Assembly (NCBI GenBank): GCA_024233835.1
Contig: JACKPC010000001.1
Span: 1,669,442 to 1,733,441, forward strand
Direction: 5' to 3'
Length of the DNA stretch: 64,000 nucleotides
Source of the DNA: Leptospiraceae bacterium
GTDB taxonomy: Bacteria; Spirochaetota; Leptospiria; Leptospirales; Leptospiraceae
Positions 1-64,000 of the stretch are shown one piece after another. Every line of letters starts with the position of its first letter. Position 1 is the stretch's first letter. The notes beneath the pieces were generated by a model. The model did no database searches. It was not told the DNA's origin and was given only the letters and a program-made list of their open reading frames with translations. A program made the position numbers and the translations under genes.

Positions 1-319
1 TTTAATCAATTTAAATAAAAAGTAAAAACTCAGTGAAAGACGATTTATAGAAGTTAAGGTATATAGGAAAATAATAAATATTGAATATATAGAAATGAAA
101 AAATTTTTTTATAAGAAACTACTATAATATAAAGAGGGTCTATCATCAATTATAAAGCAATAGTTTTAATAGATTTTGCTACTTGACTTTTATTTTAAAA
201 AATATGAATAGGATTGGAAAATTATTAGCACAGAACTATTTGGCTCGCACTTTCCTCAGGAGTCTTCGTCGTTTCAGTTTTTGATCTGCCAGGGCAAATA
301 CTGGTTCTACTACCAAAAA

Positions 320-401
320 GGGATACACTAAGGAAACCTGCTGTAAGTCCTGCACTAATGGCGAAGCTTTTTAAAAATAGAAGTTTGAATCTGCGTTTCA
401 T
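320..401 (-). pseudogene. 5' remnant (about 27 codons, MKRRFKLLF...AGLTAGFLSVSL) of the secreted tail-fibre-like paralog family, then diverges into unrelated sequence
   Basis: Nucleotide identity to the 5' ends of the 2582..3274, 5421..6278 and 6352..7056 genes, including the conserved leader immediately upstream (402-470). The reading frame diverges after about 80 nt. Confidence 0.5.
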
Positions 402-477
402 TTTCCTGTCCTTGTTTGATTATTTGAGTATTACTATATATTACCTGTTTCTTATTCTTTGCCCTTTTTTCTCTTTA

Positions 478-600
478 AGGAGTAACGCTGAATGAGATAC
501 CATCCAGATTAATATGAGTAGCAGTAGTAGTAGCTTTTAAATCAAGATACACCCCCAAACTATAAACATTCAGTTTATGAGAAAAACCATGGAGGAAGCT
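478..600 (-). pseudogene. 3' remnant of the same paralog family (matches the last ~40 codons of the 6352..7056 copy)
   Basis: About 110 nt almost identical to 6352-6470 (ggagtaacRctgaaYga...cagtttatgagaaaaaccat). The match ends abruptly at ~600, next to the hipA stop. Confidence 0.45.
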
Positions 601-680
601 TTTACTCAGGCTCATTAGCAGAGGTTGAAACCTGCCGGTACTAGTATACTATGATTTTTGTATTTTTGTAAAGATTATTT

Positions 681-1961
681 TTATCCATTCGGGTTTTTAA
701 TTATTTGGGTATGCTTGCTTATTTCTTCAAAGATATATGGATTGAAAATCTGATTTGTTTCCAAAAGTATTTTATCAATTTTTTTTATTCCAGAGTTTAT
801 GCATATACTTTCCCATTCACTTTCTATTGTCTGAATCATTGCTCTGATTATCTCTATACTTTCCTCTTCTGATAGCAAATAGTTTTTAGATGAAGATAAA
901 CAATTAATTAATAGACTTCTATTATCCTGTCCGATGATTTTCATTGCCTGTCCTGCCATACTTCCACTTCTGGGTTGAGGACAAATATCATAAGCAGGTG
1001 TAAGCTTATATTTTTCTCCATCCCAAAAAGCAGCATGATTTCTGGCATGATCATCCGTATTCCCTACAAGAATATTAAAAACTAATCGTTTAAATAATTC
1101 TTTTAGAGTATTTTTAGGTGAAGAAAACTTATGGCGAATCAATAAAGCAAAATCTTCGTAGCTTGCATAACGTGCTTCCATTTCATGTAAATTTAAAAGA
1201 GTCAGGGCGGATAACATTAATTTTCTCGTCCATGATTCCCCAACCCTCTTTCTATCAAATCTTTTAACTAAAAGCACATCTTTATTTAACGAACTTTCTA
1301 ATTGAACATCAGCCACATCAATACCACATTTTTTAGCCAGCTTCATTACAATATATTCAGCTCGAATTATATCATAATAATCATCACTACTCGAAAATTT
1401 AGCGATGAATTTTTGATTAGAACTATTTATAAAAACTTTAGGTCTGGCTCCACCTATACTTGTTCCATGTAGCAAAGCCAATGTTAAATCATAATTAAGT
1501 TTTTTACCCTCTTCAATATAACTAACCGCTTCTAATAAATCTTTTAGTTTTATATCATTCTGTAATCTTGCGATATAATGTTCCGAACTTTCTTGAAAGT
1601 CCAATGCACCGATTCTATCTGAGCCGGACTTTAGAAAAAAAGTAATTTCATCCAGTTCATCATATTTATCTGAAATCATACCTGAGTTATAAAGTGCATG
1701 CAGAATGACTCTCCTTCCCCAGGCATCAGGGCTTGCATCTCGAAGACAAGAGGCTATGTTATGTTTGGGAGAAAAGGTTCCTTTTATCAATGGTAGCTCT
1801 TCGGGAAATATTGCAATAGCCTTTGGGTTGGAAAGGTAAGATTGACCGTAGGTAAAATAATATTTTTCATTTACATTTTGAACAACACCTGCAACAGTAG
1901 GACTTGCTTCTTGTGGTAAGAAAATCCAGACGAAGGCTTTATCCTTAGAAGTTGTCATCAA
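681..1961 (-). CDS. hipA: HipA-family serine/threonine kinase toxin (type II toxin-antitoxin)
   Basis: 426 aa. HipA C-terminal signature GNTDDHARNHAAFWDGEKYKLTPAYD (the family consensus is GNxDDHxKNFS...LSPAYD). It has an N-terminal HipA-N-like region and overlaps the upstream HTH gene by 17 nt, the usual hipBA arrangement. Confidence 0.85.
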   Translation of the reverse strand: MMTTSKDKAFVWIFLPQEASPTVAGVVQNVNEKYYFTYGQSYLSNPKAIAIFPEELPLIKGTFSPKHNIASCLRDASPDAWGRRVILHALYNSGMISDKYDELDEITFFLKSGSDRIGALDFQESSEHYIARLQNDIKLKDLLEAVSYIEEGKKLNYDLTLALLHGTSIGGARPKVFINSSNQKFIAKFSSSDDYYDIIRAEYIVMKLAKKCGIDVADVQLESSLNKDVLLVKRFDRKRVGESWTRKLMLSALTLLNLHEMEARYASYEDFALLIRHKFSSPKNTLKELFKRLVFNILVGNTDDHARNHAAFWDGEKYKLTPAYDICPQPRSGSMAGQAMKIIGQDNRSLLINCLSSSKNYLLSEEESIEIIRAMIQTIESEWESICINSGIKKIDKILLETNQIFNPYIFEEISKHTQIIKNPNG

Positions 1962-2268
1962 GGTTCACATCCTTTGAATGAACTTTAGAAGGTAAAAGAG
2001 AAAGAGTTTCTTTGTTCTGTTCCAATAACCTTAGAAATTCTGTTCTGGACTCAGTAAAAAGAGAAACCTGTAAAATAACTGCTGTTTCAAAATACTTTCC
2101 TATAGCAATGGAAGGCTCTCCTTTCAGTATACCCTGTAAAGTAGAACGAGCAACACCCAGTCTTTCTGCGAGTTCCTTTTGTGAAATCTTTTGTTTTCGT
2201 CTTTCTTTTTCTAAAATTTGTGAAAAAAGAGTAAGAGCTTCATTTGCTAAAGGAGATAAGTTTTTCAT
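1945..2268 (-). CDS. hipB: XRE-family HTH DNA-binding antitoxin (HipB-like)
   Basis: 107 aa with the HTH motif ISQKELAERLGVARSTLQGIL. It lies directly upstream of hipA and overlaps it. Confidence 0.75.
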   Translation of the reverse strand: MKNLSPLANEALTLFSQILEKERRKQKISQKELAERLGVARSTLQGILKGEPSIAIGKYFETAVILQVSLFTESRTEFLRLLEQNKETLSLLPSKVHSKDVNLDDNF

Positions 2269-2299
2269 AATGTGACCTATATATCAGTCATATTATAGG

Positions 2300-2480
2300 G
2301 TTATGTCCAAAATATCAAGCATATTTTTAATTACAGGTAGCTCCATTATCAAATGTAACCCAATTTGTGCCATTGCAGTAGCAGGGCTTACTCATCGAAG
2401 CTTGACAAGAGAGACACTCATCACACCAAGACAAAAGGACATGCCGATGATAAAAGGTTTCAAAAAGGCTTTATCTAGGA
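2300..2480 (-). pseudogene. Degraded 5' remnant of a tail-fibre-like paralog (residual ...SVSL... hydrophobic anchor) preceded by the family's conserved leader at 2481-2540
   Basis: The conserved leader sequence (tgtttgtctatttgagtatt...tacctgtttcttattcc) lies at 2488-2535. It is followed on the minus strand by ATG and a short ORF (MSFCLGVMSVSLVKLR*) that retains the SVSL segment of the family N-terminus. Confidence 0.3.
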
Positions 2481-2581
2481 ATGGTGGCTTGTTTGTCTAT
2501 TTGAGTATTCCAATATATTACCTGTTTCTTATTCCTTATCGCAATCAACATTGATGCTTATGGATATCCTCTCACTTCATA

Positions 2582-3274
2582 TCAAGGCGAGGTACTGAAC
2601 TGAATTACATCTAATTCAGCGTAGATTGAGTTCGCGCTAGCCCCGATTTTTACAGTACCATCAGTCCCAATAATATCCACCCGGTGGACGGCATTGCCGG
2701 TATGGGCAATCACCGGATAAGATACTACTCCATATGGCCTATAACCGGCAGGTAAGGTCAAAATAATATCATCGGTAGCAAAATTGCTGCCTGTTTTAAT
2801 GGCAAGGCCTCTCATATAGACTATATCCCCAATTTTTCGATATTGGCATTTGATCCAGCCGATGTTAGCACAAGATACCCCAGAACCTAAGGATGTTACA
2901 TCTATCCAGGGTACATTCCATGATATATTACCATTCACATCCAACTTTTCCGCTGGACTACTCGTCCCAATACCCACATTACCATCGGTATAAACCGCAT
3001 CTGTTGTGGTAGTTCCCTTCATCCAATTCGGGATACCTTCAATGGCAGTTTTGATAACATTGATACCGTTACCGATATTATTCAAATCGGTAGATGTCAG
3101 GGTTGAACCGGAAGTCCAGTCGGTTTTTACACTGACATTATTTACAGCGATTGCCAGAAGGGAGACACTAAGGAAACCTGCTGTAAGTCCTGCACCAATT
3201 ACCAGGCTTTTAAAAAAAAGTCTTATACTAATGGCGAAGTTTTTTATAAATAGAAGTTTGAATCTGCGTTTCAT
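2582..3274 (-). CDS. Secreted/membrane-anchored tail-fibre-like repeat protein, paralog A (230 aa)
   Basis: N-terminal signal/anchor MKRRFKLLFIK...AGLTAGFLSVSLLAIAV, then TDWTSGSTLTSTDLNNIGNGI and the DGNVGIGTSSPAEKLDVNG motif typical of phage tail-fibre-type domains. The C-terminal module (CQYRKIGDIVYMRGL...) is shared with 6352..7056. Confidence 0.6.
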   Translation of the reverse strand: MKRRFKLLFIKNFAISIRLFFKSLVIGAGLTAGFLSVSLLAIAVNNVSVKTDWTSGSTLTSTDLNNIGNGINVIKTAIEGIPNWMKGTTTTDAVYTDGNVGIGTSSPAEKLDVNGNISWNVPWIDVTSLGSGVSCANIGWIKCQYRKIGDIVYMRGLAIKTGSNFATDDIILTLPAGYRPYGVVSYPVIAHTGNAVHRVDIIGTDGTVKIGASANSIYAELDVIQFSTSP

Positions 3275-3345
3275 GTCCTTGTCCTTGTTTGACTATTTTA
3301 TTATTTTTATATAGTACCTGTTTCTTATTCATTGTCCTCCACATC
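3275..3345 (-). promoter_or_regulatory. Conserved leader/promoter region of the tail-fibre-like paralog family (AT-rich TATATAAAAATAAT box, AGGACAAGGAC RBS before the ATG)
   Basis: The same ~60 nt block lies immediately 5' of each copy or remnant (402-470, 2481-2540, 3275-3340, 6279-6340, 7057-7120). Confidence 0.35.
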
Positions 3346-3429
3346 CACTCTATGGGATAAGTCTCAGACCTGTTGTTACAATGATTGTGCTTTTCTGTTT
3401 TTTACTGCAAGGATATTTTTAATAGGGAA

Positions 3430-4007
3430 CTATATCATCCACCAGGGTAAAGCGAGAATTTCCTCGGTGATTAAATATGGTTTTTCGCAGGTACAAACTA
3501 TCAGTCCTTTTCCTTTTTCTTGTTCTGGAATAGATGAATAAAAAGAATGAATTCCACGTGCATCGTTTTTAGAAGGATAAGAAGTTAGCTTAACTTCAAT
3601 TGGGTAAAGTTTGCCTCTAAACTCTAAAATTAAGTCTACTTCAGCTCCTGCCTGCGTTCTATAATGATACAGTCCCAGAAATAAGGACATAGTTTTTAGG
3701 TTCTTTAATATTTCCATAACAACATACGTTTCAAATAGTTTTCCCTTCATGGGATGATTCATAATGCTTTCGGGTGAGCCTATTTTTTGAAGTTCACATA
3801 TTATACCTGTATCTGTAAAATATCCTTTTCTTTTCTTGCACCGGAAATATCCTGAACAGGATCAAAGGTAACCGTCTGTAAATTGCCCCTAAAAACTGTT
3901 TCTATCAGAGTAGATTTGCATACCTGTCTGGCTCCCTGCAAGCAAACCACCGGAAAATACTTAAAAAGTTTCTGTAATTTGGTTTCAATCAAGCGATTAG
4001 CATACAT
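3430..4007 (-). pseudogene. Disrupted AAA ATPase (AAA_14 + DUF4143 family): N-terminal Walker A piece (3801..4007) and C-terminal DUF4143 piece (3430..3762), with the middle missing
   Basis: The 68 aa ORF has ...LQGARQVCKSTL (Walker A-like). The 110 aa ORF has a DUF4143-like C-terminus (HYRTQAGAEVDLILEFRGKLYPIEVK). Both are homologous to the intact 396 aa neighbour at 4181..5371, but together they give under 180 aa with an intervening gap. Confidence 0.65.
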
Positions 4008-4180
4008 TTATCTTGCATTATGGCAGTTATAATAGCCATTTTGCAAGGTAAAAGAGCGAAACTGTCTTTTCAGAGGGAAATAGGAAAACAAGAACTTTTT
4101 GGTTTTTTATTTCTATGACAATACTGACTCGCAGCATAACCATTTTTTAGCAAAATTTATAGTAAAAATTAATATTATCC

Positions 4181-5371
4181 TTGAAATTTCGGATGCCATG
4201 TTCCTATAATTCAAGTATTATGAAAATTGAACGGATTCATGAAAAGCAAAATATTGAAAAGCTATTTAAGATATTTCCAGCCGTTAGTATATTGGGTCCG
4301 AGACAATGCGGAAAAACGACTCTTGCCAGAGATTTTGGTGCCGATCACTTCTTTGATCTGGAAAATCCTACTGATTGGCAAATCATGGAAAACCCTGAAC
4401 TAAATCTTGGCATTTTGGAAGGAACCATTGCGATTGACGAAATCCAGAGAAAGCCAGATTTATTTCCCATTCTAAGACACCTGATAGATACAAAGCCCAA
4501 ACAAAAATATTTACTGTTAGGAAGTGCGTCACCTCTACTTATCAAACAAACTTCAGATTCTCTAGCAGGAAGAATTGGGTATCACTCCTTAGGAGGTTTT
4601 AACCCAAAAGATTTAGCACAAGAAGATTTAAAACAATTGTGGGTTCGAGGCGGTTTTCCAAGAGCTTTTTTAGCTGATAGTGATGATAGCTCTTTTTTAT
4701 GGAGGGAAAACTATATTCGAACCTTTTTAGAGAGAGACATACCTCAACTTGGCATTCAAATTCCGGCAAATACGATACGTAGGTTCTGGACAATGCTTTC
4801 TCATTACCATTCCCAAATTTTAAACTATTCAGAGTTTTCCCGTTCCTTTGGAGTTTCCGACAAGACCGTTCGCAATTATTTAGAAATACTCGAAGGAACA
4901 TTTATGGTCAGGGTTCTACAACCCTGGTATGAGAACATAGGCAAAAGGTTAACAAAGAAACCAAAACTTTATTTCACCGATTCAGGAATCTACCATTACT
5001 TTTCATCTCTACAGGATTGGAATGACGTTATTTCTTCACCCCGCCTTGGTGCTTCTTACGAGGGTTATGTGGTGGAAAACATCATTCGCATTTCTGGAAT
5101 ACCGGAGAGAAATTTCTACTATTGGAGAACCCATGCAGGTTCAGAACTGGATTTGTTCTGGCAATACAAAGGTAAAAACTATGGAGTAGAAATCAAATAC
5201 CTCGATGCTCCCAAAACCACCAAGTCCATGCACTCTGCACTAAAAGACTTAAATCTGGAAAAACTGTATGTTATCTACCCGGGAAATAAAAGCTATTTAT
5301 TGGCAGAAAAAATCATTGTTCTACCCTTCCATGAAGTTAATAAAGAGTTATGGTTTGTTTCAAATGTGTAA
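4181..5371 (+). CDS. AAA+ ATPase, AAA_14 N-terminal domain + DUF4143 C-terminal domain (COG1373-like)
   Basis: 396 aa with Walker A GPRQCGKTTL, Walker B-like IAIDEIQ, and a C-terminus ending WRTHAGSELDLFW (DUF4143 pattern). The start may be an internal Met (MKIERI...). Confidence 0.85.
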   Translation: MKFRMPCSYNSSIMKIERIHEKQNIEKLFKIFPAVSILGPRQCGKTTLARDFGADHFFDLENPTDWQIMENPELNLGILEGTIAIDEIQRKPDLFPILRHLIDTKPKQKYLLLGSASPLLIKQTSDSLAGRIGYHSLGGFNPKDLAQEDLKQLWVRGGFPRAFLADSDDSSFLWRENYIRTFLERDIPQLGIQIPANTIRRFWTMLSHYHSQILNYSEFSRSFGVSDKTVRNYLEILEGTFMVRVLQPWYENIGKRLTKKPKLYFTDSGIYHYFSSLQDWNDVISSPRLGASYEGYVVENIIRISGIPERNFYYWRTHAGSELDLFWQYKGKNYGVEIKYLDAPKTTKSMHSALKDLNLEKLYVIYPGNKSYLLAEKIIVLPFHEVNKELWFVSNV

Positions 5372-5420
5372 CAAGCGATTCTTTCTTAATTGATCGCTTT
5401 TTTATTTCCTTTAAATTAAC

Positions 5421-6278
5421 TCAAAAACATAAAATAAACCAATTGATTCGACCTGTACCAGAAGTTCCACCTGATATATTAGTTTTAAAACTGTTGGTAT
5501 CAATACTTTCTGAACCAACAATGTTAAACGGATTTGCTGAAGGATGGCCATTTGTTGCAAAGATCATTTGTAGTAAAGGACAATTGATATTTCTATTATG
5601 GGTTATAGTATTAAATGAATCAGGAGCAATTGTTATAACAGCACTACCAGAATATGCCAACTTTAAAGATCCGTTCACTTCAAGCTTAGCTGTTGGAGTA
5701 GTTGTTCCAATACCGACATTGCCGGTATCATGCTCCATAAATAAAACATTAGTCCAAGTTGTGTCAGCATGAAATGCAAAAATGAAATCTTCTTTCTCGG
5801 TAGTGAATTGAGAGTTGAATCCTCGGGCTGAAAAATGCCAGCCGTATTTACCATTTTCTGAAATTGGCACACCGCCTGTCGGCCGGGTAGCAAAATTCAA
5901 AGATGATTGTGACTCTATTTCAGTGTTGCTGTTTTCAATTTGTATCCCACCATGACCCTTAACATTAGCATCAATAACTAATTTGTACCCGGGACTTGCT
6001 GTCCCGATGCCCACATTGCCATCGTTAAAAACTGCGTCTGTTGTGGTAGTTCCCTTTGTCCAGTTCGGAATGCCCTCAAGTGCTGTTTTGATAGCCTGGA
6101 TACCGCTACCGATGTTATTCAACTCGGTGGATGTCAGGCTGGAACCGGAAGTCCAGTCGGTTTTTACACTGACATTATTTACAGCGATTGCCAGAAGGGA
6201 TACACTTAAAAATCCTGCGGTAATTCCTGAACTAATAGCGAAGCTTTTTATAAATAGAAGTTTAAATCTGCGTTTCAT
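5421..6278 (-). CDS. Secreted tail-fibre-like repeat protein, paralog B (285 aa, two GNVGIGT motifs, distinct central/C-terminal module)
   Basis: Same N-terminal 70 aa module as the paralogs. Motifs DGNVGIGTASPGYKL and TGNVGIGTTTPTAKLEVNG. The upstream leader is conserved. Confidence 0.6.
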   Translation of the reverse strand: MKRRFKLLFIKSFAISSGITAGFLSVSLLAIAVNNVSVKTDWTSGSSLTSTELNNIGSGIQAIKTALEGIPNWTKGTTTTDAVFNDGNVGIGTASPGYKLVIDANVKGHGGIQIENSNTEIESQSSLNFATRPTGGVPISENGKYGWHFSARGFNSQFTTEKEDFIFAFHADTTWTNVLFMEHDTGNVGIGTTTPTAKLEVNGSLKLAYSGSAVITIAPDSFNTITHNRNINCPLLQMIFATNGHPSANPFNIVGSESIDTNSFKTNISGGTSGTGRINWFILCF

Positions 6279-6351
6279 GTCCTTGTCCTTGTTTGTCTAT
6301 TTGAGTATTACTATATATTACCTGTTTTTAATTCCTTACATGTTTTTCTAT

Positions 6352-7056
6352 TTAAGGAGTAACACTGAACGATATACCATCCAGATTAATATGAGTAGCA
6401 GTAGTATTAGCTTTTAAATCAAGATACACCCCATTACTATAAACATTCAGTTTATGAGAAAAACCATCAGTAGTTCCATGTGCCGGAACGGAAAAAGATA
6501 TTGCTTTAGGAGGTAAATATTCGGAAGGCAGGTTAATGATCATTTCATTATTAGCCAGGGCAGTGGATTTCGTTGCTAAACCCCTGAGGTAAACAATGTC
6601 TCCAATTTTTCGATACTGACAGCGTTGCCAGCCGCTATCTATAGTGCTGAAATTGCTGTAACCAGTTCCGAAGGTTGTTACATCTGTCCAGGGTACATTC
6701 CATGATATATTGCCGTTCACATCCAACTTTTGTGCTGGACTACTTGTCCCAATACCCACATTGCCACCGTTAAAAACTGCATCTGTTGTAGTAGTTCCCT
6801 TTGTCCAATTCGGGATACTTTCCAGCAAGGTTTTTATAGTATTGATACCGTTACCGATGTTATTCATCTCGGTGGCTGTCAGGCTGGAACCGGAAGTCCA
6901 GTCGGTTTTTACTGTGACGTTATTTACAGCGATTGCCAGAAGGGATACACTTAAGAATCCTGCTGTAAGTCCTGCACTGATTGCGAAGCTTTTTAAAAAA
7001 AGTCTTACACTAATGGCGAAGCTTTTTATAAACAAAAGTTTAAATCTGCGTTTCAT
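6352..7056 (-). CDS. Secreted tail-fibre-like repeat protein, paralog C (234 aa)
   Basis: N-terminal module nearly identical to the other paralogs. GNVGIGTSSPAQKLDVNGNISWNVPW motif. C-terminal module CQYRKIGDIVYLRGL... as in paralog A. Confidence 0.6.
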   Translation of the reverse strand: MKRRFKLLFIKSFAISVRLFLKSFAISAGLTAGFLSVSLLAIAVNNVTVKTDWTSGSSLTATEMNNIGNGINTIKTLLESIPNWTKGTTTTDAVFNGGNVGIGTSSPAQKLDVNGNISWNVPWTDVTTFGTGYSNFSTIDSGWQRCQYRKIGDIVYLRGLATKSTALANNEMIINLPSEYLPPKAISFSVPAHGTTDGFSHKLNVYSNGVYLDLKANTTATHINLDGISFSVTP

Positions 7057-7258
7057 GTCCTTGTCCTTATTTGAGTATTTTATTATTTTTCTATAGTACC
7101 TATTTCTTATTCATTGTCCTGCTGCACCGACGACTGAAAGGAGGAGAGCACAGCGTGGAGTGAGTTCAAAAAAAAATTTCGTTCTTAGAATTCAGATAGG
7201 CTTTCCTCATTAATTATATTATATATTTGATTTTTTCAGATAAATTAGAATACATATC

Positions 7259-7828
7259 TCATTTCTTTATCTCGTAGTGCAATAACACTATCCCACTACT
7301 ATAGGTATTTGCATTTTTTAGCTCTAATTTTTGCCAATTGGTAAATTCTTGAAAAGCGGAAATACCCTTCCCAATAGCAATAGGATTAACAAAAAAATGA
7401 AACTCGTCAATTAAACCTCCCTTAACCAGAGAGGAAACAAAGGAACTACCACCATAGACTATGATATCTTTACCTTCCTGATTTTTAAGTTTGTTGACTT
7501 CCTCTTTTAGATTTCCTTTTGCGAGTTCTACATTATCCCATGGAGATTTGTCTAGTGTCTTTGTAAAAACAATTTTCTTTTGTTTGGCTTTAATTAGGGC
7601 AGCTTCATACATTGGGTCTTCTGGTTTTTTACAAGTATCAAGCCAATAGGGTATATAATCAATCGCTAATTTTCTACCTAATAGCTCTGTATCTGCTGAA
7701 GCTGCCAAATCAAGAACATAATGTTTGATTTCTTCATATGCCCAGGTTACCCATTTTTGTTCATCATTGGGTCCTGTTGAATTAAATCCATCTAAGGAAA
7801 CTTGCATTTGTAGTTTAAGTTTTTTCAT
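7259..7828 (-). CDS. Dihydrofolate reductase-family protein (RibD C-terminal domain type)
   Basis: 189 aa matching the RibD_C/DHFR-like family pattern (MKKL...MQVSLDG...LLGRK...IIVYGGSS....LIDEFHFFVNPIAIGKG). Confidence 0.7.
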   Translation of the reverse strand: MKKLKLQMQVSLDGFNSTGPNDEQKWVTWAYEEIKHYVLDLAASADTELLGRKLAIDYIPYWLDTCKKPEDPMYEAALIKAKQKKIVFTKTLDKSPWDNVELAKGNLKEEVNKLKNQEGKDIIVYGGSSFVSSLVKGGLIDEFHFFVNPIAIGKGISAFQEFTNWQKLELKNANTYSSGIVLLHYEIKK

Positions 7829-8327
7829 AATTATTCCTTAATTAATTAAAGTTTATCAATGGTTCGTTTTCGGAACGAAGTGAAGGAAACACAATCTTAT
7901 ACCCTCTATAATAAAAGAAAAAATCATATGTATCCAAATTTTAAAGTGTCTATCTTCACTTTACTTCAAAAAAAATTTTATATTTCATGTAAATATTTAT
8001 GTAGTAAATACTCGTATGTTGCTAAAAGACCGCACTCAGCACTACGTCATGTACGCTTGGGTGTATCGGAGTTTTACCACATTTTTATATCTTACCAACA
8101 CTTATTTTAAAAAGACAACAAAAAAAGGAAAAGCGAAAGTGAAAAATTACTTTACTAAACACTATGCAAAACTCCTATCTACCGCCCTCTCAGGAATTCA
8201 TGATTTTAAAAGAATATATCACACAAAAAAGACAGAGTGAGGGTGATTGTTAGATACCGATTTTTAGCCTGGAGAAAAAGGAAGATTTACTTGACTTAAA
8301 ATCCGCATAGTATCAAACTATCCACCT

Positions 8328-8613
8328 ATGAACAGTGATTGTTTGGAGCTTTATCTTCCCCTTACATACAGAGTGAGCGATGATGTCTTGCAGGCAATTC
8401 AGCGATTAAACCATGACCTCATTATTGACCTGAGAAAAGAAAACGGTATCGGGATCCGGGTTACAGAGGACTTATCCGAACAAAAATATATTGAGCTAAG
8501 ATTTCCCGAAGGATTCCTACCTGCCGAAAGCTTTGAGGAGCTTACAAGTAACAGAGACAGGCTGCATTTTGAACAAAAAGGGGGAGACGATTTTTATAAA
8601 AATGGGAACAATT
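8328..8613 (+). pseudogene. Truncated membrane-anchored Uma2-like paralog (N-terminal ~90 codons only), interrupted by an IS insertion and an upstream frameshift
   Basis: Nearly identical at protein and DNA level to the first ~90 codons of 11970..12728 (MNSDCLELYLPLTxRVSDDVLQAIQRLNHDLIID...). An extra G at ~8580 shifts the frame. Homology stops at ~8613, where IS sequence begins. Confidence 0.6.
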
Positions 8614-8743
8614 TACAGCAATTCCCGCTTTGCTTGTAACAGGCAGATAAGGCTAAGATTTTTGGGTTTGCAGGGAATGCTTTCGTAAACTTTTTCATCA
8701 AAAATCGCTTGTACCTGTACAGGGATATAGTCTTTTTGACTAT

Positions 8744-9442
8744 ATGTCAGGCAAAAACGAGTTACACGCACGGGTAGATTTATCAGCAGATGGACTTTAT
8801 CAAGCAATTCGGGAGGAATTTTCTAAAATTCCAGACCACAGGGTCAATCCTTCGATTTCTCTAACAGATGCTTTGATGTCAGCCTTTGCTATCTTTTTTC
8901 AAAAGAACGCATCACTTCTTGAGTTTGAAAGAGAAAAAGTGAAGAATAAAAATCTTCAAAGTATATACAAGATTCAAGAGATACCTTCTGACACTCAAAT
9001 GAGAGAAATTGTTGATGAAGTTTCAACAGGAGCTTTCAGGAAAATATATAAAAACCTTTTTTCAAAACTTCAGCGTGGCAAGGTTCTCGAATCTTATCGT
9101 GTCCTTGATGATTATTATATTCTTTCCGGAGACGGAACCGGATTCTTCTCTTCAGAGAAAATTCATTGTGAATGCTGTCTTATAAAGAATAATAAAAGTG
9201 GAACTCTTTACCAGCATATGATGTATGGTGCCTGTATTGTGCATCCGGATAAGAAAGAAGTTATCCCTCTTATGTTTGAACCTATTACAAACGAAGATGG
9301 GAAAACAAAAAATGATTGTGAGTTAAACGCTTCTAAACGATTTATTGAAGATTTTAGAAGAGAGCATCCTCATTTAAAAACAATATTTGTAGAGGATTCT
9401 CTGTTTTCAAATGCTCCCCACATTGAATTACTGAGAGTATAA
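8744..9442 (+). CDS. DDE transposase, N-terminal part (split ORF)
   Basis: 232 aa ending at TAA. It continues conceptually in the next ORF, which is in a different frame. Confidence 0.65.
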   Translation: MSGKNELHARVDLSADGLYQAIREEFSKIPDHRVNPSISLTDALMSAFAIFFQKNASLLEFEREKVKNKNLQSIYKIQEIPSDTQMREIVDEVSTGAFRKIYKNLFSKLQRGKVLESYRVLDDYYILSGDGTGFFSSEKIHCECCLIKNNKSGTLYQHMMYGACIVHPDKKEVIPLMFEPITNEDGKTKNDCELNASKRFIEDFRREHPHLKTIFVEDSLFSNAPHIELLRV

Positions 9443-9464
9443 GCAAGTTGATAAGAAAGAGCAT

Positions 9465-9863
9465 ATGATTGCTTTTAGCTGGGTTACAGATATTGAAATT
9501 ACAAAAGAAAATGCTTATGAATTGATGCGAATCGCGAGAGCACGATGGAAGATAGAAAATGAAACCTTCAATACTCTAAAAAATCAGGGTTATCACTTTG
9601 AACATAATTATGGACATGGCAGTAAGGATTTGTCTAATAACTTTGCAACTCTTATGATACTTGCTTTTCTTGTAGATCAGATCCAACAATCAAGCTGTGC
9701 ATTATTCCGAAAAGCACTTGGGACTTTTCATGCAAAAAGATTGTTCTGGCAAAAGATAAGAAGCTTATTTGAAATATTTGAATTTTCATCTATGGAAGAG
9801 CTATTCCAGGCCATTGCTTATGGATTTAAAGCAAATATTTCTATAGGACAAAATTCATCATAG
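9465..9863 (+). CDS. DDE transposase, C-terminal part with the ARARWKIENETFNTLK motif (the YxxRWxIExxF signature of IS4/IS5-type transposases)
   Basis: 132 aa. It is separated from the N-terminal part by a stop and a frame change, so it is either inactivated or a sequencing frameshift. Confidence 0.65.
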   Translation: MIAFSWVTDIEITKENAYELMRIARARWKIENETFNTLKNQGYHFEHNYGHGSKDLSNNFATLMILAFLVDQIQQSSCALFRKALGTFHAKRLFWQKIRSLFEIFEFSSMEELFQAIAYGFKANISIGQNSS

Positions 9864-10755
9864 CGAGACTTTTAAAAACAGTGAAAGATTTTCTGAAGGA
9901 GCTATTCATTCATTTTTCCTTGTACTAATTTCACTATGATTTTATCTCAACTTTTACTATACATAAGTATTTTGGGTTTTTTTCCTCGAAGGAAATCCGG
10001 AAGTTATGGGTTAAAAAACAGGCTTAAAGAAGCCTTGTACTCTAAAGCGGGAATTGCTGATGCCAACACAGAGATAACACTGAGTTCCGGAAACAAGCCC
10101 CTTTATCTGCTTCTGAAGAACTAAAGTTAGTTATCAAGAAAAGTCAGGATCGACTTACTTCTAACAAACTATACAGAGAACAAAATATCACCTTAACCGA
10201 TACAGACATTAATAATCTAACTAATATTATGGTGGATATGAACCAATTAAATGATATTTCTGTAAATACTAACGACATTGTTCAGCTATTTGAATTAACA
10301 AAAGATGACCTCAGTGCCTTGAAAATTGCTTCGACAATGAGCTTAAAGCAGATAAATACTTTAGCGACAACAGCTTGTGTTCTTTCTGAAAATAGAGGTG
10401 ATATATGGAGTTGGTTATATAATGTTATTTATTTGATAACACACTGTGCAGGTTTATGATAGGATTACTATATGAAGATATTAAAATATACAATTCCTTT
10501 CATACTTTTGCTTCTGATGCAGTGTTATAATGGTAAGCAAGTTGATGATACTCTGAAGTATTTTTGTTCAGCTAATTTTTTGAATGCACAGACACAGAAA
10601 GAGAAAGATTTTATACTTCTTTCATGTGTAAACTATTTTTTGGACAGGCAAAGATTGAATGATTCAAAAAAAATAAAGTAAAAAGCACTGGTATTGCTAA
10701 GAGCTTGTGATTCCACTTCCAAACAAGCTCTTGGGTAGTGGGTAGAATTCTAAAA

Positions 10756-10810
10756 TATGAAACGCTTACATTCTGCTATCGATTATGTTGCCCCTTACGA
10801 CGTGATAAAC
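10756..10810 (+). pseudogene. Tiny remnant of an IS3-family transposase C-terminus (KRLHSAIDYVAPYDV)
   Basis: The motif resembles the conserved IS3 OrfB C-terminal ...HSSLGYLSP.E.. signature. Only about 18 codons are recognisable. Confidence 0.3.
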
Positions 10811-11054
10811 TGTAAACGAGAGAGAATACTTTCTGAAAGAAGAGAGAAGCTAAAGTTGGGTAAAGAGAAGAGAAAGCAATTTTTTCAGACAAGCCCTAAA
10901 AAGAAAGGGTCTTGTCTTACTCAAATCCCGTAATGGGAGTTTTAAGAAAGTGCAGTTTTGTAAATTTGCACTGCGACTTTATGCGAAAATACTATTACTT
11001 GTTTAAATTTTTACCCACCTTATTTCGGGACTAAAAAAGTCCGGTTTTGAAAGA

Positions 11055-11102
11055 TGAAAAAGCTTGACTTAAAATCCGCATAGTATCAAAATTTGTTCTG
11101 TT
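11055..11102 (+). promoter_or_regulatory. Conserved upstream element with a TTGACT -35-like hexamer shared by three Uma2-like paralogs
   Basis: cTTGACTtaaaatccgcatagtatcaaa occurs at 8290-8318, 11063-11091 and 11930-11958 (one substitution in the last copy), each about 35 nt before the ATG. Confidence 0.35.
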
Positions 11103-11870
11103 ATGGAAACAGAGTGTGTTGAACTGCAAATTCCCCGGCAGTATAGGCTTACAGATGAAGTAATCAAAATCCTGCAAATTCTAAACCATGACTTAATCAT
11201 AGATTTTGTAAAAGAAAATGGTGTGATTATAAAGCCAAAAACCCCGGAATTTGCAGGCCAGAAATACATCGATCTGAAGTTTCCTGAGGACTTTTTTCAT
11301 CCGGAAAACTTCGATGAACTTTATGAAGCCAATGAGCACCGGTTTCGGTTTGAACGGGTAGGGGAGACGATACGAATAAAAATGGGTTTTGGAAGTATAA
11401 TTGGTTTAATCACAGCAGCGATTGTTAGCTCCCTTTACATCTGGGCAAAAAAGACAAAGTCAGGAAGAGTGCGTTCAGATCAATCCGAATTTGAGTTTTA
11501 TAATGAAGAAACAGAAAGCCTTGAAAAAAGAATTCCCGATGTTTCTTATATTAGTTTTGAAAAGGTAAATGAAAAGGAACAAAAATCATGGGGCACAGGA
11601 AAGATTAAAGTTGCACCTACTCTGAGTATTGAAATAGTTTCTTCCAAATATGGCCTGAAGCCCGCTCTCTGGAAAATGCAACATGTATGGATGCAGTTCG
11701 GAACTGATATTGGAGTTGTAGTCTGTCCCTTTTCGAAAAAGCTGTACATTTTTGAGAAAGGTAAATCGAACCATATAGAACAAAGCATTTATCACAAGTT
11801 TACCCATACCCTCCTTCCCGACTATGAAGGTGATTTCAGCGAATATGTAGATGAAATAAGTGAATCCTGA
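11103..11870 (+). CDS. Membrane-anchored Uma2-family (PD-(D/E)XK-like) protein, paralog 1 (255 aa)
   Basis: N-terminal ~95 aa domain, one predicted TM helix (IIGLITAAIVSSLYIWA), and a C-terminal region with Uma2-like motifs (VSYISF...APTLSIEIVSSKYGLKPALWKMQ..MQFGTDIGVVVCPFSKKLYIF). Confidence 0.6.
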   Translation: METECVELQIPRQYRLTDEVIKILQILNHDLIIDFVKENGVIIKPKTPEFAGQKYIDLKFPEDFFHPENFDELYEANEHRFRFERVGETIRIKMGFGSIIGLITAAIVSSLYIWAKKTKSGRVRSDQSEFEFYNEETESLEKRIPDVSYISFEKVNEKEQKSWGTGKIKVAPTLSIEIVSSKYGLKPALWKMQHVWMQFGTDIGVVVCPFSKKLYIFEKGKSNHIEQSIYHKFTHTLLPDYEGDFSEYVDEISES

Positions 11871-11969
11871 GACTTGTATCTTAGGGATTAGGATGTGCTC
11901 AGGTTAAAGCCGGTTTTGAAAGATGAAAAAGCTTGACTATAAATTCGCATAGTATCAAACTATCCACCT

Positions 11970-12728
11970 ATGAACAGTGATTGTTTGGAGCTTTATCTTC
12001 CCCTTACATGCAGAGTGAGCGATGATGTCTTGCAGGCAATTCAACGATTAAACCATGACCTCATTATTGACCTGAGAAAAGAAAACGGTATCGGGATCCG
12101 GGTTACAGATGATTTATCCGAACAAAAATATATTGAGCTAAGATTTCCCGAAGGATTCATTCCTGCCGAAAACTTTGAGGAGCTTACAAGTAACAGAGAT
12201 AAGCTGTACTTTGAACAAAAAGGGGAGACGATTTTTATAAAAATGGGAACGATTTATACAATTGGTTTAATTACTATGGCAATCGGAGCCTCCCTGTACA
12301 TGTGGGCCAAAAAAAATAAAACCGGTAGAGTTTTACCCGAAAATTCTACCTATCAGTTGAGCGATTCTAAAACCGGTAAAACCGAAATCAGGATGGCAGA
12401 TATTTCCTATATCAGTTATGGGAAAGCTTCCGAGTCGGAGCAAAAAAAATGGGGGAAAAATTGTCCCATCGCTCCTACACTCAGCATTGAAATAGTTTCT
12501 TCCAAATATGGCCTGAAGCCCGCTCTCTGGAAAATGCAATATGTATGGATGCAGTTCGGAACTGATATTGGAGTTGTAGTCTGTCCCTTTTCGAAAAAGC
12601 TGTACATTTTTGAGAAAGGTAAATCGAACCATATAGAACAAAGCATTTATCACAAGTTTACCCATACCCTCCTTCCCGACTATGAAGGTGATTTCAGCGA
12701 ATATGTAGATGAAATAAGTGAATCCTGA
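11970..12728 (+). CDS. Membrane-anchored Uma2-family protein, paralog 2 (252 aa)
   Basis: Same architecture as paralog 1. The last ~245 nt are identical to paralog 1 apart from one substitution, while the 5' two-thirds are diverged. Confidence 0.6.
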   Translation: MNSDCLELYLPLTCRVSDDVLQAIQRLNHDLIIDLRKENGIGIRVTDDLSEQKYIELRFPEGFIPAENFEELTSNRDKLYFEQKGETIFIKMGTIYTIGLITMAIGASLYMWAKKNKTGRVLPENSTYQLSDSKTGKTEIRMADISYISYGKASESEQKKWGKNCPIAPTLSIEIVSSKYGLKPALWKMQYVWMQFGTDIGVVVCPFSKKLYIFEKGKSNHIEQSIYHKFTHTLLPDYEGDFSEYVDEISES

Positions 12729-12880
12729 GACTTCTGTCCCGGAGAAATTTGAAAGCTCTTTAGTTTTCACCGAGAATTGTTGGCAATGTCCTGTTTTGAG
12801 TTCTTTTCTTTCCTGAAAACTTATGAAAATATCTTGTATAGAAAACTTATATTAGATAAGCTGTTCGTTCAGGGGGCTTT

Positions 12881-13489
12881 ATGACAGATTTAAAAAATAC
12901 GAAATTGCTCGATGCTATTGCTGCTTCTATTCAGTATGAGAAAGATAAGTTTGATTTCTATCTCAGGGCCGTTGAAAAAACGACAGACTCCGCACTCAAG
13001 AAATTCTTCACAGAACTGGCTGAGGATGTAGAAGAGCATATAAAAGTGATTCAGGATTTTTATAAGAAAATCCAGGGAATTGGTGAGTTTCCAAATCTTA
13101 AGGAATTAAACCCGATTCACAAATTTCATACATCCACTATCGCAAAAGTAATGAAGCGTCTGGATAAGATAACCGCTTCTGATATTAGTAGCGACGAATT
13201 AGAGCTGGTTGAAAAAACGCTTAAAGCGGAAGACGATGGAAGAGTTTTTTATACCAAGACAAAGGCAAAGTTTAAAGATCCGAACTTAAAACTTCTCTTT
13301 CAAAAATTGGCCAATTTTTCTGATGAAAACCGAACCCTGATTGAATCTCATTATACATTTCTGAAGGAAGGTAAGGGTTCTGAAGAATATTACTGGGAAG
13401 ATGATTCCCTGATGAAGGAAGCATCCAAAGGAAAACAGGTTTTCAAAAAAACTGCCAAGAAAAAAGTAGCCAAAAAGAAAAGGAGTTAA
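12881..13489 (+). CDS. Hypothetical protein, possibly ferritin-like (two E..H-containing helical halves)
   Basis: 202 aa, helical, with EDVEEHIKV and LIESHY segments and a lysine-rich C-terminal tail. Confidence 0.3.
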   Translation: MTDLKNTKLLDAIAASIQYEKDKFDFYLRAVEKTTDSALKKFFTELAEDVEEHIKVIQDFYKKIQGIGEFPNLKELNPIHKFHTSTIAKVMKRLDKITASDISSDELELVEKTLKAEDDGRVFYTKTKAKFKDPNLKLLFQKLANFSDENRTLIESHYTFLKEGKGSEEYYWEDDSLMKEASKGKQVFKKTAKKKVAKKKRS

Positions 13490-13573
13490 AAACCCATTAA
13501 GACAGGAAAATTATTATACGCTGTTTCAATTGTAATCGGTTTACTGCTTCTAAGCCTCATTACTTTCTATTTA

Positions 13574-14638
13574 TTGAAAGATAAGGGAAAGAAGTTTGCA
13601 GAAAATCCAACAGAAGAAGAGGCCTTTACTCTTCTCTGGAATGGATATGATGGTAAGAAGCTGGAATACAGCTTTTTGGTAGTTTTTTATCCCAAAAAAA
13701 ATAAATCTATTCTGTATTTTGTAAATCCGATTACAGCCTTTCCGGGTAAAACAGAAATCCTGGAAAATACTTCCGGAAAGGAAATCTTTGCTTATTCAGC
13801 CAGCGAGTTAGAAAAGATTACTTCACATAAAATTTCATATTATATCAATCTTTCTTCGGAAAACCTGATTAAGCTTATTGATCTTTTGGGAGGTTTACCC
13901 TTTTATCTGGATCCAAATGTTCACCGTATACCGGGGAAGTATGCCAGAAAAGAAGGAGATTTTTTACTATTCGGAGAAGAAGCGGTCGACCTATTTTTCT
14001 TGCCGGCGAAACCTGAACCTATCAACTATATACAGAGACTAAATTTACAGCAGAGTATCCTTCTAAGTCTTCTGGATAAGCTTTCTTTTTTAGGAGGAGA
14101 ATTACACCAGGAGCTAATTCAATACCTGTATTTTCTGGCCGAAACGAATCTTCCTCGTGAAAAGTTTGAATGGTTTATTAAAAAAATTTCCGGAGGAAAA
14201 GTTTTTTATACGGTCTTTGAAGCTTCCGGAGAGTTAAAAACTTCACAAAATGGAAGAACTTATCTCTCTTTAATGACCGATCAATCGAGAGTGGGTTTTC
14301 ATGAAATGGAGTCCTTACTCTTTAAAGATGAGGAAAGTCTCGGAGAAAATGCAAGGGTAGAAATACTAAATGGAACAGAAGTGAACGGACTGGCAAAGAA
14401 GACAAAAGATTTATTGAATGCCCACTCAATTAAAGTTTTATCAACTGAAAATGCATGGAAATCCGGGATAAAACGGTCTATTATTTTAGATCGTTCGGGA
14501 AAAGCGGGTTATTCAAGAAGACTTGCAGAAATACTCGGGATCAAAAAAATTAAACATCTCATTAGAAAAGAGTCCGGTCTGGATGTTACCATACTCTTAG
14601 GAGAAGATATTGAAAGCAAAACTGGAAAAGTTAAGTAA
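13574..14638 (+). CDS. LytR-CpsA-Psr (LCP)-family protein with a C-terminal LytR_C-like domain
   Basis: N-terminal TM segment, an LCP-like core (ISYYINLSSENLIKLIDLLGGLPFYLDPNV) and a C-terminal RVEILNGTEVNGLAKKTKDLL... (LytR_C pattern). Confidence 0.5.
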   Translation: MKDKGKKFAENPTEEEAFTLLWNGYDGKKLEYSFLVVFYPKKNKSILYFVNPITAFPGKTEILENTSGKEIFAYSASELEKITSHKISYYINLSSENLIKLIDLLGGLPFYLDPNVHRIPGKYARKEGDFLLFGEEAVDLFFLPAKPEPINYIQRLNLQQSILLSLLDKLSFLGGELHQELIQYLYFLAETNLPREKFEWFIKKISGGKVFYTVFEASGELKTSQNGRTYLSLMTDQSRVGFHEMESLLFKDEESLGENARVEILNGTEVNGLAKKTKDLLNAHSIKVLSTENAWKSGIKRSIILDRSGKAGYSRRLAEILGIKKIKHLIRKESGLDVTILLGEDIESKTGKVK

Positions 14639-15020
14639 GGAAAATTCCGGCAATAAAATTCAGGCCGATATAAACCTGGTATTAAAGGATATCGTAGATA
14701 TTCTAAACAATAAAAAATGTGAAGATATTTCCATTCTGGATCTGGAGTCGGTGAATTCTTATTTATCTCTATTTGTGATTTGTACGGTGAAAACCGGAAC
14801 TCAAGGAAAAGCTGTATCCAAGGACCTTCTTCGTTCCCTGAAGAAATATAAACTAACAAGGGGAACAGCGGGGAAGACGGATAATACCGGTGATTCCGGC
14901 TGGATCTTGATAGATTTCGGGGAAGTCTTTGTGCATATTATGACCAAAGAAATCAGGGAATACTATAATCTTGACAAGTTATGGGGTGATGCAAAACATA
15001 TCCCCTTACCTGTTAATTAG
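14610..15020 (+). CDS. rsfS: Ribosome silencing factor RsfS (Iojap family)
   Basis: 136 aa with an Iojap pattern (DISILDL...FVICT..S.RQ-like...[15 protein letters not shown]...YYNLDKLW). Confidence 0.75.
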
Positions 15021-15021
15021 A

Positions 15022-16029
15022 ATGCCCAAGTTTGTTGACGAAGTTAGAATTATTGTTCGTTCCGGTCATGGAGGCCCCGGTTCTGTATCTTTTCGGAAAG
15101 AGAAGTATGTAGAATTCGGTGGCCCGGATGGAGGAGACGGAGGAAAGGGTGGAGATGTGCACTTCATTTCCGAACAGGCCCTTCAGACTCTGGATAAATA
15201 CTTGCCCTTAAAAGCCTATTCTGCCGGAGACGGGATTCAGGGCCATGGCCGTAACCAGAGTGGTTCAGGAGGAGACGACCTTACTTTAAAAGTTCCGGTA
15301 GGAACCCAGGTTTTCGATGCGGAAACCGGAGAACTTCTTTTTGATTTTTTAGAACATGCACAGACCTTTACCGTAGCCAGAGGTGGTCGGGGAGGTAAAG
15401 GGAATGCTTTTTTTAAAAGCTCTACCCATCAGGTTCCCCGTTTTTCACAGCCCGGAGAAGAAGGAGAAGAAAAGGAAATCCTTCTCTCTTTAAAACTATT
15501 GGCTGATCTGGGAATTGTAGGCCTTCCAAATTCCGGTAAATCTACCCTTCTCAGTAAAATTACGGATGCTCACCCCAAGATTGCAGGTTATGCCTTTACA
15601 ACCCTGATTCCCAATTTAGGGGTGGTTAGGAGGCACGGTGACAGCTTTCGTTATACAGTAGCGGATATTCCCGGGATTATCGAAGGAGCCAGTCAGGGAC
15701 ACGGTCTCGGGCTTTCCTTTCTGCGTCATATTGAACGAGTTCGGGGAATTCTTTATGTTTTTGACGCCAGTTCGGTTGATATTGCTGCAGATTTTGAAAT
15801 TCTCAAACATGAGTTGGAAGCCTATAATCCCATACTTTTAGAACTGCCTTCTCTCGTGGTCTTTAATAAAATCGATGTCTGGGATGATGAGGACTATACA
15901 GAAGAACTGATGAGAAAGTATGCTTCTATCAGCGAGAATATCATTCCCATTTCCGCATTAAAGGAAATTAATCTTGATCTTCTGCTGGATAAGATTGACA
16001 GCAAAATCTTTTCCTTAGAGGAAGAATAA
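15022..16029 (+). CDS. obg: GTPase Obg
   Basis: Obg fold N-domain glycine-rich repeats ([33 protein letters not shown]), G1 motif GLPNSGKST and G-domain motifs. The start is taken at MPKFVDEV, one nt after the rsfS stop. Confidence 0.9.
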
Positions 16030-16058
16030 AACCCAAGCTGAGTTGATAAATCTTTATT

Positions 16059-16922
16059 ATGAATAGAGAACACTTTTCCGGGCTTATACAAAAAGCCAGA
16101 CGAATTGTAATTAAAATAGGTTCGGCTCGAATAGCTGCGAGTCTTGAAGAAACAAACGATTTCTTGTTTAGTTTATGCAGCGATGTGAGACAACTTCGGG
16201 ATCAGGGAAAGCAGATTACCCTGGTGTCAAGCGGTGCGATTGCGCAGGGGAAACGGGTATTGGAAAAATACGAAAATCCTGATCTTATGAGCCTGAAAGA
16301 ACCCGGTCTAAAGGAAAAGCAGGCTCTTGCGGCTATCGGTCAGAGTCGTTTGATGAAATTATACGAAAGCTTTTTCTCCAAGGTGAATATCAACATCGCC
16401 CAGATCCTGTTCGGAGAACCCCAGGTCTTAGAGCCCCATAGTTTAGAGAATTTACACAATACTTTTGAGCAGCTTTTAAGCTGGAATATATTGCCCATTG
16501 TAAATGAAAATGACTCCATTGCTACCGACGAAATAAAAGTTGGAGATAACGACCTGTTATCAGCCATGGTCAGTCTTGTCATATCTGCCGATCTTCTGAT
16601 TATTCTAACAGGAGTGGATGGTTTTTTAAAGGAAGGAGAACTCATTTCTTTTTTGGAAGGGGTGGAGGAAAAGGAGCTTTCTTTTGCTCACGGGCCGGAG
16701 GGGCCGGGAACCGGAGGAATGCACACAAAGCTAAAAGCAGGAGGAATACTGGCAAAATACGGGATTCCAACGGCCATTATTAATGGAAAAGAAAAAAACG
16801 CAGTCTACAGACTCATGACCGAAAACCGTCTGGGTACTTTGATTGTTCCGAAGACGGAAAAGGCAAACCCTCAGGGAGAAGATACAATTCAGTTTTTACG
16901 CAGGGAATTTAAGAAGAAGTAG
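16059..16922 (+). CDS. proB: Glutamate 5-kinase
   Basis: Amino-acid kinase family with [15 protein letters not shown] and NENDS..TDE motifs. 287 aa, with no PUA domain. Confidence 0.9.
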
Positions 16923-16930
16923 GAAATACG

Positions 16931-18190
16931 ATGGAAATAAACTCGGAAGATTTACTTTATATCGAAGACATCAGCAAAAGGGCGAAAAAAGCTTCTCGCT
17001 TTTTAAGAAGTCTGAAAACCGGGGATAAAAACCGTTTTTTAAGAAGTCTCGCCCGGTCTATCAGGGAAAATCAAAGCTTTCTAATTCAGGAAAACCAGAA
17101 GGATCTGGAAGATGGGAAAAAGAAAGCTCTATCATCCAGTCTTTTAGATAGGCTTTTATTGAATGAAAGTCGTATAGAAGCCCTGGCGAAATCTGTCGAG
17201 GATATTGCAAATCTGCCCGATCCGGTGGGAGAAGTTGTGCGGGGGACCCAGCTTCCTAACGGTCTGGAGCTTATCACAAAACAGGTTCCGATAGGAGTTG
17301 TTCTGGTAATTTATGAATCCAGACCCAATGTGACAATTGATGTAGGAGCTCTCTGCTTTAAATCCGGCAATGTGGGAATCCTGAGAGGTGGAAGCGAGGC
17401 CATCCATTCCAATCGGGCCTTAGCTGAAATTTTTCGGAAAAGCCTCGACGACTTAGGCCTGGAAAAAGATTCTCTTATTCTAATCGAGAGAACTGACCGT
17501 TCCCTGGTGATTCCCCTTTTAAAGCAGGTTCAGTTTATAGATCTGGTTGTGCCGAGAGGTGGAGAGGGCCTGATTCGTTTTGTGAGCCAGAACTCGGAAA
17601 TTCCGGTAGTAAAACATGATAAAGGTGTTTGTAATCTCTTTGTCGATAGCTCGGCAATTCCCGAACGAACGATAGAAGTCGTTATAAATTCAAAAGTTCA
17701 AAGACCCGGTGTCTGTAATGCCCTCGAAAACCTGATTATTCATAAAGATTATCCCCGTACAAAGGAGCTTCTTTCGGCTTTACAGGCAAAAGGAGTAGAA
17801 TTATATGTGGATGAGCCCCTGAGAAATCTTTTACCGGGTTTGAAAGAAGCCGATGAGGAAGCATATAAAACCGAGTACCTTGACCTTAAGCTGTCGGTAA
17901 AAACGGTTTCTTCTCTAATGGAAGCCATTGATTTTATTGAAACCTATTCTTCCGGTCATACAGAAGCGATTTTATCAGAGAGTTATGAGAATATAGAGGA
18001 ATTTACTTCTTCTATAGACTCGGCGGCGGTTTTCGTAAACTGTTCTACTCGTTTTCACGATGGAGGTGAGTTTGGACTCGGAGCAGAGGTGGGTATTTCT
18101 ACCGGAAAGCTTCATGTTCGCGGGCCTATGGGGCTTATGCATCTGACAACGACCAAGACCGTACTGAAGGGAAGAGGGCAGGTTCGGTAG
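16931..18190 (+). CDS. proA: Gamma-glutamyl phosphate reductase
   Basis: 419 aa aldehyde dehydrogenase-type protein with ProA signatures ([28 protein letters not shown]). It lies immediately after proB. Confidence 0.9.
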
Positions 18191-18769
18191 ATGATAGGTC
18201 TGTTCGGAGGGAGTTTCGACCCTCCGCACCTCGGTCATCTGGGTATCATTCGGAGTTTCTGGAAGCAGTTCCCGGAAGCCAAAACTTTATACCTGGTACC
18301 GAACCGTCTTTCCCCGTTTAAAGAAAAGAAAAATGTAGAAAAAAAAGACCTTCTTCGTATGCTGGAAATACTGGTGAAAGAAGAACAGGAAGATATCCGA
18401 ATTTCCAATCTTGAGTTAGAAAGAGAAACCGAAAAAAGTTACACCATCGATACCCTAAAAAGGTTTGAAAAGGAGCTTCCCGGAGAAGAACTTCAATTTC
18501 TTCTGGGTTCGGATAGTCTCGAACGTTTTATGGACTGGAAAGACTCGGATGAAATTCTTCGTTTAGCCGGGCTTCTGGTATTTCAAAGACCGGGTTTTTC
18601 TGCCGGGATTCCGGATGGTATGGACGAAAAAAAGGTTTTGTTTTTGCGTAATGAGCCTTTGCCTTATAGTTCTTCTGCCATACGGAAAGAGCTTGGAAGT
18701 GGAGGAAGGCCGGAAGGTTTAAGTGAAGGGGTCTATTCTTATATCAAACAAAGAGAACTTTATATATGA
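18191..18769 (+). CDS. nadD: Nicotinate-nucleotide adenylyltransferase
   Basis: GGSFDPPHLGHL HxGH motif and SST...SSAIR C-terminal motif. 192 aa. Confidence 0.9.
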   Translation: MIGLFGGSFDPPHLGHLGIIRSFWKQFPEAKTLYLVPNRLSPFKEKKNVEKKDLLRMLEILVKEEQEDIRISNLELERETEKSYTIDTLKRFEKELPGEELQFLLGSDSLERFMDWKDSDEILRLAGLLVFQRPGFSAGIPDGMDEKKVLFLRNEPLPYSSSAIRKELGSGGRPEGLSEGVYSYIKQRELYI

Positions 18770-19374
18770 AAAAAGCCGTTTATAATACAGAATTTTTTAA
18801 GAACGAAATTCAGAAAGAAGTAAGTCATTCGCGTTATGAGCACTGCCTGAAGGTAGCCAGCCTGGCTGAAAAACTGGCTCTTTCTCATGCTTATCCCCAT
18901 GCGGAAAAAGCTTATCTTTGCGGAATCGTACACGATATTACCAAGCAGAAGTCTCGTGATTTTCACATAGAGCTATTTGAAAGAAATAATCTGAACTATC
19001 GTTCAGAAGAAATTCCACTACCGGCTTTTCATGCTTTTAGTGGAGCTCTTTATTTGCGTGAAAAGTATGGATTGGATGATAGAGAGATTCTTTCAGCTGT
19101 AAAAAGCCATACCCTCGGAGATAGAAAGATGGGTCTTCTGGAAAAGATTGTATATGTCTCTGATTTTTTGGGTTCCCATTTTGCCATGTCGCACCCTCGG
19201 TACGAAGATTGGGTCAATGAAACCTGTCGAGATTTAAACTACGGAACCTACTTGAAAGCCATGCATGTAATGGAAGAATTGATCGAAAAAAGACAGTGTA
19301 TACACCCACACACTCTTGAAGTATACAACCTGTCCTTGAAGTATTTAAAGACGGATTTGGACACCCACAAATAA
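18766..19374 (+). CDS. yqeK: HD-domain hydrolase YqeK-type (bis(5'-nucleosyl)-tetraphosphatase family)
   Basis: HSRYEHC...GIVHDITK HD motifs. It follows nadD, the canonical nadD-yqeK pairing. Confidence 0.75.
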   Translation: MKKAVYNTEFFKNEIQKEVSHSRYEHCLKVASLAEKLALSHAYPHAEKAYLCGIVHDITKQKSRDFHIELFERNNLNYRSEEIPLPAFHAFSGALYLREKYGLDDREILSAVKSHTLGDRKMGLLEKIVYVSDFLGSHFAMSHPRYEDWVNETCRDLNYGTYLKAMHVMEELIEKRQCIHPHTLEVYNLSLKYLKTDLDTHK

Positions 19375-19418
19375 TTACTTGCTATTTTATTTGATTTCCC
19401 AGAACTTACATAAACATC

Positions 19419-21128
19419 GTGACAGGCACTCAATCAAATCACAAAAGAAAAAGTAACGAGGCTCGAGCTTTTTCTTATCGGGATAAGAACTTTTTCTCCC
19501 GCTTCTTGCTTGTCTATTTCTTTTATATCAAACATATTTTCTTGCTTATCTGGCATTTTAAAGTTGCCCGTCGAATTTATAGTAAGGAAGTGTATTCTTT
19601 ACGAGAAGAAAAACTGTATACCCTTCTGGGGGAGAGACTAAAAGATTTATTTATAAAACTCGGGGGAGTTTATATCAAGCTGGGACAGTTTTTGTCGAAC
19701 CTGATTCATATTCTTCCCGAAGTTTTTACCTCCCGCTTACAGGATTTGCAGGACAGACTACCCGCCCATTCTTTTGAAGAAATCGAAGAACGTTTTAAGA
19801 AAGAGTTCCAGGTTTCTATTGAAACGGCTTTTCCTCAGATTGAAAAAATACCTCTAGCTTCTGCCTCTATGGCTCAGGTTCATATAGCCTGGATTAATGA
19901 ACAAAAGGTCGCGGTTAAAATCCTGTATCCGGACATTGAAAAAGTGGTGGAGAAGGATTTAAAAACCATTCTCTTCATTATGAAGCGATTAAACCGCCTC
20001 ATTTTTCATTTTGATTACAGGCGTCTTCATCGGGAAGTCGAGGAATCTATTTCCAGGGAAATGGATCTTTCTCTGGAAGCAGAGGCCATTTTAAAGATGA
20101 CCCGTCTTTTTCAGAACGAAAAGGATATTATTTTTCCGGAAGTTTATCATAAGTATATCAGTAAGGGAGTGCTTGTAACTCGTTTTGTTGAAGGAGTGAA
20201 AATTTCCGATACCCTGAGTGCCCGTTACAAGAATTCTAAGCGTTCCAAACCCCTCGCACTTTTATTACGGGCTTATATTTTAATGATATTCAAGCACCGT
20301 TTTTTTCATGCAGATCCACACCCCGGAAACCTGATTTATACTCCGGAGGGGAAGCTCTGTTTTATTGATTTTGGCTCGGTCGGGCAAATACCTGAGTCCA
20401 TGCAACAGGGACTGCGTAAGCTTCTTGTATCGGCTGTTCGGCAGGATTATTACGGGGTAATAGACTCCATGGAAGACATGGGCTTTTTTTCTACAGAAGC
20501 CAATAAAGAGCAACTGGAGCAAATTGCCAAATATGCTATTGAGAGCTTAAACAAGTTTACTACAGACACCGAGTATTTTCGGAATATTTCTCTTGAGCAG
20601 ATGAAGCCGGGAGAGATGAGGGAGTTTTTAAAAGGAATCAATACAAGTCTCGGACAGCTTTTGAAAATTGCCCGTATTCCACCGAACTATATTCTTTTAG
20701 AAAGAGTATTTGCCATGCTGGTCGGTCATGCAGCCTGGCTGGATCCATATAGAACGGTTTTTGATTACGCAAAACAACCTTTTTTCTCTCTGGTGGGTGG
20801 AGATGAGTCCCGTCTGGCAGAGATTGCAAGAGAAGAGGGGATGGATATAGCGGCAGATGCCCTTTCTTTACCTTCCGATTTACACCATGCTTTAGTGAAG
20901 TTGAATCGGGGAAGGATTACCTTCCGAAATTCTGATATTGAAAAGCAGACCAGGGTGATAGAAATTCTGGTTCATCAGCTTATCTATACGGCCCTATTTT
21001 TAGGACTTCTGCACTTTGGAAACTTTTTCTTTGAGAAAAAAGAATTCTTTAGTTCTTATATTTTTTATTTTATTTCCGGTTTCTTTGGTTTGAAACTTAT
21101 ACTCTCCCTATTTAAAAACCGAAAATGA
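19419..21128 (+). CDS. ABC1/UbiB-family atypical protein kinase
   Basis: Motifs LGQFLS, ASASMAQVH, AVKILYP, FHADPHPGNL and IDFG, with C-terminal TM segments. The true start is probably downstream of the annotated Met. Confidence 0.8.
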   Translation: MTGTQSNHKRKSNEARAFSYRDKNFFSRFLLVYFFYIKHIFLLIWHFKVARRIYSKEVYSLREEKLYTLLGERLKDLFIKLGGVYIKLGQFLSNLIHILPEVFTSRLQDLQDRLPAHSFEEIEERFKKEFQVSIETAFPQIEKIPLASASMAQVHIAWINEQKVAVKILYPDIEKVVEKDLKTILFIMKRLNRLIFHFDYRRLHREVEESISREMDLSLEAEAILKMTRLFQNEKDIIFPEVYHKYISKGVLVTRFVEGVKISDTLSARYKNSKRSKPLALLLRAYILMIFKHRFFHADPHPGNLIYTPEGKLCFIDFGSVGQIPESMQQGLRKLLVSAVRQDYYGVIDSMEDMGFFSTEANKEQLEQIAKYAIESLNKFTTDTEYFRNISLEQMKPGEMREFLKGINTSLGQLLKIARIPPNYILLERVFAMLVGHAAWLDPYRTVFDYAKQPFFSLVGGDESRLAEIAREEGMDIAADALSLPSDLHHALVKLNRGRITFRNSDIEKQTRVIEILVHQLIYTALFLGLLHFGNFFFEKKEFFSSYIFYFISGFFGLKLILSLFKNRK

Positions 21129-21194
21129 CATTTTTCGATTATCGATAGAAGTAAAAGATAGACGAAATGATATAAACTGTAAAAAGAGGATCTA

Positions 21195-21779
21195 ATGCCA
21201 GTTTTTAAAAAGAGTTTTTGGGAGGTCTTCCGTCCTTCCTACCTGATCTTTATTGCGATTGGGGTTTTTATCGACCTTTTAAGCAAATATTTAATCGTTC
21301 AAAACTTTAAACTTCACGATGGTCTGGATGTCTTCGGTGGAGTTTTTCGTATAACTCTGACATTTAACACCGGTTATGTTTTTGGTCTATTTCAGGATAA
21401 TCTCCTTCCCTCGATTATTACTACAGGTATTGCCATTATAATCCTGTTTATATACAGACTGGCATTCCACGATCAGGGAAATGCCTGGGGATGGAACCTC
21501 GTGCTGGTAGGGGCATTCGGTAATTTTATTGATAAGTTTTTCGTGAAAATGCCACCGGGAAGAGGAATTAAATTTGGCATTACTACGAATCTGGCCAAGG
21601 GAGAATATGCCGGAGTCGTGGACTTTTTAGATTTTGATTGGCCCGATTTTTTATATTTTGAAAGATGGCCGGCCTTTAATTTTGCGGACTCCTGTATTTC
21701 CGTAGGATTGGTTATTTTAATTATTTCTATGCATCTTGAAGAAAGAAGAAAGGCTAAGGAAGGAATACATGAAAATTAA
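21195..21779 (+). CDS. lspA: Lipoprotein signal peptidase (signal peptidase II)
   Basis: LspA motifs ([43 protein letters not shown]) and four TM segments. Confidence 0.8.
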
Positions 21780-22683
21780 TTATATAAATTCCAATGATGT
21801 AAAACTTCTGGTGAAAACCAGTGTACCGGAGAATTTGGAAGAGAAGCCGGAAACCCTCCTTTTTTTGCACGGTTACCCGGATAATCACAAAACCTGGTCT
21901 CATCAAATTGAATCCTTTAAAGACAATTACCGGATCATTGTTTTTGATATTCGGGGTTGCGGAGGTTCAACTCCTCCTCCCAGTCGTAAAGGATACCATA
22001 TCGACCACCTTATGCAGGATGTGGATAATGTGTTGAATGTTTTCTTAGAAAAAGATGAGAAAGTGCATTTAGTGGGTCATGACTGGGGAGCTATTATCTT
22101 TTGGTCTTATATTTCTATTCCTTCTTATGCTAAACGTGTGGCTTCTTTCACCGCTATTTGTGGACCGCATCCTACCCTGGCTCTAAAAAATCTTTATGAT
22201 AATATAAAGAGCTTTGATCCCTTTAATTTATTTGCTACTATTGATCAATTAGCCAAGTCCTGGTATGTTGCTTTTTTACAAATTCCCCGGATTCCCGAAT
22301 TTCTTCTTTATTCTTCTCCGGAGATGATGTGGAATATCCTGTTTTCTCAAAGCGGTCTTCCCGAATCAGATGATATTCGTCATTTCAGCCGGGAAGAAAT
22401 CCTTTCTACTTCTGTAGGGCCGATAAACCTGTACCGTGAATTAATACAGGGAGGGCTTCCACCCTTACCCGAAGAACCTATTGCTGTACCGATAACCGTG
22501 ATAGGGGCAGAAAAGGATTTAGCGATTACTAAATTAGCCTATGAAAATATAGATAAAATTGCCAGGCAGGTAGATATTCGTTATATTGATGCTAACCACT
22601 GGATTCACAGGGAGAAATCTGCAGATGTTAATAAGTTAATTTCTATTTTCTTAAAGAGGATTGCTCTACGTAAAAATACATGA
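21769..22683 (+). CDS. Alpha/beta-fold hydrolase
   Basis: [16 protein letters not shown] box, nucleophile elbow GHDWGA, C-terminal His region. The start is taken at MKINY, overlapping the lspA end. Confidence 0.75.
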
Positions 22684-23165
22684 AAAGAAGTTTAGTATTT
22701 TTGTTTTTTCTCCTCACTCTATCTCTTGAGGCAGGTTTTATTGGCTGGGTAAAATATACCGGAAAAGTTCCGCATCGGGCTAAATGGGTGGGTCTGGAAG
22801 AAAGGTTTCCGGATGGTAGTAAAAAAGAAGTTTATATCTGTCGGGCCGAGTACAAAGATATTCTTCATCCCGGAAGGATGAGAGACGGAAAGTGTATTAT
22901 TTCGGTAGATGGAAAGGAGATCCTCTTTTCCGAATTTGAACTTTTTTTTCATGGTAGTGAAGTGAGTTTAAAAGCTTTTAAAGGGAATACACCAAAAAAT
23001 GCTATAACTGCCGGAGGAAGTATCGGAAATCTCTTTTTTCTTTGTGTCTTGAAACACAATGGAAGCTGGTTACCCGGTAAGTTATACGAAAATGAATGTA
23101 AAATCGGTTATGGTGGAACCGAGCTTTCTTTCAAGGAAAAGTTTTATGTGCTTGTTAAAAAGTAA
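22680..23165 (+). CDS. Secreted DM9-repeat protein (DUF3421 family)
   Basis: Signal peptide, then two DM9-like repeats (VPHRAKWVG...VYICRAEYKDILHPGRM.DGKCIISVDGKE and NAITAGGSIGNLFFLCVLKHNGSWLPGKLYENECKIGYGGTE...FYVLV). Confidence 0.6.
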   Translation: MKRSLVFLFFLLTLSLEAGFIGWVKYTGKVPHRAKWVGLEERFPDGSKKEVYICRAEYKDILHPGRMRDGKCIISVDGKEILFSEFELFFHGSEVSLKAFKGNTPKNAITAGGSIGNLFFLCVLKHNGSWLPGKLYENECKIGYGGTELSFKEKFYVLVKK

Positions 23166-23287
23166 AATTTCTCAGATGAGATAAAGCATTTTTTATAGGG
23201 AGATTATCTGAAATTTATTCTTGAAATAAATTAACTTTCTTTTACTATGAACCTGTTCTACTATCTTAATTTTATAATTGAAAGCGA

Positions 23288-24379
23288 ATGATTTTTTTAA
23301 AACCCAGAAAATTGACTCATGGTCATGAGATTCTTCGAACCTCTAATGCTACCCTTATTTATTTGGGTTCTGCCAGCTTTCATTTTTCCTATAAGTTAAA
23401 AAGCCGTCTTTTTTTTGGTTCTCTGGATTTTAAAAAGCGGCGTTTCCAATTGATTCCTCTTTTCTTATCAGCTTTTTCTATTACTGCTTTTTTGGGCTTT
23501 GGACCCATTCATACTTCAGCCGGTTTAAAGCCGGATCCGATTCTTTCTAATACGGAAGCCGTAGAAAATGATATACGGGATATGGAAGCAAAAAATGCGG
23601 ATGATATCTACCTGCGGGAAACAGAAGAGCAAAAGCGTGCTATTTTGAATGCCTCTGAAGATGACAATGAGTTCATGAAAAAGACCCATTATACCATTAA
23701 AACAGGGGAAAACCTTAACAGTGTCCTGAAGAAATTTAACCTGAAAGCAGAAGAGCTGGAAGTAAAAAAAGGAAGAAAATATAATTTAAAACCCGGTGAC
23801 GTTGTGCTTTTACCGGGAAGAAACGGACTTATTCATACCATGAAAAAGGGAGAAAGTCTGGCACGACTGATAGATCAGTACGGTCTTTCGGTAAGAGATG
23901 TTCTTATTGAGAATAAGCTGGGAAGTGCAGATATTTTTGAACCGGGGGATAAAGTGTTTCTTCCGGGAGCAGTTGCTCCTGTACCGGAACCTACCTGGTA
24001 TTTACCGGTATCTTCAAGGGTGATAACTTCCGATTATGCTTACAGAACCTATCCTCGTTCTCACTTTCATGATGCTTTAGATTTAAAGGCCAATTATGAA
24101 TCTGTGAAAGCAGCCCGTTCCGGTAAAATTATTTATAGTGGCTGGATGGGTGGTTACGGAAATGTAATTATTATACAGCATACCGATAATTTTAAAACTC
24201 TATATGCCCATAATTCTAAGCTTTATGTGAAGCGGGGAGACAAAATACAGGGGGGAAGAGTAATTTCTCGTTCCGGCTGTACCGGTTATTGTTTTGGAGC
24301 CCACTTACACTTTGAGGTCATAAAAAACGGGAAAACCGTTGACCCCAAGAAATACTTGAAAGGTCTTAGATATAAATAA
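23288..24379 (+). CDS. M23-family metallopeptidase with two LysM domains
   Basis: LysM motifs (YTIKTGENLNSVLKKFNL and HTMKKGESLARLIDQYGL). M23 catalytic HxxxD/HLH motifs (HDALD, YAHNSKLYVKRGDKI, GAHLHFEV). Confidence 0.8.
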   Translation: MIFLKPRKLTHGHEILRTSNATLIYLGSASFHFSYKLKSRLFFGSLDFKKRRFQLIPLFLSAFSITAFLGFGPIHTSAGLKPDPILSNTEAVENDIRDMEAKNADDIYLRETEEQKRAILNASEDDNEFMKKTHYTIKTGENLNSVLKKFNLKAEELEVKKGRKYNLKPGDVVLLPGRNGLIHTMKKGESLARLIDQYGLSVRDVLIENKLGSADIFEPGDKVFLPGAVAPVPEPTWYLPVSSRVITSDYAYRTYPRSHFHDALDLKANYESVKAARSGKIIYSGWMGGYGNVIIIQHTDNFKTLYAHNSKLYVKRGDKIQGGRVISRSGCTGYCFGAHLHFEVIKNGKTVDPKKYLKGLRYK

Positions 24380-24396
24380 GATCTTTTGGAGTGTGT

Positions 24397-25509
24397 ATGA
24401 AAAAAATCCTATCTGTGTCCTTTTTTGTAACGACACTTATCGTGCAGAGCTGTTGTACGACGAATACAAATATAATTCCGAAAAAGGCAGATGCAAACGC
24501 AGTTAAAGAATATCTGAATGAAAGAATAAACCAACCTTTTGATAGAACCCAGACCCTTCCGGTTGTTTTTGCAACGAATCGGCGTATTGTATCCGGAACC
24601 TCGGTTCCAAAGTGTTCCAATAGTTACTTTTCCCCCAATTTTAATGAAGGTACGAGCTACGGGGTTTGTGATATCAGCGTTCCTATGAAACATGAAATTG
24701 GAACCCTTGATTCCAATCAGGATGGAGATTCTAACCAGTATTTTAAGTTTACTGATTTTACTCCCATCACCTCCACTCAGTGGATAGAAAAAGTAAAAAA
24801 CAGTAAACATGACGAAGTCATATTATTTGTTCATGGATTTAATGTTTTATTTGAGGAAGCTGTTTTAAGAGCTGCTCAGATGAAATATGACCTGAAGTTT
24901 CCCGGAGAAATCGTCCTGTATACCTGGCCTGCGGGACCTACGGGAGGTATCTTTGAGAAGTTGAATATTAATGGAACCTACAAAGCGAATCAACAAAATG
25001 CAAAGGGTACTATTCCGATGGTAAAACAAATTCTTAGAGATATTAGTTCTACAGGAAAGAAAGTGCATGTGATCGTGCATTCTATGGGACACCAGATTGT
25101 CCTTCCTGCTATTTCGGAATTATCTAAAGAGAAGCCCGATTCTTTTATAGAAGAATTAATATTGAATGCTCCTGATTTTCCTACAACTGAATTTCATTCT
25201 ATCAAAGGAAACCTGAAGAAAGCGTCCAAGCGAATTACGGTTTATTGTTCACCCGGCGATAAGGCCCTTGTAGCTTCCAGGCAGGTGAATGAGAATGAAA
25301 GAATTGGTTCCTGTGAAAAAATTTCCGGTGTAGATATGATTAATGTGAACGAGGTAGATGATTCTTTGATAGGCTTAAATCATGGTTATTATTCTTCTCG
25401 CCAGATTTTGACTGATCTGTATCAACTTTTACTCGGAGTAGATGCACAGAGAAGGCTCTTTATTCGTAATTCTCCTTCATCCAAAGAAGATTATATATTA
25501 AGAAAATAG
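24397..25509 (+). CDS. Lipoprotein, alpha/beta hydrolase of the DUF900 type
   Basis: Lipobox-like LIVQSC, then ILFVHGFNVLFEEAV...LYTWPAG...VHVIVHSMGHQI, consistent with the DUF900/PF05990 pattern. Confidence 0.55.
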   Translation: MKKILSVSFFVTTLIVQSCCTTNTNIIPKKADANAVKEYLNERINQPFDRTQTLPVVFATNRRIVSGTSVPKCSNSYFSPNFNEGTSYGVCDISVPMKHEIGTLDSNQDGDSNQYFKFTDFTPITSTQWIEKVKNSKHDEVILFVHGFNVLFEEAVLRAAQMKYDLKFPGEIVLYTWPAGPTGGIFEKLNINGTYKANQQNAKGTIPMVKQILRDISSTGKKVHVIVHSMGHQIVLPAISELSKEKPDSFIEELILNAPDFPTTEFHSIKGNLKKASKRITVYCSPGDKALVASRQVNENERIGSCEKISGVDMINVNEVDDSLIGLNHGYYSSRQILTDLYQLLLGVDAQRRLFIRNSPSSKEDYILRK

Positions 25510-25522
25510 AATATTTCCTATA

Positions 25523-25543
25523 CAGCGGGCTTTTTGCCTGCTG
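25523..25543. terminator. Hairpin (CAGCGGGC-TTTTT-GCCTGCTG) between convergent genes, a possible bidirectional terminator
   Basis: Imperfect 8 bp stem and 5 nt loop in the 54 nt gap between the 24397..25509 (+) and 25564..25956 (-) genes. There is no strong U-tract. Confidence 0.25.
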
Positions 25544-25563
25544 TTCATTAATATCAGTATAGA

Positions 25564-25956
25564 CTATTTTTGTTCAAAGGGTCTTGTATCTGAGGACATA
25601 GGGTAAATCCAGCGAGTAGTATAAGATAGAACAAAAATCAGAGGAGTGGCTAAAGTTTTTGGAACGGCAATTGTTCTTTCTAACATAATATTTCTTCCAT
25701 TTCCTCGAAGAAAAAAATAATCCGCTGCATCGATTCCGGCATCGGGAATAATTTCTATACTGTGAATGCTCTGATCAATGACTCCGCAAACGGCAAAAGC
25801 ACCCAGATGAATTGGCCAGATGACAAGGTTTACAGTTAATGAATCCGGTATTGCATTTTCGGCATAGGCTTTTGTAAATCTCGGATTATGCCAGTAGCCA
25901 CATTGGCTTAGAATTGAACAGAAGAAGATAAGTAAACTAATTTTGAATGTCTTCAT
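25564..25956 (-). CDS. Putative lipoprotein, tandem paralog 3 of 3
   Basis: Signal peptide with Cys (FFCSILSQCG). Shares an x-I-D-x4-H-x4-P core with the two upstream paralogs. Confidence 0.45.
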   Translation of the reverse strand: MKTFKISLLIFFCSILSQCGYWHNPRFTKAYAENAIPDSLTVNLVIWPIHLGAFAVCGVIDQSIHSIEIIPDAGIDAADYFFLRGNGRNIMLERTIAVPKTLATPLIFVLSYTTRWIYPMSSDTRPFEQK

Positions 25957-26389
25957 CGGTCTTTTCCTTTATCGGGCCTAAGAGTTTTCCGTTCATATCT
26001 CTTTCCCATTGTTTTCCCCATTCCGGCCAGTATTCGCTATCTCCCACGAAGACTGTACTCAGCATCCAATAGCTAACAGAGAAAACAGGGAGAAGAGCAA
26101 TTCGAATTGGCAGTGTACCCATGTTGGTATAATAACCAAAGTCGTGAAACAGGTAATCTTCGGAACGTCTATATGTTTTAGGTAAATGAACAGCCGGAGC
26201 GATGAGGAAGTTATCTATGCTTAAAGTAAGCACACAGGCCGGGATATAAACCGGGGTCATAAGCCACTGTCCGGTACGATGATTGGGAGTGATTTTTCTG
26301 TCCAACCAGTTGGTACTGGATAAATGGTTTACATTAGTAAGTGCGCAGGATTGAAAAAGAAATAGAAGACTTATTATTAGTTTACGCAT
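25937..26389 (-). CDS. Putative lipoprotein, tandem paralog 2 of 3
   Basis: Signal peptide LFLFQSCA. A paralogous core (LTLSIDNFLIAPAVHLP). Overlaps its neighbours by 1-20 nt. Confidence 0.45.
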   Translation of the reverse strand: MRKLIISLLFLFQSCALTNVNHLSSTNWLDRKITPNHRTGQWLMTPVYIPACVLTLSIDNFLIAPAVHLPKTYRRSEDYLFHDFGYYTNMGTLPIRIALLPVFSVSYWMLSTVFVGDSEYWPEWGKQWERDMNGKLLGPIKEKTDEDIQN

Positions 26390-26775
26390 TAGATTGTACC
26401 ACAGGAATAAGGGATGGGAATGGAGGTTCTAAAAACTTCAGAACCTGCAAAGGTAGCCAGCATGGTAACGATTCTCATCGGAAATACAATAAGTTCTAAA
26501 ATATAAGTATTCGGAACTTCTTTAAAAGCCCAGAGAGAGTCATCTATTGCACAGGGCAGACTGAAAAAAGGGTGTAGAACCAGTCCGTCGATCATAAAAG
26601 CAGTAAAGCCAATTGGAATACTGATAGGAGAAAGAGCTATCTTTGCAGTGGTCGTTTTGGGAGTAAAACCTGCATCAAGTCCCTGTAGAATAACCCGGTT
26701 CTTTTGATCCAGCACCGCACAGGAATGGATGAGCAGTAATAAGAGTATTAGAAATCCTTGCTTCACAGGATACAT
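26389..26775 (-). CDS. Putative lipoprotein, tandem paralog 1 of 3
   Basis: Signal peptide LLLLLIHSCA and a paralogous core (IGFTAFMIDGLVLHPFFSLP). Confidence 0.45.
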   Translation of the reverse strand: MYPVKQGFLILLLLLIHSCAVLDQKNRVILQGLDAGFTPKTTTAKIALSPISIPIGFTAFMIDGLVLHPFFSLPCAIDDSLWAFKEVPNTYILELIVFPMRIVTMLATFAGSEVFRTSIPIPYSCGTI

Positions 26776-26922
26776 ATAAAGTTTAAAAGAAATTTGAAAA
26801 GACTTTTTTATTCTGATATGTTTTTGCTTGGGGAAATAAACAAGAAAAGATATTCTTCGTATTTCCCCTTGAAAGAATTCTGCCTGATTAGAAGCTTGTA
26901 GATAAAAAGGAGCTTTTAGTTT

Positions 26923-28041
26923 ATGAAAATTTCCTCATTTTCTCCACCGGATAGAATGCTTATGGGTCCTGGACCTTCGGATGTTCATCACAGGGTATTA
27001 CATGCAATGGCAAGACCGACTGTGGGGCATCTTGATCCGGAATTCAGCCAGATGATGGAAAGTTTGAAAGAAATGCTTCGTGAATTATTTCAGACAAGAA
27101 ATAAAGTCACATTTCCCCTCTCCGGCCCGGGAAGTCTTGGTATGGAGTTTTGCTTTGTAAATCTCCTCGAATCCGGTGATAAAGCCATCGTTTGTCGAAA
27201 CGGTGTCTTCGGGTTACGCATGTCGGAAAATGTAGAGAGATGTGGTGGGAATGTGATTCCGGTTAATGATGAATGGACAAAACCTGTAGATCCCGAAAAA
27301 GTAAAAGAAGCTATACGACAGAATCCTGAAGCAAAACTTGTTGCTTTTGTTCATGCAGAAACTTCCACCGGCGCCAGAACAGATGCAGAAGCTATTTGTC
27401 GTATTGCAAAAGAGGCCGGAATGCTTACAGTTGTGGATGTGGTGACATCTCTTGCCGGTATTCCGGTAAAAGTTGATGAATGGCAAATCGATGCGGCCTA
27501 TTCAGGAACCCAGAAATGCCTTTCCTGTACCCCCGGAATTTCACCTGTTACTTTCAGTGAAGATGCGGTCAGTATCGTAAAGCAAAGAAAGAGAAAAGTT
27601 CAAAACTGGTTTTTAGATCTACAACAGCTTCTTTCTTATTGGGATGGAAGTTCAGGACGTACCTATCACCACACGGCTCCTGTTAATGCACTTTATGGTT
27701 TACATGAATCTTTAGTAATGGTTTTAGAAGAAGGTTTGCAGGCAGTGTTTCAAAGACATGAAAAGGCTTATCTGCAACTAAAAAAAGGTCTACAAAAACT
27801 GGGAATCGAATATGCTGTGGAAGAAGAATATTGTCTTTACCCTCTAAATGCAGTGAAAATTCCGAAAGGTATCGATGAGGCCGGTATTCGAAAAAAACTT
27901 CTTCTTGAATATGGAATCGAAATCGGGGCGGGACTCGGAGCCTTTGCCGGAAAGATCTGGAGAATCGGTTTAATGGGTAACAGTGCCAGAGAAAAAAATG
28001 TTTTACGCCTGCTCTCTGCACTTTCGGAGGTTCTTGTATAA
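26923..28041 (+). CDS. Class V pyridoxal-phosphate-dependent aminotransferase (serine-pyruvate / alanine-glyoxylate type)
   Basis: 372 aa with MLMGPGPSDV...HLDPEF, a lysine region (SGTQKCLS) and overall AGXT/SPT-like organisation. Confidence 0.8.
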   Translation: MKISSFSPPDRMLMGPGPSDVHHRVLHAMARPTVGHLDPEFSQMMESLKEMLRELFQTRNKVTFPLSGPGSLGMEFCFVNLLESGDKAIVCRNGVFGLRMSENVERCGGNVIPVNDEWTKPVDPEKVKEAIRQNPEAKLVAFVHAETSTGARTDAEAICRIAKEAGMLTVVDVVTSLAGIPVKVDEWQIDAAYSGTQKCLSCTPGISPVTFSEDAVSIVKQRKRKVQNWFLDLQQLLSYWDGSSGRTYHHTAPVNALYGLHESLVMVLEEGLQAVFQRHEKAYLQLKKGLQKLGIEYAVEEEYCLYPLNAVKIPKGIDEAGIRKKLLLEYGIEIGAGLGAFAGKIWRIGLMGNSAREKNVLRLLSALSEVLV

Positions 28042-28091
28042 ACACATACGCTTAGAATGAGGTTTATAAGATAAGATTCTTGTAAAAAGAT

Positions 28092-28880
28092 GTGCCCTTT
28101 TTTTTACTGTTTTTCATGGCCTTGCGAAAGGAAAACGGTCTGGTGCTTTATTCCAAAATCCTGAATGATGCGGATGCCATGATTACAGTTTTGGGGGACA
28201 GGTCTCCGAAACTGAAATTTATAGTCAAGGGGATAAAAAAAAGTAAAAAAAGACCTATTGCAAGTTGCGAAATAGGTTCTTTGATTTCGCTTGACTACTA
28301 CTTTCACGGGGAAAGGGATTTCTATAATGTGAAAGAGATAAATCTTATTGAGCGTTTTGATTATGCCAAATCAAGTTATCTCGAATATCTCTTGATAAAT
28401 TATTTCTGTGAGCTTTTGAATATTTTTTTAACAGAAGGAGAAATCCATGAAAGAGGTTTTAAAATTGCGTATGCCTGCTTTAATATATTAAATCGAAAAG
28501 AGTATCATCCTATACTTTTACCTTATTTTAAAGTGAAACTTCTCATGGAACTCGGCCTTATTTCTTATGAACTCGTCTGTCACGAATGTGGAAGAGAATA
28601 TAGAGAAACCTCCGGGGTTCATTTAAATCCTTATACTCTTGAAATTATCTGTCGTTCCTGTAATAATTATATACAGGAAAATACCCAGGTCGTTAATTTT
28701 ATAGATCTTGCCATACATGGGAAATATGCTATTTTAAAAGATATGAATATTCATTCTTCTTTATTGATTGAAGCTGATCACCTTTTAAATCTTTATATTC
28801 GAGCATATATTCACCGAGATATTAAAAGCGAACAAGTATTATATACACACTTGAGAGGAAAAGATGAATTCCGTAGTTAA
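28092..28880 (+). CDS. recO: DNA repair protein RecO
   Basis: 262 aa with an N-terminal OB-like region and a C-terminal CxxC...CxxC zinc motif (CHECG...CRSCNNY). Confidence 0.75.
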   Translation: MPFFLLFFMALRKENGLVLYSKILNDADAMITVLGDRSPKLKFIVKGIKKSKKRPIASCEIGSLISLDYYFHGERDFYNVKEINLIERFDYAKSSYLEYLLINYFCELLNIFLTEGEIHERGFKIAYACFNILNRKEYHPILLPYFKVKLLMELGLISYELVCHECGREYRETSGVHLNPYTLEIICRSCNNYIQENTQVVNFIDLAIHGKYAILKDMNIHSSLLIEADHLLNLYIRAYIHRDIKSEQVLYTHLRGKDEFRS

Positions 28881-29160
28881 GACTTTTATTATTTTGTTAA
28901 CGGTCGTTTTTATTTTTTTTAGTCTGATCTTTATGAATCGAAAGAAAATTAAGGAAAAAAGCAGGACTTTGCCTGTAAGCCATGCCGGAATGGGAAAACC
29001 AAAACCTATTCTTAGTATTATAAACGAATACAAATCTTCTGTCTTTGTAAACATCGAAGATGAATGGCAGCAGGTTAATTTGAATTTTGAGGATTCTTAT
29101 CAGGGATTTTTAAAAAAATTAGAAGAACGTATAAAGAGATTACAAAATGAAAGAAAATGA
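28864..29160 (+). CDS. Small membrane protein (one TM segment), unknown function
   Basis: 98 aa with a hydrophobic N-terminal segment. It sits tightly between recO and argS. Confidence 0.35.
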   Translation: MNSVVKTFIILLTVVFIFFSLIFMNRKKIKEKSRTLPVSHAGMGKPKPILSIINEYKSSVFVNIEDEWQQVNLNFEDSYQGFLKKLEERIKRLQNERK

Positions 29161-30907
29161 ATTATTGAAGTATCGCGTACTGGAAACCTTACAACAGGCT
29201 GTAGAAAAATATCTGAATGATAATTTACCGGAAAAGAAATTAGAGGATTTGCATATACGTCTGGAATATTCAAGAAATGAAAAATTTGGAGATTACTCCT
29301 CTGCCTTTATTCTGGAAAATAAGAAACATCTTCCTGGCAAACCGGAAGATATAGCCGAAAAAGTTATACAGTATCTTGTGCCGAATGAAATGTTTTCTTT
29401 TGTTGAATTTACAAAACCGGGTTTTATTAATTTTCGAATTGAACCTCTCTACTTACTAAATTATATACACCAATTTCTTTATTCGGATGGACCTCAGCGT
29501 GCAAGTGTTACGCATTCGCAGAAAATTAACTTTGAATTTGTAAGCGCGAATCCTACCGGGCCATTGAACATTGTATCCGCAAGAGCTGCTGCCATGGGGG
29601 ATTCCATTTGCAATTTACTTTCCCACATCGGTCATGATGTGCATCGAGAATTTTATGTTAATGATTATGGAAATCAGGTTCGTCTCCTGGGTTTTTCTTG
29701 TCTTGCAAGGCTCCGGGAGTCCAAAGGTGAACCAATACAAATTCAGGGAGATGAAGAAGTCTTAAATGAAGAAGAACTTTTAAAAGGAAATTATATTCCT
29801 TCAGAAGGTTATAGGGGAGAATATTTAATCAACGTTGCAAAAAATGTTTATAAAAATCATCAACCGGAAATTGATAATTATCTCGAAAAAAAAGATTATA
29901 AGAATCTTGCTGATAAATTTTCTCGCTGGACAGTTGAAGAAAATTTAGCTTCTCAAAAAGAAGCTCTTAAGCAATTTGGTGTTGAATTTGATGAGTTTTT
30001 TTTAGAATCCGGTCTTCATGAATCTAATAAGGTACTGGCTGTTTTAGATAACCTTGAGCGTGCAGGGGATGTAAAAGAAGAGGAAGGTAAAAAGCTTTTT
30101 GTTTCAAGTAAATATGGTGATGACAAAGACAGGGTGATCCTTCGGAAAGATGGAAGGCCAACTTATCTTCTTGCTGATATAGCTTATCATAAAAATAAAA
30201 TGGATAGAGGTTTCCATAAAATGATTAATATCTGGGGACCGGATCACCACGGCTATATAGCCAGACTAAAGGGAGCCATGTTATCTCTGTCATATCCTGA
30301 AAATGCCTTTCGCGTATTAATTGCCCAACAGGTAAACCTTATAGAAAAAGGCGAAAAATTAAAAATGAGTAAGCGTCTCGGTCAGTTTCAGACCATGACC
30401 GACTTACTGGAATATCTCGGTGAACATGCAAAAGATGTGGGTCGTTATTTTTTTGTCATGAGAACTCTGGATGCTCCGCTTGATTTTGATCTGGAACTAG
30501 CCAAAGATGATTCAGATAAAAATCCGGTCTTTTATTTGCAATATGCACATGCCAGAATTTGTTCCATTTTTCGAGAAGTTGGAAAAGCCTGTGGTTACGA
30601 GGAAGCAAAAAAACTTGAATTAACAGAAGAACGTTCGAGACTTATTTTCTGGCTGGGACGTTTTTTAGAAGAAACTTATGATGCCGGACTCAGCATGGAG
30701 CCACATCGTCTATGCAATTATCTCCAGAATTTAAGTAAGGCTTTTACACAGTTTTATATGGCAAAGAATAACCGGCTAAAAGATGCTGGCGAACAAGAAC
30801 GAAAGGGTCTGGCTTATCTCTGTGAGCTTAGTCGAATTTGCCTTTCGGAAGGCTTGAAACTTTTAGGGATATCTTCACCCGAGAAACTTGAAAAGGTAGA
30901 AGGATAA
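29147..30907 (+). CDS. argS: Arginine--tRNA ligase
   Basis: Class I motifs SANPTGPLNIVSARAAAMG (HIGH region) and KMSKRLG. 586 aa, with a C-terminal DALR-type anticodon-binding region. Confidence 0.95.
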   Translation: MKENELLKYRVLETLQQAVEKYLNDNLPEKKLEDLHIRLEYSRNEKFGDYSSAFILENKKHLPGKPEDIAEKVIQYLVPNEMFSFVEFTKPGFINFRIEPLYLLNYIHQFLYSDGPQRASVTHSQKINFEFVSANPTGPLNIVSARAAAMGDSICNLLSHIGHDVHREFYVNDYGNQVRLLGFSCLARLRESKGEPIQIQGDEEVLNEEELLKGNYIPSEGYRGEYLINVAKNVYKNHQPEIDNYLEKKDYKNLADKFSRWTVEENLASQKEALKQFGVEFDEFFLESGLHESNKVLAVLDNLERAGDVKEEEGKKLFVSSKYGDDKDRVILRKDGRPTYLLADIAYHKNKMDRGFHKMINIWGPDHHGYIARLKGAMLSLSYPENAFRVLIAQQVNLIEKGEKLKMSKRLGQFQTMTDLLEYLGEHAKDVGRYFFVMRTLDAPLDFDLELAKDDSDKNPVFYLQYAHARICSIFREVGKACGYEEAKKLELTEERSRLIFWLGRFLEETYDAGLSMEPHRLCNYLQNLSKAFTQFYMAKNNRLKDAGEQERKGLAYLCELSRICLSEGLKLLGISSPEKLEKVEG

Positions 30908-30908
30908 T

Positions 30909-32156
30909 ATGAAGCCCGATATTTATATTTTTTCTACCGGTTCCGAAATTACTTACGGAAAGAATACGGACACAAATTCTATCTGGATGGCCAATGAATT
31001 AAGCGGACTTGGTTTTATTGTGAATCGAATTATTGTATTACCGGATAAGCCGGAGTATATCGAAGAAGAAATCAGAAGAGTTATGGATAAAAGTAAAGTA
31101 TCGCTTATTCTTATGAGCGGAGGGCTTGGTTCTACACAGGATGATTATACTTTATCCGTACTATGTAATATATTAAAGGTTAATTATATTCCCCTTCCTT
31201 CAGCCGAAAAAAAACTCATTGCTTTTAGTCGTTTGAGAGGGAAGGATTATTCGGATATTCTGGATATGACTAAGCGACAGGTTTGCATTCCTTCTGGTGC
31301 TGAGCCTTTAGAAAATGAAGTGGGTCTTGCACCAGGTTTTTTTGTGAACTTAAATGAATTTTGCTCGCTTGCTGCTTTTCCTGGCGTTCCGGGTGAAATG
31401 ATGTCCATGTTTTCTAATAGGTTCCTTCCTATATTAAAAGAAAAGTATATTCCGGAAGAGATATATTCTGCTCATCGTTTTGTCTGGACAATAGGAGAAA
31501 CTGTTTTTCAGAGAAAATATATAGAGAATAATCCTTTAATTGAAAAAGAGGGAGTCGAATGGGGAATAACAGCTAGGCCGGGTTATGTAAAACTCTCCTT
31601 TCACACCCATGAAGAGAAAAGTCTGAAAGATATATTAGAAAATTTAGATACTCGTGTTGAAATGATAAGTGAAGAAGAGGCTCTTCCCACTATTCACCGA
31701 ATATTAACTGATAAGAAAAAAATGTTGGCTACAGCTGAAAGTTGTACGGGTGGACTTATCTCCAAATTGATTACGGATCTTCCTGGTTCTTCCCAATACT
31801 TTTTAGGTAGCGTTGTATCTTATCATAATAATATTAAGCGGGATGTTCTTTCAGTAAGTGAAGATACCCTTATAAATTATGGTGCGGTTTCGGAAGAATG
31901 TGCAAGAGAGATGGTCGAAGGTCTCGAAAAGCTTTATCATTCCGATTATTCTATTTCTGTTACCGGTATAGCCGGTCCGGGTGGAGGAAGTCGACAAAAA
32001 CCGGTCGGCCTTGTTTTTATTGGAATTAAACATAGGGGAGAAGAAGCTGAAATTCATAAATTTAATCTTCCTTTACGGCGGGAATTATTCAGGGAGTATG
32101 TAGCGAATATTGCTTTATATCTTTTATACAAAAAATTGGAGGAAACAAATACTTGA
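30909..32156 (+). CDS. cinA: Competence/damage-inducible protein CinA (MoCF-binding N-domain + CinA C-domain)
   Basis: LMSGGLGSTQDD in the N-domain. The C-terminal ATAESCTGGLISKLITDLPGSS is the CinA nicotinamide-nucleotide deamidase signature. Confidence 0.85.
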   Translation: MKPDIYIFSTGSEITYGKNTDTNSIWMANELSGLGFIVNRIIVLPDKPEYIEEEIRRVMDKSKVSLILMSGGLGSTQDDYTLSVLCNILKVNYIPLPSAEKKLIAFSRLRGKDYSDILDMTKRQVCIPSGAEPLENEVGLAPGFFVNLNEFCSLAAFPGVPGEMMSMFSNRFLPILKEKYIPEEIYSAHRFVWTIGETVFQRKYIENNPLIEKEGVEWGITARPGYVKLSFHTHEEKSLKDILENLDTRVEMISEEEALPTIHRILTDKKKMLATAESCTGGLISKLITDLPGSSQYFLGSVVSYHNNIKRDVLSVSEDTLINYGAVSEECAREMVEGLEKLYHSDYSISVTGIAGPGGGSRQKPVGLVFIGIKHRGEEAEIHKFNLPLRRELFREYVANIALYLLYKKLEETNT

Positions 32157-33226
32157 TATATTTCATTAGTAATATAGTCTTATTCTTCTTTTTATTTTTT
32201 TATTTTTTTAATGTAAAAGAACTTCACGTTTCTTTTGTCCAGCCAAATTGGATGTGGAAAAAAGAGAGTTTTAAGGGTTTGCCGGAAGATAAACGCTTTT
32301 CCTTTTCTCCCAAGAAATCATTTAATGGTTACAGGACAGCTGCTGAATGGTTTTCCTTTCGCACGGGAAAAAAAATTCCACTAAAACCAAAAGAAAAAGT
32401 AGAAACTCCCAGCACTGGATCTGGATACCTGCTTTATGAGAAAATCGGAGAAAATGTAGAGTTTTATTCTTCTTATGGAGAAAAACTTTGGAAGATGCCT
32501 TTTAAAAGTTATCCCAGGACAAGTCGGCAGGGAAACCTTAGCCTTTTAATATCAGGAGATAATAACCAGGTTATTACTGTTGATAAAAATGGAGCTAAAA
32601 TCGGAATAGAAAAGATGGATGGTCGCTTTTTAAGTGATTATGCTTTTTCTAATAATACAGAAGGTGCTTTTATTGTGTTCGCAGGGGGAGAACTTTTTCT
32701 TATTAACTCTAAGGCAGAACCTCTATTTCAACTATTTGCAGGTAATGATAAGGAGTTATATTTTTTTAAGAGTGCGGCTCTATCCCCGAACATGAATTTT
32801 TCTGCCGTTCATTTCCTTTATAAAGATAGCGATTATTTTCGTTTGATGAACAATAAAGGAGAAAAAGTATATGATGTGAAATTTCCGAGAGTGTATCCCC
32901 ATAAAATTTTTATGGCAGTAAGTGATGAAGGCTATTCTCTTATAAATTTACCGGAAAGGATTATATTTGTATCAAGTGAAGGAAAGGTTATACAGGATAT
33001 AAAGAAACAGAGTAAGACCCCTACAGTTTTTCAAACAGCTTTCTATACAGGGAAAATGTTTGTAGCGAATGCTTCCGGAGAATTAGGATTTTATGATAAA
33101 ACCGGAAAGCTTCTTAATAAACACTATATCTTCGATACTCCATTTCGGGCATTACCGAGTGGGAAGGAAGATGTAGTGTTTTTAGAATCCCGTAGTTACC
33201 TATTCACATTTCAATTGATTGAATGA
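32153..33226 (+). CDS. Hypothetical membrane-anchored protein, possibly beta-propeller-like
   Basis: 357 aa with an N-terminal TM segment. No recognisable catalytic motif. Confidence 0.35.
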   Translation: MIYFISNIVLFFFLFFYFFNVKELHVSFVQPNWMWKKESFKGLPEDKRFSFSPKKSFNGYRTAAEWFSFRTGKKIPLKPKEKVETPSTGSGYLLYEKIGENVEFYSSYGEKLWKMPFKSYPRTSRQGNLSLLISGDNNQVITVDKNGAKIGIEKMDGRFLSDYAFSNNTEGAFIVFAGGELFLINSKAEPLFQLFAGNDKELYFFKSAALSPNMNFSAVHFLYKDSDYFRLMNNKGEKVYDVKFPRVYPHKIFMAVSDEGYSLINLPERIIFVSSEGKVIQDIKKQSKTPTVFQTAFYTGKMFVANASGELGFYDKTGKLLNKHYIFDTPFRALPSGKEDVVFLESRSYLFTFQLIE

Positions 33227-33258
33227 TTCCTTATAGAAAGAGGTTTTTTGCTGTGTAA

Positions 33259-33654
33259 CTATAGTTCTTCTGTTTCTCGTTTGCAATTCCAGGGGACTTT
33301 TTGCCAGTATTTTTCTCCGTGATAGTTCCAGCGACCGATTAACTCCATTTTATCTTCGGAAAGTCTAAAATGAACATTTCCACCTCCATCGAATTGTTCC
33401 CAGGTTCCATTCATGAGAAAATTATTACCGGAAGCCGAAATGGTCCCCTGCTTATATGTATAGGAACCGTAGTAAGAACCGGCTTCTAATTTCCAGAGAG
33501 TTAAATACCCGTAAACACCGCAATTCCATCTGCCTTCAAAAGAATCTCCTTCATGAGTGTTTTTAGTGCCCGAATTTATCGGCAAAGTGTTTTTTTCCTG
33601 GCTGAAGAGTATGGCCGGGAGAAAAAGCATAAGAAAAAGAGCAGTTCTAAACAT
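33259..33654 (-). CDS. Small secreted protein, unknown function
   Basis: 131 aa with a signal peptide, an internal repeat (GRWNCGVYGY / GRWNYHGEKY) and two Cys residues. Confidence 0.4.
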   Translation of the reverse strand: MFRTALFLMLFLPAILFSQEKNTLPINSGTKNTHEGDSFEGRWNCGVYGYLTLWKLEAGSYYGSYTYKQGTISASGNNFLMNGTWEQFDGGGNVHFRLSEDKMELIGRWNYHGEKYWQKVPWNCKRETEEL

Positions 33655-33843
33655 AAGCTACCTTCCTGAATCAAAATAAATAAGTAAATTTTAGGCAATT
33701 CAGGGATTAAAAGTAAAGAAAAATTTTCTCCTTCGGTTTGAAAAGTTGTATAGATCCCATTTTTATAAAAATTCTTTCTGCAAAAATAGAAAAATAATCT
33801 TGCAAAACAAGAAAAATCGATATAGATTCTCAGAACATCAAGG

Positions 33844-34725
33844 ATGGATTATATGATAAGAAACTTACTATTTCCTTTTCTTTTTTTACTTGCTTTCGGG
33901 CTTGTAATTTGTAAGGAAAACAATGCTTCGGATAAAGATATCACACAGGCAGAAGAAGAATCTAATGAAGAAGAAAGTGATACAGGCATTGAAATCGAAA
34001 AAAAGACTGAGTCATCAAATTATTCTTCAAACTCTAAGCTTTCGGGTAATACAAAGATCTATAGTTTTAATCGATCTAAAAACCTTCTCATGAAAATTTA
34101 TGAGAAGCATAGAATTACTTTCTATTGTGGATGTAAATTCTATGAAGATAAAAGAGTAGATCCGGAGGAATGTGGATATGTACCCAAGAAAAGTTCGAAT
34201 AAGCGTTCCAGGAATATTGAGTGGGAACATGTGGTCGCAGCTGAAAACTTTGGCCGAAGTTTTAAAGAGTGGAGGGAAGGACATCCAAATTGTGTATCAA
34301 AAGAAAAACCTTATAAGGGCAGACGTTGTGCTTCTAAAGTAAGTGAAGAATTCCGCCGTATGGAAGCCGATATGCATAATCTTCATCCCGCTATAGGTGA
34401 ACTAAACCAGTATCGTTCAAATTATATGTACAATATGATTCCGGGAGAAGAAAGAGAATTTGGGAAGTGTGATTTTGAAGTAAAAGGAAAGATTGCTGAA
34501 CCCATGCCTTCTATTTATGGAAATATCGCGAGAACTTTTATGTATATGGATAAAGCTTATCCTCGCAGGGGGATTATATCGGGAAGCAATCGAAAGCTTT
34601 TTGAAGCCTGGAACCGCATGGATCCGGTTGATAAATGGGAGTGCGAGAGAGCAAGACTTATAAAAGAAATACAGGGCAATGAAAATTCAATTGTGGAAGA
34701 AGCCTGCAAAAAAGCTGGTCTATAA
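33844..34725 (+). CDS. Secreted endonuclease I family (EndA/Vvn-type non-specific nuclease)
   Basis: Signal peptide. Endonuclease_1 motifs (TFYCGC, EWEHVVAAENFG, DMHNLHPAIGELNQYRSNY). Confidence 0.8.
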   Translation: MDYMIRNLLFPFLFLLAFGLVICKENNASDKDITQAEEESNEEESDTGIEIEKKTESSNYSSNSKLSGNTKIYSFNRSKNLLMKIYEKHRITFYCGCKFYEDKRVDPEECGYVPKKSSNKRSRNIEWEHVVAAENFGRSFKEWREGHPNCVSKEKPYKGRRCASKVSEEFRRMEADMHNLHPAIGELNQYRSNYMYNMIPGEEREFGKCDFEVKGKIAEPMPSIYGNIARTFMYMDKAYPRRGIISGSNRKLFEAWNRMDPVDKWECERARLIKEIQGNENSIVEEACKKAGL

Positions 34726-34726
34726 T

Positions 34727-35998
34727 TTAGTCTTCTGATTGTTCGGCATATAATTGGATTGTTTCTATGTCCGGAATTTTTTTAAATTCGAGGACATAGA
34801 AATAGCCTTTTATCTTATCTGAGTTCTCAATAAGATTTAATAATTCGAGTTGTTTACTTTTTTTTAAGTAACCTGTTTTTTCATTCCAGAATTCTTCCAT
34901 CACCAGGCAACCCCGACTTGGTGTTAATGGATAGTAGGGTTTTCCTTTGTAATAAGCTGAACGAATTCCTGTTCCGTGAGAATAGATGAAGTCTCGACCT
35001 GCCTTTCCGGCATAAAAAGTTTCCTGTAATATTAGATTATTTCTATATTTGTAAGGAATTAACTTTAGATAATCTCCGATACTCCATTCTCTTGAGTATG
35101 GTTCGGAATGAAAATATTGAGAAGGACTTACTTCATTCGGCATGAATAATTTAAAAGCCGGAGTTGTACCAATCAGGGGACTTTTCGCTATATGTAATCC
35201 CTGGATAGAAAAAACTCCTCTTGGAGTATTTCCGCTTTTCAGGTAAGGAACTACATTAGTAATGGAACGAGCCAGTTGGGCTTGAAGATAGATGTTTCCT
35301 TTTTTATCTCGCAAAAATTTACCATCAGGTTTGCGGGTAAGTAAAACACCGGGAAAATCACGGTTTTCATTTTGCAAACTATAAAAATACCATAGATTTT
35401 TTTCTGGAATATAAGAAAAAAAATCCAGCAGGGCTGACTTTTCCAGCTTTTCCGAATATTTCTTTTTGAGATAATTATTCAGTAGGAATAATTCAGGGAT
35501 ATCCGAATAATTAGGAAAATTCTTATACAGTATTTTTTGAATAAACTTCTTTGAGTATTTTAATTTAAAGTTTTTTTGAAAGTAATCTGCCGCAATGGCA
35601 AAGTTTTTAGAATTGCCATCATTTAAAAGAGCCTCCATTGCTATCTTTTCACAGGAAAGCAGGGATAGGGAAATGCAGGTTTCTATAATTCGAAAGCGTA
35701 GCTTTTGAGGATATTTGTAGTATGTTAAAAATAGTTTTTCGGTTAATTTTTTTTCCTCTTTTTGAGATAAGGAATATGCAAAAAGTTGCATGCCCAAAAG
35801 TCCTGCTTCTATTTCTGATTCTTTCAGACTTTTTATATTACGATTTAGAAGAAGAGCTATACTTTTCTTTTGCTCTAACTCGTAAAAAAAACGATTTCTT
35901 TTTTTTGCAAGGGAAAAGTATATTTGCTCTTTTCTTAAAGTTTTAGAAAAAACGAATATGTTTGAGAAAAGAAATATTCCCAACAAAATATATTTCAA
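34727..35998 (-). CDS. Secreted protein with a C-terminal L,D-transpeptidase-like (YkuD) catalytic motif
   Basis: 423 aa. The C-terminal SHGTGIRSAYYKGKPYYPLTPSRGCLVM resembles the L,D-TPase HG...S.GC(I/V)R active site. Confidence 0.4.
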   Translation of the reverse strand: MKYILLGIFLFSNIFVFSKTLRKEQIYFSLAKKRNRFFYELEQKKSIALLLNRNIKSLKESEIEAGLLGMQLFAYSLSQKEEKKLTEKLFLTYYKYPQKLRFRIIETCISLSLLSCEKIAMEALLNDGNSKNFAIAADYFQKNFKLKYSKKFIQKILYKNFPNYSDIPELFLLNNYLKKKYSEKLEKSALLDFFSYIPEKNLWYFYSLQNENRDFPGVLLTRKPDGKFLRDKKGNIYLQAQLARSITNVVPYLKSGNTPRGVFSIQGLHIAKSPLIGTTPAFKLFMPNEVSPSQYFHSEPYSREWSIGDYLKLIPYKYRNNLILQETFYAGKAGRDFIYSHGTGIRSAYYKGKPYYPLTPSRGCLVMEEFWNEKTGYLKKSKQLELLNLIENSDKIKGYFYVLEFKKIPDIETIQLYAEQSED

Positions 35999-36004
35999 TG
36001 AAAG

Positions 36005-37177
36005 CTACTTCCTTTTAAACACCATCAGACTGGATTTGGTTCTACCTTTAATTACACCATATCCATAGTTAAACGGTAATACTTCGGACTTTGACTTATA
36101 CAATTCGATGAGCTCTTTTTGTGAGCCAACCGGGGGGGTTCCTCTTAAGTAAACTCTTGAAGTATACTTTCCAAAAAGATGTACATCCCATTCTGTTTGG
36201 TTAAATGCAGTATACGCGATAGCTGAATCATCCTGTACTACCATGTCGCTTTTCTCTAAAAGACCTTTTATAAACCTTTCAAAGCGTTTTTCCTGTAAGA
36301 GGTATTCTGCTGATTTGAAAATAAGATTTAAACGACCGAGAGAATTGAAAAATTTTCCTTCTTTCTGATCCATAGAAAAAGAGTTTTCATTGATCATGAT
36401 TCGAAAAAAGCTGAGTTCTCTTTTCTCTCCTTTGGAGTCTCGAAAAATAATTCGACTTCCGTACATTCCTTCTTTTTTGTCTTCAGTACTCAGACTGAGT
36501 TTGCCATCATCTTGAATTTCCAGTGTTTCCCATTTCTCAATTTGCATTCCGAGCCTGGAAAGAAATATAACCATGAGGGGTGTAACTCCCTGGAAATAAG
36601 GATTTGCCAGTTCTCGCCGCATCCGTCTATAGGTGAAATAGTTATTTAGAGAAAACTCATACAATAAATCTTGCATAGAGTTTAAACCTTTCTTCCATTG
36701 TTTTTTGTCGAGTGTCAATGGATTTAAAATTTTACCTGTAGGTTCCAAACCTATAAAAACATAGCGTCTGGCATCCGGATAAAAATTATAGGCATTAATA
36801 ATATCAGCTCCGCTGAGTAGGTATAAAACCGTATTGTCTTTATTATAAGCAGGAACTTTCTCCTTTGACCAGATACGGATCCTTGAATTTTCTTTTTCGA
36901 TTGCCTTCCAGTAGAGCTCTGTCTGTTTTGCATAAGAAACATATTCTTTAGTTTTACTTAAGTCTGCAAACATTCCATTCTCTTTTGTTGAACCACTAAT
37001 AAAAAGTGCAAGTTCGTTATAATAGGGATCTACTTTTTCAACTTGAACTTCTTTCTTTTTTTCTACTCCCTTGCATAAGAAGAGAGTAGAAATTAGAAAA
37101 ACATTAAAAAGAAATTTATAAAGTTGCATTCTTATTGGATTCCAAACCAGCCGCCGGTATCTCCACCTGCCCAGCAA
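36005..37177 (-). CDS. Hypothetical secreted protein or lipoprotein
   Basis: 390 aa. An internal Met followed by a hydrophobic segment and Cys (LISTLFLCKG) suggests a shorter lipoprotein form starting near 37129. Confidence 0.4.
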   Translation of the reverse strand: MLGRWRYRRLVWNPIRMQLYKFLFNVFLISTLFLCKGVEKKKEVQVEKVDPYYNELALFISGSTKENGMFADLSKTKEYVSYAKQTELYWKAIEKENSRIRIWSKEKVPAYNKDNTVLYLLSGADIINAYNFYPDARRYVFIGLEPTGKILNPLTLDKKQWKKGLNSMQDLLYEFSLNNYFTYRRMRRELANPYFQGVTPLMVIFLSRLGMQIEKWETLEIQDDGKLSLSTEDKKEGMYGSRIIFRDSKGEKRELSFFRIMINENSFSMDQKEGKFFNSLGRLNLIFKSAEYLLQEKRFERFIKGLLEKSDMVVQDDSAIAYTAFNQTEWDVHLFGKYTSRVYLRGTPPVGSQKELIELYKSKSEVLPFNYGYGVIKGRTKSSLMVFKRK

Positions 37178-37665
37178 CCCCCTCTACAACTCTCGGATAG
37201 GGATCTTGAGCACAAAAATTTGAATTTTTGAGCAGCACTGATGTCTTTATTACGGAAGCCTTTTGGATGACAGATTCTACCGATGTATTCACCCTCAACT
37301 CGCATTTGACCCATGACATAGATGTTTCCTCCGACACCATAAATAGCTGCATCTTTATTGTGAGAATAGCAGGCCACATAGCAGCCGGTACCACCCTTAA
37401 AAAGATTTTTCGTAGGTAAAACTTTTGCGGAAAATCCTTCGTAAGGTGTATTTACTACAATGTTTCCTCTGACATAAACCGTAAAATTTTCAGGCAACCA
37501 GTAGTCGGGGACATCTTTTTTGGGGTCTTCTTTACCATCCGGGTCCAGTACCGGAACATTATCTTCCTTCCCGGGATCAAAATTGGGTTGAGCCAGTATC
37601 GCTCCAAACACCAAAAGAACAACTGTGAACAATAAAACCACTTGTTTCATTGATAACTCCTTCAT
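37132..37665 (-). CDS. Secreted protein with a Gly/Cys/Trp-rich C-terminal tail
   Basis: 177 aa with a signal peptide. The C-terminus reads ...CRGGCWAGGDTGGWFGIQ. Confidence 0.4.
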   Translation of the reverse strand: MKELSMKQVVLLFTVVLLVFGAILAQPNFDPGKEDNVPVLDPDGKEDPKKDVPDYWLPENFTVYVRGNIVVNTPYEGFSAKVLPTKNLFKGGTGCYVACYSHNKDAAIYGVGGNIYVMGQMRVEGEYIGRICHPKGFRNKDISAAQKFKFLCSRSLSESCRGGCWAGGDTGGWFGIQ

Positions 37666-37725
37666 TGGGTTTTCTTAGGTTCGTAAATAATTCTTCTTCA
37701 AAGAAAAATAGCAAGTATAATTCCC

Positions 37726-38892
37726 TTACTTTTCTAAACGATAAGTATAACGAAGTCTATATCCTCCGGGTTTTGCCGGGTTTACAGGTTTTAAAATGGT
37801 TAAGAAGATTTCAGAAAGAGCCGGAATATTCAAGTCGGCAGGAATTTCAACAACTTTCTGTTTATTTTGGAGTTGGAAAAAGCAGTCCAATTTCACATCT
37901 CTATCAAAATAATTGGAGGCAAAAAGAACAATCGTATCATCTATAACTTCCTTTCGAACTTCGAATTTATCAGTCTTTTCTAATTTTTTAGAATAATCTG
38001 CATAATCTTCAGGTTTTAATTCAGATCCAAATCTTGTTTCAAAAGTTTCTTTATTCTCCCAAAAACCATAGTAGTATTTTCCGGTTTCCGGTTCGATTAC
38101 TTGATTATCATGGCTTAAAAATTTCGTTGGAACCGTCTTTGCACCTTCAAAGTCAGGTAGAATTACATCAAAATGCAGATGGGGACCCTGGCTCATTCCT
38201 GTATTTCCACTGTATCCGATAAGGTCTCCGGCTTTTATCTCTTCTCCTTCTTTTACTAGAGATCCCTTAAGTTTCAGATGTACATAAGACGCATAGGTAC
38301 CATCATCGTGTAAAAGAACAACTTTATTGGCTTTTTCGGCATAGCTCGCAGAAGCTCCTCCTTCATTGAAATGATCAATTACCTGTATTACTTTTCCCCC
38401 TCTTGCCGCATAAACTTCAGTTCCTTCCGGCATTTCAAAATCAAGAGCAAACTCCTGCCAGCCCTGATGCGTATAGAGTCCTTTATAACCCTGACTGAGT
38501 TTTCTTTTGGTTCCGTGTGCGAATGGGAAATGATATATATAATTATCATTATGAATGGCGGTTAGGGGATTGCCCGGACTGTACTTATAACTGATTTGAA
38601 ATTGAAAGGCTTTCTTAGGGTTCTCTGCCCGGATGTTGATAATTGGAAAATCTTTAGCACCAACAGGAATTATGGTTTTTAATTCCATAGAGGGACTGGC
38701 CTGAGTATTTTGAGCATTTATTACCTTAAAGATGAGCCAGTAGTCAAGCGGTGCTGAATTGGAAGCATAATAATTAAATTCTCCCTTCCGGGTAGCAGGT
38801 TTCTGATAGATCTTGATGGGACTTTCGGCAAATAAGGAAGCTGTAATCCATAAAAAAAACTGGATAAGAAAAAAAATGAGTTTATAATTCAT
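37726..38892 (-). CDS. M23-family metallopeptidase (secreted)
   Basis: Signal peptide. M23 motifs (HQGWQ..ALDF, VYAARGGKV, HDDGTYASYVHL, GNTGMSQGPHLHFDV). Confidence 0.8.
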   Translation of the reverse strand: MNYKLIFFLIQFFLWITASLFAESPIKIYQKPATRKGEFNYYASNSAPLDYWLIFKVINAQNTQASPSMELKTIIPVGAKDFPIINIRAENPKKAFQFQISYKYSPGNPLTAIHNDNYIYHFPFAHGTKRKLSQGYKGLYTHQGWQEFALDFEMPEGTEVYAARGGKVIQVIDHFNEGGASASYAEKANKVVLLHDDGTYASYVHLKLKGSLVKEGEEIKAGDLIGYSGNTGMSQGPHLHFDVILPDFEGAKTVPTKFLSHDNQVIEPETGKYYYGFWENKETFETRFGSELKPEDYADYSKKLEKTDKFEVRKEVIDDTIVLFASNYFDRDVKLDCFFQLQNKQKVVEIPADLNIPALSEIFLTILKPVNPAKPGGYRLRYTYRLEK

Positions 38893-39006
38893 GGTTTTTA
38901 GTCCTCGACAGAAAGTAATTAATCTATTAGACAGGAAGCTTTCACCCTCAGATCATGACGTAAAACAACTTTTTTTCGTCTAATAATAAAGAAACCGGGT
39001 AGAATC

Positions 39007-39585
39007 ATGGATAAAAAACTCAACCATCTACTCTGGGTGGAAAAAATAAAATTAACCCAGTATATTTTTAACCTGACCGGGCAGTTGAGTGAAAAGCAAC
39101 TGGAATTTATTCCGCCGGGAGGATACTGGAGTATTCGTCAGGATTTGGAGTACCTGCGTTTTATTGATAGTTTGATGCAATTTTCCTTTCCCCTGTCTGT
39201 CTCGGTGAGTTCTATTTTGCCTCTAAAAGAACTGGATGAAGGAGATATTGAATTAGATATGGAGAGGCTCTATAATTTGTATCCCGGACCTCTTTTACCT
39301 GGAAATCTGGGGACTATCGAGGTGGAGAAAGCCTCTCAATTGCTTCTCGATGGCTTTAGCAAGGAAATGAGGGCTATGTTTGAGTCCTGGAAAAAAGCCC
39401 TGGAAAATGCAGAAAAATACCTCAGCAAACTCGAAATTGGAGATTGTAAAAAGAAGCGTTTTTTTTCTGTTTTAGGGATATTTTCCATACCTGCCGGCAT
39501 TGATCTTCATACCGTGTACTCGAGTCATTTCTTTTTAGAAAAAATAAAAAAGGCAATGGAACATAGTGATTTTCCAAAAAATTAA
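39007..39585 (+). CDS. Hypothetical protein
   Basis: 192 aa with no recognisable motif. Confidence 0.3.
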   Translation: MDKKLNHLLWVEKIKLTQYIFNLTGQLSEKQLEFIPPGGYWSIRQDLEYLRFIDSLMQFSFPLSVSVSSILPLKELDEGDIELDMERLYNLYPGPLLPGNLGTIEVEKASQLLLDGFSKEMRAMFESWKKALENAEKYLSKLEIGDCKKKRFFSVLGIFSIPAGIDLHTVYSSHFFLEKIKKAMEHSDFPKN

Positions 39586-39658
39586 AAAATAATCTCCTTC
39601 TCCTTCTAATTTGTCCCTGCCCCCCTTTATAATAGATTTAAGTTTAAAGGGGGAGAAA

Positions 39659-39853
39659 ATGAAAACCTTACAAATTACTATCTTACTTTCTTTGTTTGTT
39701 ATTGGAGCTATGGATTGTGTAGGTGCACCTACTAAAGAAGATCGTTATAAATACATCATTAATGATTTCAGTAGAAAAGAATGGACTTCTAACGAAACCG
39801 GAGGAAGCCGCGGCCTTCAGGATAAAACTCCGGGTGTTGTGCAGAATTTCTAA
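39659..39853 (+). CDS. Small secreted peptide (64 aa)
   Basis: MKTLQITILLSLFVIGAMDC signal peptide, preceded by a GGGGGAG RBS. Confidence 0.3.
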   Translation: MKTLQITILLSLFVIGAMDCVGAPTKEDRYKYIINDFSRKEWTSNETGGSRGLQDKTPGVVQNF

Positions 39854-39874
39854 GAAAAATTGCGATTTCTCTTT

Positions 39875-41725
39875 TCAAAAGCGGTAAGTTGTTTTTATCA
39901 GAAGCTTTATCATTATTTGAGAAGCTTCTAATAAACCCTTATATAAAAGAATACTTTTCTTTGCAATAGACAGTTTTTCGTCCAGTCTTTCTTTTAAGTC
40001 TAATTGTTCTTCATATCCTTCCGTGATAGTTAAAATTACCCTCTGCATTCCTGAGGCCAGGACTTCATTTAAACCTTTTTTGGAAGCTACTTCTTCATCG
40101 ATTTTTGAGATTTGAGATAGTTTATTTTTAAACTCAGGAGACTGTAAGTTCTTCTTCTCTACAAGTTTATATATCTCATGACTTAGTTGAAGTCCTTTTT
40201 CTAAAAGACCTTCAAAACTTTTCAATTTCTGTATAAGATTTCTTGTAGATACCTGTAAGGCTTCTAAATCTAAAAAAAATCCTTCTTCTTTTAGAGGAAG
40301 ATTGGCTATGAGTTCTCGGACTTTTCTTACTTCTTCTTTTCGGCTTTGCTTAATGAAATCTTTCAAACTACAATACGGAATTCCTTCCAGGTTAGCACCT
40401 TTATTTGAAATATTTAACCATATTTTATCTCTTCTATTATCTTCAAACCATTTTTTGAATATTAATAATTTTTCATTTGTTTTTAATATTTTTCCTGTAT
40501 AACTTTTTACTTCTTTGGAAGGAAGAGCAGTTAACTGTCTGTAGTTATGCAATTCTCTTCTGAAATAGCGGCTTTCTTTGTAATTTAAACGCTCTTCTAA
40601 AACAGCTCCTTTACAGTGTGCAAGTCCTTCTGTAAAGGCCAGATCCTGACCGGCAAGAAAAACAGGTCCCGATGAAATCATAGAAGCGAGGCTAATGGAA
40701 TTAGTAGAAACCGAGCCTCCGAATGGAACATCCCCCACATCGATTTTAAAGCAAGAGGTGAAAAATTGCAACAAGGGAAACGGAGAACTGGTTATATAGC
40801 CTCTATTTAGAGCGGGGAGCTGTAAACTATGATAGCTTGAAGTTGGATCAAAAATAATGCGGCCTTCGTTTTTATAAGATTGAAGGTATGCACTATTAAT
40901 AGCCTGAGGATCTACTGTATATATCAAATCAGGCTCTATCCCTTTTTGTTGTAGCACATGAAAGGCAGTGTCCACACAGATGAGAATAAACTCTTCACGA
41001 AATTCACGAATTTCCTCAAGACTGTCGAATAAACCCGGACCCGCCCCGCAGACCAGAACGGGTAAATCATTAGCAGAATCAAAGAGTCGAGAGATGGGAA
41101 CAAAGTTTCTTAGCCGTTCTACATTTTGTAGCATGTTGCGAGTCCAGGATTTTTCAAAGCGAGAAAGAGTAGCTATATTTACATCTTTCTTGTGAAAAAA
41201 ACGTTCACAACGAAGTTTTATATCCATATATTCTTCTTGCTTCCATTGAAAACTTTGCCTGTGCGGGATAAAGCTCGTAGAAAAATTAGCAGTTCCGCGA
41301 AATGTATCAAAAAATTCCTCTTCGGAAAAGGGGGAGGTTAATATATAAAGTTTTTTATCTGTTAGATATTTAGAATAATCATATATAGAAAGCGCTTCCT
41401 TTAAAATGAATGGGAAGGGTTCTATCCAGACTAACTTTCCTTTTTTTCTTTGTAAAACTTCCTGTACTGCATAACCCAGACCTGCTCCTAAAAATATGTA
41501 TAATCTTTCTGAATCATCTTCCTGTAGACTATCAATATAGCGGGAGGATTCTTTTATCGGGTCATGTCTTGAATGTAAAAAAGTATCTTCAACCTTTATT
41601 GTAAAGGCTTTTACTTTTGTCTCAAAAACTTCAAAAGAGAAAATAGTTTTTGAGTTTGCAATTTTTTCACGAATTGTTCCTGATAGGGCAGAGAGATTTT
41701 CTTTCAGATACATTGCTTTTTCCAA
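39875..41725 (-). CDS. Motility-accessory-factor (Maf)/DUF115 (MptE-like) family protein, a putative glycosyltransferase
   Basis: 616 aa. The central PF01973-like core is VLVCGAGPGLFDS...ILICVDTAFHVLQQKGIEPDLIYTVDPQ (GxGxS...CN...PDY pattern). Confidence 0.5.
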   Translation of the reverse strand: MEKAMYLKENLSALSGTIREKIANSKTIFSFEVFETKVKAFTIKVEDTFLHSRHDPIKESSRYIDSLQEDDSERLYIFLGAGLGYAVQEVLQRKKGKLVWIEPFPFILKEALSIYDYSKYLTDKKLYILTSPFSEEEFFDTFRGTANFSTSFIPHRQSFQWKQEEYMDIKLRCERFFHKKDVNIATLSRFEKSWTRNMLQNVERLRNFVPISRLFDSANDLPVLVCGAGPGLFDSLEEIREFREEFILICVDTAFHVLQQKGIEPDLIYTVDPQAINSAYLQSYKNEGRIIFDPTSSYHSLQLPALNRGYITSSPFPLLQFFTSCFKIDVGDVPFGGSVSTNSISLASMISSGPVFLAGQDLAFTEGLAHCKGAVLEERLNYKESRYFRRELHNYRQLTALPSKEVKSYTGKILKTNEKLLIFKKWFEDNRRDKIWLNISNKGANLEGIPYCSLKDFIKQSRKEEVRKVRELIANLPLKEEGFFLDLEALQVSTRNLIQKLKSFEGLLEKGLQLSHEIYKLVEKKNLQSPEFKNKLSQISKIDEEVASKKGLNEVLASGMQRVILTITEGYEEQLDLKERLDEKLSIAKKSILLYKGLLEASQIMIKLLIKTTYRF

Positions 41726-41728
41726 GTT

Positions 41729-43642
41729 TTATTCCTTCACCTGCATTTTAGTTCTCAAATAATATCTTTTTCTTTTTGCAAGACGCATGATTTTTTTTCC
41801 CATAGATTTTCTGAATCTATGGATTTTATTTTTATAAATTTCTTCTTCTGTCTTTAGGGATTTGATTATCTTCTTGAATAGTTCTGGTTTATATAAATAT
41901 TTTTTTAAATATCCTAAAGGTAAAAATACTGCTTCTTTTTTATTTCCTTCGCTTACCATCCATCCGTATGAATGTATCTTCCCATTTAAAGTATCGTAGA
42001 GTCCACCGGGGCTTACTAAAAGCCAGGAAGGGCTTGCAAAGGGAAACAGGGCAAATAATTCCCGACCATCCTGTATGCGATACCAGCGTAGAGAACCATC
42101 CTGAAAACTGAGTACGGCTAATTTCTCATTTCCGGAAATATTAATCGCAGAAGGGATAGAAGGTAAACTTGTTACCCATATAGGTTTTGCATTTGTGTCG
42201 AATTTTCTTAAATATACATCCGTACCCAGTAAAAAAAAAGTATCCAATCGGGAAATAGCCAGGACTTTCGAGACTTCCTTGGCCGACTCCAGGATCTCTC
42301 TATCATAAAAAATAGGATCACGACTATTCTTCCAATTACGAATATATAAGTCTTCGGATTCCACTTTGTTGAGATACAGGTCTGAAACTTCCGGAGGTTT
42401 TAAAAGAAGTTTCCTATCTAAAAGAGAAAAAGCAGCCATATGTTTTCTCTCTATTCCAAAATCAAATACAATTCGGGAAGCATCATAAGAAAGTAGGATT
42501 CTTTCTTCTTTTCCGGTAAAAGTTTTTTCAGTTCTCTGTGTTTTGGAAAATTGTATTCCGTTTTTGTAAAATAATTTGAATTCGGCTTTTTCATCGTATA
42601 TAAGAAGATTATCCTTTTCTGAAGATGCTATGTTCAGGGGTTTTGATGGAAACTTGTAAATTACTTTATGATAAGCATTTGGTGTTGGATAATAAAATAA
42701 CTCATATCCGAAATCTAAATTTTTATAGATAAGGTAGAATCCTCCAGAACTAAGTTTTACCGGAAACAAAACAGGTGTATAAGATGCACTCGGGGAAATA
42801 AATTTTCCGGAATGAATCGTATTCCAGGATAATAAATTGTTTTTGGGGATATACTCATAGCTAAATTGCTTATCATTCTCACAATGACTGAAAAGATACT
42901 CTGCTTTATTTGAAAAAGAATACCGACAATTTTTGCTTACTTCTTTTCGAGCAAATTTGATTCTAAAGTCCGGGCTATAGACCTTGTAAGAAGCATCTTC
43001 GGATAAAACATAATAATTACCATCATGACCTTTTTTAATTTCTTTTATGCCTGTGGTATAATTTTTATCCGCCATATAAACCTTATTTTCTTTGAGTGAA
43101 AAAACTCGAATGCCATATCCTCCTCCGAGTCCAACAAGGATAAAATTACCATCAAAAGAATAATTTACAGCTTTGATAGGAGCAGGTAGGTCTGAAAATT
43201 GGAATAGTAATTCTGCATTTTGAATAGAAAAAATGTAAAGGCTGAAAGAACCCTGCCAGCTATAACCGGTCCAACCTCCTATAGCTAATTTTCTTTTATC
43301 CGGAGAAAGGGCTACTGCATAGATCTTACCTTCTTTTTTTTCTGCACTGCGAGGGATATAATACTTTTGGTAGGGAAGAGTATTTTTTGTGTGATATATA
43401 ATAAAATTCTTACATTCGCCACAGGCCCAAAACAAAGAGGAAGACTCATCAAAACCAATAAAAGACTTATGAATTTCTCCTGTTTCTTCCTGCGTACTTA
43501 GCGTGATTGTATTTCCTTTTTCTAATGAAAAATTAATTCCTTCGGGTTTCGGAAAGAAATCAACTTCCGGTAGAGATGCACAGGAAATAAATAGGTCCAG
43601 GCAAAGTAAAGGAAGTAAAAATATTTTTTTATATTCAAACAA
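41729..43642 (-). CDS. Large lipoprotein, beta-propeller-like repeats
   Basis: 637 aa with a lipobox (LFISCAS). Beta-rich repeats. Immediately upstream of the Maf-like gene and in the same orientation. Confidence 0.4.
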   Translation of the reverse strand: MFEYKKIFLLPLLCLDLFISCASLPEVDFFPKPEGINFSLEKGNTITLSTQEETGEIHKSFIGFDESSSLFWACGECKNFIIYHTKNTLPYQKYYIPRSAEKKEGKIYAVALSPDKRKLAIGGWTGYSWQGSFSLYIFSIQNAELLFQFSDLPAPIKAVNYSFDGNFILVGLGGGYGIRVFSLKENKVYMADKNYTTGIKEIKKGHDGNYYVLSEDASYKVYSPDFRIKFARKEVSKNCRYSFSNKAEYLFSHCENDKQFSYEYIPKNNLLSWNTIHSGKFISPSASYTPVLFPVKLSSGGFYLIYKNLDFGYELFYYPTPNAYHKVIYKFPSKPLNIASSEKDNLLIYDEKAEFKLFYKNGIQFSKTQRTEKTFTGKEERILLSYDASRIVFDFGIERKHMAAFSLLDRKLLLKPPEVSDLYLNKVESEDLYIRNWKNSRDPIFYDREILESAKEVSKVLAISRLDTFFLLGTDVYLRKFDTNAKPIWVTSLPSIPSAINISGNEKLAVLSFQDGSLRWYRIQDGRELFALFPFASPSWLLVSPGGLYDTLNGKIHSYGWMVSEGNKKEAVFLPLGYLKKYLYKPELFKKIIKSLKTEEEIYKNKIHRFRKSMGKKIMRLAKRKRYYLRTKMQVKE

Positions 43643-44192
43643 GTAACATCTTCTTTTGTAAGTTCTCTTTCACTTCTTTTCCTCTTAATGCCTCTACCAG
43701 TTCCAGGGCAAATTCCAGGGCAGTTGCCGGTCCTCTGGATGTGAAAATATTTCCATCACGAACAACTCTTTCTGCTTTTATAGAGATGGAAGTATTCTCT
43801 GTAGATTCAAGCTGGCCCGGATAAGAAGTTGCATTCCTTCCTTCCAAAATTCCGGCTTTTTCCAGGATTATTGGAGCTGCACAGATAGCAGCAGTGATTT
43901 TCCCCTTATGAAACATTTTTCTTGTCAGCTCTATGATTCTTTCATCATCCCGCAGGTGATGGGCTCCGGGTAAGCCGCCCGGAAAAACAATCATACTAAA
44001 TTCATCCTCAGGACAGGATAAATCGGAGAAAAGTACATCGGTATAAAAACAGATTCCATGAGAACCACAAACTGTTTGTGAATTCACTCCTGCGGTAACT
44101 ACTTCAATATCAGCTCTTCTTAAAACGTCAATAATGCTTACCGCTTCGATCTCTTCAAAACCCTCAGCCAAGGGTACCAGGACTTCTGACAT
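43635..44192 (-). CDS. DJ-1/PfpI-family protein
   Basis: 185 aa with the nucleophile elbow AAICAAP and overall ThiJ/DJ-1 organisation. Confidence 0.8.
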   Translation of the reverse strand: MSEVLVPLAEGFEEIEAVSIIDVLRRADIEVVTAGVNSQTVCGSHGICFYTDVLFSDLSCPEDEFSMIVFPGGLPGAHHLRDDERIIELTRKMFHKGKITAAICAAPIILEKAGILEGRNATSYPGQLESTENTSISIKAERVVRDGNIFTSRGPATALEFALELVEALRGKEVKENLQKKMLLV

Positions 44193-44347
44193 ATAAACCC
44201 CTCTTCTTTATTCAGGATCATTATCAAAGAATCATGCAGAGCTGGCAAGAAAATCTTGTTTTATTTTTTTTTAGAAAGATCTTCTTTTTTTTCTTGAATT
44301 CTTATTTCTAAATTCACTATAAAAAAAGTCATACTGAATAAATAACT

Positions 44348-45298
44348 ATGTTGAACTCCAGGTTAAACTTTTCCAGAATTACTGTTGAGCTTATTTCTAT
44401 GTATGAATGCAGGCTTCCCGAATTTACAGGCTCTCTTCTCAGGGGTTCTTTCGGTCATGCCCTTAAGAAAGTCTTTTGTGAACAGTATTCGGATAAGTGT
44501 TCTGAGTGCAGTTCCTCTTCGGATTGTGGTTACTTTCAGATTTTTGAGAGTCAGGATGACAATTTTCGAAAGATGGGCTATCATTATAAACCGCATCCCT
44601 ATATCATTACACCCTGCCATAAGAGCTATTATAAGGTGGGTGATAAGCTGCAATTCAAAATGACTTTTTTTGGAGATTTCATTCGTTTCTTTCCCTACCT
44701 TTCCAAAACTTTTGAGGAGATGGGAAAAGTAGGTTTTGGAAAAGATAGAAATACTTTTTCTTTAAGCTCTATTCGAGATGATATAAGTGGAAAAGAGCTT
44801 TATTCAGAAAAAGATAAGATGGCTGAGATTAAAACCCTTTCCATACAGGAATATGCCCGAAAAGAGTTTGATAGGATTTTTAGAGGCTCAAATACAGGAA
44901 CCGGAGATTTTGACATGGTTTTTTTAACACCCGGACGTTTTGCTGAGAATGGAAAAGTGTTAAAAAGTATAAACGGAAAGCTCCTGTTTGATAGTATCAA
45001 TAGGCGATATTCTACCATGCACTCTTTTTATGGAGAATTTGATAGAAAAGATATCTCCGGTGAGGAAGAGGTTCAGATAACTGTGAATGATTGTTCCTAT
45101 AAAAAATGGAACCGGTATTCTAACCGACAGGAAAGAAAAGTTCAACAAAGTGGTATTCTGGGTACTTACACCCTGAAAAATATCAGTCCTCGCACTTTCC
45201 AAATATTAAAAGCAATGGAGATTCTGCATATTGGAAAGAATACAAGTTTCGGTCTTGGAAAAATTGAAATTCGAATGGATGACTGTAAGAATTCCTAA
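44348..45298 (+). CDS. Cas6-like RAMP-superfamily protein (orphan; no CRISPR array in the window)
   Basis: 316 aa. N-terminus ITVELIS...RLPEFTGSLLRGSFGHAL. A C-terminal glycine-rich loop HIGKNTSFGLGKIEI matches the GxGxxxxxGxG RAMP loop. Also a Cys cluster CEQYSDKCSECSSSSDC. Confidence 0.4.
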   Translation: MLNSRLNFSRITVELISMYECRLPEFTGSLLRGSFGHALKKVFCEQYSDKCSECSSSSDCGYFQIFESQDDNFRKMGYHYKPHPYIITPCHKSYYKVGDKLQFKMTFFGDFIRFFPYLSKTFEEMGKVGFGKDRNTFSLSSIRDDISGKELYSEKDKMAEIKTLSIQEYARKEFDRIFRGSNTGTGDFDMVFLTPGRFAENGKVLKSINGKLLFDSINRRYSTMHSFYGEFDRKDISGEEEVQITVNDCSYKKWNRYSNRQERKVQQSGILGTYTLKNISPRTFQILKAMEILHIGKNTSFGLGKIEIRMDDCKNS

Positions 45299-47190
45299 TT
45301 AGCCACCAGGTTTTTAAATTCTTCTTCTTCTCGAATACTTATAAAATCTTCATCTTCTTTGGCTTTCTCCCTTAATTCAGGATGAAAGCTGAGAGCTCTT
45401 TGTAAATGCCTGAGAGAATTTTCTTTCGCTCCACTTAGGCAGTAGTAGCAGGCAAGGTTGTATTCGGTTTGTACTAAAGAGGGAATATCCTGTTCCTTAC
45501 CCTCTGAAAGCAAGGATAAGGCTCTTTCTGAGCATTCAATGGCTCTTTCCAGATCTTTTACAGCCTTATAACCCGTTGCCAGATTTGCCCAGCCCTGGGC
45601 ATAAGTAGGTTTTAACTCTACGGATTTTTTATAGGCCCGCAGGGCTTCCTCATATTTTTTCTCTCTTTTGAAGAGGTTTCCGTAATTTGCCCAGCTCTGG
45701 TGTTGTTCCGGATTGATTTTTAAAGAAGTTAAAAAGGCATCTAAAGCTTTCTCTATTTCTTCCAGTTCTGTATAACAAATACCCAGATTATTCCAGGCTC
45801 CTGCATTTTTAGGATTTATATAAATAGCATTACGATAGGAATCAACAGCTTCCCGGTAACGTTTTTCTCTACGAAAGTTATCTCCGATTCGATACCATTC
45901 TAACTCGCTATAAGGTGGGTTTAATTTGGCTCTCCGGCAATAGGTACGGATGGTTTCTGTTTTTTCTCCTATAGGAGGTCTGGCTATACGCAGACTGGTT
46001 TCTACTTTTTCGGCATTTCTTTTACCTTTCAGGCAGTATTCTTCTATTACTTCCAGGGGATATTGTTCAAAATCTACTATTTCTATTTTCTTAATCAGGG
46101 ACTTTAATATAGGATGAATATCCAGATTCTGGTGTTTAACCTTATAGAGTAAAACCAGAAGGGCATTTTTTCCGATTACCCAGAGAGGTTCCATTTCCAG
46201 CATTTTTAAAAAAGAATCCCAATCTCTATCATTTAGGTAGTAGTGAGCGAGAGTCCTGCTTGCATACTTGCGAATTTCGTAGTCTTTATCTAATAAACAG
46301 GTATTTAATATACCTATTAACTCTTTATAAAGAATATGTTTCTTTTCAAATATTCTTTCGAGATAAGCGAGGGTTCCACTTCTTACGATGTGGGGAGATT
46401 TTAAAAGGAAGTCCTCCAGCTTTTTGGTTTCTTTAGATAAAAGATAATGACCGGTTAAGGACTCAGCAACTGACCAGGAAACAGCTTCTTGATTTTGGAG
46501 TAAATCTTCCAGACGATTTACCAGCTCGGAAGGAAGCAAAACACGATTTGAATAGTAGGAAAGTGTTTCACAGACCCTGCGAATTAGTTCCTCTTCGTTT
46601 GATTCCAGTATTTTTATCATATACTGGAAGAGAAGTTCGATAAATTCTTCTTTTAGTCGAATGCTGCGCAGAGCCCAGAGAGATCCTTTTAGAACATGTA
46701 AATTTTCATTGGATAGAAGCTTTCGAGCGACAAACTCAAAATTCCCAATATCACATTGATAGGCAGTTACGAGATTTGCAGCTTCATAGGCCACATCCGG
46801 ATTGCTATCCCCCAGTAACCATATAATTTCCGGAATAGCATCCAGAATATCATAGCCCCGACGGAAAAGGTTTGTGAAGGTATAGATCGAATAGAGTCTT
46901 ACATATTCATATGGATCGGAAAGAGACTTGGTTAACCAGGGAATGAATATATGAATATCGGTAGTGCTGACAATCAAGGATAGGGAACGAACCAGACATT
47001 TTCGGACCACTTCATCGGTATGAAAGAGCAGGTTTTGCATTTCTTTAAAAAGCGGTTTTAAATCATAGCTGGCTTCTGCATAGGTTTCAATTCTATGAGC
47101 CGCATCTAAGATTTGCTTCTTATCCGAAGAATAAAGCTCTTTTCTGATTCTCCTCAGTTCTTCTGTTGATATTTCTTTGAGAATATCCAT
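45295..47190 (-). CDS. HEAT-repeat (N-terminal) and TPR-repeat (C-terminal) protein
   Basis: 631 aa. The C-terminus has three or four TPR units (AWNNLGICYTELEEIEKALDAF...SWANYGNL...GWANLATGY). The N-terminus has HEAT/PBS-lyase-like repeats. Confidence 0.6.
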   Translation of the reverse strand: MDILKEISTEELRRIRKELYSSDKKQILDAAHRIETYAEASYDLKPLFKEMQNLLFHTDEVVRKCLVRSLSLIVSTTDIHIFIPWLTKSLSDPYEYVRLYSIYTFTNLFRRGYDILDAIPEIIWLLGDSNPDVAYEAANLVTAYQCDIGNFEFVARKLLSNENLHVLKGSLWALRSIRLKEEFIELLFQYMIKILESNEEELIRRVCETLSYYSNRVLLPSELVNRLEDLLQNQEAVSWSVAESLTGHYLLSKETKKLEDFLLKSPHIVRSGTLAYLERIFEKKHILYKELIGILNTCLLDKDYEIRKYASRTLAHYYLNDRDWDSFLKMLEMEPLWVIGKNALLVLLYKVKHQNLDIHPILKSLIKKIEIVDFEQYPLEVIEEYCLKGKRNAEKVETSLRIARPPIGEKTETIRTYCRRAKLNPPYSELEWYRIGDNFRREKRYREAVDSYRNAIYINPKNAGAWNNLGICYTELEEIEKALDAFLTSLKINPEQHQSWANYGNLFKREKKYEEALRAYKKSVELKPTYAQGWANLATGYKAVKDLERAIECSERALSLLSEGKEQDIPSLVQTEYNLACYYCLSGAKENSLRHLQRALSFHPELREKAKEDEDFISIREEEEFKNLVAN

Positions 47191-47269
47191 CCGTTAGTAC
47201 AGCCCTCCAGCAAACGCTAAGTCTCATTTACCAGATAAGGAAGATAATGAAAGAAAAAAAGTTTTAATT

Positions 47270-48265
47270 TTATTTTTTAGCTCTTAAAAACAATAAAATT
47301 TTTTCTTTCAGGGCCTTTTCTCCATTATCCATTAAAACCATGTGACCTGAGTTTTGAATGGGGTAAATATCAACTCGATTTCCGGAGACTTCCAGCCTTT
47401 TGCCTAAATTCTCAAAACCCTGGGAGGAAAAGAAAAGATCGGAATTTCCATAGGCTAAAAAAATTCGATAATCTTTGACCCTCGGAACTAACTCTTCTTC
47501 CATCCATATAGCAGCTTTTTCTACCCGGTATCCATAACGAGAACTGTCTTCGAAGTTCGCATCGAGTTTCGAGGCTGCTTTCCTATTTTTTTGGGGATTT
47601 ACAATATCCCAGATAGATTCTCTACTGGGTGCTTTACCGGCTTCTGTAAATAAAAGCAGGTATTGTAACCAGGAAGTCTGTTTAGAAAACCAGTATACAA
47701 GTTTTCCGGCGGCTTTAAACTCCATACCCGTGTTGAGAGGAGAAAGCAGGATAATTCCATCCGGTCTTCGTTTTGCTGTGACTGCAATCGAGAGTGCGGG
47801 TAAGGTACCAAATGAGTGAGCTACAAGAAGAATTTCATGTTCCTCGGATTTTGCAGAAGCATAGGCCTCATATACCTGATTTGCCAGTCTCAGGTCTTCC
47901 TGAAACCTCCAGTCTCGATTACGCAATTCAAAAGGAGAACTCTGTAATCCGTATACCGGAACAATAATATTGGTTCCGGTTTGATATAATTCTTCAAACC
48001 AATCTCTATAAAAACCGGCAGGTGCCTGTGCACGGAATCCTTCCATGAAAAAGATAGTCCGTTTATTTTCCGGATTCACTAAAAAGAGCGGTTCTCCTCC
48101 TTTTTGATTATATTGAAAGATGGAGGAATAGGAACGATTTTTTTCAAAATTCTCGGCTTTTTCTTTCATGGAATAATATTGATACGCTAAAGAAGCATGG
48201 TAGATGGCATATAGAAACAAAAAGAAAAAAAAGAAAGACCGGAGTTTTTTTATAATATTCTTCAT
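47270..48265 (-). CDS. Secreted alpha/beta hydrolase
   Basis: Signal/TM segment, and LLVAHSFGT nucleophile elbow. Confidence 0.55.
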   Translation of the reverse strand: MKNIIKKLRSFFFFFLFLYAIYHASLAYQYYSMKEKAENFEKNRSYSSIFQYNQKGGEPLFLVNPENKRTIFFMEGFRAQAPAGFYRDWFEELYQTGTNIIVPVYGLQSSPFELRNRDWRFQEDLRLANQVYEAYASAKSEEHEILLVAHSFGTLPALSIAVTAKRRPDGIILLSPLNTGMEFKAAGKLVYWFSKQTSWLQYLLLFTEAGKAPSRESIWDIVNPQKNRKAASKLDANFEDSSRYGYRVEKAAIWMEEELVPRVKDYRIFLAYGNSDLFFSSQGFENLGKRLEVSGNRVDIYPIQNSGHMVLMDNGEKALKEKILLFLRAKK

Positions 48266-48277
48266 TAGAAATTCCTT

Positions 48278-48907
48278 TTAACCTGATTGAGCGATTACTA
48301 CTGCTGTTCTTAATAGAAGTAAACCGCCAAATTTTCGTTTTTCATCTCTCAAGGAAAACTTCAATTCCTTGTCTTTTAAAAAATGGTTTAAATCGGCTTC
48401 ATAGGCCTTTTCATCTATAGTCTGGGTCCACAGCCTGTAATGGTGTTCAAGAAGATGGATCTTTTTGGGAGAACTCGATTCTGATGCAGGTTTCGTGAAG
48501 ATAAAAAAATAGCATTCCCTTGGAAAGATAAAGAAAAAGCGGGCCGGATATTTAAAGCCAAATACCAGATCATAACCCATAGCAGCGGGTTCATTTAAGG
48601 TTCTGCTTAACCTTTGCATATCTATTGTAGAGGTGAAAAAACGGGTTTTATAATCCAGAAGTAGAACATCCTTATTTTTTTCCGGGATTTCAGGATTCTT
48701 TTCGAATAGAATGCCGAAAGCTAATTTCTGAAAAAAAACAAATACCTTTTTTGGTTCGAGAGAAAATTCCCTTTTCACAAAACGAAAACCATTTTTCCAA
48801 TGAGTCTGAAATAGGGCTTCTAATTCGGAACGGTCAAACGTTCCGCTTAAAAACCGAAGGGGAAATAGTTGAAATTTATACTCTTTCAATATATAAAATC
48901 CTTTCAT
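48278..48907 (-). CDS. Hypothetical protein
   Basis: 209 aa with no recognisable motif. Confidence 0.3.
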   Translation of the reverse strand: MKGFYILKEYKFQLFPLRFLSGTFDRSELEALFQTHWKNGFRFVKREFSLEPKKVFVFFQKLAFGILFEKNPEIPEKNKDVLLLDYKTRFFTSTIDMQRLSRTLNEPAAMGYDLVFGFKYPARFFFIFPRECYFFIFTKPASESSSPKKIHLLEHHYRLWTQTIDEKAYEADLNHFLKDKELKFSLRDEKRKFGGLLLLRTAVVIAQSG

Positions 48908-49084
48908 TTCATAAATTAAGTTGTAAGGTGAGAAAAGTCAAGTGTCCTTTAAAAAAAATTGAACCTCTTTTCCGCTAGTGCAAGCGAAGTGAATTTAAAA
49001 TATGATTTATACCAATAATAAAGATATCAGGGGAAGGCTAAAGCTTATTAGATAATTCTAATAATATAGAAAAATTCTTCTTAG

Positions 49085-49104
49085 CCCCATGCTTCAGCAT
49101 GGGG
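49085..49104 (-). terminator. Perfect 8 bp hairpin CCCCATGC-ttca-GCATGGGG containing the stop codon of the 49094..49714 gene
   Basis: Seen directly in the sequence. The downstream (minus-strand) context is TAAGAAGAATTTTTC, a weak U-tract. Confidence 0.3.
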
Positions 49105-49714
49105 GAAAAGAGGATTTGAAAAATGAGTCATTCTGAGTTTTTATAGCAGTAAAAACTTCGTCAATTGCCAGGTGTACTTCTTCTTTTATGTCTTCAGCAG
49201 AAAGATTTTCATTCAGGTTTTGCAATAGGGGAATAAACTGTTCCAATTCCGAAGCTTGCATTTTGGCAATGACTTCCTGTATTACCCAGTACTTCCAGAC
49301 AGCATCATTCGTGAGGAAAATTTTCTTAACTGTATCCAGGCTCTTTCGTCCCAGGGAAATCAAAAACGGTGTAAGTTCTCTGGCAATCGGCCAATTAAAA
49401 TCCTGAATGCAGGCAAAAATATCCAATAAAACAGGTGAAATAGCAGGATAACCGAGATTTATCAGTAACCTTGCGTTGTCAGTGTCATGTTTGTCTTCAG
49501 GAATAAGGTCTTGCAGGTCTTTCTCGGAGCTAATGAGGGGTTTATAAGGTTCCCAATTAAGATACTCATTACGTTTGAGACAGGCTATCTCCCAGGATTT
49601 GGCAGTAACTCGCCATATCTCTTTTGCATCGACCGGGATGCTTAAGCTGTTTGTAGTTGAAATAAACAGCAATGAGTTATCTTCTGAGGATTCATAAAGT
49701 ATATAAGTATTCAT
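49094..49714 (-). CDS. Hypothetical all-alpha protein
   Basis: 206 aa with no recognisable motif. Confidence 0.3.
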   Translation of the reverse strand: MNTYILYESSEDNSLLFISTTNSLSIPVDAKEIWRVTAKSWEIACLKRNEYLNWEPYKPLISSEKDLQDLIPEDKHDTDNARLLINLGYPAISPVLLDIFACIQDFNWPIARELTPFLISLGRKSLDTVKKIFLTNDAVWKYWVIQEVIAKMQASELEQFIPLLQNLNENLSAEDIKEEVHLAIDEVFTAIKTQNDSFFKSSFPPC

Positions 49715-49968
49715 AGATGCCGACTATATTCACTTTTTTCTTTGTAGATTCAAAATAAGACTCCTATTATTATAGGAATATACTACTGGAGAAAATATAA
49801 TCTAAATTAGAGAAAAAAAGCAAAACTTTTTTTCATTTACTTCGTCAAAATATACATAGAAGCAAAGGATTGCTTTTCACCCTGTTCAATTTCACGGAGG
49901 AAGTTATGAACACCCACATTATCATCGGAGGCAGCACCAGCTACTAACTACTATTTAAGGAGTTAGTA

Positions 49969-50109
49969 ATGGACAAAACTGTTTCTTTTTTTGATTCCGT
50001 TTACCTGGTCTCTATAAGTTTATACTCATTTATTCAGCGCAAGGCTGATAGCATCTCTATTTTAGTAGATGTCTGGGAATGCCTTTATCAGAAGGGAGTT
50101 CTACAATGA
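49969..50109 (+). CDS. Small ORF (46 aa) with a strong RBS, translationally coupled (ATGA overlap) to the next small gene
   Basis: AAGGAG 7 nt before the ATG. Its stop overlaps the start of 50106..50303. Hydrophobic N-terminal half. Confidence 0.25.
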   Translation: MDKTVSFFDSVYLVSISLYSFIQRKADSISILVDVWECLYQKGVLQ

Positions 50110-50303
50110 GTAAAACATATCGGGACAAAAAACGTACAAATGAAATGGTGAAACAGTTTCCGGATAAAGAGATTTCTTATAAGACAAGAATGAAATGCTA
50201 TCGTGAGAAAGTAAGTTATTCAAAAAATTATGAAGAACGCTCAAAATGTTGGGATCAAATTAGATCAGATGATGATAAACTTGTAGAACTGGAGAATAAA
50301 TAA
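50106..50303 (+). CDS. Small basic protein (65 aa, Lys/Arg-rich, two Cys)
   Basis: MSKTYRDKKRTNEMVKQF... AGGGAG RBS. Its stop overlaps the next start (TAATG). Confidence 0.4.
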   Translation: MSKTYRDKKRTNEMVKQFPDKEISYKTRMKCYREKVSYSKNYEERSKCWDQIRSDDDKLVELENK

Positions 50304-51033
50304 TGGCTAAAACTATGAAAATCAAAGATCTGCGCTTTGTTCGTTTTGGTAATATAGGTAGCTATAAGCAGCATAGATACACAGCAAATGAAAAAGACAT
50401 GAACAACCACCACCCACCTGCAAAATGGGGAATGTATGCATTTCCGGAAGCTGGTATATTTCTAGCACCTGTTACCCTTCGCATATTGGAGGGAAATGCA
50501 TCTGGGCAAAAGACGAGAATGGCAAGTTAATTTCTGCCGAAAATTCTAAATACTATATGACAGAAACTATTCCGGATAAGGAATATCAACCTAATAAAGA
50601 GTTGAGAAAATTGTTAAATAAAAAAAATCAAAAGGTTTTTTATCTCGATTACTGGAGAAAACCCTGTTACTGTAGTACCTGTATGAAGGATAAACAGGTC
50701 AGTCTAAAAAAGGAAAAAAAGCAGGATAATTGCAACAAAGAAAACTACTACTTGATGATTGTCCAAAAGCCAAAAGTTTTTTCCTATACAGGACCGGTTT
50801 GGCATCATCTTGAAAAAACAACAAAACCCGGGGAATACTTAAAAATCAAAGGGGATTGGATTCTTTATGAATACAGGGACTTTGTGGAAATTTTTCACAG
50901 AGCCAGAGTTGCCTATAAAAAAGTTCAATATGAAGAATATAAAGGAACCAACCTGACACATACAGAATTTCCCAGAAGAAACATCTGGTATGGTTCGGGA
51001 GTGGAAGACGAAGTTTTTATTGAGAGAATATAG
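50303..51033 (+). pseudogene. Hypothetical ~245 aa protein interrupted by a single frameshift near 50480-50490 (or a sequencing error)
   Basis: Two overlapping ORFs, 50303..50530 and 50425..51033, in different frames. Both look protein-like on each side of a GGAGGG run. Confidence 0.4.
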
Positions 51034-51070
51034 GTTTTGATAGAATAAGCTAAAAGGAGCTAAATTTTTT

Positions 51071-51667
51071 ATGTATACACATGCAATCATTTTAGATTTT
51101 GAAGCCACCTGCCAGGATGGACCTCGGATAAGTCCTCAGGAAATTATAGAATTTCCATCAGTTTTGGTGTCTCTTGAGCGCAGGGAAGTAATCGATGAGT
51201 TTCAGTCTTTTGTTCGACCGATTCATCATCCCCGATTAACCGATTTTTGCAAAAAGCTTACTTCTATACAACAGGAAGATGTGGATAAAGCCGAATTATT
51301 TCCTGATGTATTCCAAAAGCACCTTGCCTGGTTAAAGAGCCATGATTTGACGGAGAATAATGCATTTATTGTTACCTGCGGTGATTGGGATCTTAAGTCC
51401 GGGTTTCCGGCACAATGTTCACATTCCGAACCTGTAATAGAAGTGGTTCCACCTATATATCAACAATGGCATAATGTGAAACATTCTTTCTGTGACGCTC
51501 AGGGAGTAGAAAAAGCTCCGGGTATGAGAGGAATGCTAAAAGCCCTGGAACTGCCCTTAGTCGGGTGGCATCACAGGGGAATTGATGATTGTAGAAACAT
51601 AGCCAGGATTTTTTTAAAGCTTATGGAGAAAGGCATTAGTCCAGAGATAAGTTCTGTTTCAGGATAA
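51071..51667 (+). CDS. DEDDh 3'-5' exonuclease of the ERI-1/3'hExo-like (DnaQ-like) family
   Basis: Exo I ILDFEATC, Exo II CGDWDL, Exo III HRGIDDCRNIA (H-x4-D). 198 aa. Confidence 0.8.
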   Translation: MYTHAIILDFEATCQDGPRISPQEIIEFPSVLVSLERREVIDEFQSFVRPIHHPRLTDFCKKLTSIQQEDVDKAELFPDVFQKHLAWLKSHDLTENNAFIVTCGDWDLKSGFPAQCSHSEPVIEVVPPIYQQWHNVKHSFCDAQGVEKAPGMRGMLKALELPLVGWHHRGIDDCRNIARIFLKLMEKGISPEISSVSG

Positions 51668-51798
51668 AATACACCAAATTTATTCTTTGAACCATCGGTT
51701 GATGAGGGTTTACTGCTATTGTGGCTGTCCTTTTCTTTCTTTGTTTTTCTTGTACAGGCCTTTTTTCCGCTGTGTAGTTACGAAAAAATAAAATAATT

Positions 51799-53031
51799 CT
51801 AAAACCTATAACTGAAACCACTTGAAATATAGAATCCGGAATTTCCATCCGCTCCTATCATTCTATCGGAAGATAATTTGACATCGACTTTCTTTTTAGG
51901 AGGCATTTCCCCTTCTGCAAATAGGATTACATCGATTATATTTATCATCCAGATACCACCTACAATTTTTGCATAGGTATTTGCTTTTTGTTCGGCCTGC
52001 TTTAAGCGAGTATGGTTTTTATCATTCAACATATAGCTTAACCAGAAACTATTACCATAGTAGGAGGAAAGAAAATCTGGATTAGTACCATAGGGCCAGC
52101 CATTGAAATCCCGGTATTCCTTTTCCCGCTTCTTTAAATTTCTATAAGAAACTGCATAGACCAATGCACTTATCACTGTTGCTGAAAAGAAACTTATCGC
52201 TTTCAGGTTAGAACCATCTCTTCTTTGACCCCAGCCCGGCACCAGTGTGGAACGCCATATCATCGGCCATTTTACAGATTTACCCTCATAAGGGTTTTTT
52301 AGGGATTGTTGTTCCAAATACTCCATGGTTCCACCGGTAATCTTTTTCGCTAAAAACTCCACAGATTCTTCTGCTCCTTCTTCTGAAAGTTCTTCTATTA
52401 AAAGACTTTCCGAAAAATCCACCTTTTGCTTCTTAATGTCTATAACATCAGCGTTTATAAAAATATGGGTTCCGGCTCTGGAAATAGTTCCGGTAAGAAT
52501 CTTATTGGCTCTTAGTTCTACCGGAATCAGGGCAGCACAGTCGGAGCCTATACATTTCTTTCCGGCCAGGGCTTTTTCTATACTCCTGCTGTCGATTACA
52601 GAAAACAAATTTGTTTTAGTGATTTTCGTTTTTAAGAGATTACTATACATTTCTGCTTTTTCTTTTGGTATACCTGTGCCTATTTGGAACTTAATGAACA
52701 CGAGCCTTGGCTTTTCGTCTTCCGGGATAACCCAATCTGTATTGCTCATAAAAGCATCGGCCACCCTGACTCTCTCTTTTTCATAGAGCTCCTTGCGATG
52801 TTGTCCGAGGGCCTGAGCCAATGCCCAATGCACCGGTTTTAGTTTTAGCGATTTTACTACAACCTTCTTAAATTCGTTCGTTCTACCGCTCGAATAGGTA
52901 ATATGGACATGAGTTTCTGTAAGTTTGGCCCTGACATCCTCAATTACCTTTCCGTTTTTTAGAGTAAGTGTATCGGATAGAAGAGCAGACGATAATAGGG
53001 AGCATAATAATATACTAATATAGCTTTTCAT
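51799..53031 (-). CDS. Hypothetical lipoprotein/membrane protein
   Basis: 410 aa with a signal peptide (ILLCSLLSSALLS) and C-terminal hydrophobic segments. Confidence 0.4.
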   Translation of the reverse strand: MKSYISILLCSLLSSALLSDTLTLKNGKVIEDVRAKLTETHVHITYSSGRTNEFKKVVVKSLKLKPVHWALAQALGQHRKELYEKERVRVADAFMSNTDWVIPEDEKPRLVFIKFQIGTGIPKEKAEMYSNLLKTKITKTNLFSVIDSRSIEKALAGKKCIGSDCAALIPVELRANKILTGTISRAGTHIFINADVIDIKKQKVDFSESLLIEELSEEGAEESVEFLAKKITGGTMEYLEQQSLKNPYEGKSVKWPMIWRSTLVPGWGQRRDGSNLKAISFFSATVISALVYAVSYRNLKKREKEYRDFNGWPYGTNPDFLSSYYGNSFWLSYMLNDKNHTRLKQAEQKANTYAKIVGGIWMINIIDVILFAEGEMPPKKKVDVKLSSDRMIGADGNSGFYISSGFSYRF

Positions 53032-53067
53032 AAAAACTCCATTTATTAAACTTTAAAAATCCTCAAC

Positions 53068-55428
53068 TCAAGGTCCGTAGCGAACACAACGGACATTGTT
53101 GAGATAATAGGTCTTAGTGTAGTTGTCGACAGAGCCATTGAGGAAGTAGACGTACCATGCGGAGAGGTCAGAAGAAATGAGGCCACTCGCCGACCAATAG
53201 CCGGACAAAATTGTATTAGGAAAGAAAATTCCATTAATTTTTGCTCCTGTATCTTCGTTCTCTCCGGATAAATCTATCAATGTCTTTAATTCTTCAATTG
53301 TAGGTACCCGCCAACCTGTTTTCCCGGCAAAACCACCTGTTGGATTTGTATTCAAATCATTACAGGAGTTATATGCTGTACTGGAACCATCGTTCAGAAA
53401 TGTACCCAGAATTCCCGTATTGTTTCCTCCATTGCAGTCATTATCCATCTCATTGCAATAATAATATGTTCCTGCGTTTCCATCACAAGCATTTGTATTA
53501 TTATTCCATGTCTGTCCCTGACTACACTTCTTCCATATCAGTCCTGTGCTTTTGTCATAGATTGTGCCATCGCCATTATCAACATACCAGGTCTTTGCTT
53601 CCATATAAGGATCACAGGATATTACAATATTGGATACATTAGAAGTTATAGTTCCGCTTGCATTAAGAACAGTACAGGTCTGATCGGTAGGGTTTGTTTT
53701 TACTGTTACTGCATAGAAAGTATTGTAATTGATATTAGTTGCAAAGGTAAAGTTACCATTGGAATTTAAAGTCAATTCGTTTCCACTGTTCAGTTGCAAT
53801 ACAATGCTTTTAGAACTTCCCATACCCGATAATTCCCCTCCTATAGTATAATTTGTGGTTACACAACTTACGCTGACATTGGAGACATTGGCTGTAGCTG
53901 TTCCGATTCCATTGGAAAGTGTACAGGTCTGACCGGCAGGCTGGGTTTTGATGGTTACGTTATACAAATACGCTACTGATTTAGAAAAGGTAAAGTTGCC
54001 ATCGGCATTTATGCTTAGCTCATCTCCTCCGTTGTTCTGTAGTACCAACATTCCACTGAGTCCTGTTACTGTGCCTCCGATGGTAAAACTCTGGCAACTC
54101 ACGCTTACATTTGTAACATTAGTAATAGCAGTTCCACTAGCATTGCTAACTGTACATGTCTGCCCGGTGGGCTGGGTTTTCACTGTTACACTATAATCAC
54201 CCGCAACATCTGTGGAAAATTTAAAACTACCATTAGAAGTGATAGTTATATCATCTCCACCATTCTTTTGTAATACAAGAGTACCGCTCAATCCGCTTAC
54301 TGTTCCTGCCACAGTATAGGTAACAAGTCTGCCTGTGGTAAAACTGTAGGTTTTATTTTCGCCCAGAGAGTTTCCTGCCAGATCCTTTATTGTGCCAAGA
54401 ATAGTGATGCGGTGCTTCGTACTGGTGCGAAAGCTTTCATTCACTCGAAAGATTAGAGTCTTTTCTTCTCCGCTGACAGTTCCCGGAACATTTTTACTAT
54501 TTTCATTTTTATCAATCTCTACTATAGATAAGGATTGAGTATTCAAAGTAGTTATATCAATTGCTTCTGAGAAAATTAAAGTTATAAGAGTATTATTCGA
54601 CACATTCGTTGAGCCATCTGTCGGAATCACAGTTTCCACAACAGGTGGAGAGTTGTCTAAAATATCGTTGGTAGTAAAACTTATGTTTGTTGCTGTCGCA
54701 AGAGAATTACCGGCAAGGTCTTTGATTCCTGTTTGAATGAAAATTGTATAATTTGTCCAGGAGGAAAAGATGGCGGATGGTTTAAGCTGCACGACACTGC
54801 CGATAAACTCTAATTCTTTTTCTAATATAGTGTCTCCCTGTTTTAAGATAATAGTTTCATTACTCACCGTATCCGGATCTAAAGCCTCATTGAATACCAA
54901 TTGGATAGATGTATTTCTAACTATCTCAGAGGAAGAATTTGCCGGATAGCTGGTTTTTATAGAAGGAGATTCGTTATCTATATTATTATTGGTGGTGAAA
55001 TATATGAGTTCTTCGACCGGATTTTCCTGTGTATTACCCTCTAAATCCCGGACATTGTTCATAAATTTGACTGTGTGTTTTGTGTTTGCCGTATAGTATT
55101 CGGAAGGTGTAAACTTCAGGGTATTTTTAGAAATGCTAACAGTTCCTTGAATTTCTTTACCACCTGCATCATAGACCTAGAGGGTAGTTTCATTGGCAGA
55201 AGTGGAAATAAGGTTTTCATCATACACAATTAAAAAGGAGCGATTGCGGGCTATGTCGGTCTCGTAATTATAAGGTGTGGTATAGTTTACCTCGGGTGGA
55301 GTTTTATCCTTTTGTAACCAGAGATAATGCAAAAACAAACCGGGTGAGGGTTCAAAAGGATTATTGAAGTTTATCCCCGGAGTACAGGAAGAAAGAAAAA
55401 TAAGAAGTAGAATTACCAACCATTTCAT
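53068..55428 (-). pseudogene. Lipoprotein with SbsA-type Ig-like domains and a C-terminal DUF1566 (Lcl-C) domain, split by one in-frame TAG at 55174-55176
   Basis: The 55177..55428 ORF (signal peptide + lipobox, homologous to the N-terminus of 57998..60079) and the 53068..55062 ORF are in the same frame, separated by a single TAG. C-terminus KTWYVDN.DGTIYDKSTGLIW..CSQGQTW...WRVPT..EL..L...YWS (DUF1566). Confidence 0.6.
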
Positions 55429-55446
55429 GATGAGAGTCCGATATCT

Positions 55447-55475
55447 ATGATATGCTTTTTCATTTAATAAAGCAA
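55447..55475 (-). promoter_or_regulatory. Putative sigma70-type promoter of the lipoprotein gene (minus strand TTGCTT-N17-TATCAT)
   Basis: The same block is conserved upstream of the three lipoprotein gene copies/remnants (55429-55505, 60080-60135, 61277-61350). Confidence 0.3.
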
Positions 55476-55526
55476 GAATAAAAATATAGTTTACAGCAAT
55501 TATGAACAGTTTAGGCTACTACTAAG

Positions 55527-56285
55527 ATGAAACCGCCGGAAGAAAAAGAGACCTATCACCTAATTTTCCCCGAACAATACCCGCTACCTCCTCGCATTCA
55601 GGAACTTTCGAGGCTCAATACCGAACTAAGTTTATCGTATCAAGAAAATACATTGATTATCCGGGAAGCTCCCCCCTACGCCTTTCGAGACTATGAAAAC
55701 TTTCTTTTACGCCTTCCGGGTTTTACTGAAGAACTATTCTTTCAACTCGAAGAACTGAACGATGAAACACATTTTGAATTTGATGATAACGAGGAGGTCA
55801 TTGTTAAAATGTCTACTTTTGCATTAATAAGTTTATTAACAGGTGCTGTTTTAACTTCCCTTTTTATCTGGGCAAAGTCCAGAAAGAGCGGCAGGGTGTA
55901 CACAGAAGACGGAGGCTATATGCTCGAAAGCCCGAACGGAAAACATCTTCATAGAATGGCGGATATTTCTTATATAGCCTACAGTAAAGCTTCCCCGGAA
56001 GAACAGGCTAGCTGGTATTCCCGCATTCCCATAGCTCCGAGTCTTGCGGTTGAAGTTGTATCGGCTAAAAGAGGTTTAAAACCGGCACTGAAAAAAATGA
56101 AAGATATCTGGATGGCAAACGGCACTGAACTCGGGCTTGTTATCTGTCCTTTCAGTAAGAAAATCTATATATTTGAAATATCTAAAGAATCCTATACCGA
56201 ACAGAGTATATTCGAGGATTTCACCCATCCCGACCTCCCCGGCTACAAAGAAAACTTCAGCGAATATGTAGAAAAGATAAAATAG
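55527..56285 (+). CDS. Membrane-anchored Uma2-family (PD-(D/E)XK-like) protein, paralog 3
   Basis: Same architecture as 11103/11970: N-terminal domain, TM helix (FALISLLTGAVLTSLFIWA), and C-terminal ADISYIAY...APSLAVEVVSAKRGLKPALKKM...GTELGLVICPFSKKIYIFE. Confidence 0.6.
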   Translation: MKPPEEKETYHLIFPEQYPLPPRIQELSRLNTELSLSYQENTLIIREAPPYAFRDYENFLLRLPGFTEELFFQLEELNDETHFEFDDNEEVIVKMSTFALISLLTGAVLTSLFIWAKSRKSGRVYTEDGGYMLESPNGKHLHRMADISYIAYSKASPEEQASWYSRIPIAPSLAVEVVSAKRGLKPALKKMKDIWMANGTELGLVICPFSKKIYIFEISKESYTEQSIFEDFTHPDLPGYKENFSEYVEKIK

Positions 56286-56363
56286 CTCTAAAACCTAAAA
56301 CCGCTTGAAATATAGAATCCGGGAATAGTTAGTTTCATAATTATAAGGCGTGCTAAAGTTTAC

Positions 56364-56680
56364 CTACGGTGGTGTTTTGTCAGTCTGCAACCAGAGGTAG
56401 TGTAAGAGAAGACCGGGTGAGGGTTCAAAGACATTATTGTAGTTTATTTCTCCAAGGCAGGAGAAGAGTAAAAGAGTTACTATAGACAAGAACTTTTTCA
56501 TATAATTATACACAATTTCACATAATTCCATATTGAATATACATAAGTTTTTCGAACATCTCAAGTGTTTTTTTCTTTTTCATCTTTTTTAGTAAGATAT
56601 CCATCAGTATATATTACCTTTCACGCACTACAGTTCGGAGCGAACACAACGAACGTAGTTGCAGTTTGTTTCGTTTTTTA
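56364..56680 (-). pseudogene. Deletion remnant of a DUF1566 lipoprotein gene (N-terminal 60 codons plus the last ~10 codons; ~2 kb of interior missing)
   Basis: The 56364..56564 ORF retains the signal peptide and FEPSPGLLLHYLWLQTDKTPP. 56620-56680 retains the ...NYVRCVRSEL* 3' end, similar to the ends of the intact copies. Confidence 0.5.
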
Positions 56681-56709
56681 ATTTGGATAATTCCAAAGTT
56701 GGAGGAAAA

Positions 56710-57888
56710 TCAAATAGTTTCTAATTCTTTTGTTTTAATAATTGAATCAATAATTATCTTCTTTTTTGCTTGGAATTTTTCAAAAAGAACTTTCTGTTTT
56801 TCATTCAACTCGGTACCATATTTTGCTTCTATTAATATTCTATCTTCAGTAAGAAAATCCAGTTCTACTTCTTCCTGTAAATAATATATTTTACTTTTAT
56901 TTCTTATTAGAAGATAAATATAATTTTCAAAATAACTTCCTAAGTCTCTTTCTCCATGGAATAAAAACTTTATACCGAGATCACTTGCATAAACCTTCTT
57001 TGGACTCAATATTTTTTCATTTGTTTTTCCCCATCTTGATACAAGATGAATAAGGTATGTTGCTTCAAAATAAGACAGATAGCGTCTCGAAGTATCAGGA
57101 GAAATTTTTAATATTTTTGCTATTTTATTTATACTGATCTGTTTTCCACTTCTTTCCATCAACAAAGAAAAGTAGTCACGCATAACGTCACTATTTTTTA
57201 AACCGTAAAAAGCCGTTATGTCTTTTTGAATAATATCTTCTACAAGTCCCATCAAATATTGTCTTTCGGGATAATTAATATTTTCTGGCATTCCTCCTAT
57301 TTTAATGTAATCTTTGAAATAGGAATCTAAAAGAGAAGCATCTCTTTTTTTGACTGAGATTCCTTTAAAATCCAGGAATTCAAAAAAGTCCAGGGGTTGT
57401 ACTTCAAATACTGTAGTTCTACCTGTTAAATTTGCTCTTTTATCTTTAAGAAGAGAACTTGAAGAAGACGTAGCAATGATTTTTAAATTTTCTTTATCAA
57501 ATAAGTTTTTAAGCTGAATTTCATATTCATTTTTATATGTGATTTCATCAAAAAAAAGATAAGACTTTTCTTCAGATTTAATTTTGCATATTTTTCTATA
57601 TAAAGTGAGAATCTCGTGGATTGAGTTATTCTTAAATAAATAATCATCCATACTGATATAAAAAATATTTTTAGGTTTAATTCCTTTTTTTAAAAGATGG
57701 TGGATCATCAATTTCATGAGACTTGTTTTTCCCACCCGCCTGAGACCTGTAAGAAAAAGGATTCTATTTTCATTCAACCAGAATGGGAACTTTTCCTTAA
57801 GGCTTTTCCTATTCCACAATTCTATCTTAAAATCATTTTCCCACCACGGATTATAAGAATAAAGCGATTCTTCCATTTGAACAACCAT
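56710..57888 (-). CDS. AAA+ ATPase, AAA_14 + DUF4143 family
   Basis: 392 aa with Walker A GLRRVGKTSL, Walker B FFDEI and a DUF4143 C-terminus. Very AT-rich. Confidence 0.85.
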   Translation of the reverse strand: MVVQMEESLYSYNPWWENDFKIELWNRKSLKEKFPFWLNENRILFLTGLRRVGKTSLMKLMIHHLLKKGIKPKNIFYISMDDYLFKNNSIHEILTLYRKICKIKSEEKSYLFFDEITYKNEYEIQLKNLFDKENLKIIATSSSSSLLKDKRANLTGRTTVFEVQPLDFFEFLDFKGISVKKRDASLLDSYFKDYIKIGGMPENINYPERQYLMGLVEDIIQKDITAFYGLKNSDVMRDYFSLLMERSGKQISINKIAKILKISPDTSRRYLSYFEATYLIHLVSRWGKTNEKILSPKKVYASDLGIKFLFHGERDLGSYFENYIYLLIRNKSKIYYLQEEVELDFLTEDRILIEAKYGTELNEKQKVLFEKFQAKKKIIIDSIIKTKELETI

Positions 57889-57997
57889 ACTATCATATCG
57901 TATATTTGTCTACAATAATATATGTTTCAATCGTATAGGTAAGCATTTTATCTACTTTATTCTTACTCCATAATTCAAAAATTAATTTCCATTTACA

Positions 57998-60079
57998 CTA
58001 CGGTCCGGATACACAACGTACATAGCCGTCAAAGGTCTTAGAGACGCTGTGGACATAGCCAGTAACGAAACCGACGAGCAACGCGCTCGTAGTATTAGGC
58101 GCATAGGTAGTAGAACTCCAATAAAAGCCAGCAATGGTATTTGGAAATAAATTTCCATTGTTCAAAGCCCCTGTTGAAGAATAATTTTGTCCTGATAGAT
58201 CCAATAGAGTCTCCAACTCAGTAACAGAAGGAACTCTCCAATTGGTTCTTCCGGCAAATCCAGCAGGGGGATTAGAATTCAAATTATTGCATTGTGTGTA
58301 AGCTTCGCTTGTCCCGGTTCCATTTAAAGTATAGGGAGGATTTCCCGATGCATCAGAGTTACAACTATTATTATTAACGTCACAATATCGATATTTTACT
58401 GCAGTTCCATCACAACTATTTGTGTTTTCATTCCATGTCTGTCCCTGGCTACACTTTAGCCAGATTAGTCCCGTACTTTTATCATAGATTGTTCCATCTT
58501 TATTATCCACATACCAGGTCTTGGATTCCATATAGGGATTACATGACACCGTAATATTAGAGACGTTAGCAGTTGCTGTTCCTGTTGCATTGAGAATGGT
58601 ACATGTTTGAGTGGAAGGGTTTGTTTTTACAGTTACTGCATATGAATTATTATAATTGATGTTTGTTCCAAAAGTAAAACTTCCATTGGAATTTAAAGTT
58701 AAATCACTACCACTATTCAGTTGTAAAACAATATTTTTTCCACTCCCCATTCCTGAAAGATTCCCGCTGATAGGAAAAGCCGATGTAACACAACTCACGC
58801 TTATATTGCTCACATTTGCAGAGGCTGTACCATTGCCATTGCTAACTGTACATGTCTGTCCCGTGGGTTGTGTTTTTGCAGTCACACTATAATAACTTGA
58901 TACACCGGTGGTAAATGTAAGACTTCCATCGGATGTAAGAGTCAATTCATCTCCACCGTTATTTTGTAATATTAGAGTTCCACTCAATCCGCTGACAGTT
59001 CCACCAACCGTATAGGTGACAAGTCTGCCTGTGGTAAAATTATAAGTTTTATTGGTCCCCATGGCATTGCCGGACAGGTCTTTTATCGTACCCATAAGGG
59101 TGATTTGGTGTTTGGTACTCGTTCGAAAACTTTCATTCACACGAAAGATAAGACTCCTGCCTTCTCCACTTACAGCACCCGGTACTTTTTTGATACTTCC
59201 ATCTTCAAATATTTCTTCTATATAAAAAGAAGAGGTATTCAAAGTATTCACATCTATAGCCTCGGAAAAATTTACCGTTATAAGAGTATTATTCGACACA
59301 TTCGTTGAACCATCCGCCGGAATCACCGTTTCTATTACCGGGGGAGTTCTGTCCGAGGTATCTGTTGTGGTAAAACTGATTGTTTGTTCAGACGCCAGAG
59401 CATTGCCGGACAGATCCTTTATCCCGGTGGTAATCAATAATGCATATGTAGTGTTGGGTTGAAACCCAACAACAGGTTGAAACCCAACACCGGGCTTAGG
59501 AAGTTGTATCTGTACCACAGAGCCATAAGAGGAAATCTCTGTCTCAATGACAGTGTCTCCCTGTTTCAGTATAAAAGTATCCGTACTCGCATTCAGAGGA
59601 GTGCTGGTTTTTAAAATAGGAGGCTCTGTGTCTATATCATTACCCGTGGTAAAGTAAAAAACATCTTCCTTGAACACAGGCTGCACATTCCCCGCTAAAT
59701 CTTTCACGCTCTTTTGCAGCTTTACCGTATGTAAGCTATTCGCTGCATAGTATTCCGTCGGTATGAATTTTAGAGTATTCCTATTTACTTCTAATTTGCC
59801 CGGAACCTGAGTCGTAGCATGAAAAACCTGTAAAGTGTTTTCCTTCACAGACTCAGAAAGAATGGGTTCATCATATACTATTAATATAGAACGATTCCGG
59901 GAATAGTTAGTTTCGTAATTATAAGGTGTTGTATAGTTTACCTCGGGTGGAGTTTTATCCTTTTGTAACCAGAGATAATGCAAAAACAAACCGGGTGAGG
60001 GTTCAAAAGGATTATTAAAGTTTATCCCCGGAGCGCAGGAGGTAAAGAAAATTAGAAGTAGGTATACCAACCGTTTCAT
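57998..60079 (-). CDS. Lipoprotein with SbsA-type Ig-like domains and a C-terminal DUF1566 (Lcl-C) domain (intact, 693 aa)
   Basis: Lipobox LIFFTSCAPG. Ig-like PPVIETVIPADGSTNVSNNTLITVNFSEAID. C-terminus KTWYVDNKDGTIYDKSTGLIWLKCSQGQTW...WRVPSVTELETLLDL..YWSS. Confidence 0.7.
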   Translation of the reverse strand: MKRLVYLLLIFFTSCAPGINFNNPFEPSPGLFLHYLWLQKDKTPPEVNYTTPYNYETNYSRNRSILIVYDEPILSESVKENTLQVFHATTQVPGKLEVNRNTLKFIPTEYYAANSLHTVKLQKSVKDLAGNVQPVFKEDVFYFTTGNDIDTEPPILKTSTPLNASTDTFILKQGDTVIETEISSYGSVVQIQLPKPGVGFQPVVGFQPNTTYALLITTGIKDLSGNALASEQTISFTTTDTSDRTPPVIETVIPADGSTNVSNNTLITVNFSEAIDVNTLNTSSFYIEEIFEDGSIKKVPGAVSGEGRSLIFRVNESFRTSTKHQITLMGTIKDLSGNAMGTNKTYNFTTGRLVTYTVGGTVSGLSGTLILQNNGGDELTLTSDGSLTFTTGVSSYYSVTAKTQPTGQTCTVSNGNGTASANVSNISVSCVTSAFPISGNLSGMGSGKNIVLQLNSGSDLTLNSNGSFTFGTNINYNNSYAVTVKTNPSTQTCTILNATGTATANVSNITVSCNPYMESKTWYVDNKDGTIYDKSTGLIWLKCSQGQTWNENTNSCDGTAVKYRYCDVNNNSCNSDASGNPPYTLNGTGTSEAYTQCNNLNSNPPAGFAGRTNWRVPSVTELETLLDLSGQNYSSTGALNNGNLFPNTIAGFYWSSTTYAPNTTSALLVGFVTGYVHSVSKTFDGYVRCVSGP

Positions 60080-60179
60080 GATGAGAGCCCGATATTTATA
60101 ATATACTTTTTTAATAAATAAGGCAAGAGAAAATTAATCTTTATGAAGAAAAACTCTTTCTTTTTAAATATACTTTCTC

Positions 60180-60208
60180 TTGACAGACTCTCAACAATTA
60201 CGTAAAAT
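60180..60208 (+). promoter_or_regulatory. Near-consensus sigma70 promoter TTGACA-N17-TAAAAT, about 24 nt upstream of the Uma2-like gene
   Basis: Read directly from the sequence: ttgaca gactctcaacaattacg taaaat. Confidence 0.45.
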
Positions 60209-60231
60209 GGAAAAATTAAATGGGAACTGAG

Positions 60232-60990
60232 ATGAAACCGCCGGAAGAAAAAGAGACCTATCACCTAATTTTCCCCGAACAATACCCGCTGCCTCCTCGC
60301 ATTCAGGAACTTTCGAGGCTCAATACCGAACTAAGTTTATCGTATCAAGAAAATACATTGATTATCCGGGAAGCTCCCCCCTACGCCTTTCGAGACTATG
60401 AAAATTTTCTTTTACGCCTTCCGGGTTTTACTGAAGAACTATTCTTTCAACTCGAAGAACTGAACGATGAAACACATTTTGAATTTGATGATAAAGAGGA
60501 GGTCATTGTTAAAATGTCTACTTTTGCATTAATAAGTTTATTAACAGGTGCTGTTTTAACTTCCCTTTTTATCTGGGCAAAGTCCAGAAAGAGCGGCAGG
60601 GTATACACAGAAGACGGAGGCTATATGCTCGAAAGCCCGGACGGAAAACATCTTCATAGAATGGCGGATATTTCTTATATAGCCTACAGTAAAGCTTCAC
60701 AGGAAGAACAGGCTAGCTGGTATTCCCGCATTCCCATAGCTCCGAGTCTTGCGGTTGAAATTGTCTCTGCTAAAAGAGGTTTAAAACCGGCACTGAAAAA
60801 AATGAAAGATATCTGGATGGCAAACGGCACTGAACTCGGGTTTGTTATCTGTCCCTTTAGTAAGAAAATCTATATATTTGAAATATCTAAAGAATCCTAT
60901 ACCGAACAGAGTATATTCGAGGATTTCACCCATCCCGACCTCCCCGGCTACAAAGAAAACTTCAGTGAATATGCAAAAAAGATAAAGTAG
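60232..60990 (+). CDS. Membrane-anchored Uma2-family protein, paralog 4 (near-identical to 55527..56285)
   Basis: Only about five amino-acid differences from paralog 3. The start is taken at MKPPEEKE. Confidence 0.6.
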   Translation: MKPPEEKETYHLIFPEQYPLPPRIQELSRLNTELSLSYQENTLIIREAPPYAFRDYENFLLRLPGFTEELFFQLEELNDETHFEFDDKEEVIVKMSTFALISLLTGAVLTSLFIWAKSRKSGRVYTEDGGYMLESPDGKHLHRMADISYIAYSKASQEEQASWYSRIPIAPSLAVEIVSAKRGLKPALKKMKDIWMANGTELGFVICPFSKKIYIFEISKESYTEQSIFEDFTHPDLPGYKENFSEYAKKIK

Positions 60991-61276
60991 TTCTAAAAAT
61001 AACCAAAATCACCTGTACACCAACGTCGCCAGAGCATTCCCCGCCAGATCCTTTATCCCTGTTTTAAGATAAGCTTATCCGCTGTAAGCGTTTCCGGGAA
61101 TAGTTGGTTTCGTAATTATAAGGACTGGTAAAATTTACATCTGGTGGGGTTTTGTCCCTTTGCAACCACAGGTAATGCAAAAAAAGACCGGGCATGGGCT
61201 CGAAGAGGTTATTGTAATTTACGCTTCCAATGCAGGAAGAAAGAAAAATGAGAAGTAGAAATACCAGTCGTTTCAT
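60991..61276 (-). pseudogene. Deletion remnant of a third DUF1566 lipoprotein gene (N-terminal ~55 codons plus short interior pieces)
   Basis: The 61064..61276 ORF has a signal peptide, lipobox and FEPMPGLFLHYLWLQRDKTPPDVNFTSPYNYETNYSR. 61020-61060 matches an interior segment (cattccccgccagatcctttatccc). The conserved promoter block lies upstream. Confidence 0.45.
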
Positions 61277-61373
61277 GATGAGAATCCGATATTTATGATA
61301 TGCTTTTTTATGTAATAAAGCAAGAATAAAATATAGTTTACAGCAATAGAGGATTGCTTACACTGATTCTTAC

Positions 61374-62897
61374 ATGGCACGACCTCGTTATTTCAATACC
61401 TCCGGTCCGAATATTCCGGAGGAGCATTATACCCTGTTCCGTCCTGCTTTAATGGCAAAAGGTCGTGATATGGTTGAGAGAAGCCGTTATTTCACCATCT
61501 GGGCACCAAGACAAACCGGAAAAAGCACCTATTTTCGTCTTCTGGCAAAGGAGCTGGAAAAAGATGATTATAAAGTCTGTCATATTAATTTTGAGAACTA
61601 TATGAATGCCAGTCTGGAGTCTTTTTTAAAAACATTTGTTCAGGAAATAAACCAAAATTGGGGAACAAATATATCTTTAACGGAGATTTCAGATATAATC
61701 CAACAGTTAAAGGGGATTGCAGATAAAAAACTTGTTCTGATTATTGATGAAGTCGAAGGAATTAATTCTGAATTTTTTAATGAATTTTTACATTCCATTC
61801 GTAATGCTTATCATTCTCGTAATAACCATTCCTTAAAATCCGTAATCCTTGTCGGAGTTTCGAATATCACAGGAATCATACAGGACAATGCCAGTCCTTT
61901 TAACATTGCTGATGATTTGAGTTTATCATATTTTTCTAATGAAGAAACCGTTGAACTTTTAGAGCAACATGAAACAGAAACCGGTCAAATTTTCTCCGAT
62001 GAAGTAAAACAAAAAATAATCGGTATGACAGCCAACCAGCCGGGTCTTGTGAATGGCTTTGCCTATAAACTGGTTGAGCTTTGTCCGGGCAAAAAAGAAA
62101 TCACTTTAGACGACTATTTTACAATTGAAGAATGGTATCTTACAGAAGCGATTGATAAGAATGTGAGTAATATAATCAATAAATCTAAAAAATATAGAAA
62201 GTTTGTTGAAGAGCTTTTGTTTACCGAAACTAAAATCCCCTTCAAAATCGATAGACCTGCAATATTAGAATTATATATAAACGGAATTATTAAAAAAGAC
62301 GATACCGGCAATATTGAGTTCTGGGTTCCTCTTTATAAAAACAGGTTGTTAAATGCTTTTTTTCCCTATTCGAATGGGGAAAGTGAACGTATTGCCCGGA
62401 ACATGCTCTCAACAGCTTATCTTAACGAAGATGGAAAAATTAACTTTAAGAAATTAATCGATAGCTATAAAGAACACATCTCTCTTCGTAGCTTTCGGCC
62501 TTTCCGGGAAAAAGATGAAGAGGGAAAATTTGTTTCCATTCCGGAAGCTGCGATGATCTATAGCTTTGAAACCTTTATCAGTATCTTCATCCGTGAACTC
62601 GATGGTAAAATTTATCGTGAAGGATTTGTATCTCTCGGCAACACCGATATGATTATCAATGTTGAAGGCCATGAGTATCTGTTGGAATTAAAAAAATACT
62701 ACAGCCCCTCCTATTTTAAAAAAGGTAAAAAACAACTCGCCTACTACTGCAAACGAGCAGGATTAACGGAAGGTCATTATATCATTTATGTAGACAACCG
62801 GACAAAACCGGAGTTCGTTTCGGAAGAACCGGAAGTTATTGAGAGTATTACTATATACTCTTATCTTATCTGGTATGATGAAGAGAAAGACTTTTGA
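61374..62897 (+). CDS. AAA-type ATPase fused to a C-terminal PD-(D/E)XK nuclease-like domain
   Basis: 507 aa. N-terminal RYFNTSGP...YFTIWAPRQTGKSTYF (Walker A) and LIIDEVE (Walker B). C-terminal GNTDMIINVEGHEYLLELKKY (D...E.K core). Confidence 0.6.
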   Translation: MARPRYFNTSGPNIPEEHYTLFRPALMAKGRDMVERSRYFTIWAPRQTGKSTYFRLLAKELEKDDYKVCHINFENYMNASLESFLKTFVQEINQNWGTNISLTEISDIIQQLKGIADKKLVLIIDEVEGINSEFFNEFLHSIRNAYHSRNNHSLKSVILVGVSNITGIIQDNASPFNIADDLSLSYFSNEETVELLEQHETETGQIFSDEVKQKIIGMTANQPGLVNGFAYKLVELCPGKKEITLDDYFTIEEWYLTEAIDKNVSNIINKSKKYRKFVEELLFTETKIPFKIDRPAILELYINGIIKKDDTGNIEFWVPLYKNRLLNAFFPYSNGESERIARNMLSTAYLNEDGKINFKKLIDSYKEHISLRSFRPFREKDEEGKFVSIPEAAMIYSFETFISIFIRELDGKIYREGFVSLGNTDMIINVEGHEYLLELKKYYSPSYFKKGKKQLAYYCKRAGLTEGHYIIYVDNRTKPEFVSEEPEVIESITIYSYLIWYDEEKDF

Positions 62898-62965
62898 GGG
62901 AGTATCCAATAAAGAGTTTTATAATGATTTTTCTTGAACCATAACACTGTGTAGACAGGGTATAT

Positions 62966-63670
62966 TCACTCAAACAATTTTTCTACATTTTGCCAGGGCA
63001 TGATATTTACTTCATTTTGTATTTTTTCTTCATCCCCTCCATAGATAAGAAATTTGTTTGTTATCTGTAATTCTGTTTTAGAATAATACTTTAAGTTTTT
63101 AAAGAAATCAGAAGTTATCGTTGAAGCTGATTTTACTTCACATAAATCTACGAAAATCCCTTTATCGATAAGGAAGTCTATTTCATGACCTTTTTTATCT
63201 CGTAGGAAATATACATCTTCTTTATTACCCCTGTTGTATTGGGTTTTTAAGATTTCAGAAAAAACAAGAGTTTCAAAAATAGCTCCTTTTAAAGGATGAG
63301 AAAAAATTTGTTCAAAACTTTTAATACCCAGAAGATAACAGACAAGGCCGGTATCTAAAAAAAATAATTTTGGTGCTTTTATTAACCTCTTATTTATATT
63401 TTTAAAATAAGGGCGAATTAGCTTGATAAGAAAGCTGGCTTCCAGAACATGAATCCATGATTTAATTGTGTTATGATTTACACCACAGGATGTGCCTATC
63501 TCATTCATATTGAGTAATTGGCCTGTCCTTCCGGCAAGAGATTGGCTTACATTCTGCATCAGTTCAAATTGGCAAACATCCGGGTTTTCCAGACTTACAT
63601 ATTTTTTGTGAGGAAAAAGGATTTTGCATAATGTCGTTTTACCGGACTGCCTGGGGCCGGTTATGGTCAA
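62966..63670 (-). CDS. DUF4143-family ATPase, short form (234 aa, TTG start; upstream in-frame homology is interrupted by stops)
   Basis: Walker A GPRQSGKTTL at residue 5 and a DUF4143-like C-terminus (VYFLRDKKGHEIDFLIDKG). The upstream in-frame sequence still reads ...PKNCKQYPI before reaching stop codons. Confidence 0.55.
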   Translation of the reverse strand: MTITGPRQSGKTTLCKILFPHKKYVSLENPDVCQFELMQNVSQSLAGRTGQLLNMNEIGTSCGVNHNTIKSWIHVLEASFLIKLIRPYFKNINKRLIKAPKLFFLDTGLVCYLLGIKSFEQIFSHPLKGAIFETLVFSEILKTQYNRGNKEDVYFLRDKKGHEIDFLIDKGIFVDLCEVKSASTITSDFFKNLKYYSKTELQITNKFLIYGGDEEKIQNEVNIMPWQNVEKLFE

Positions 63671-64000
63671 AATTGGATACTGCTTGCAATTTTTCGGGGA
63701 TACATCAGGAAAGCAATAAATAATCGGTACTATTTGTCAATTGAATTATCAAATAGTACCGAATTTCCGTAACTAAAGCTTTGACATCCGTAGAAACTTT
63801 CACAGCGTAAGTCGTATTAAAAGGCAGATCCTAAGAAGGGTGAAAATCAATTGTATCATTCGTGTCGGAAACTGTTCCGGCAATCGCTATTATTCAAAGA
63901 ATATCGGCAACACGAACTCTCCCTTTTCTCTTAATGCAATAAATTGATTCATACACAAACAAACATTCCTCGAAAAAAAATCGATCCGCCTAATGGGGGA

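Follow-up and report, generated by a model that had tools for sequence, protein, structure and literature searches.

The structural prototype of the COG4636/Uma2/DUF820 family (Pfam PF05685) is Tt1808 of Thermus thermophilus (PDB 1wdj), a protein of 187 amino acids. Its active site has been described as S-PD-EXR-K, with R118 and K130 (PMC551604), and the PD-EXX-K variant of the family, in which the lysine is relocated to the next helix, was defined by Feder and Bujnicki (PMC551604), who also described the cyanobacterial COG4636+ expansions as multi-copy, scattered over the genome and of the PD-EXX-K variant (Feder and Bujnicki 2005, PMC551604). Three further Uma2 proteins have solved structures, 6okh from Leptospira borgpetersenii, 3ot2 from Anabaena variabilis (Ava_3926) and 9y1l from Leptospirillum ferriphilum, all of them crystallised as soluble proteins of about 180-190 amino acids with no known function. 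We know of no Uma2 member with a demonstrated activity or role, metal-dependent nuclease activity included, and a literature search for one found none; to our knowledge, the function of the family is still unknown 20 years after the first structure.

As a case study, we considered a stretch of 64,000 nucleotides from a Leptospiraceae bacterium (contig JACKPC010000001.1, positions 1,669,442 to 1,733,441), hereafter the window, in which tblastn finds exactly four full Uma2 copies and one fragment (E 1e-54 to 1e-171). These begin at positions 8328 (truncated), 11103, 11970, 55527 and 60232, as listed in the preliminary description. The copy at 55527 to 56285 (plus strand), which that description singled out, is a long-form Uma2 (COG4636/DUF820) gene encoding 252 amino acids, and all the Uma2-like motifs quoted for it could be located in its translation: ADISYI at aa 145-150, APSLAVEVVSAK at aa 170-181 and GTELGLVICPFSKKIYIF at aa 199-216. 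The Uma2 copies of the window all carry these motifs together with a hydrophobic segment of 19-21 residues. The kinship with Uma2 and PD-(D/E)XK proteins that had been proposed was borne out by the Pfam profile PF05685, which matches aa 69-234 of the 55527 protein over profile positions 2-157 of 172 with 45 bits (gathering cut-off 27 bits), by a phmmer match to 1wdj (E 3e-5) and by invariant catalytic residues. The four full copies score 45.1, 41.4, 40.5 and 28.7 bits, all above the cut-off, the 55527 protein has no match in NCBIfam, and a protein that is 98% identical to it (P0001) carries the NCBI name "Uma2 family endonuclease"; the four full genes are bona fide Uma2 members, already so named in public annotation. 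In our reading, to which we give a probability of roughly three in four, the copies encode soluble cytoplasmic putative nucleases of the PD-(D/E)XK (PD-EXX-K) type that belong to a long-form subfamily.

The Uma2-like part had been placed in the C-terminal 90 or so amino acids, behind a separate N-terminal domain of about 95 amino acids. Neither boundary agrees with the Pfam match, which runs from aa 67/69 to aa 234/239 in all four full copies. Homology to Uma2 thus sets in about 30 residues ahead of the hydrophobic helix and continues through it, so that the helix lies inside the Uma2 domain and does not separate two domains. Residues 64-95 (positions 55716 to 55811, plus strand), reached by the Pfam match from aa 69 on, constitute the canonical N-terminal subdomain of Uma2, and the PD-(D/E)XK core is accompanied by such a subdomain as it is in Tt1808, while aa 1-63 resemble a duplicate of it (see below).

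[quoted passage not shown] Its predicted catalytic residues are D146 (55962-55964), E176 (56052-56054) and K190 (56094-56096), all on the plus strand, which the phmmer alignment to 1wdj pairs with D86, E116 and K130 of Tt1808, and they show the layout of the variant, with the aspartate on beta2, the glutamate on beta3 and the lysine on the following helix. All three are invariant among 15 homologues with identities down to 42%. Tt1808 shares with the 55527 protein the layout of the active site as well as a helix alpha1 ending in an invariant tryptophan (W59, equivalent to W115), at an overall sequence identity of about 20%; it differs in having no extra N-terminal module and in having an arginine at the EXR position (R118, aligned to V178), where the long-form subfamily has valine (E-V-V). 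A further glutamate, E84, located in the hairpin ahead of the helix, is invariant in long and short forms alike and corresponds to E34 of the short forms. The counterpart of the conserved His (or Ser/Thr) that the family has at the start of alpha1 may be S102, a position held by Ser or Gly across the subfamily, or the invariant T105; the register between long and short forms is ambiguous by one residue here. The Uma2 copies may catalyse Mg2+-dependent cleavage of a nucleic-acid phosphodiester, with D146 and E176 predicted to bind the metal, K190 on the next helix completing the putative PD-EXX-K site and E84 of the N-terminal subdomain probably contributing to catalysis.

An AlphaFold2 model of the 55527 protein, built on a 15-sequence alignment, is one compact body (mean pLDDT 87.1, pTM 0.83) in which helix 99-118 lies between the hairpin E82-86/E90-94 and the strands 122-151; where the helix sets in, the pLDDT drops somewhat, to means of 71 for aa 91-100 and 85 for aa 101-110. 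This model superposes on 179 of the 186 residues of Tt1808 (1wdj) at 2.2 Å, a comparison that involves a family-informed predicted model and not an experimental structure. Foldseek relates the same model to 6okh, 3ot2 and 9y1l with E values from 2e-10 to 2e-9 and a TM(target) of about 0.8, and these three differ from the 55527 protein in being short forms without the extension, with 15-18% identity.

The segment at aa 96-118 (positions 55812 to 55880, plus strand) had been read as a membrane anchor, and most likely this architecture is a misreading of the hydrophobic helix alpha1 of the PD-(D/E)XK core. The 20-residue hydrophobic stretch is itself real, conserved and over the naive thresholds for transmembrane segments: for FALISLLTGAVLTSLFIWA (aa 98-116), the Kyte-Doolittle mean over 19 residues is 2.05 (naive threshold 1.6), the Wimley-White octanol scale sums to -10.4 kcal/mol and the Hessa scale to -0.8, and the hydrophobic moment is only 0.08, so that the stretch has the length and score looked for in a bitopic membrane protein (at least about 19 residues over the thresholds). 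Simple hydrophobicity scales by themselves would call it transmembrane, a dedicated topology predictor might well do the same, and since the helix resembles a transmembrane segment on such simple criteria, the earlier observation was a reasonable one. The protein would then be a single-pass membrane protein, with helix 96-116 spanning the membrane, the acidic N-terminus of about 95 amino acids outside and a truncated C-terminal Uma2-like nuclease inside, held at the membrane. The charges fit this N-out/C-in orientation, since aa 1-95 carry a net charge of -13 and the basic cluster KSRKSGR comes behind the helix, and the Kyte-Doolittle (above 1.6 in 15/15) and Wimley-White thresholds are passed in all 15 close homologues. 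We nevertheless regard a membrane-spanning helix as quite improbable. A segment of a bitopic protein is expected to lie outside globular domains; this one lies inside the Pfam match, aligns with alpha1 of the soluble, crystallised Tt1808 and has elements of the same fold on both of its flanks, which the model places in one domain. Within this single fold, residues that are conserved and probably functional are found on either side of the helix, in the hairpin of aa 82-94 with E84 on one side and in the later strands on the other, and a bilayer passing between them is incompatible with this arrangement. No signal peptide that could export the 95-residue N-terminal part was seen on reading the sequence, and no membrane or secretion partner genes were found in about 14 related loci.

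The comparison with relatives bears on the same point. The segment of Tt1808 aligned to the 55527 helix is SPTGGESGRRSLQLAYQLARWNE, with W59 in the place of W115, and a profile of the short forms, which matches Tt1808 (1wdj) with E 6.5e-47, shows its helix to be polar, GESGRRSLQLAYQLARW / SPTGGESGRRSLQLAYQLARWNEERG, with a Kyte-Doolittle value of -1.08 against +2.05 in the 55527 protein. A common hmmalign register of the long forms and 79 short forms shows an invariant W115, and apolar residues at positions 108 and 112, in either group; a switch from polar to apolar residues is concentrated at positions 100, 101, 103, 104 and 107 of the long forms. The short forms have the consensus PTGGETGxxNxEIxxQLxxWNKK in the helix region, and the helix is polar in all 79 of them but one; a Kyte-Doolittle value of at least 1.6 over the positions equivalent to aa 98-116 is reached in 23/37 long forms and in 1/79 short forms. 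That hydrophobicity is kept in these 23 long forms speaks for a membrane anchor, but uncharged hydrophobic character is not kept across the homologues as such an anchor would need, many close homologues have Arg, Lys or Glu in the helix, and at least one charged residue (D, E, K, R) is present between aa 98 and aa 114 in 15 of the 37 long forms. One of these long forms, P0012, is 46% identical to the 55527 protein overall and matches the profile with E 3e-99, and its helix is FRLIGKLTAKILTSLVNWA, with R, K and K at positions i, i+4 and i+8 that correspond to A99, L103 and A107; these three charges would mark a narrow exposed stripe on the helix. The contig of P0012 is 1.2 kb long and has no neighbours to read. 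The correlation of helix hydrophobicity with the N-terminal extension suggests burial and not insertion into a membrane, and we infer that the helix is largely buried: one of its sides would face the sheet, and the opposite one would be covered by the new module or by a subunit interface. The 55527 helix would then be a clear case in which simple transmembrane criteria mistake a core helix for a membrane anchor, which calls for caution in architecture-based screens.

The extension itself (aa 1-63, positions 55527 to 55715, plus strand) is probably a duplication of the canonical N-terminal subdomain of Uma2, a helix followed by a beta-hairpin. The N-terminal 65 residues searched alone have no match in Pfam. 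In the model, the elements H24-30, E34-39 and E42-47 of the extension (pLDDT 92-95) mirror H68-77, E82-86 and E90-94, and hhalign aligns aa 15-62 with aa 64-107 with a probability of 72% (E 3e-5) when the whole core is the target and of 90% (E 1.6e-6) when the target is aa 64-120. An exhaustive profile search collected 544 relatives, among which about 35-40 cluster representatives (50% identity) are long forms of 240-262 amino acids that match the whole profile; the remaining ones have the canonical length of 190-210 amino acids and match from about profile position 55-70 on, through the helix. The long form occurs in Spirochaetota and Bacteroidota. We found no earlier description of this subfamily, and a long form with a probable duplicated subdomain and a correlated apolar alpha1 is mildly new.

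We propose that the supposed transmembrane segment is the core helix alpha1, which would pack on the beta-sheet, that its outer face, normally polar, would have turned apolar concurrently with the gain of the extension of about 63 residues, and that this apolar face is most likely covered by the extension (the duplicated helix and hairpin) or by a subunit interface. A variant of this proposal keeps the Uma2 fold intact and leaves the apolar stripe of alpha1 (A99, L103, A107, T110 and I114) exposed and not covered by the extension, where it might serve for peripheral (monotopic) membrane binding, for binding a hydrophobic ligand or partner, or for homo-oligomerisation. The helix is uniformly apolar, as its low hydrophobic moment indicates, a small-xxx-small pattern (S102-G106-T110) can be read from the sequence, and some long forms have the extension and yet a polar helix, which shows that an apolar helix is no strict requirement of the extension. 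We consider this exposed stripe unlikely all the same, as the pTM of the model and the high pLDDT of the extension indicate that the latter is docked on the core, the difference between 23/37 and 1/79 is a strong correlation of extension and hydrophobicity, and the gene neighbourhoods are without pointers to membranes. Likewise, it is unlikely that the long-form proteins are membrane-associated nucleases whose apolar alpha1, with or without the duplicated module, is inserted in or lies on the inner membrane. Were it so, a PD-(D/E)XK nuclease would be stationed at the cell envelope, for instance where it could meet incoming phage or conjugative DNA, and this would be the first clue to the localisation or function of the Uma2 family.

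The full copies differ in their degree of relatedness. The copy at 60232 to 60990 (plus strand) is a near-identical paralogue of the 55527 gene (97% at the amino acid level, 99% in nucleotides; Pfam Uma2 match at aa 69-234), and its mechanical ORF begins at an upstream ATG, at 60220. The two others form a tandem pair: the first (11103 to 11870, plus strand; 255 aa, Pfam Uma2 match at aa 68-239) is 43% identical to the 55527 protein, and the second (11970 to 12728, plus strand; 252 aa) is 97% identical to the first over its 3' 268 nt. Amino acid identities are 97% for 55527/60232, 66% for 11103/11970 and 43-46% between the pairs. The fifth copy, from 8328 to about 8620-8639 (plus strand), is a truncated, frameshifted fragment of a copy close to the 11970 gene, whose 5' part it matches at 95% identity (8290-8583 against 11932-12225). 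It is cut by an insertion sequence at 8744-9863 (plus strand), with a DDE_Tnp_1-type transposase in two ORFs; a short ORF at 10757-10933 (plus strand) resembles, by eye only, the C-terminal remnant of a transposase.

The 55527 and 60232 genes lie in a duplicated unit of 4.7 kb, an old tandem duplication. In it, a minus-strand lipoprotein gene of the Big_5 + Lcl_C (DUF1566) type is followed by the Uma2 gene, then by the orphan 5' end of a lipoprotein gene and finally by an ATPase gene. Between the two units the lipoprotein genes are 76-82% identical, whereas the Uma2 ORFs reach 99% identity over a block bounded exactly by their start and stop codons (55060-56720 compared with 59720-61380), with dS 0.066 and dN/dS 0.18 for the pair; a second patch of about 99% identity, about 130 nt long, lies over the 5' end of the lipoprotein coding sequence. 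Both patches look like gene-conversion patches. In the 11103/11970 pair, the first 165 codons are saturated for synonymous change, while the last 88 codons (268 nt) have a dS of 0.11, a mosaic which is the pattern expected from gene conversion. As the 99% block coincides with the ORF, we also considered a mobile "homing" cassette and rejected it: the flanks are homologous and diverged (76-82% identity), a second patch exists and the 11103/11970 pair has the same mosaic, for which reasons gene conversion is preferred. The five copies would thus derive from duplication, both in tandem and of a 4.7-kb segment, together with gene conversion. An expansion to several copies is not unusual: the multi-copy state is a hallmark of the COG4636/Uma2 family (PMC551604). 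Compared with the cyanobacterial COG4636+ expansions, the Leptospiraceae genes differ by their modest copy number, by their long form and by a visible homogenisation through gene conversion.

Such copies might also be decaying pseudogenes or inactive domesticated relics that were spread by mobile DNA and have no function of their own. One copy is indeed truncated and frameshifted by an insertion sequence, and broken lipoprotein genes as well as fragments of ATPases occur in the neighbourhood. The four other ORFs are intact, with dN/dS values of 0.18-0.29 between paralogues that indicate purifying selection, by which the copies would have been kept; the catalytic residues are invariant across the 15 homologues in spite of identities down to 42%, and the family persists across two phyla. 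We therefore reject pseudogene status for the Uma2 copies and hold the relic explanation to be highly improbable.

As had been stated, the copies by and large have mobile or decaying DNA beside them: the 8328 copy has a split transposase gene and the 55527 copy a split lipoprotein gene. The latter gene consists of a main ORF at 53068-55062 (minus strand), of 664 amino acids without a signal peptide, and of a separate ORF of 83 amino acids at 55177-55428 (minus strand) that holds the signal peptide; together they are probably a frameshifted pseudogene. Orphan 5' ends of Big_5+Lcl_C lipoprotein genes, with a lipoprotein signal peptide followed by PFEPSPGL(F/L)LHYLWLQ, are found directly downstream of the 55527 and 60232 copies, at 56364-56564 and about 61014-61313 (minus strand). 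The ATPase gene at 56710-57888 (minus strand) encodes an AAA_14+DUF4143 protein that matches the PADLOC candidate defence PDC-S01 (E 3.8e-71), and near it are a truncated paralogue at 62966-63670 (minus strand) and an AAA_35 ATPase gene at 61374-62897 (plus strand). These ATPase neighbours weakly suggest a variable or defence-island-like setting. The PDC systems of PADLOC are candidates and not validated defences. We did not file the Uma2 genes as a known defence system: PADLOC gave no match for the 55527 copy, and the match of the 11103 copy to PDC-S03 (E 6.7e-5, aa 103-234, that is, over the catalytic core) is far too weak for membership. A role as DNA-targeting nucleases of variable or defence-type genomic islands may be envisaged and is the weakest step of our proposal.

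The preliminary description had also suggested checking the co-occurrence of Uma2 genes with DUF1566 lipoproteins. Using tblastn with the lipoprotein and both ATPases, we detected no nearby homologue in any of 10 related loci, which come from MAGs of other Bacteroidales, Cytophagales, Bacteroidota, Spirochaetota and Acetofilamentum genomes; the arrangement is shared only by the same locus of a near-identical Leptospiraceae MAG (L015). The DUF1566/Lcl_C lipoprotein was thus discarded as a trait of the family and belongs to the local 4.7-kb duplicated unit. Other contexts were found among the relatives. At L014:519-7172, a long-form Uma2 gene is part of a type I restriction-modification locus, where it has hsdM on one side and a short fragment of hsdS (Methylase_S) on the other, and a second hsdS is present at the opposite end of this locus. 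At L002:3965-8716 and L012:6001-10566, on unrelated contigs, a long-form Uma2 gene is directly upstream, on the same strand, of a gene for a SNF2-family helicase of about 1250-1280 amino acids. The C-terminal halves of these helicases are 35% identical (E 1.5e-72), and in L012 the helicase gene is followed by a PDDEXK_2 gene. Uma2 and SNF2 helicase genes may form a pair that recurs. Elsewhere, the Uma2 gene is beside a PIN toxin gene (L009), in a tandem pair (L001) or among housekeeping neighbours, so that the contexts of the relatives are heterogeneous. Recurrence beside restriction-modification genes, SNF2 helicases and candidate defence ATPases is a weak hint that Uma2 proteins take part in defence or in conflicts over mobile DNA. 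The five genes are most likely an ordinary multi-copy family with a modest structural twist, and carry little weight for biology at large, as the family is large and already annotated automatically.

Between 300 and 7120, the window also contains three ORFs of unknown function on the minus strand, at 2582-3274, 5421-6278 and 6352-7056, which the repeat families D2, D5 and D10 mark as paralogues and which are 73-89% identical in parts.
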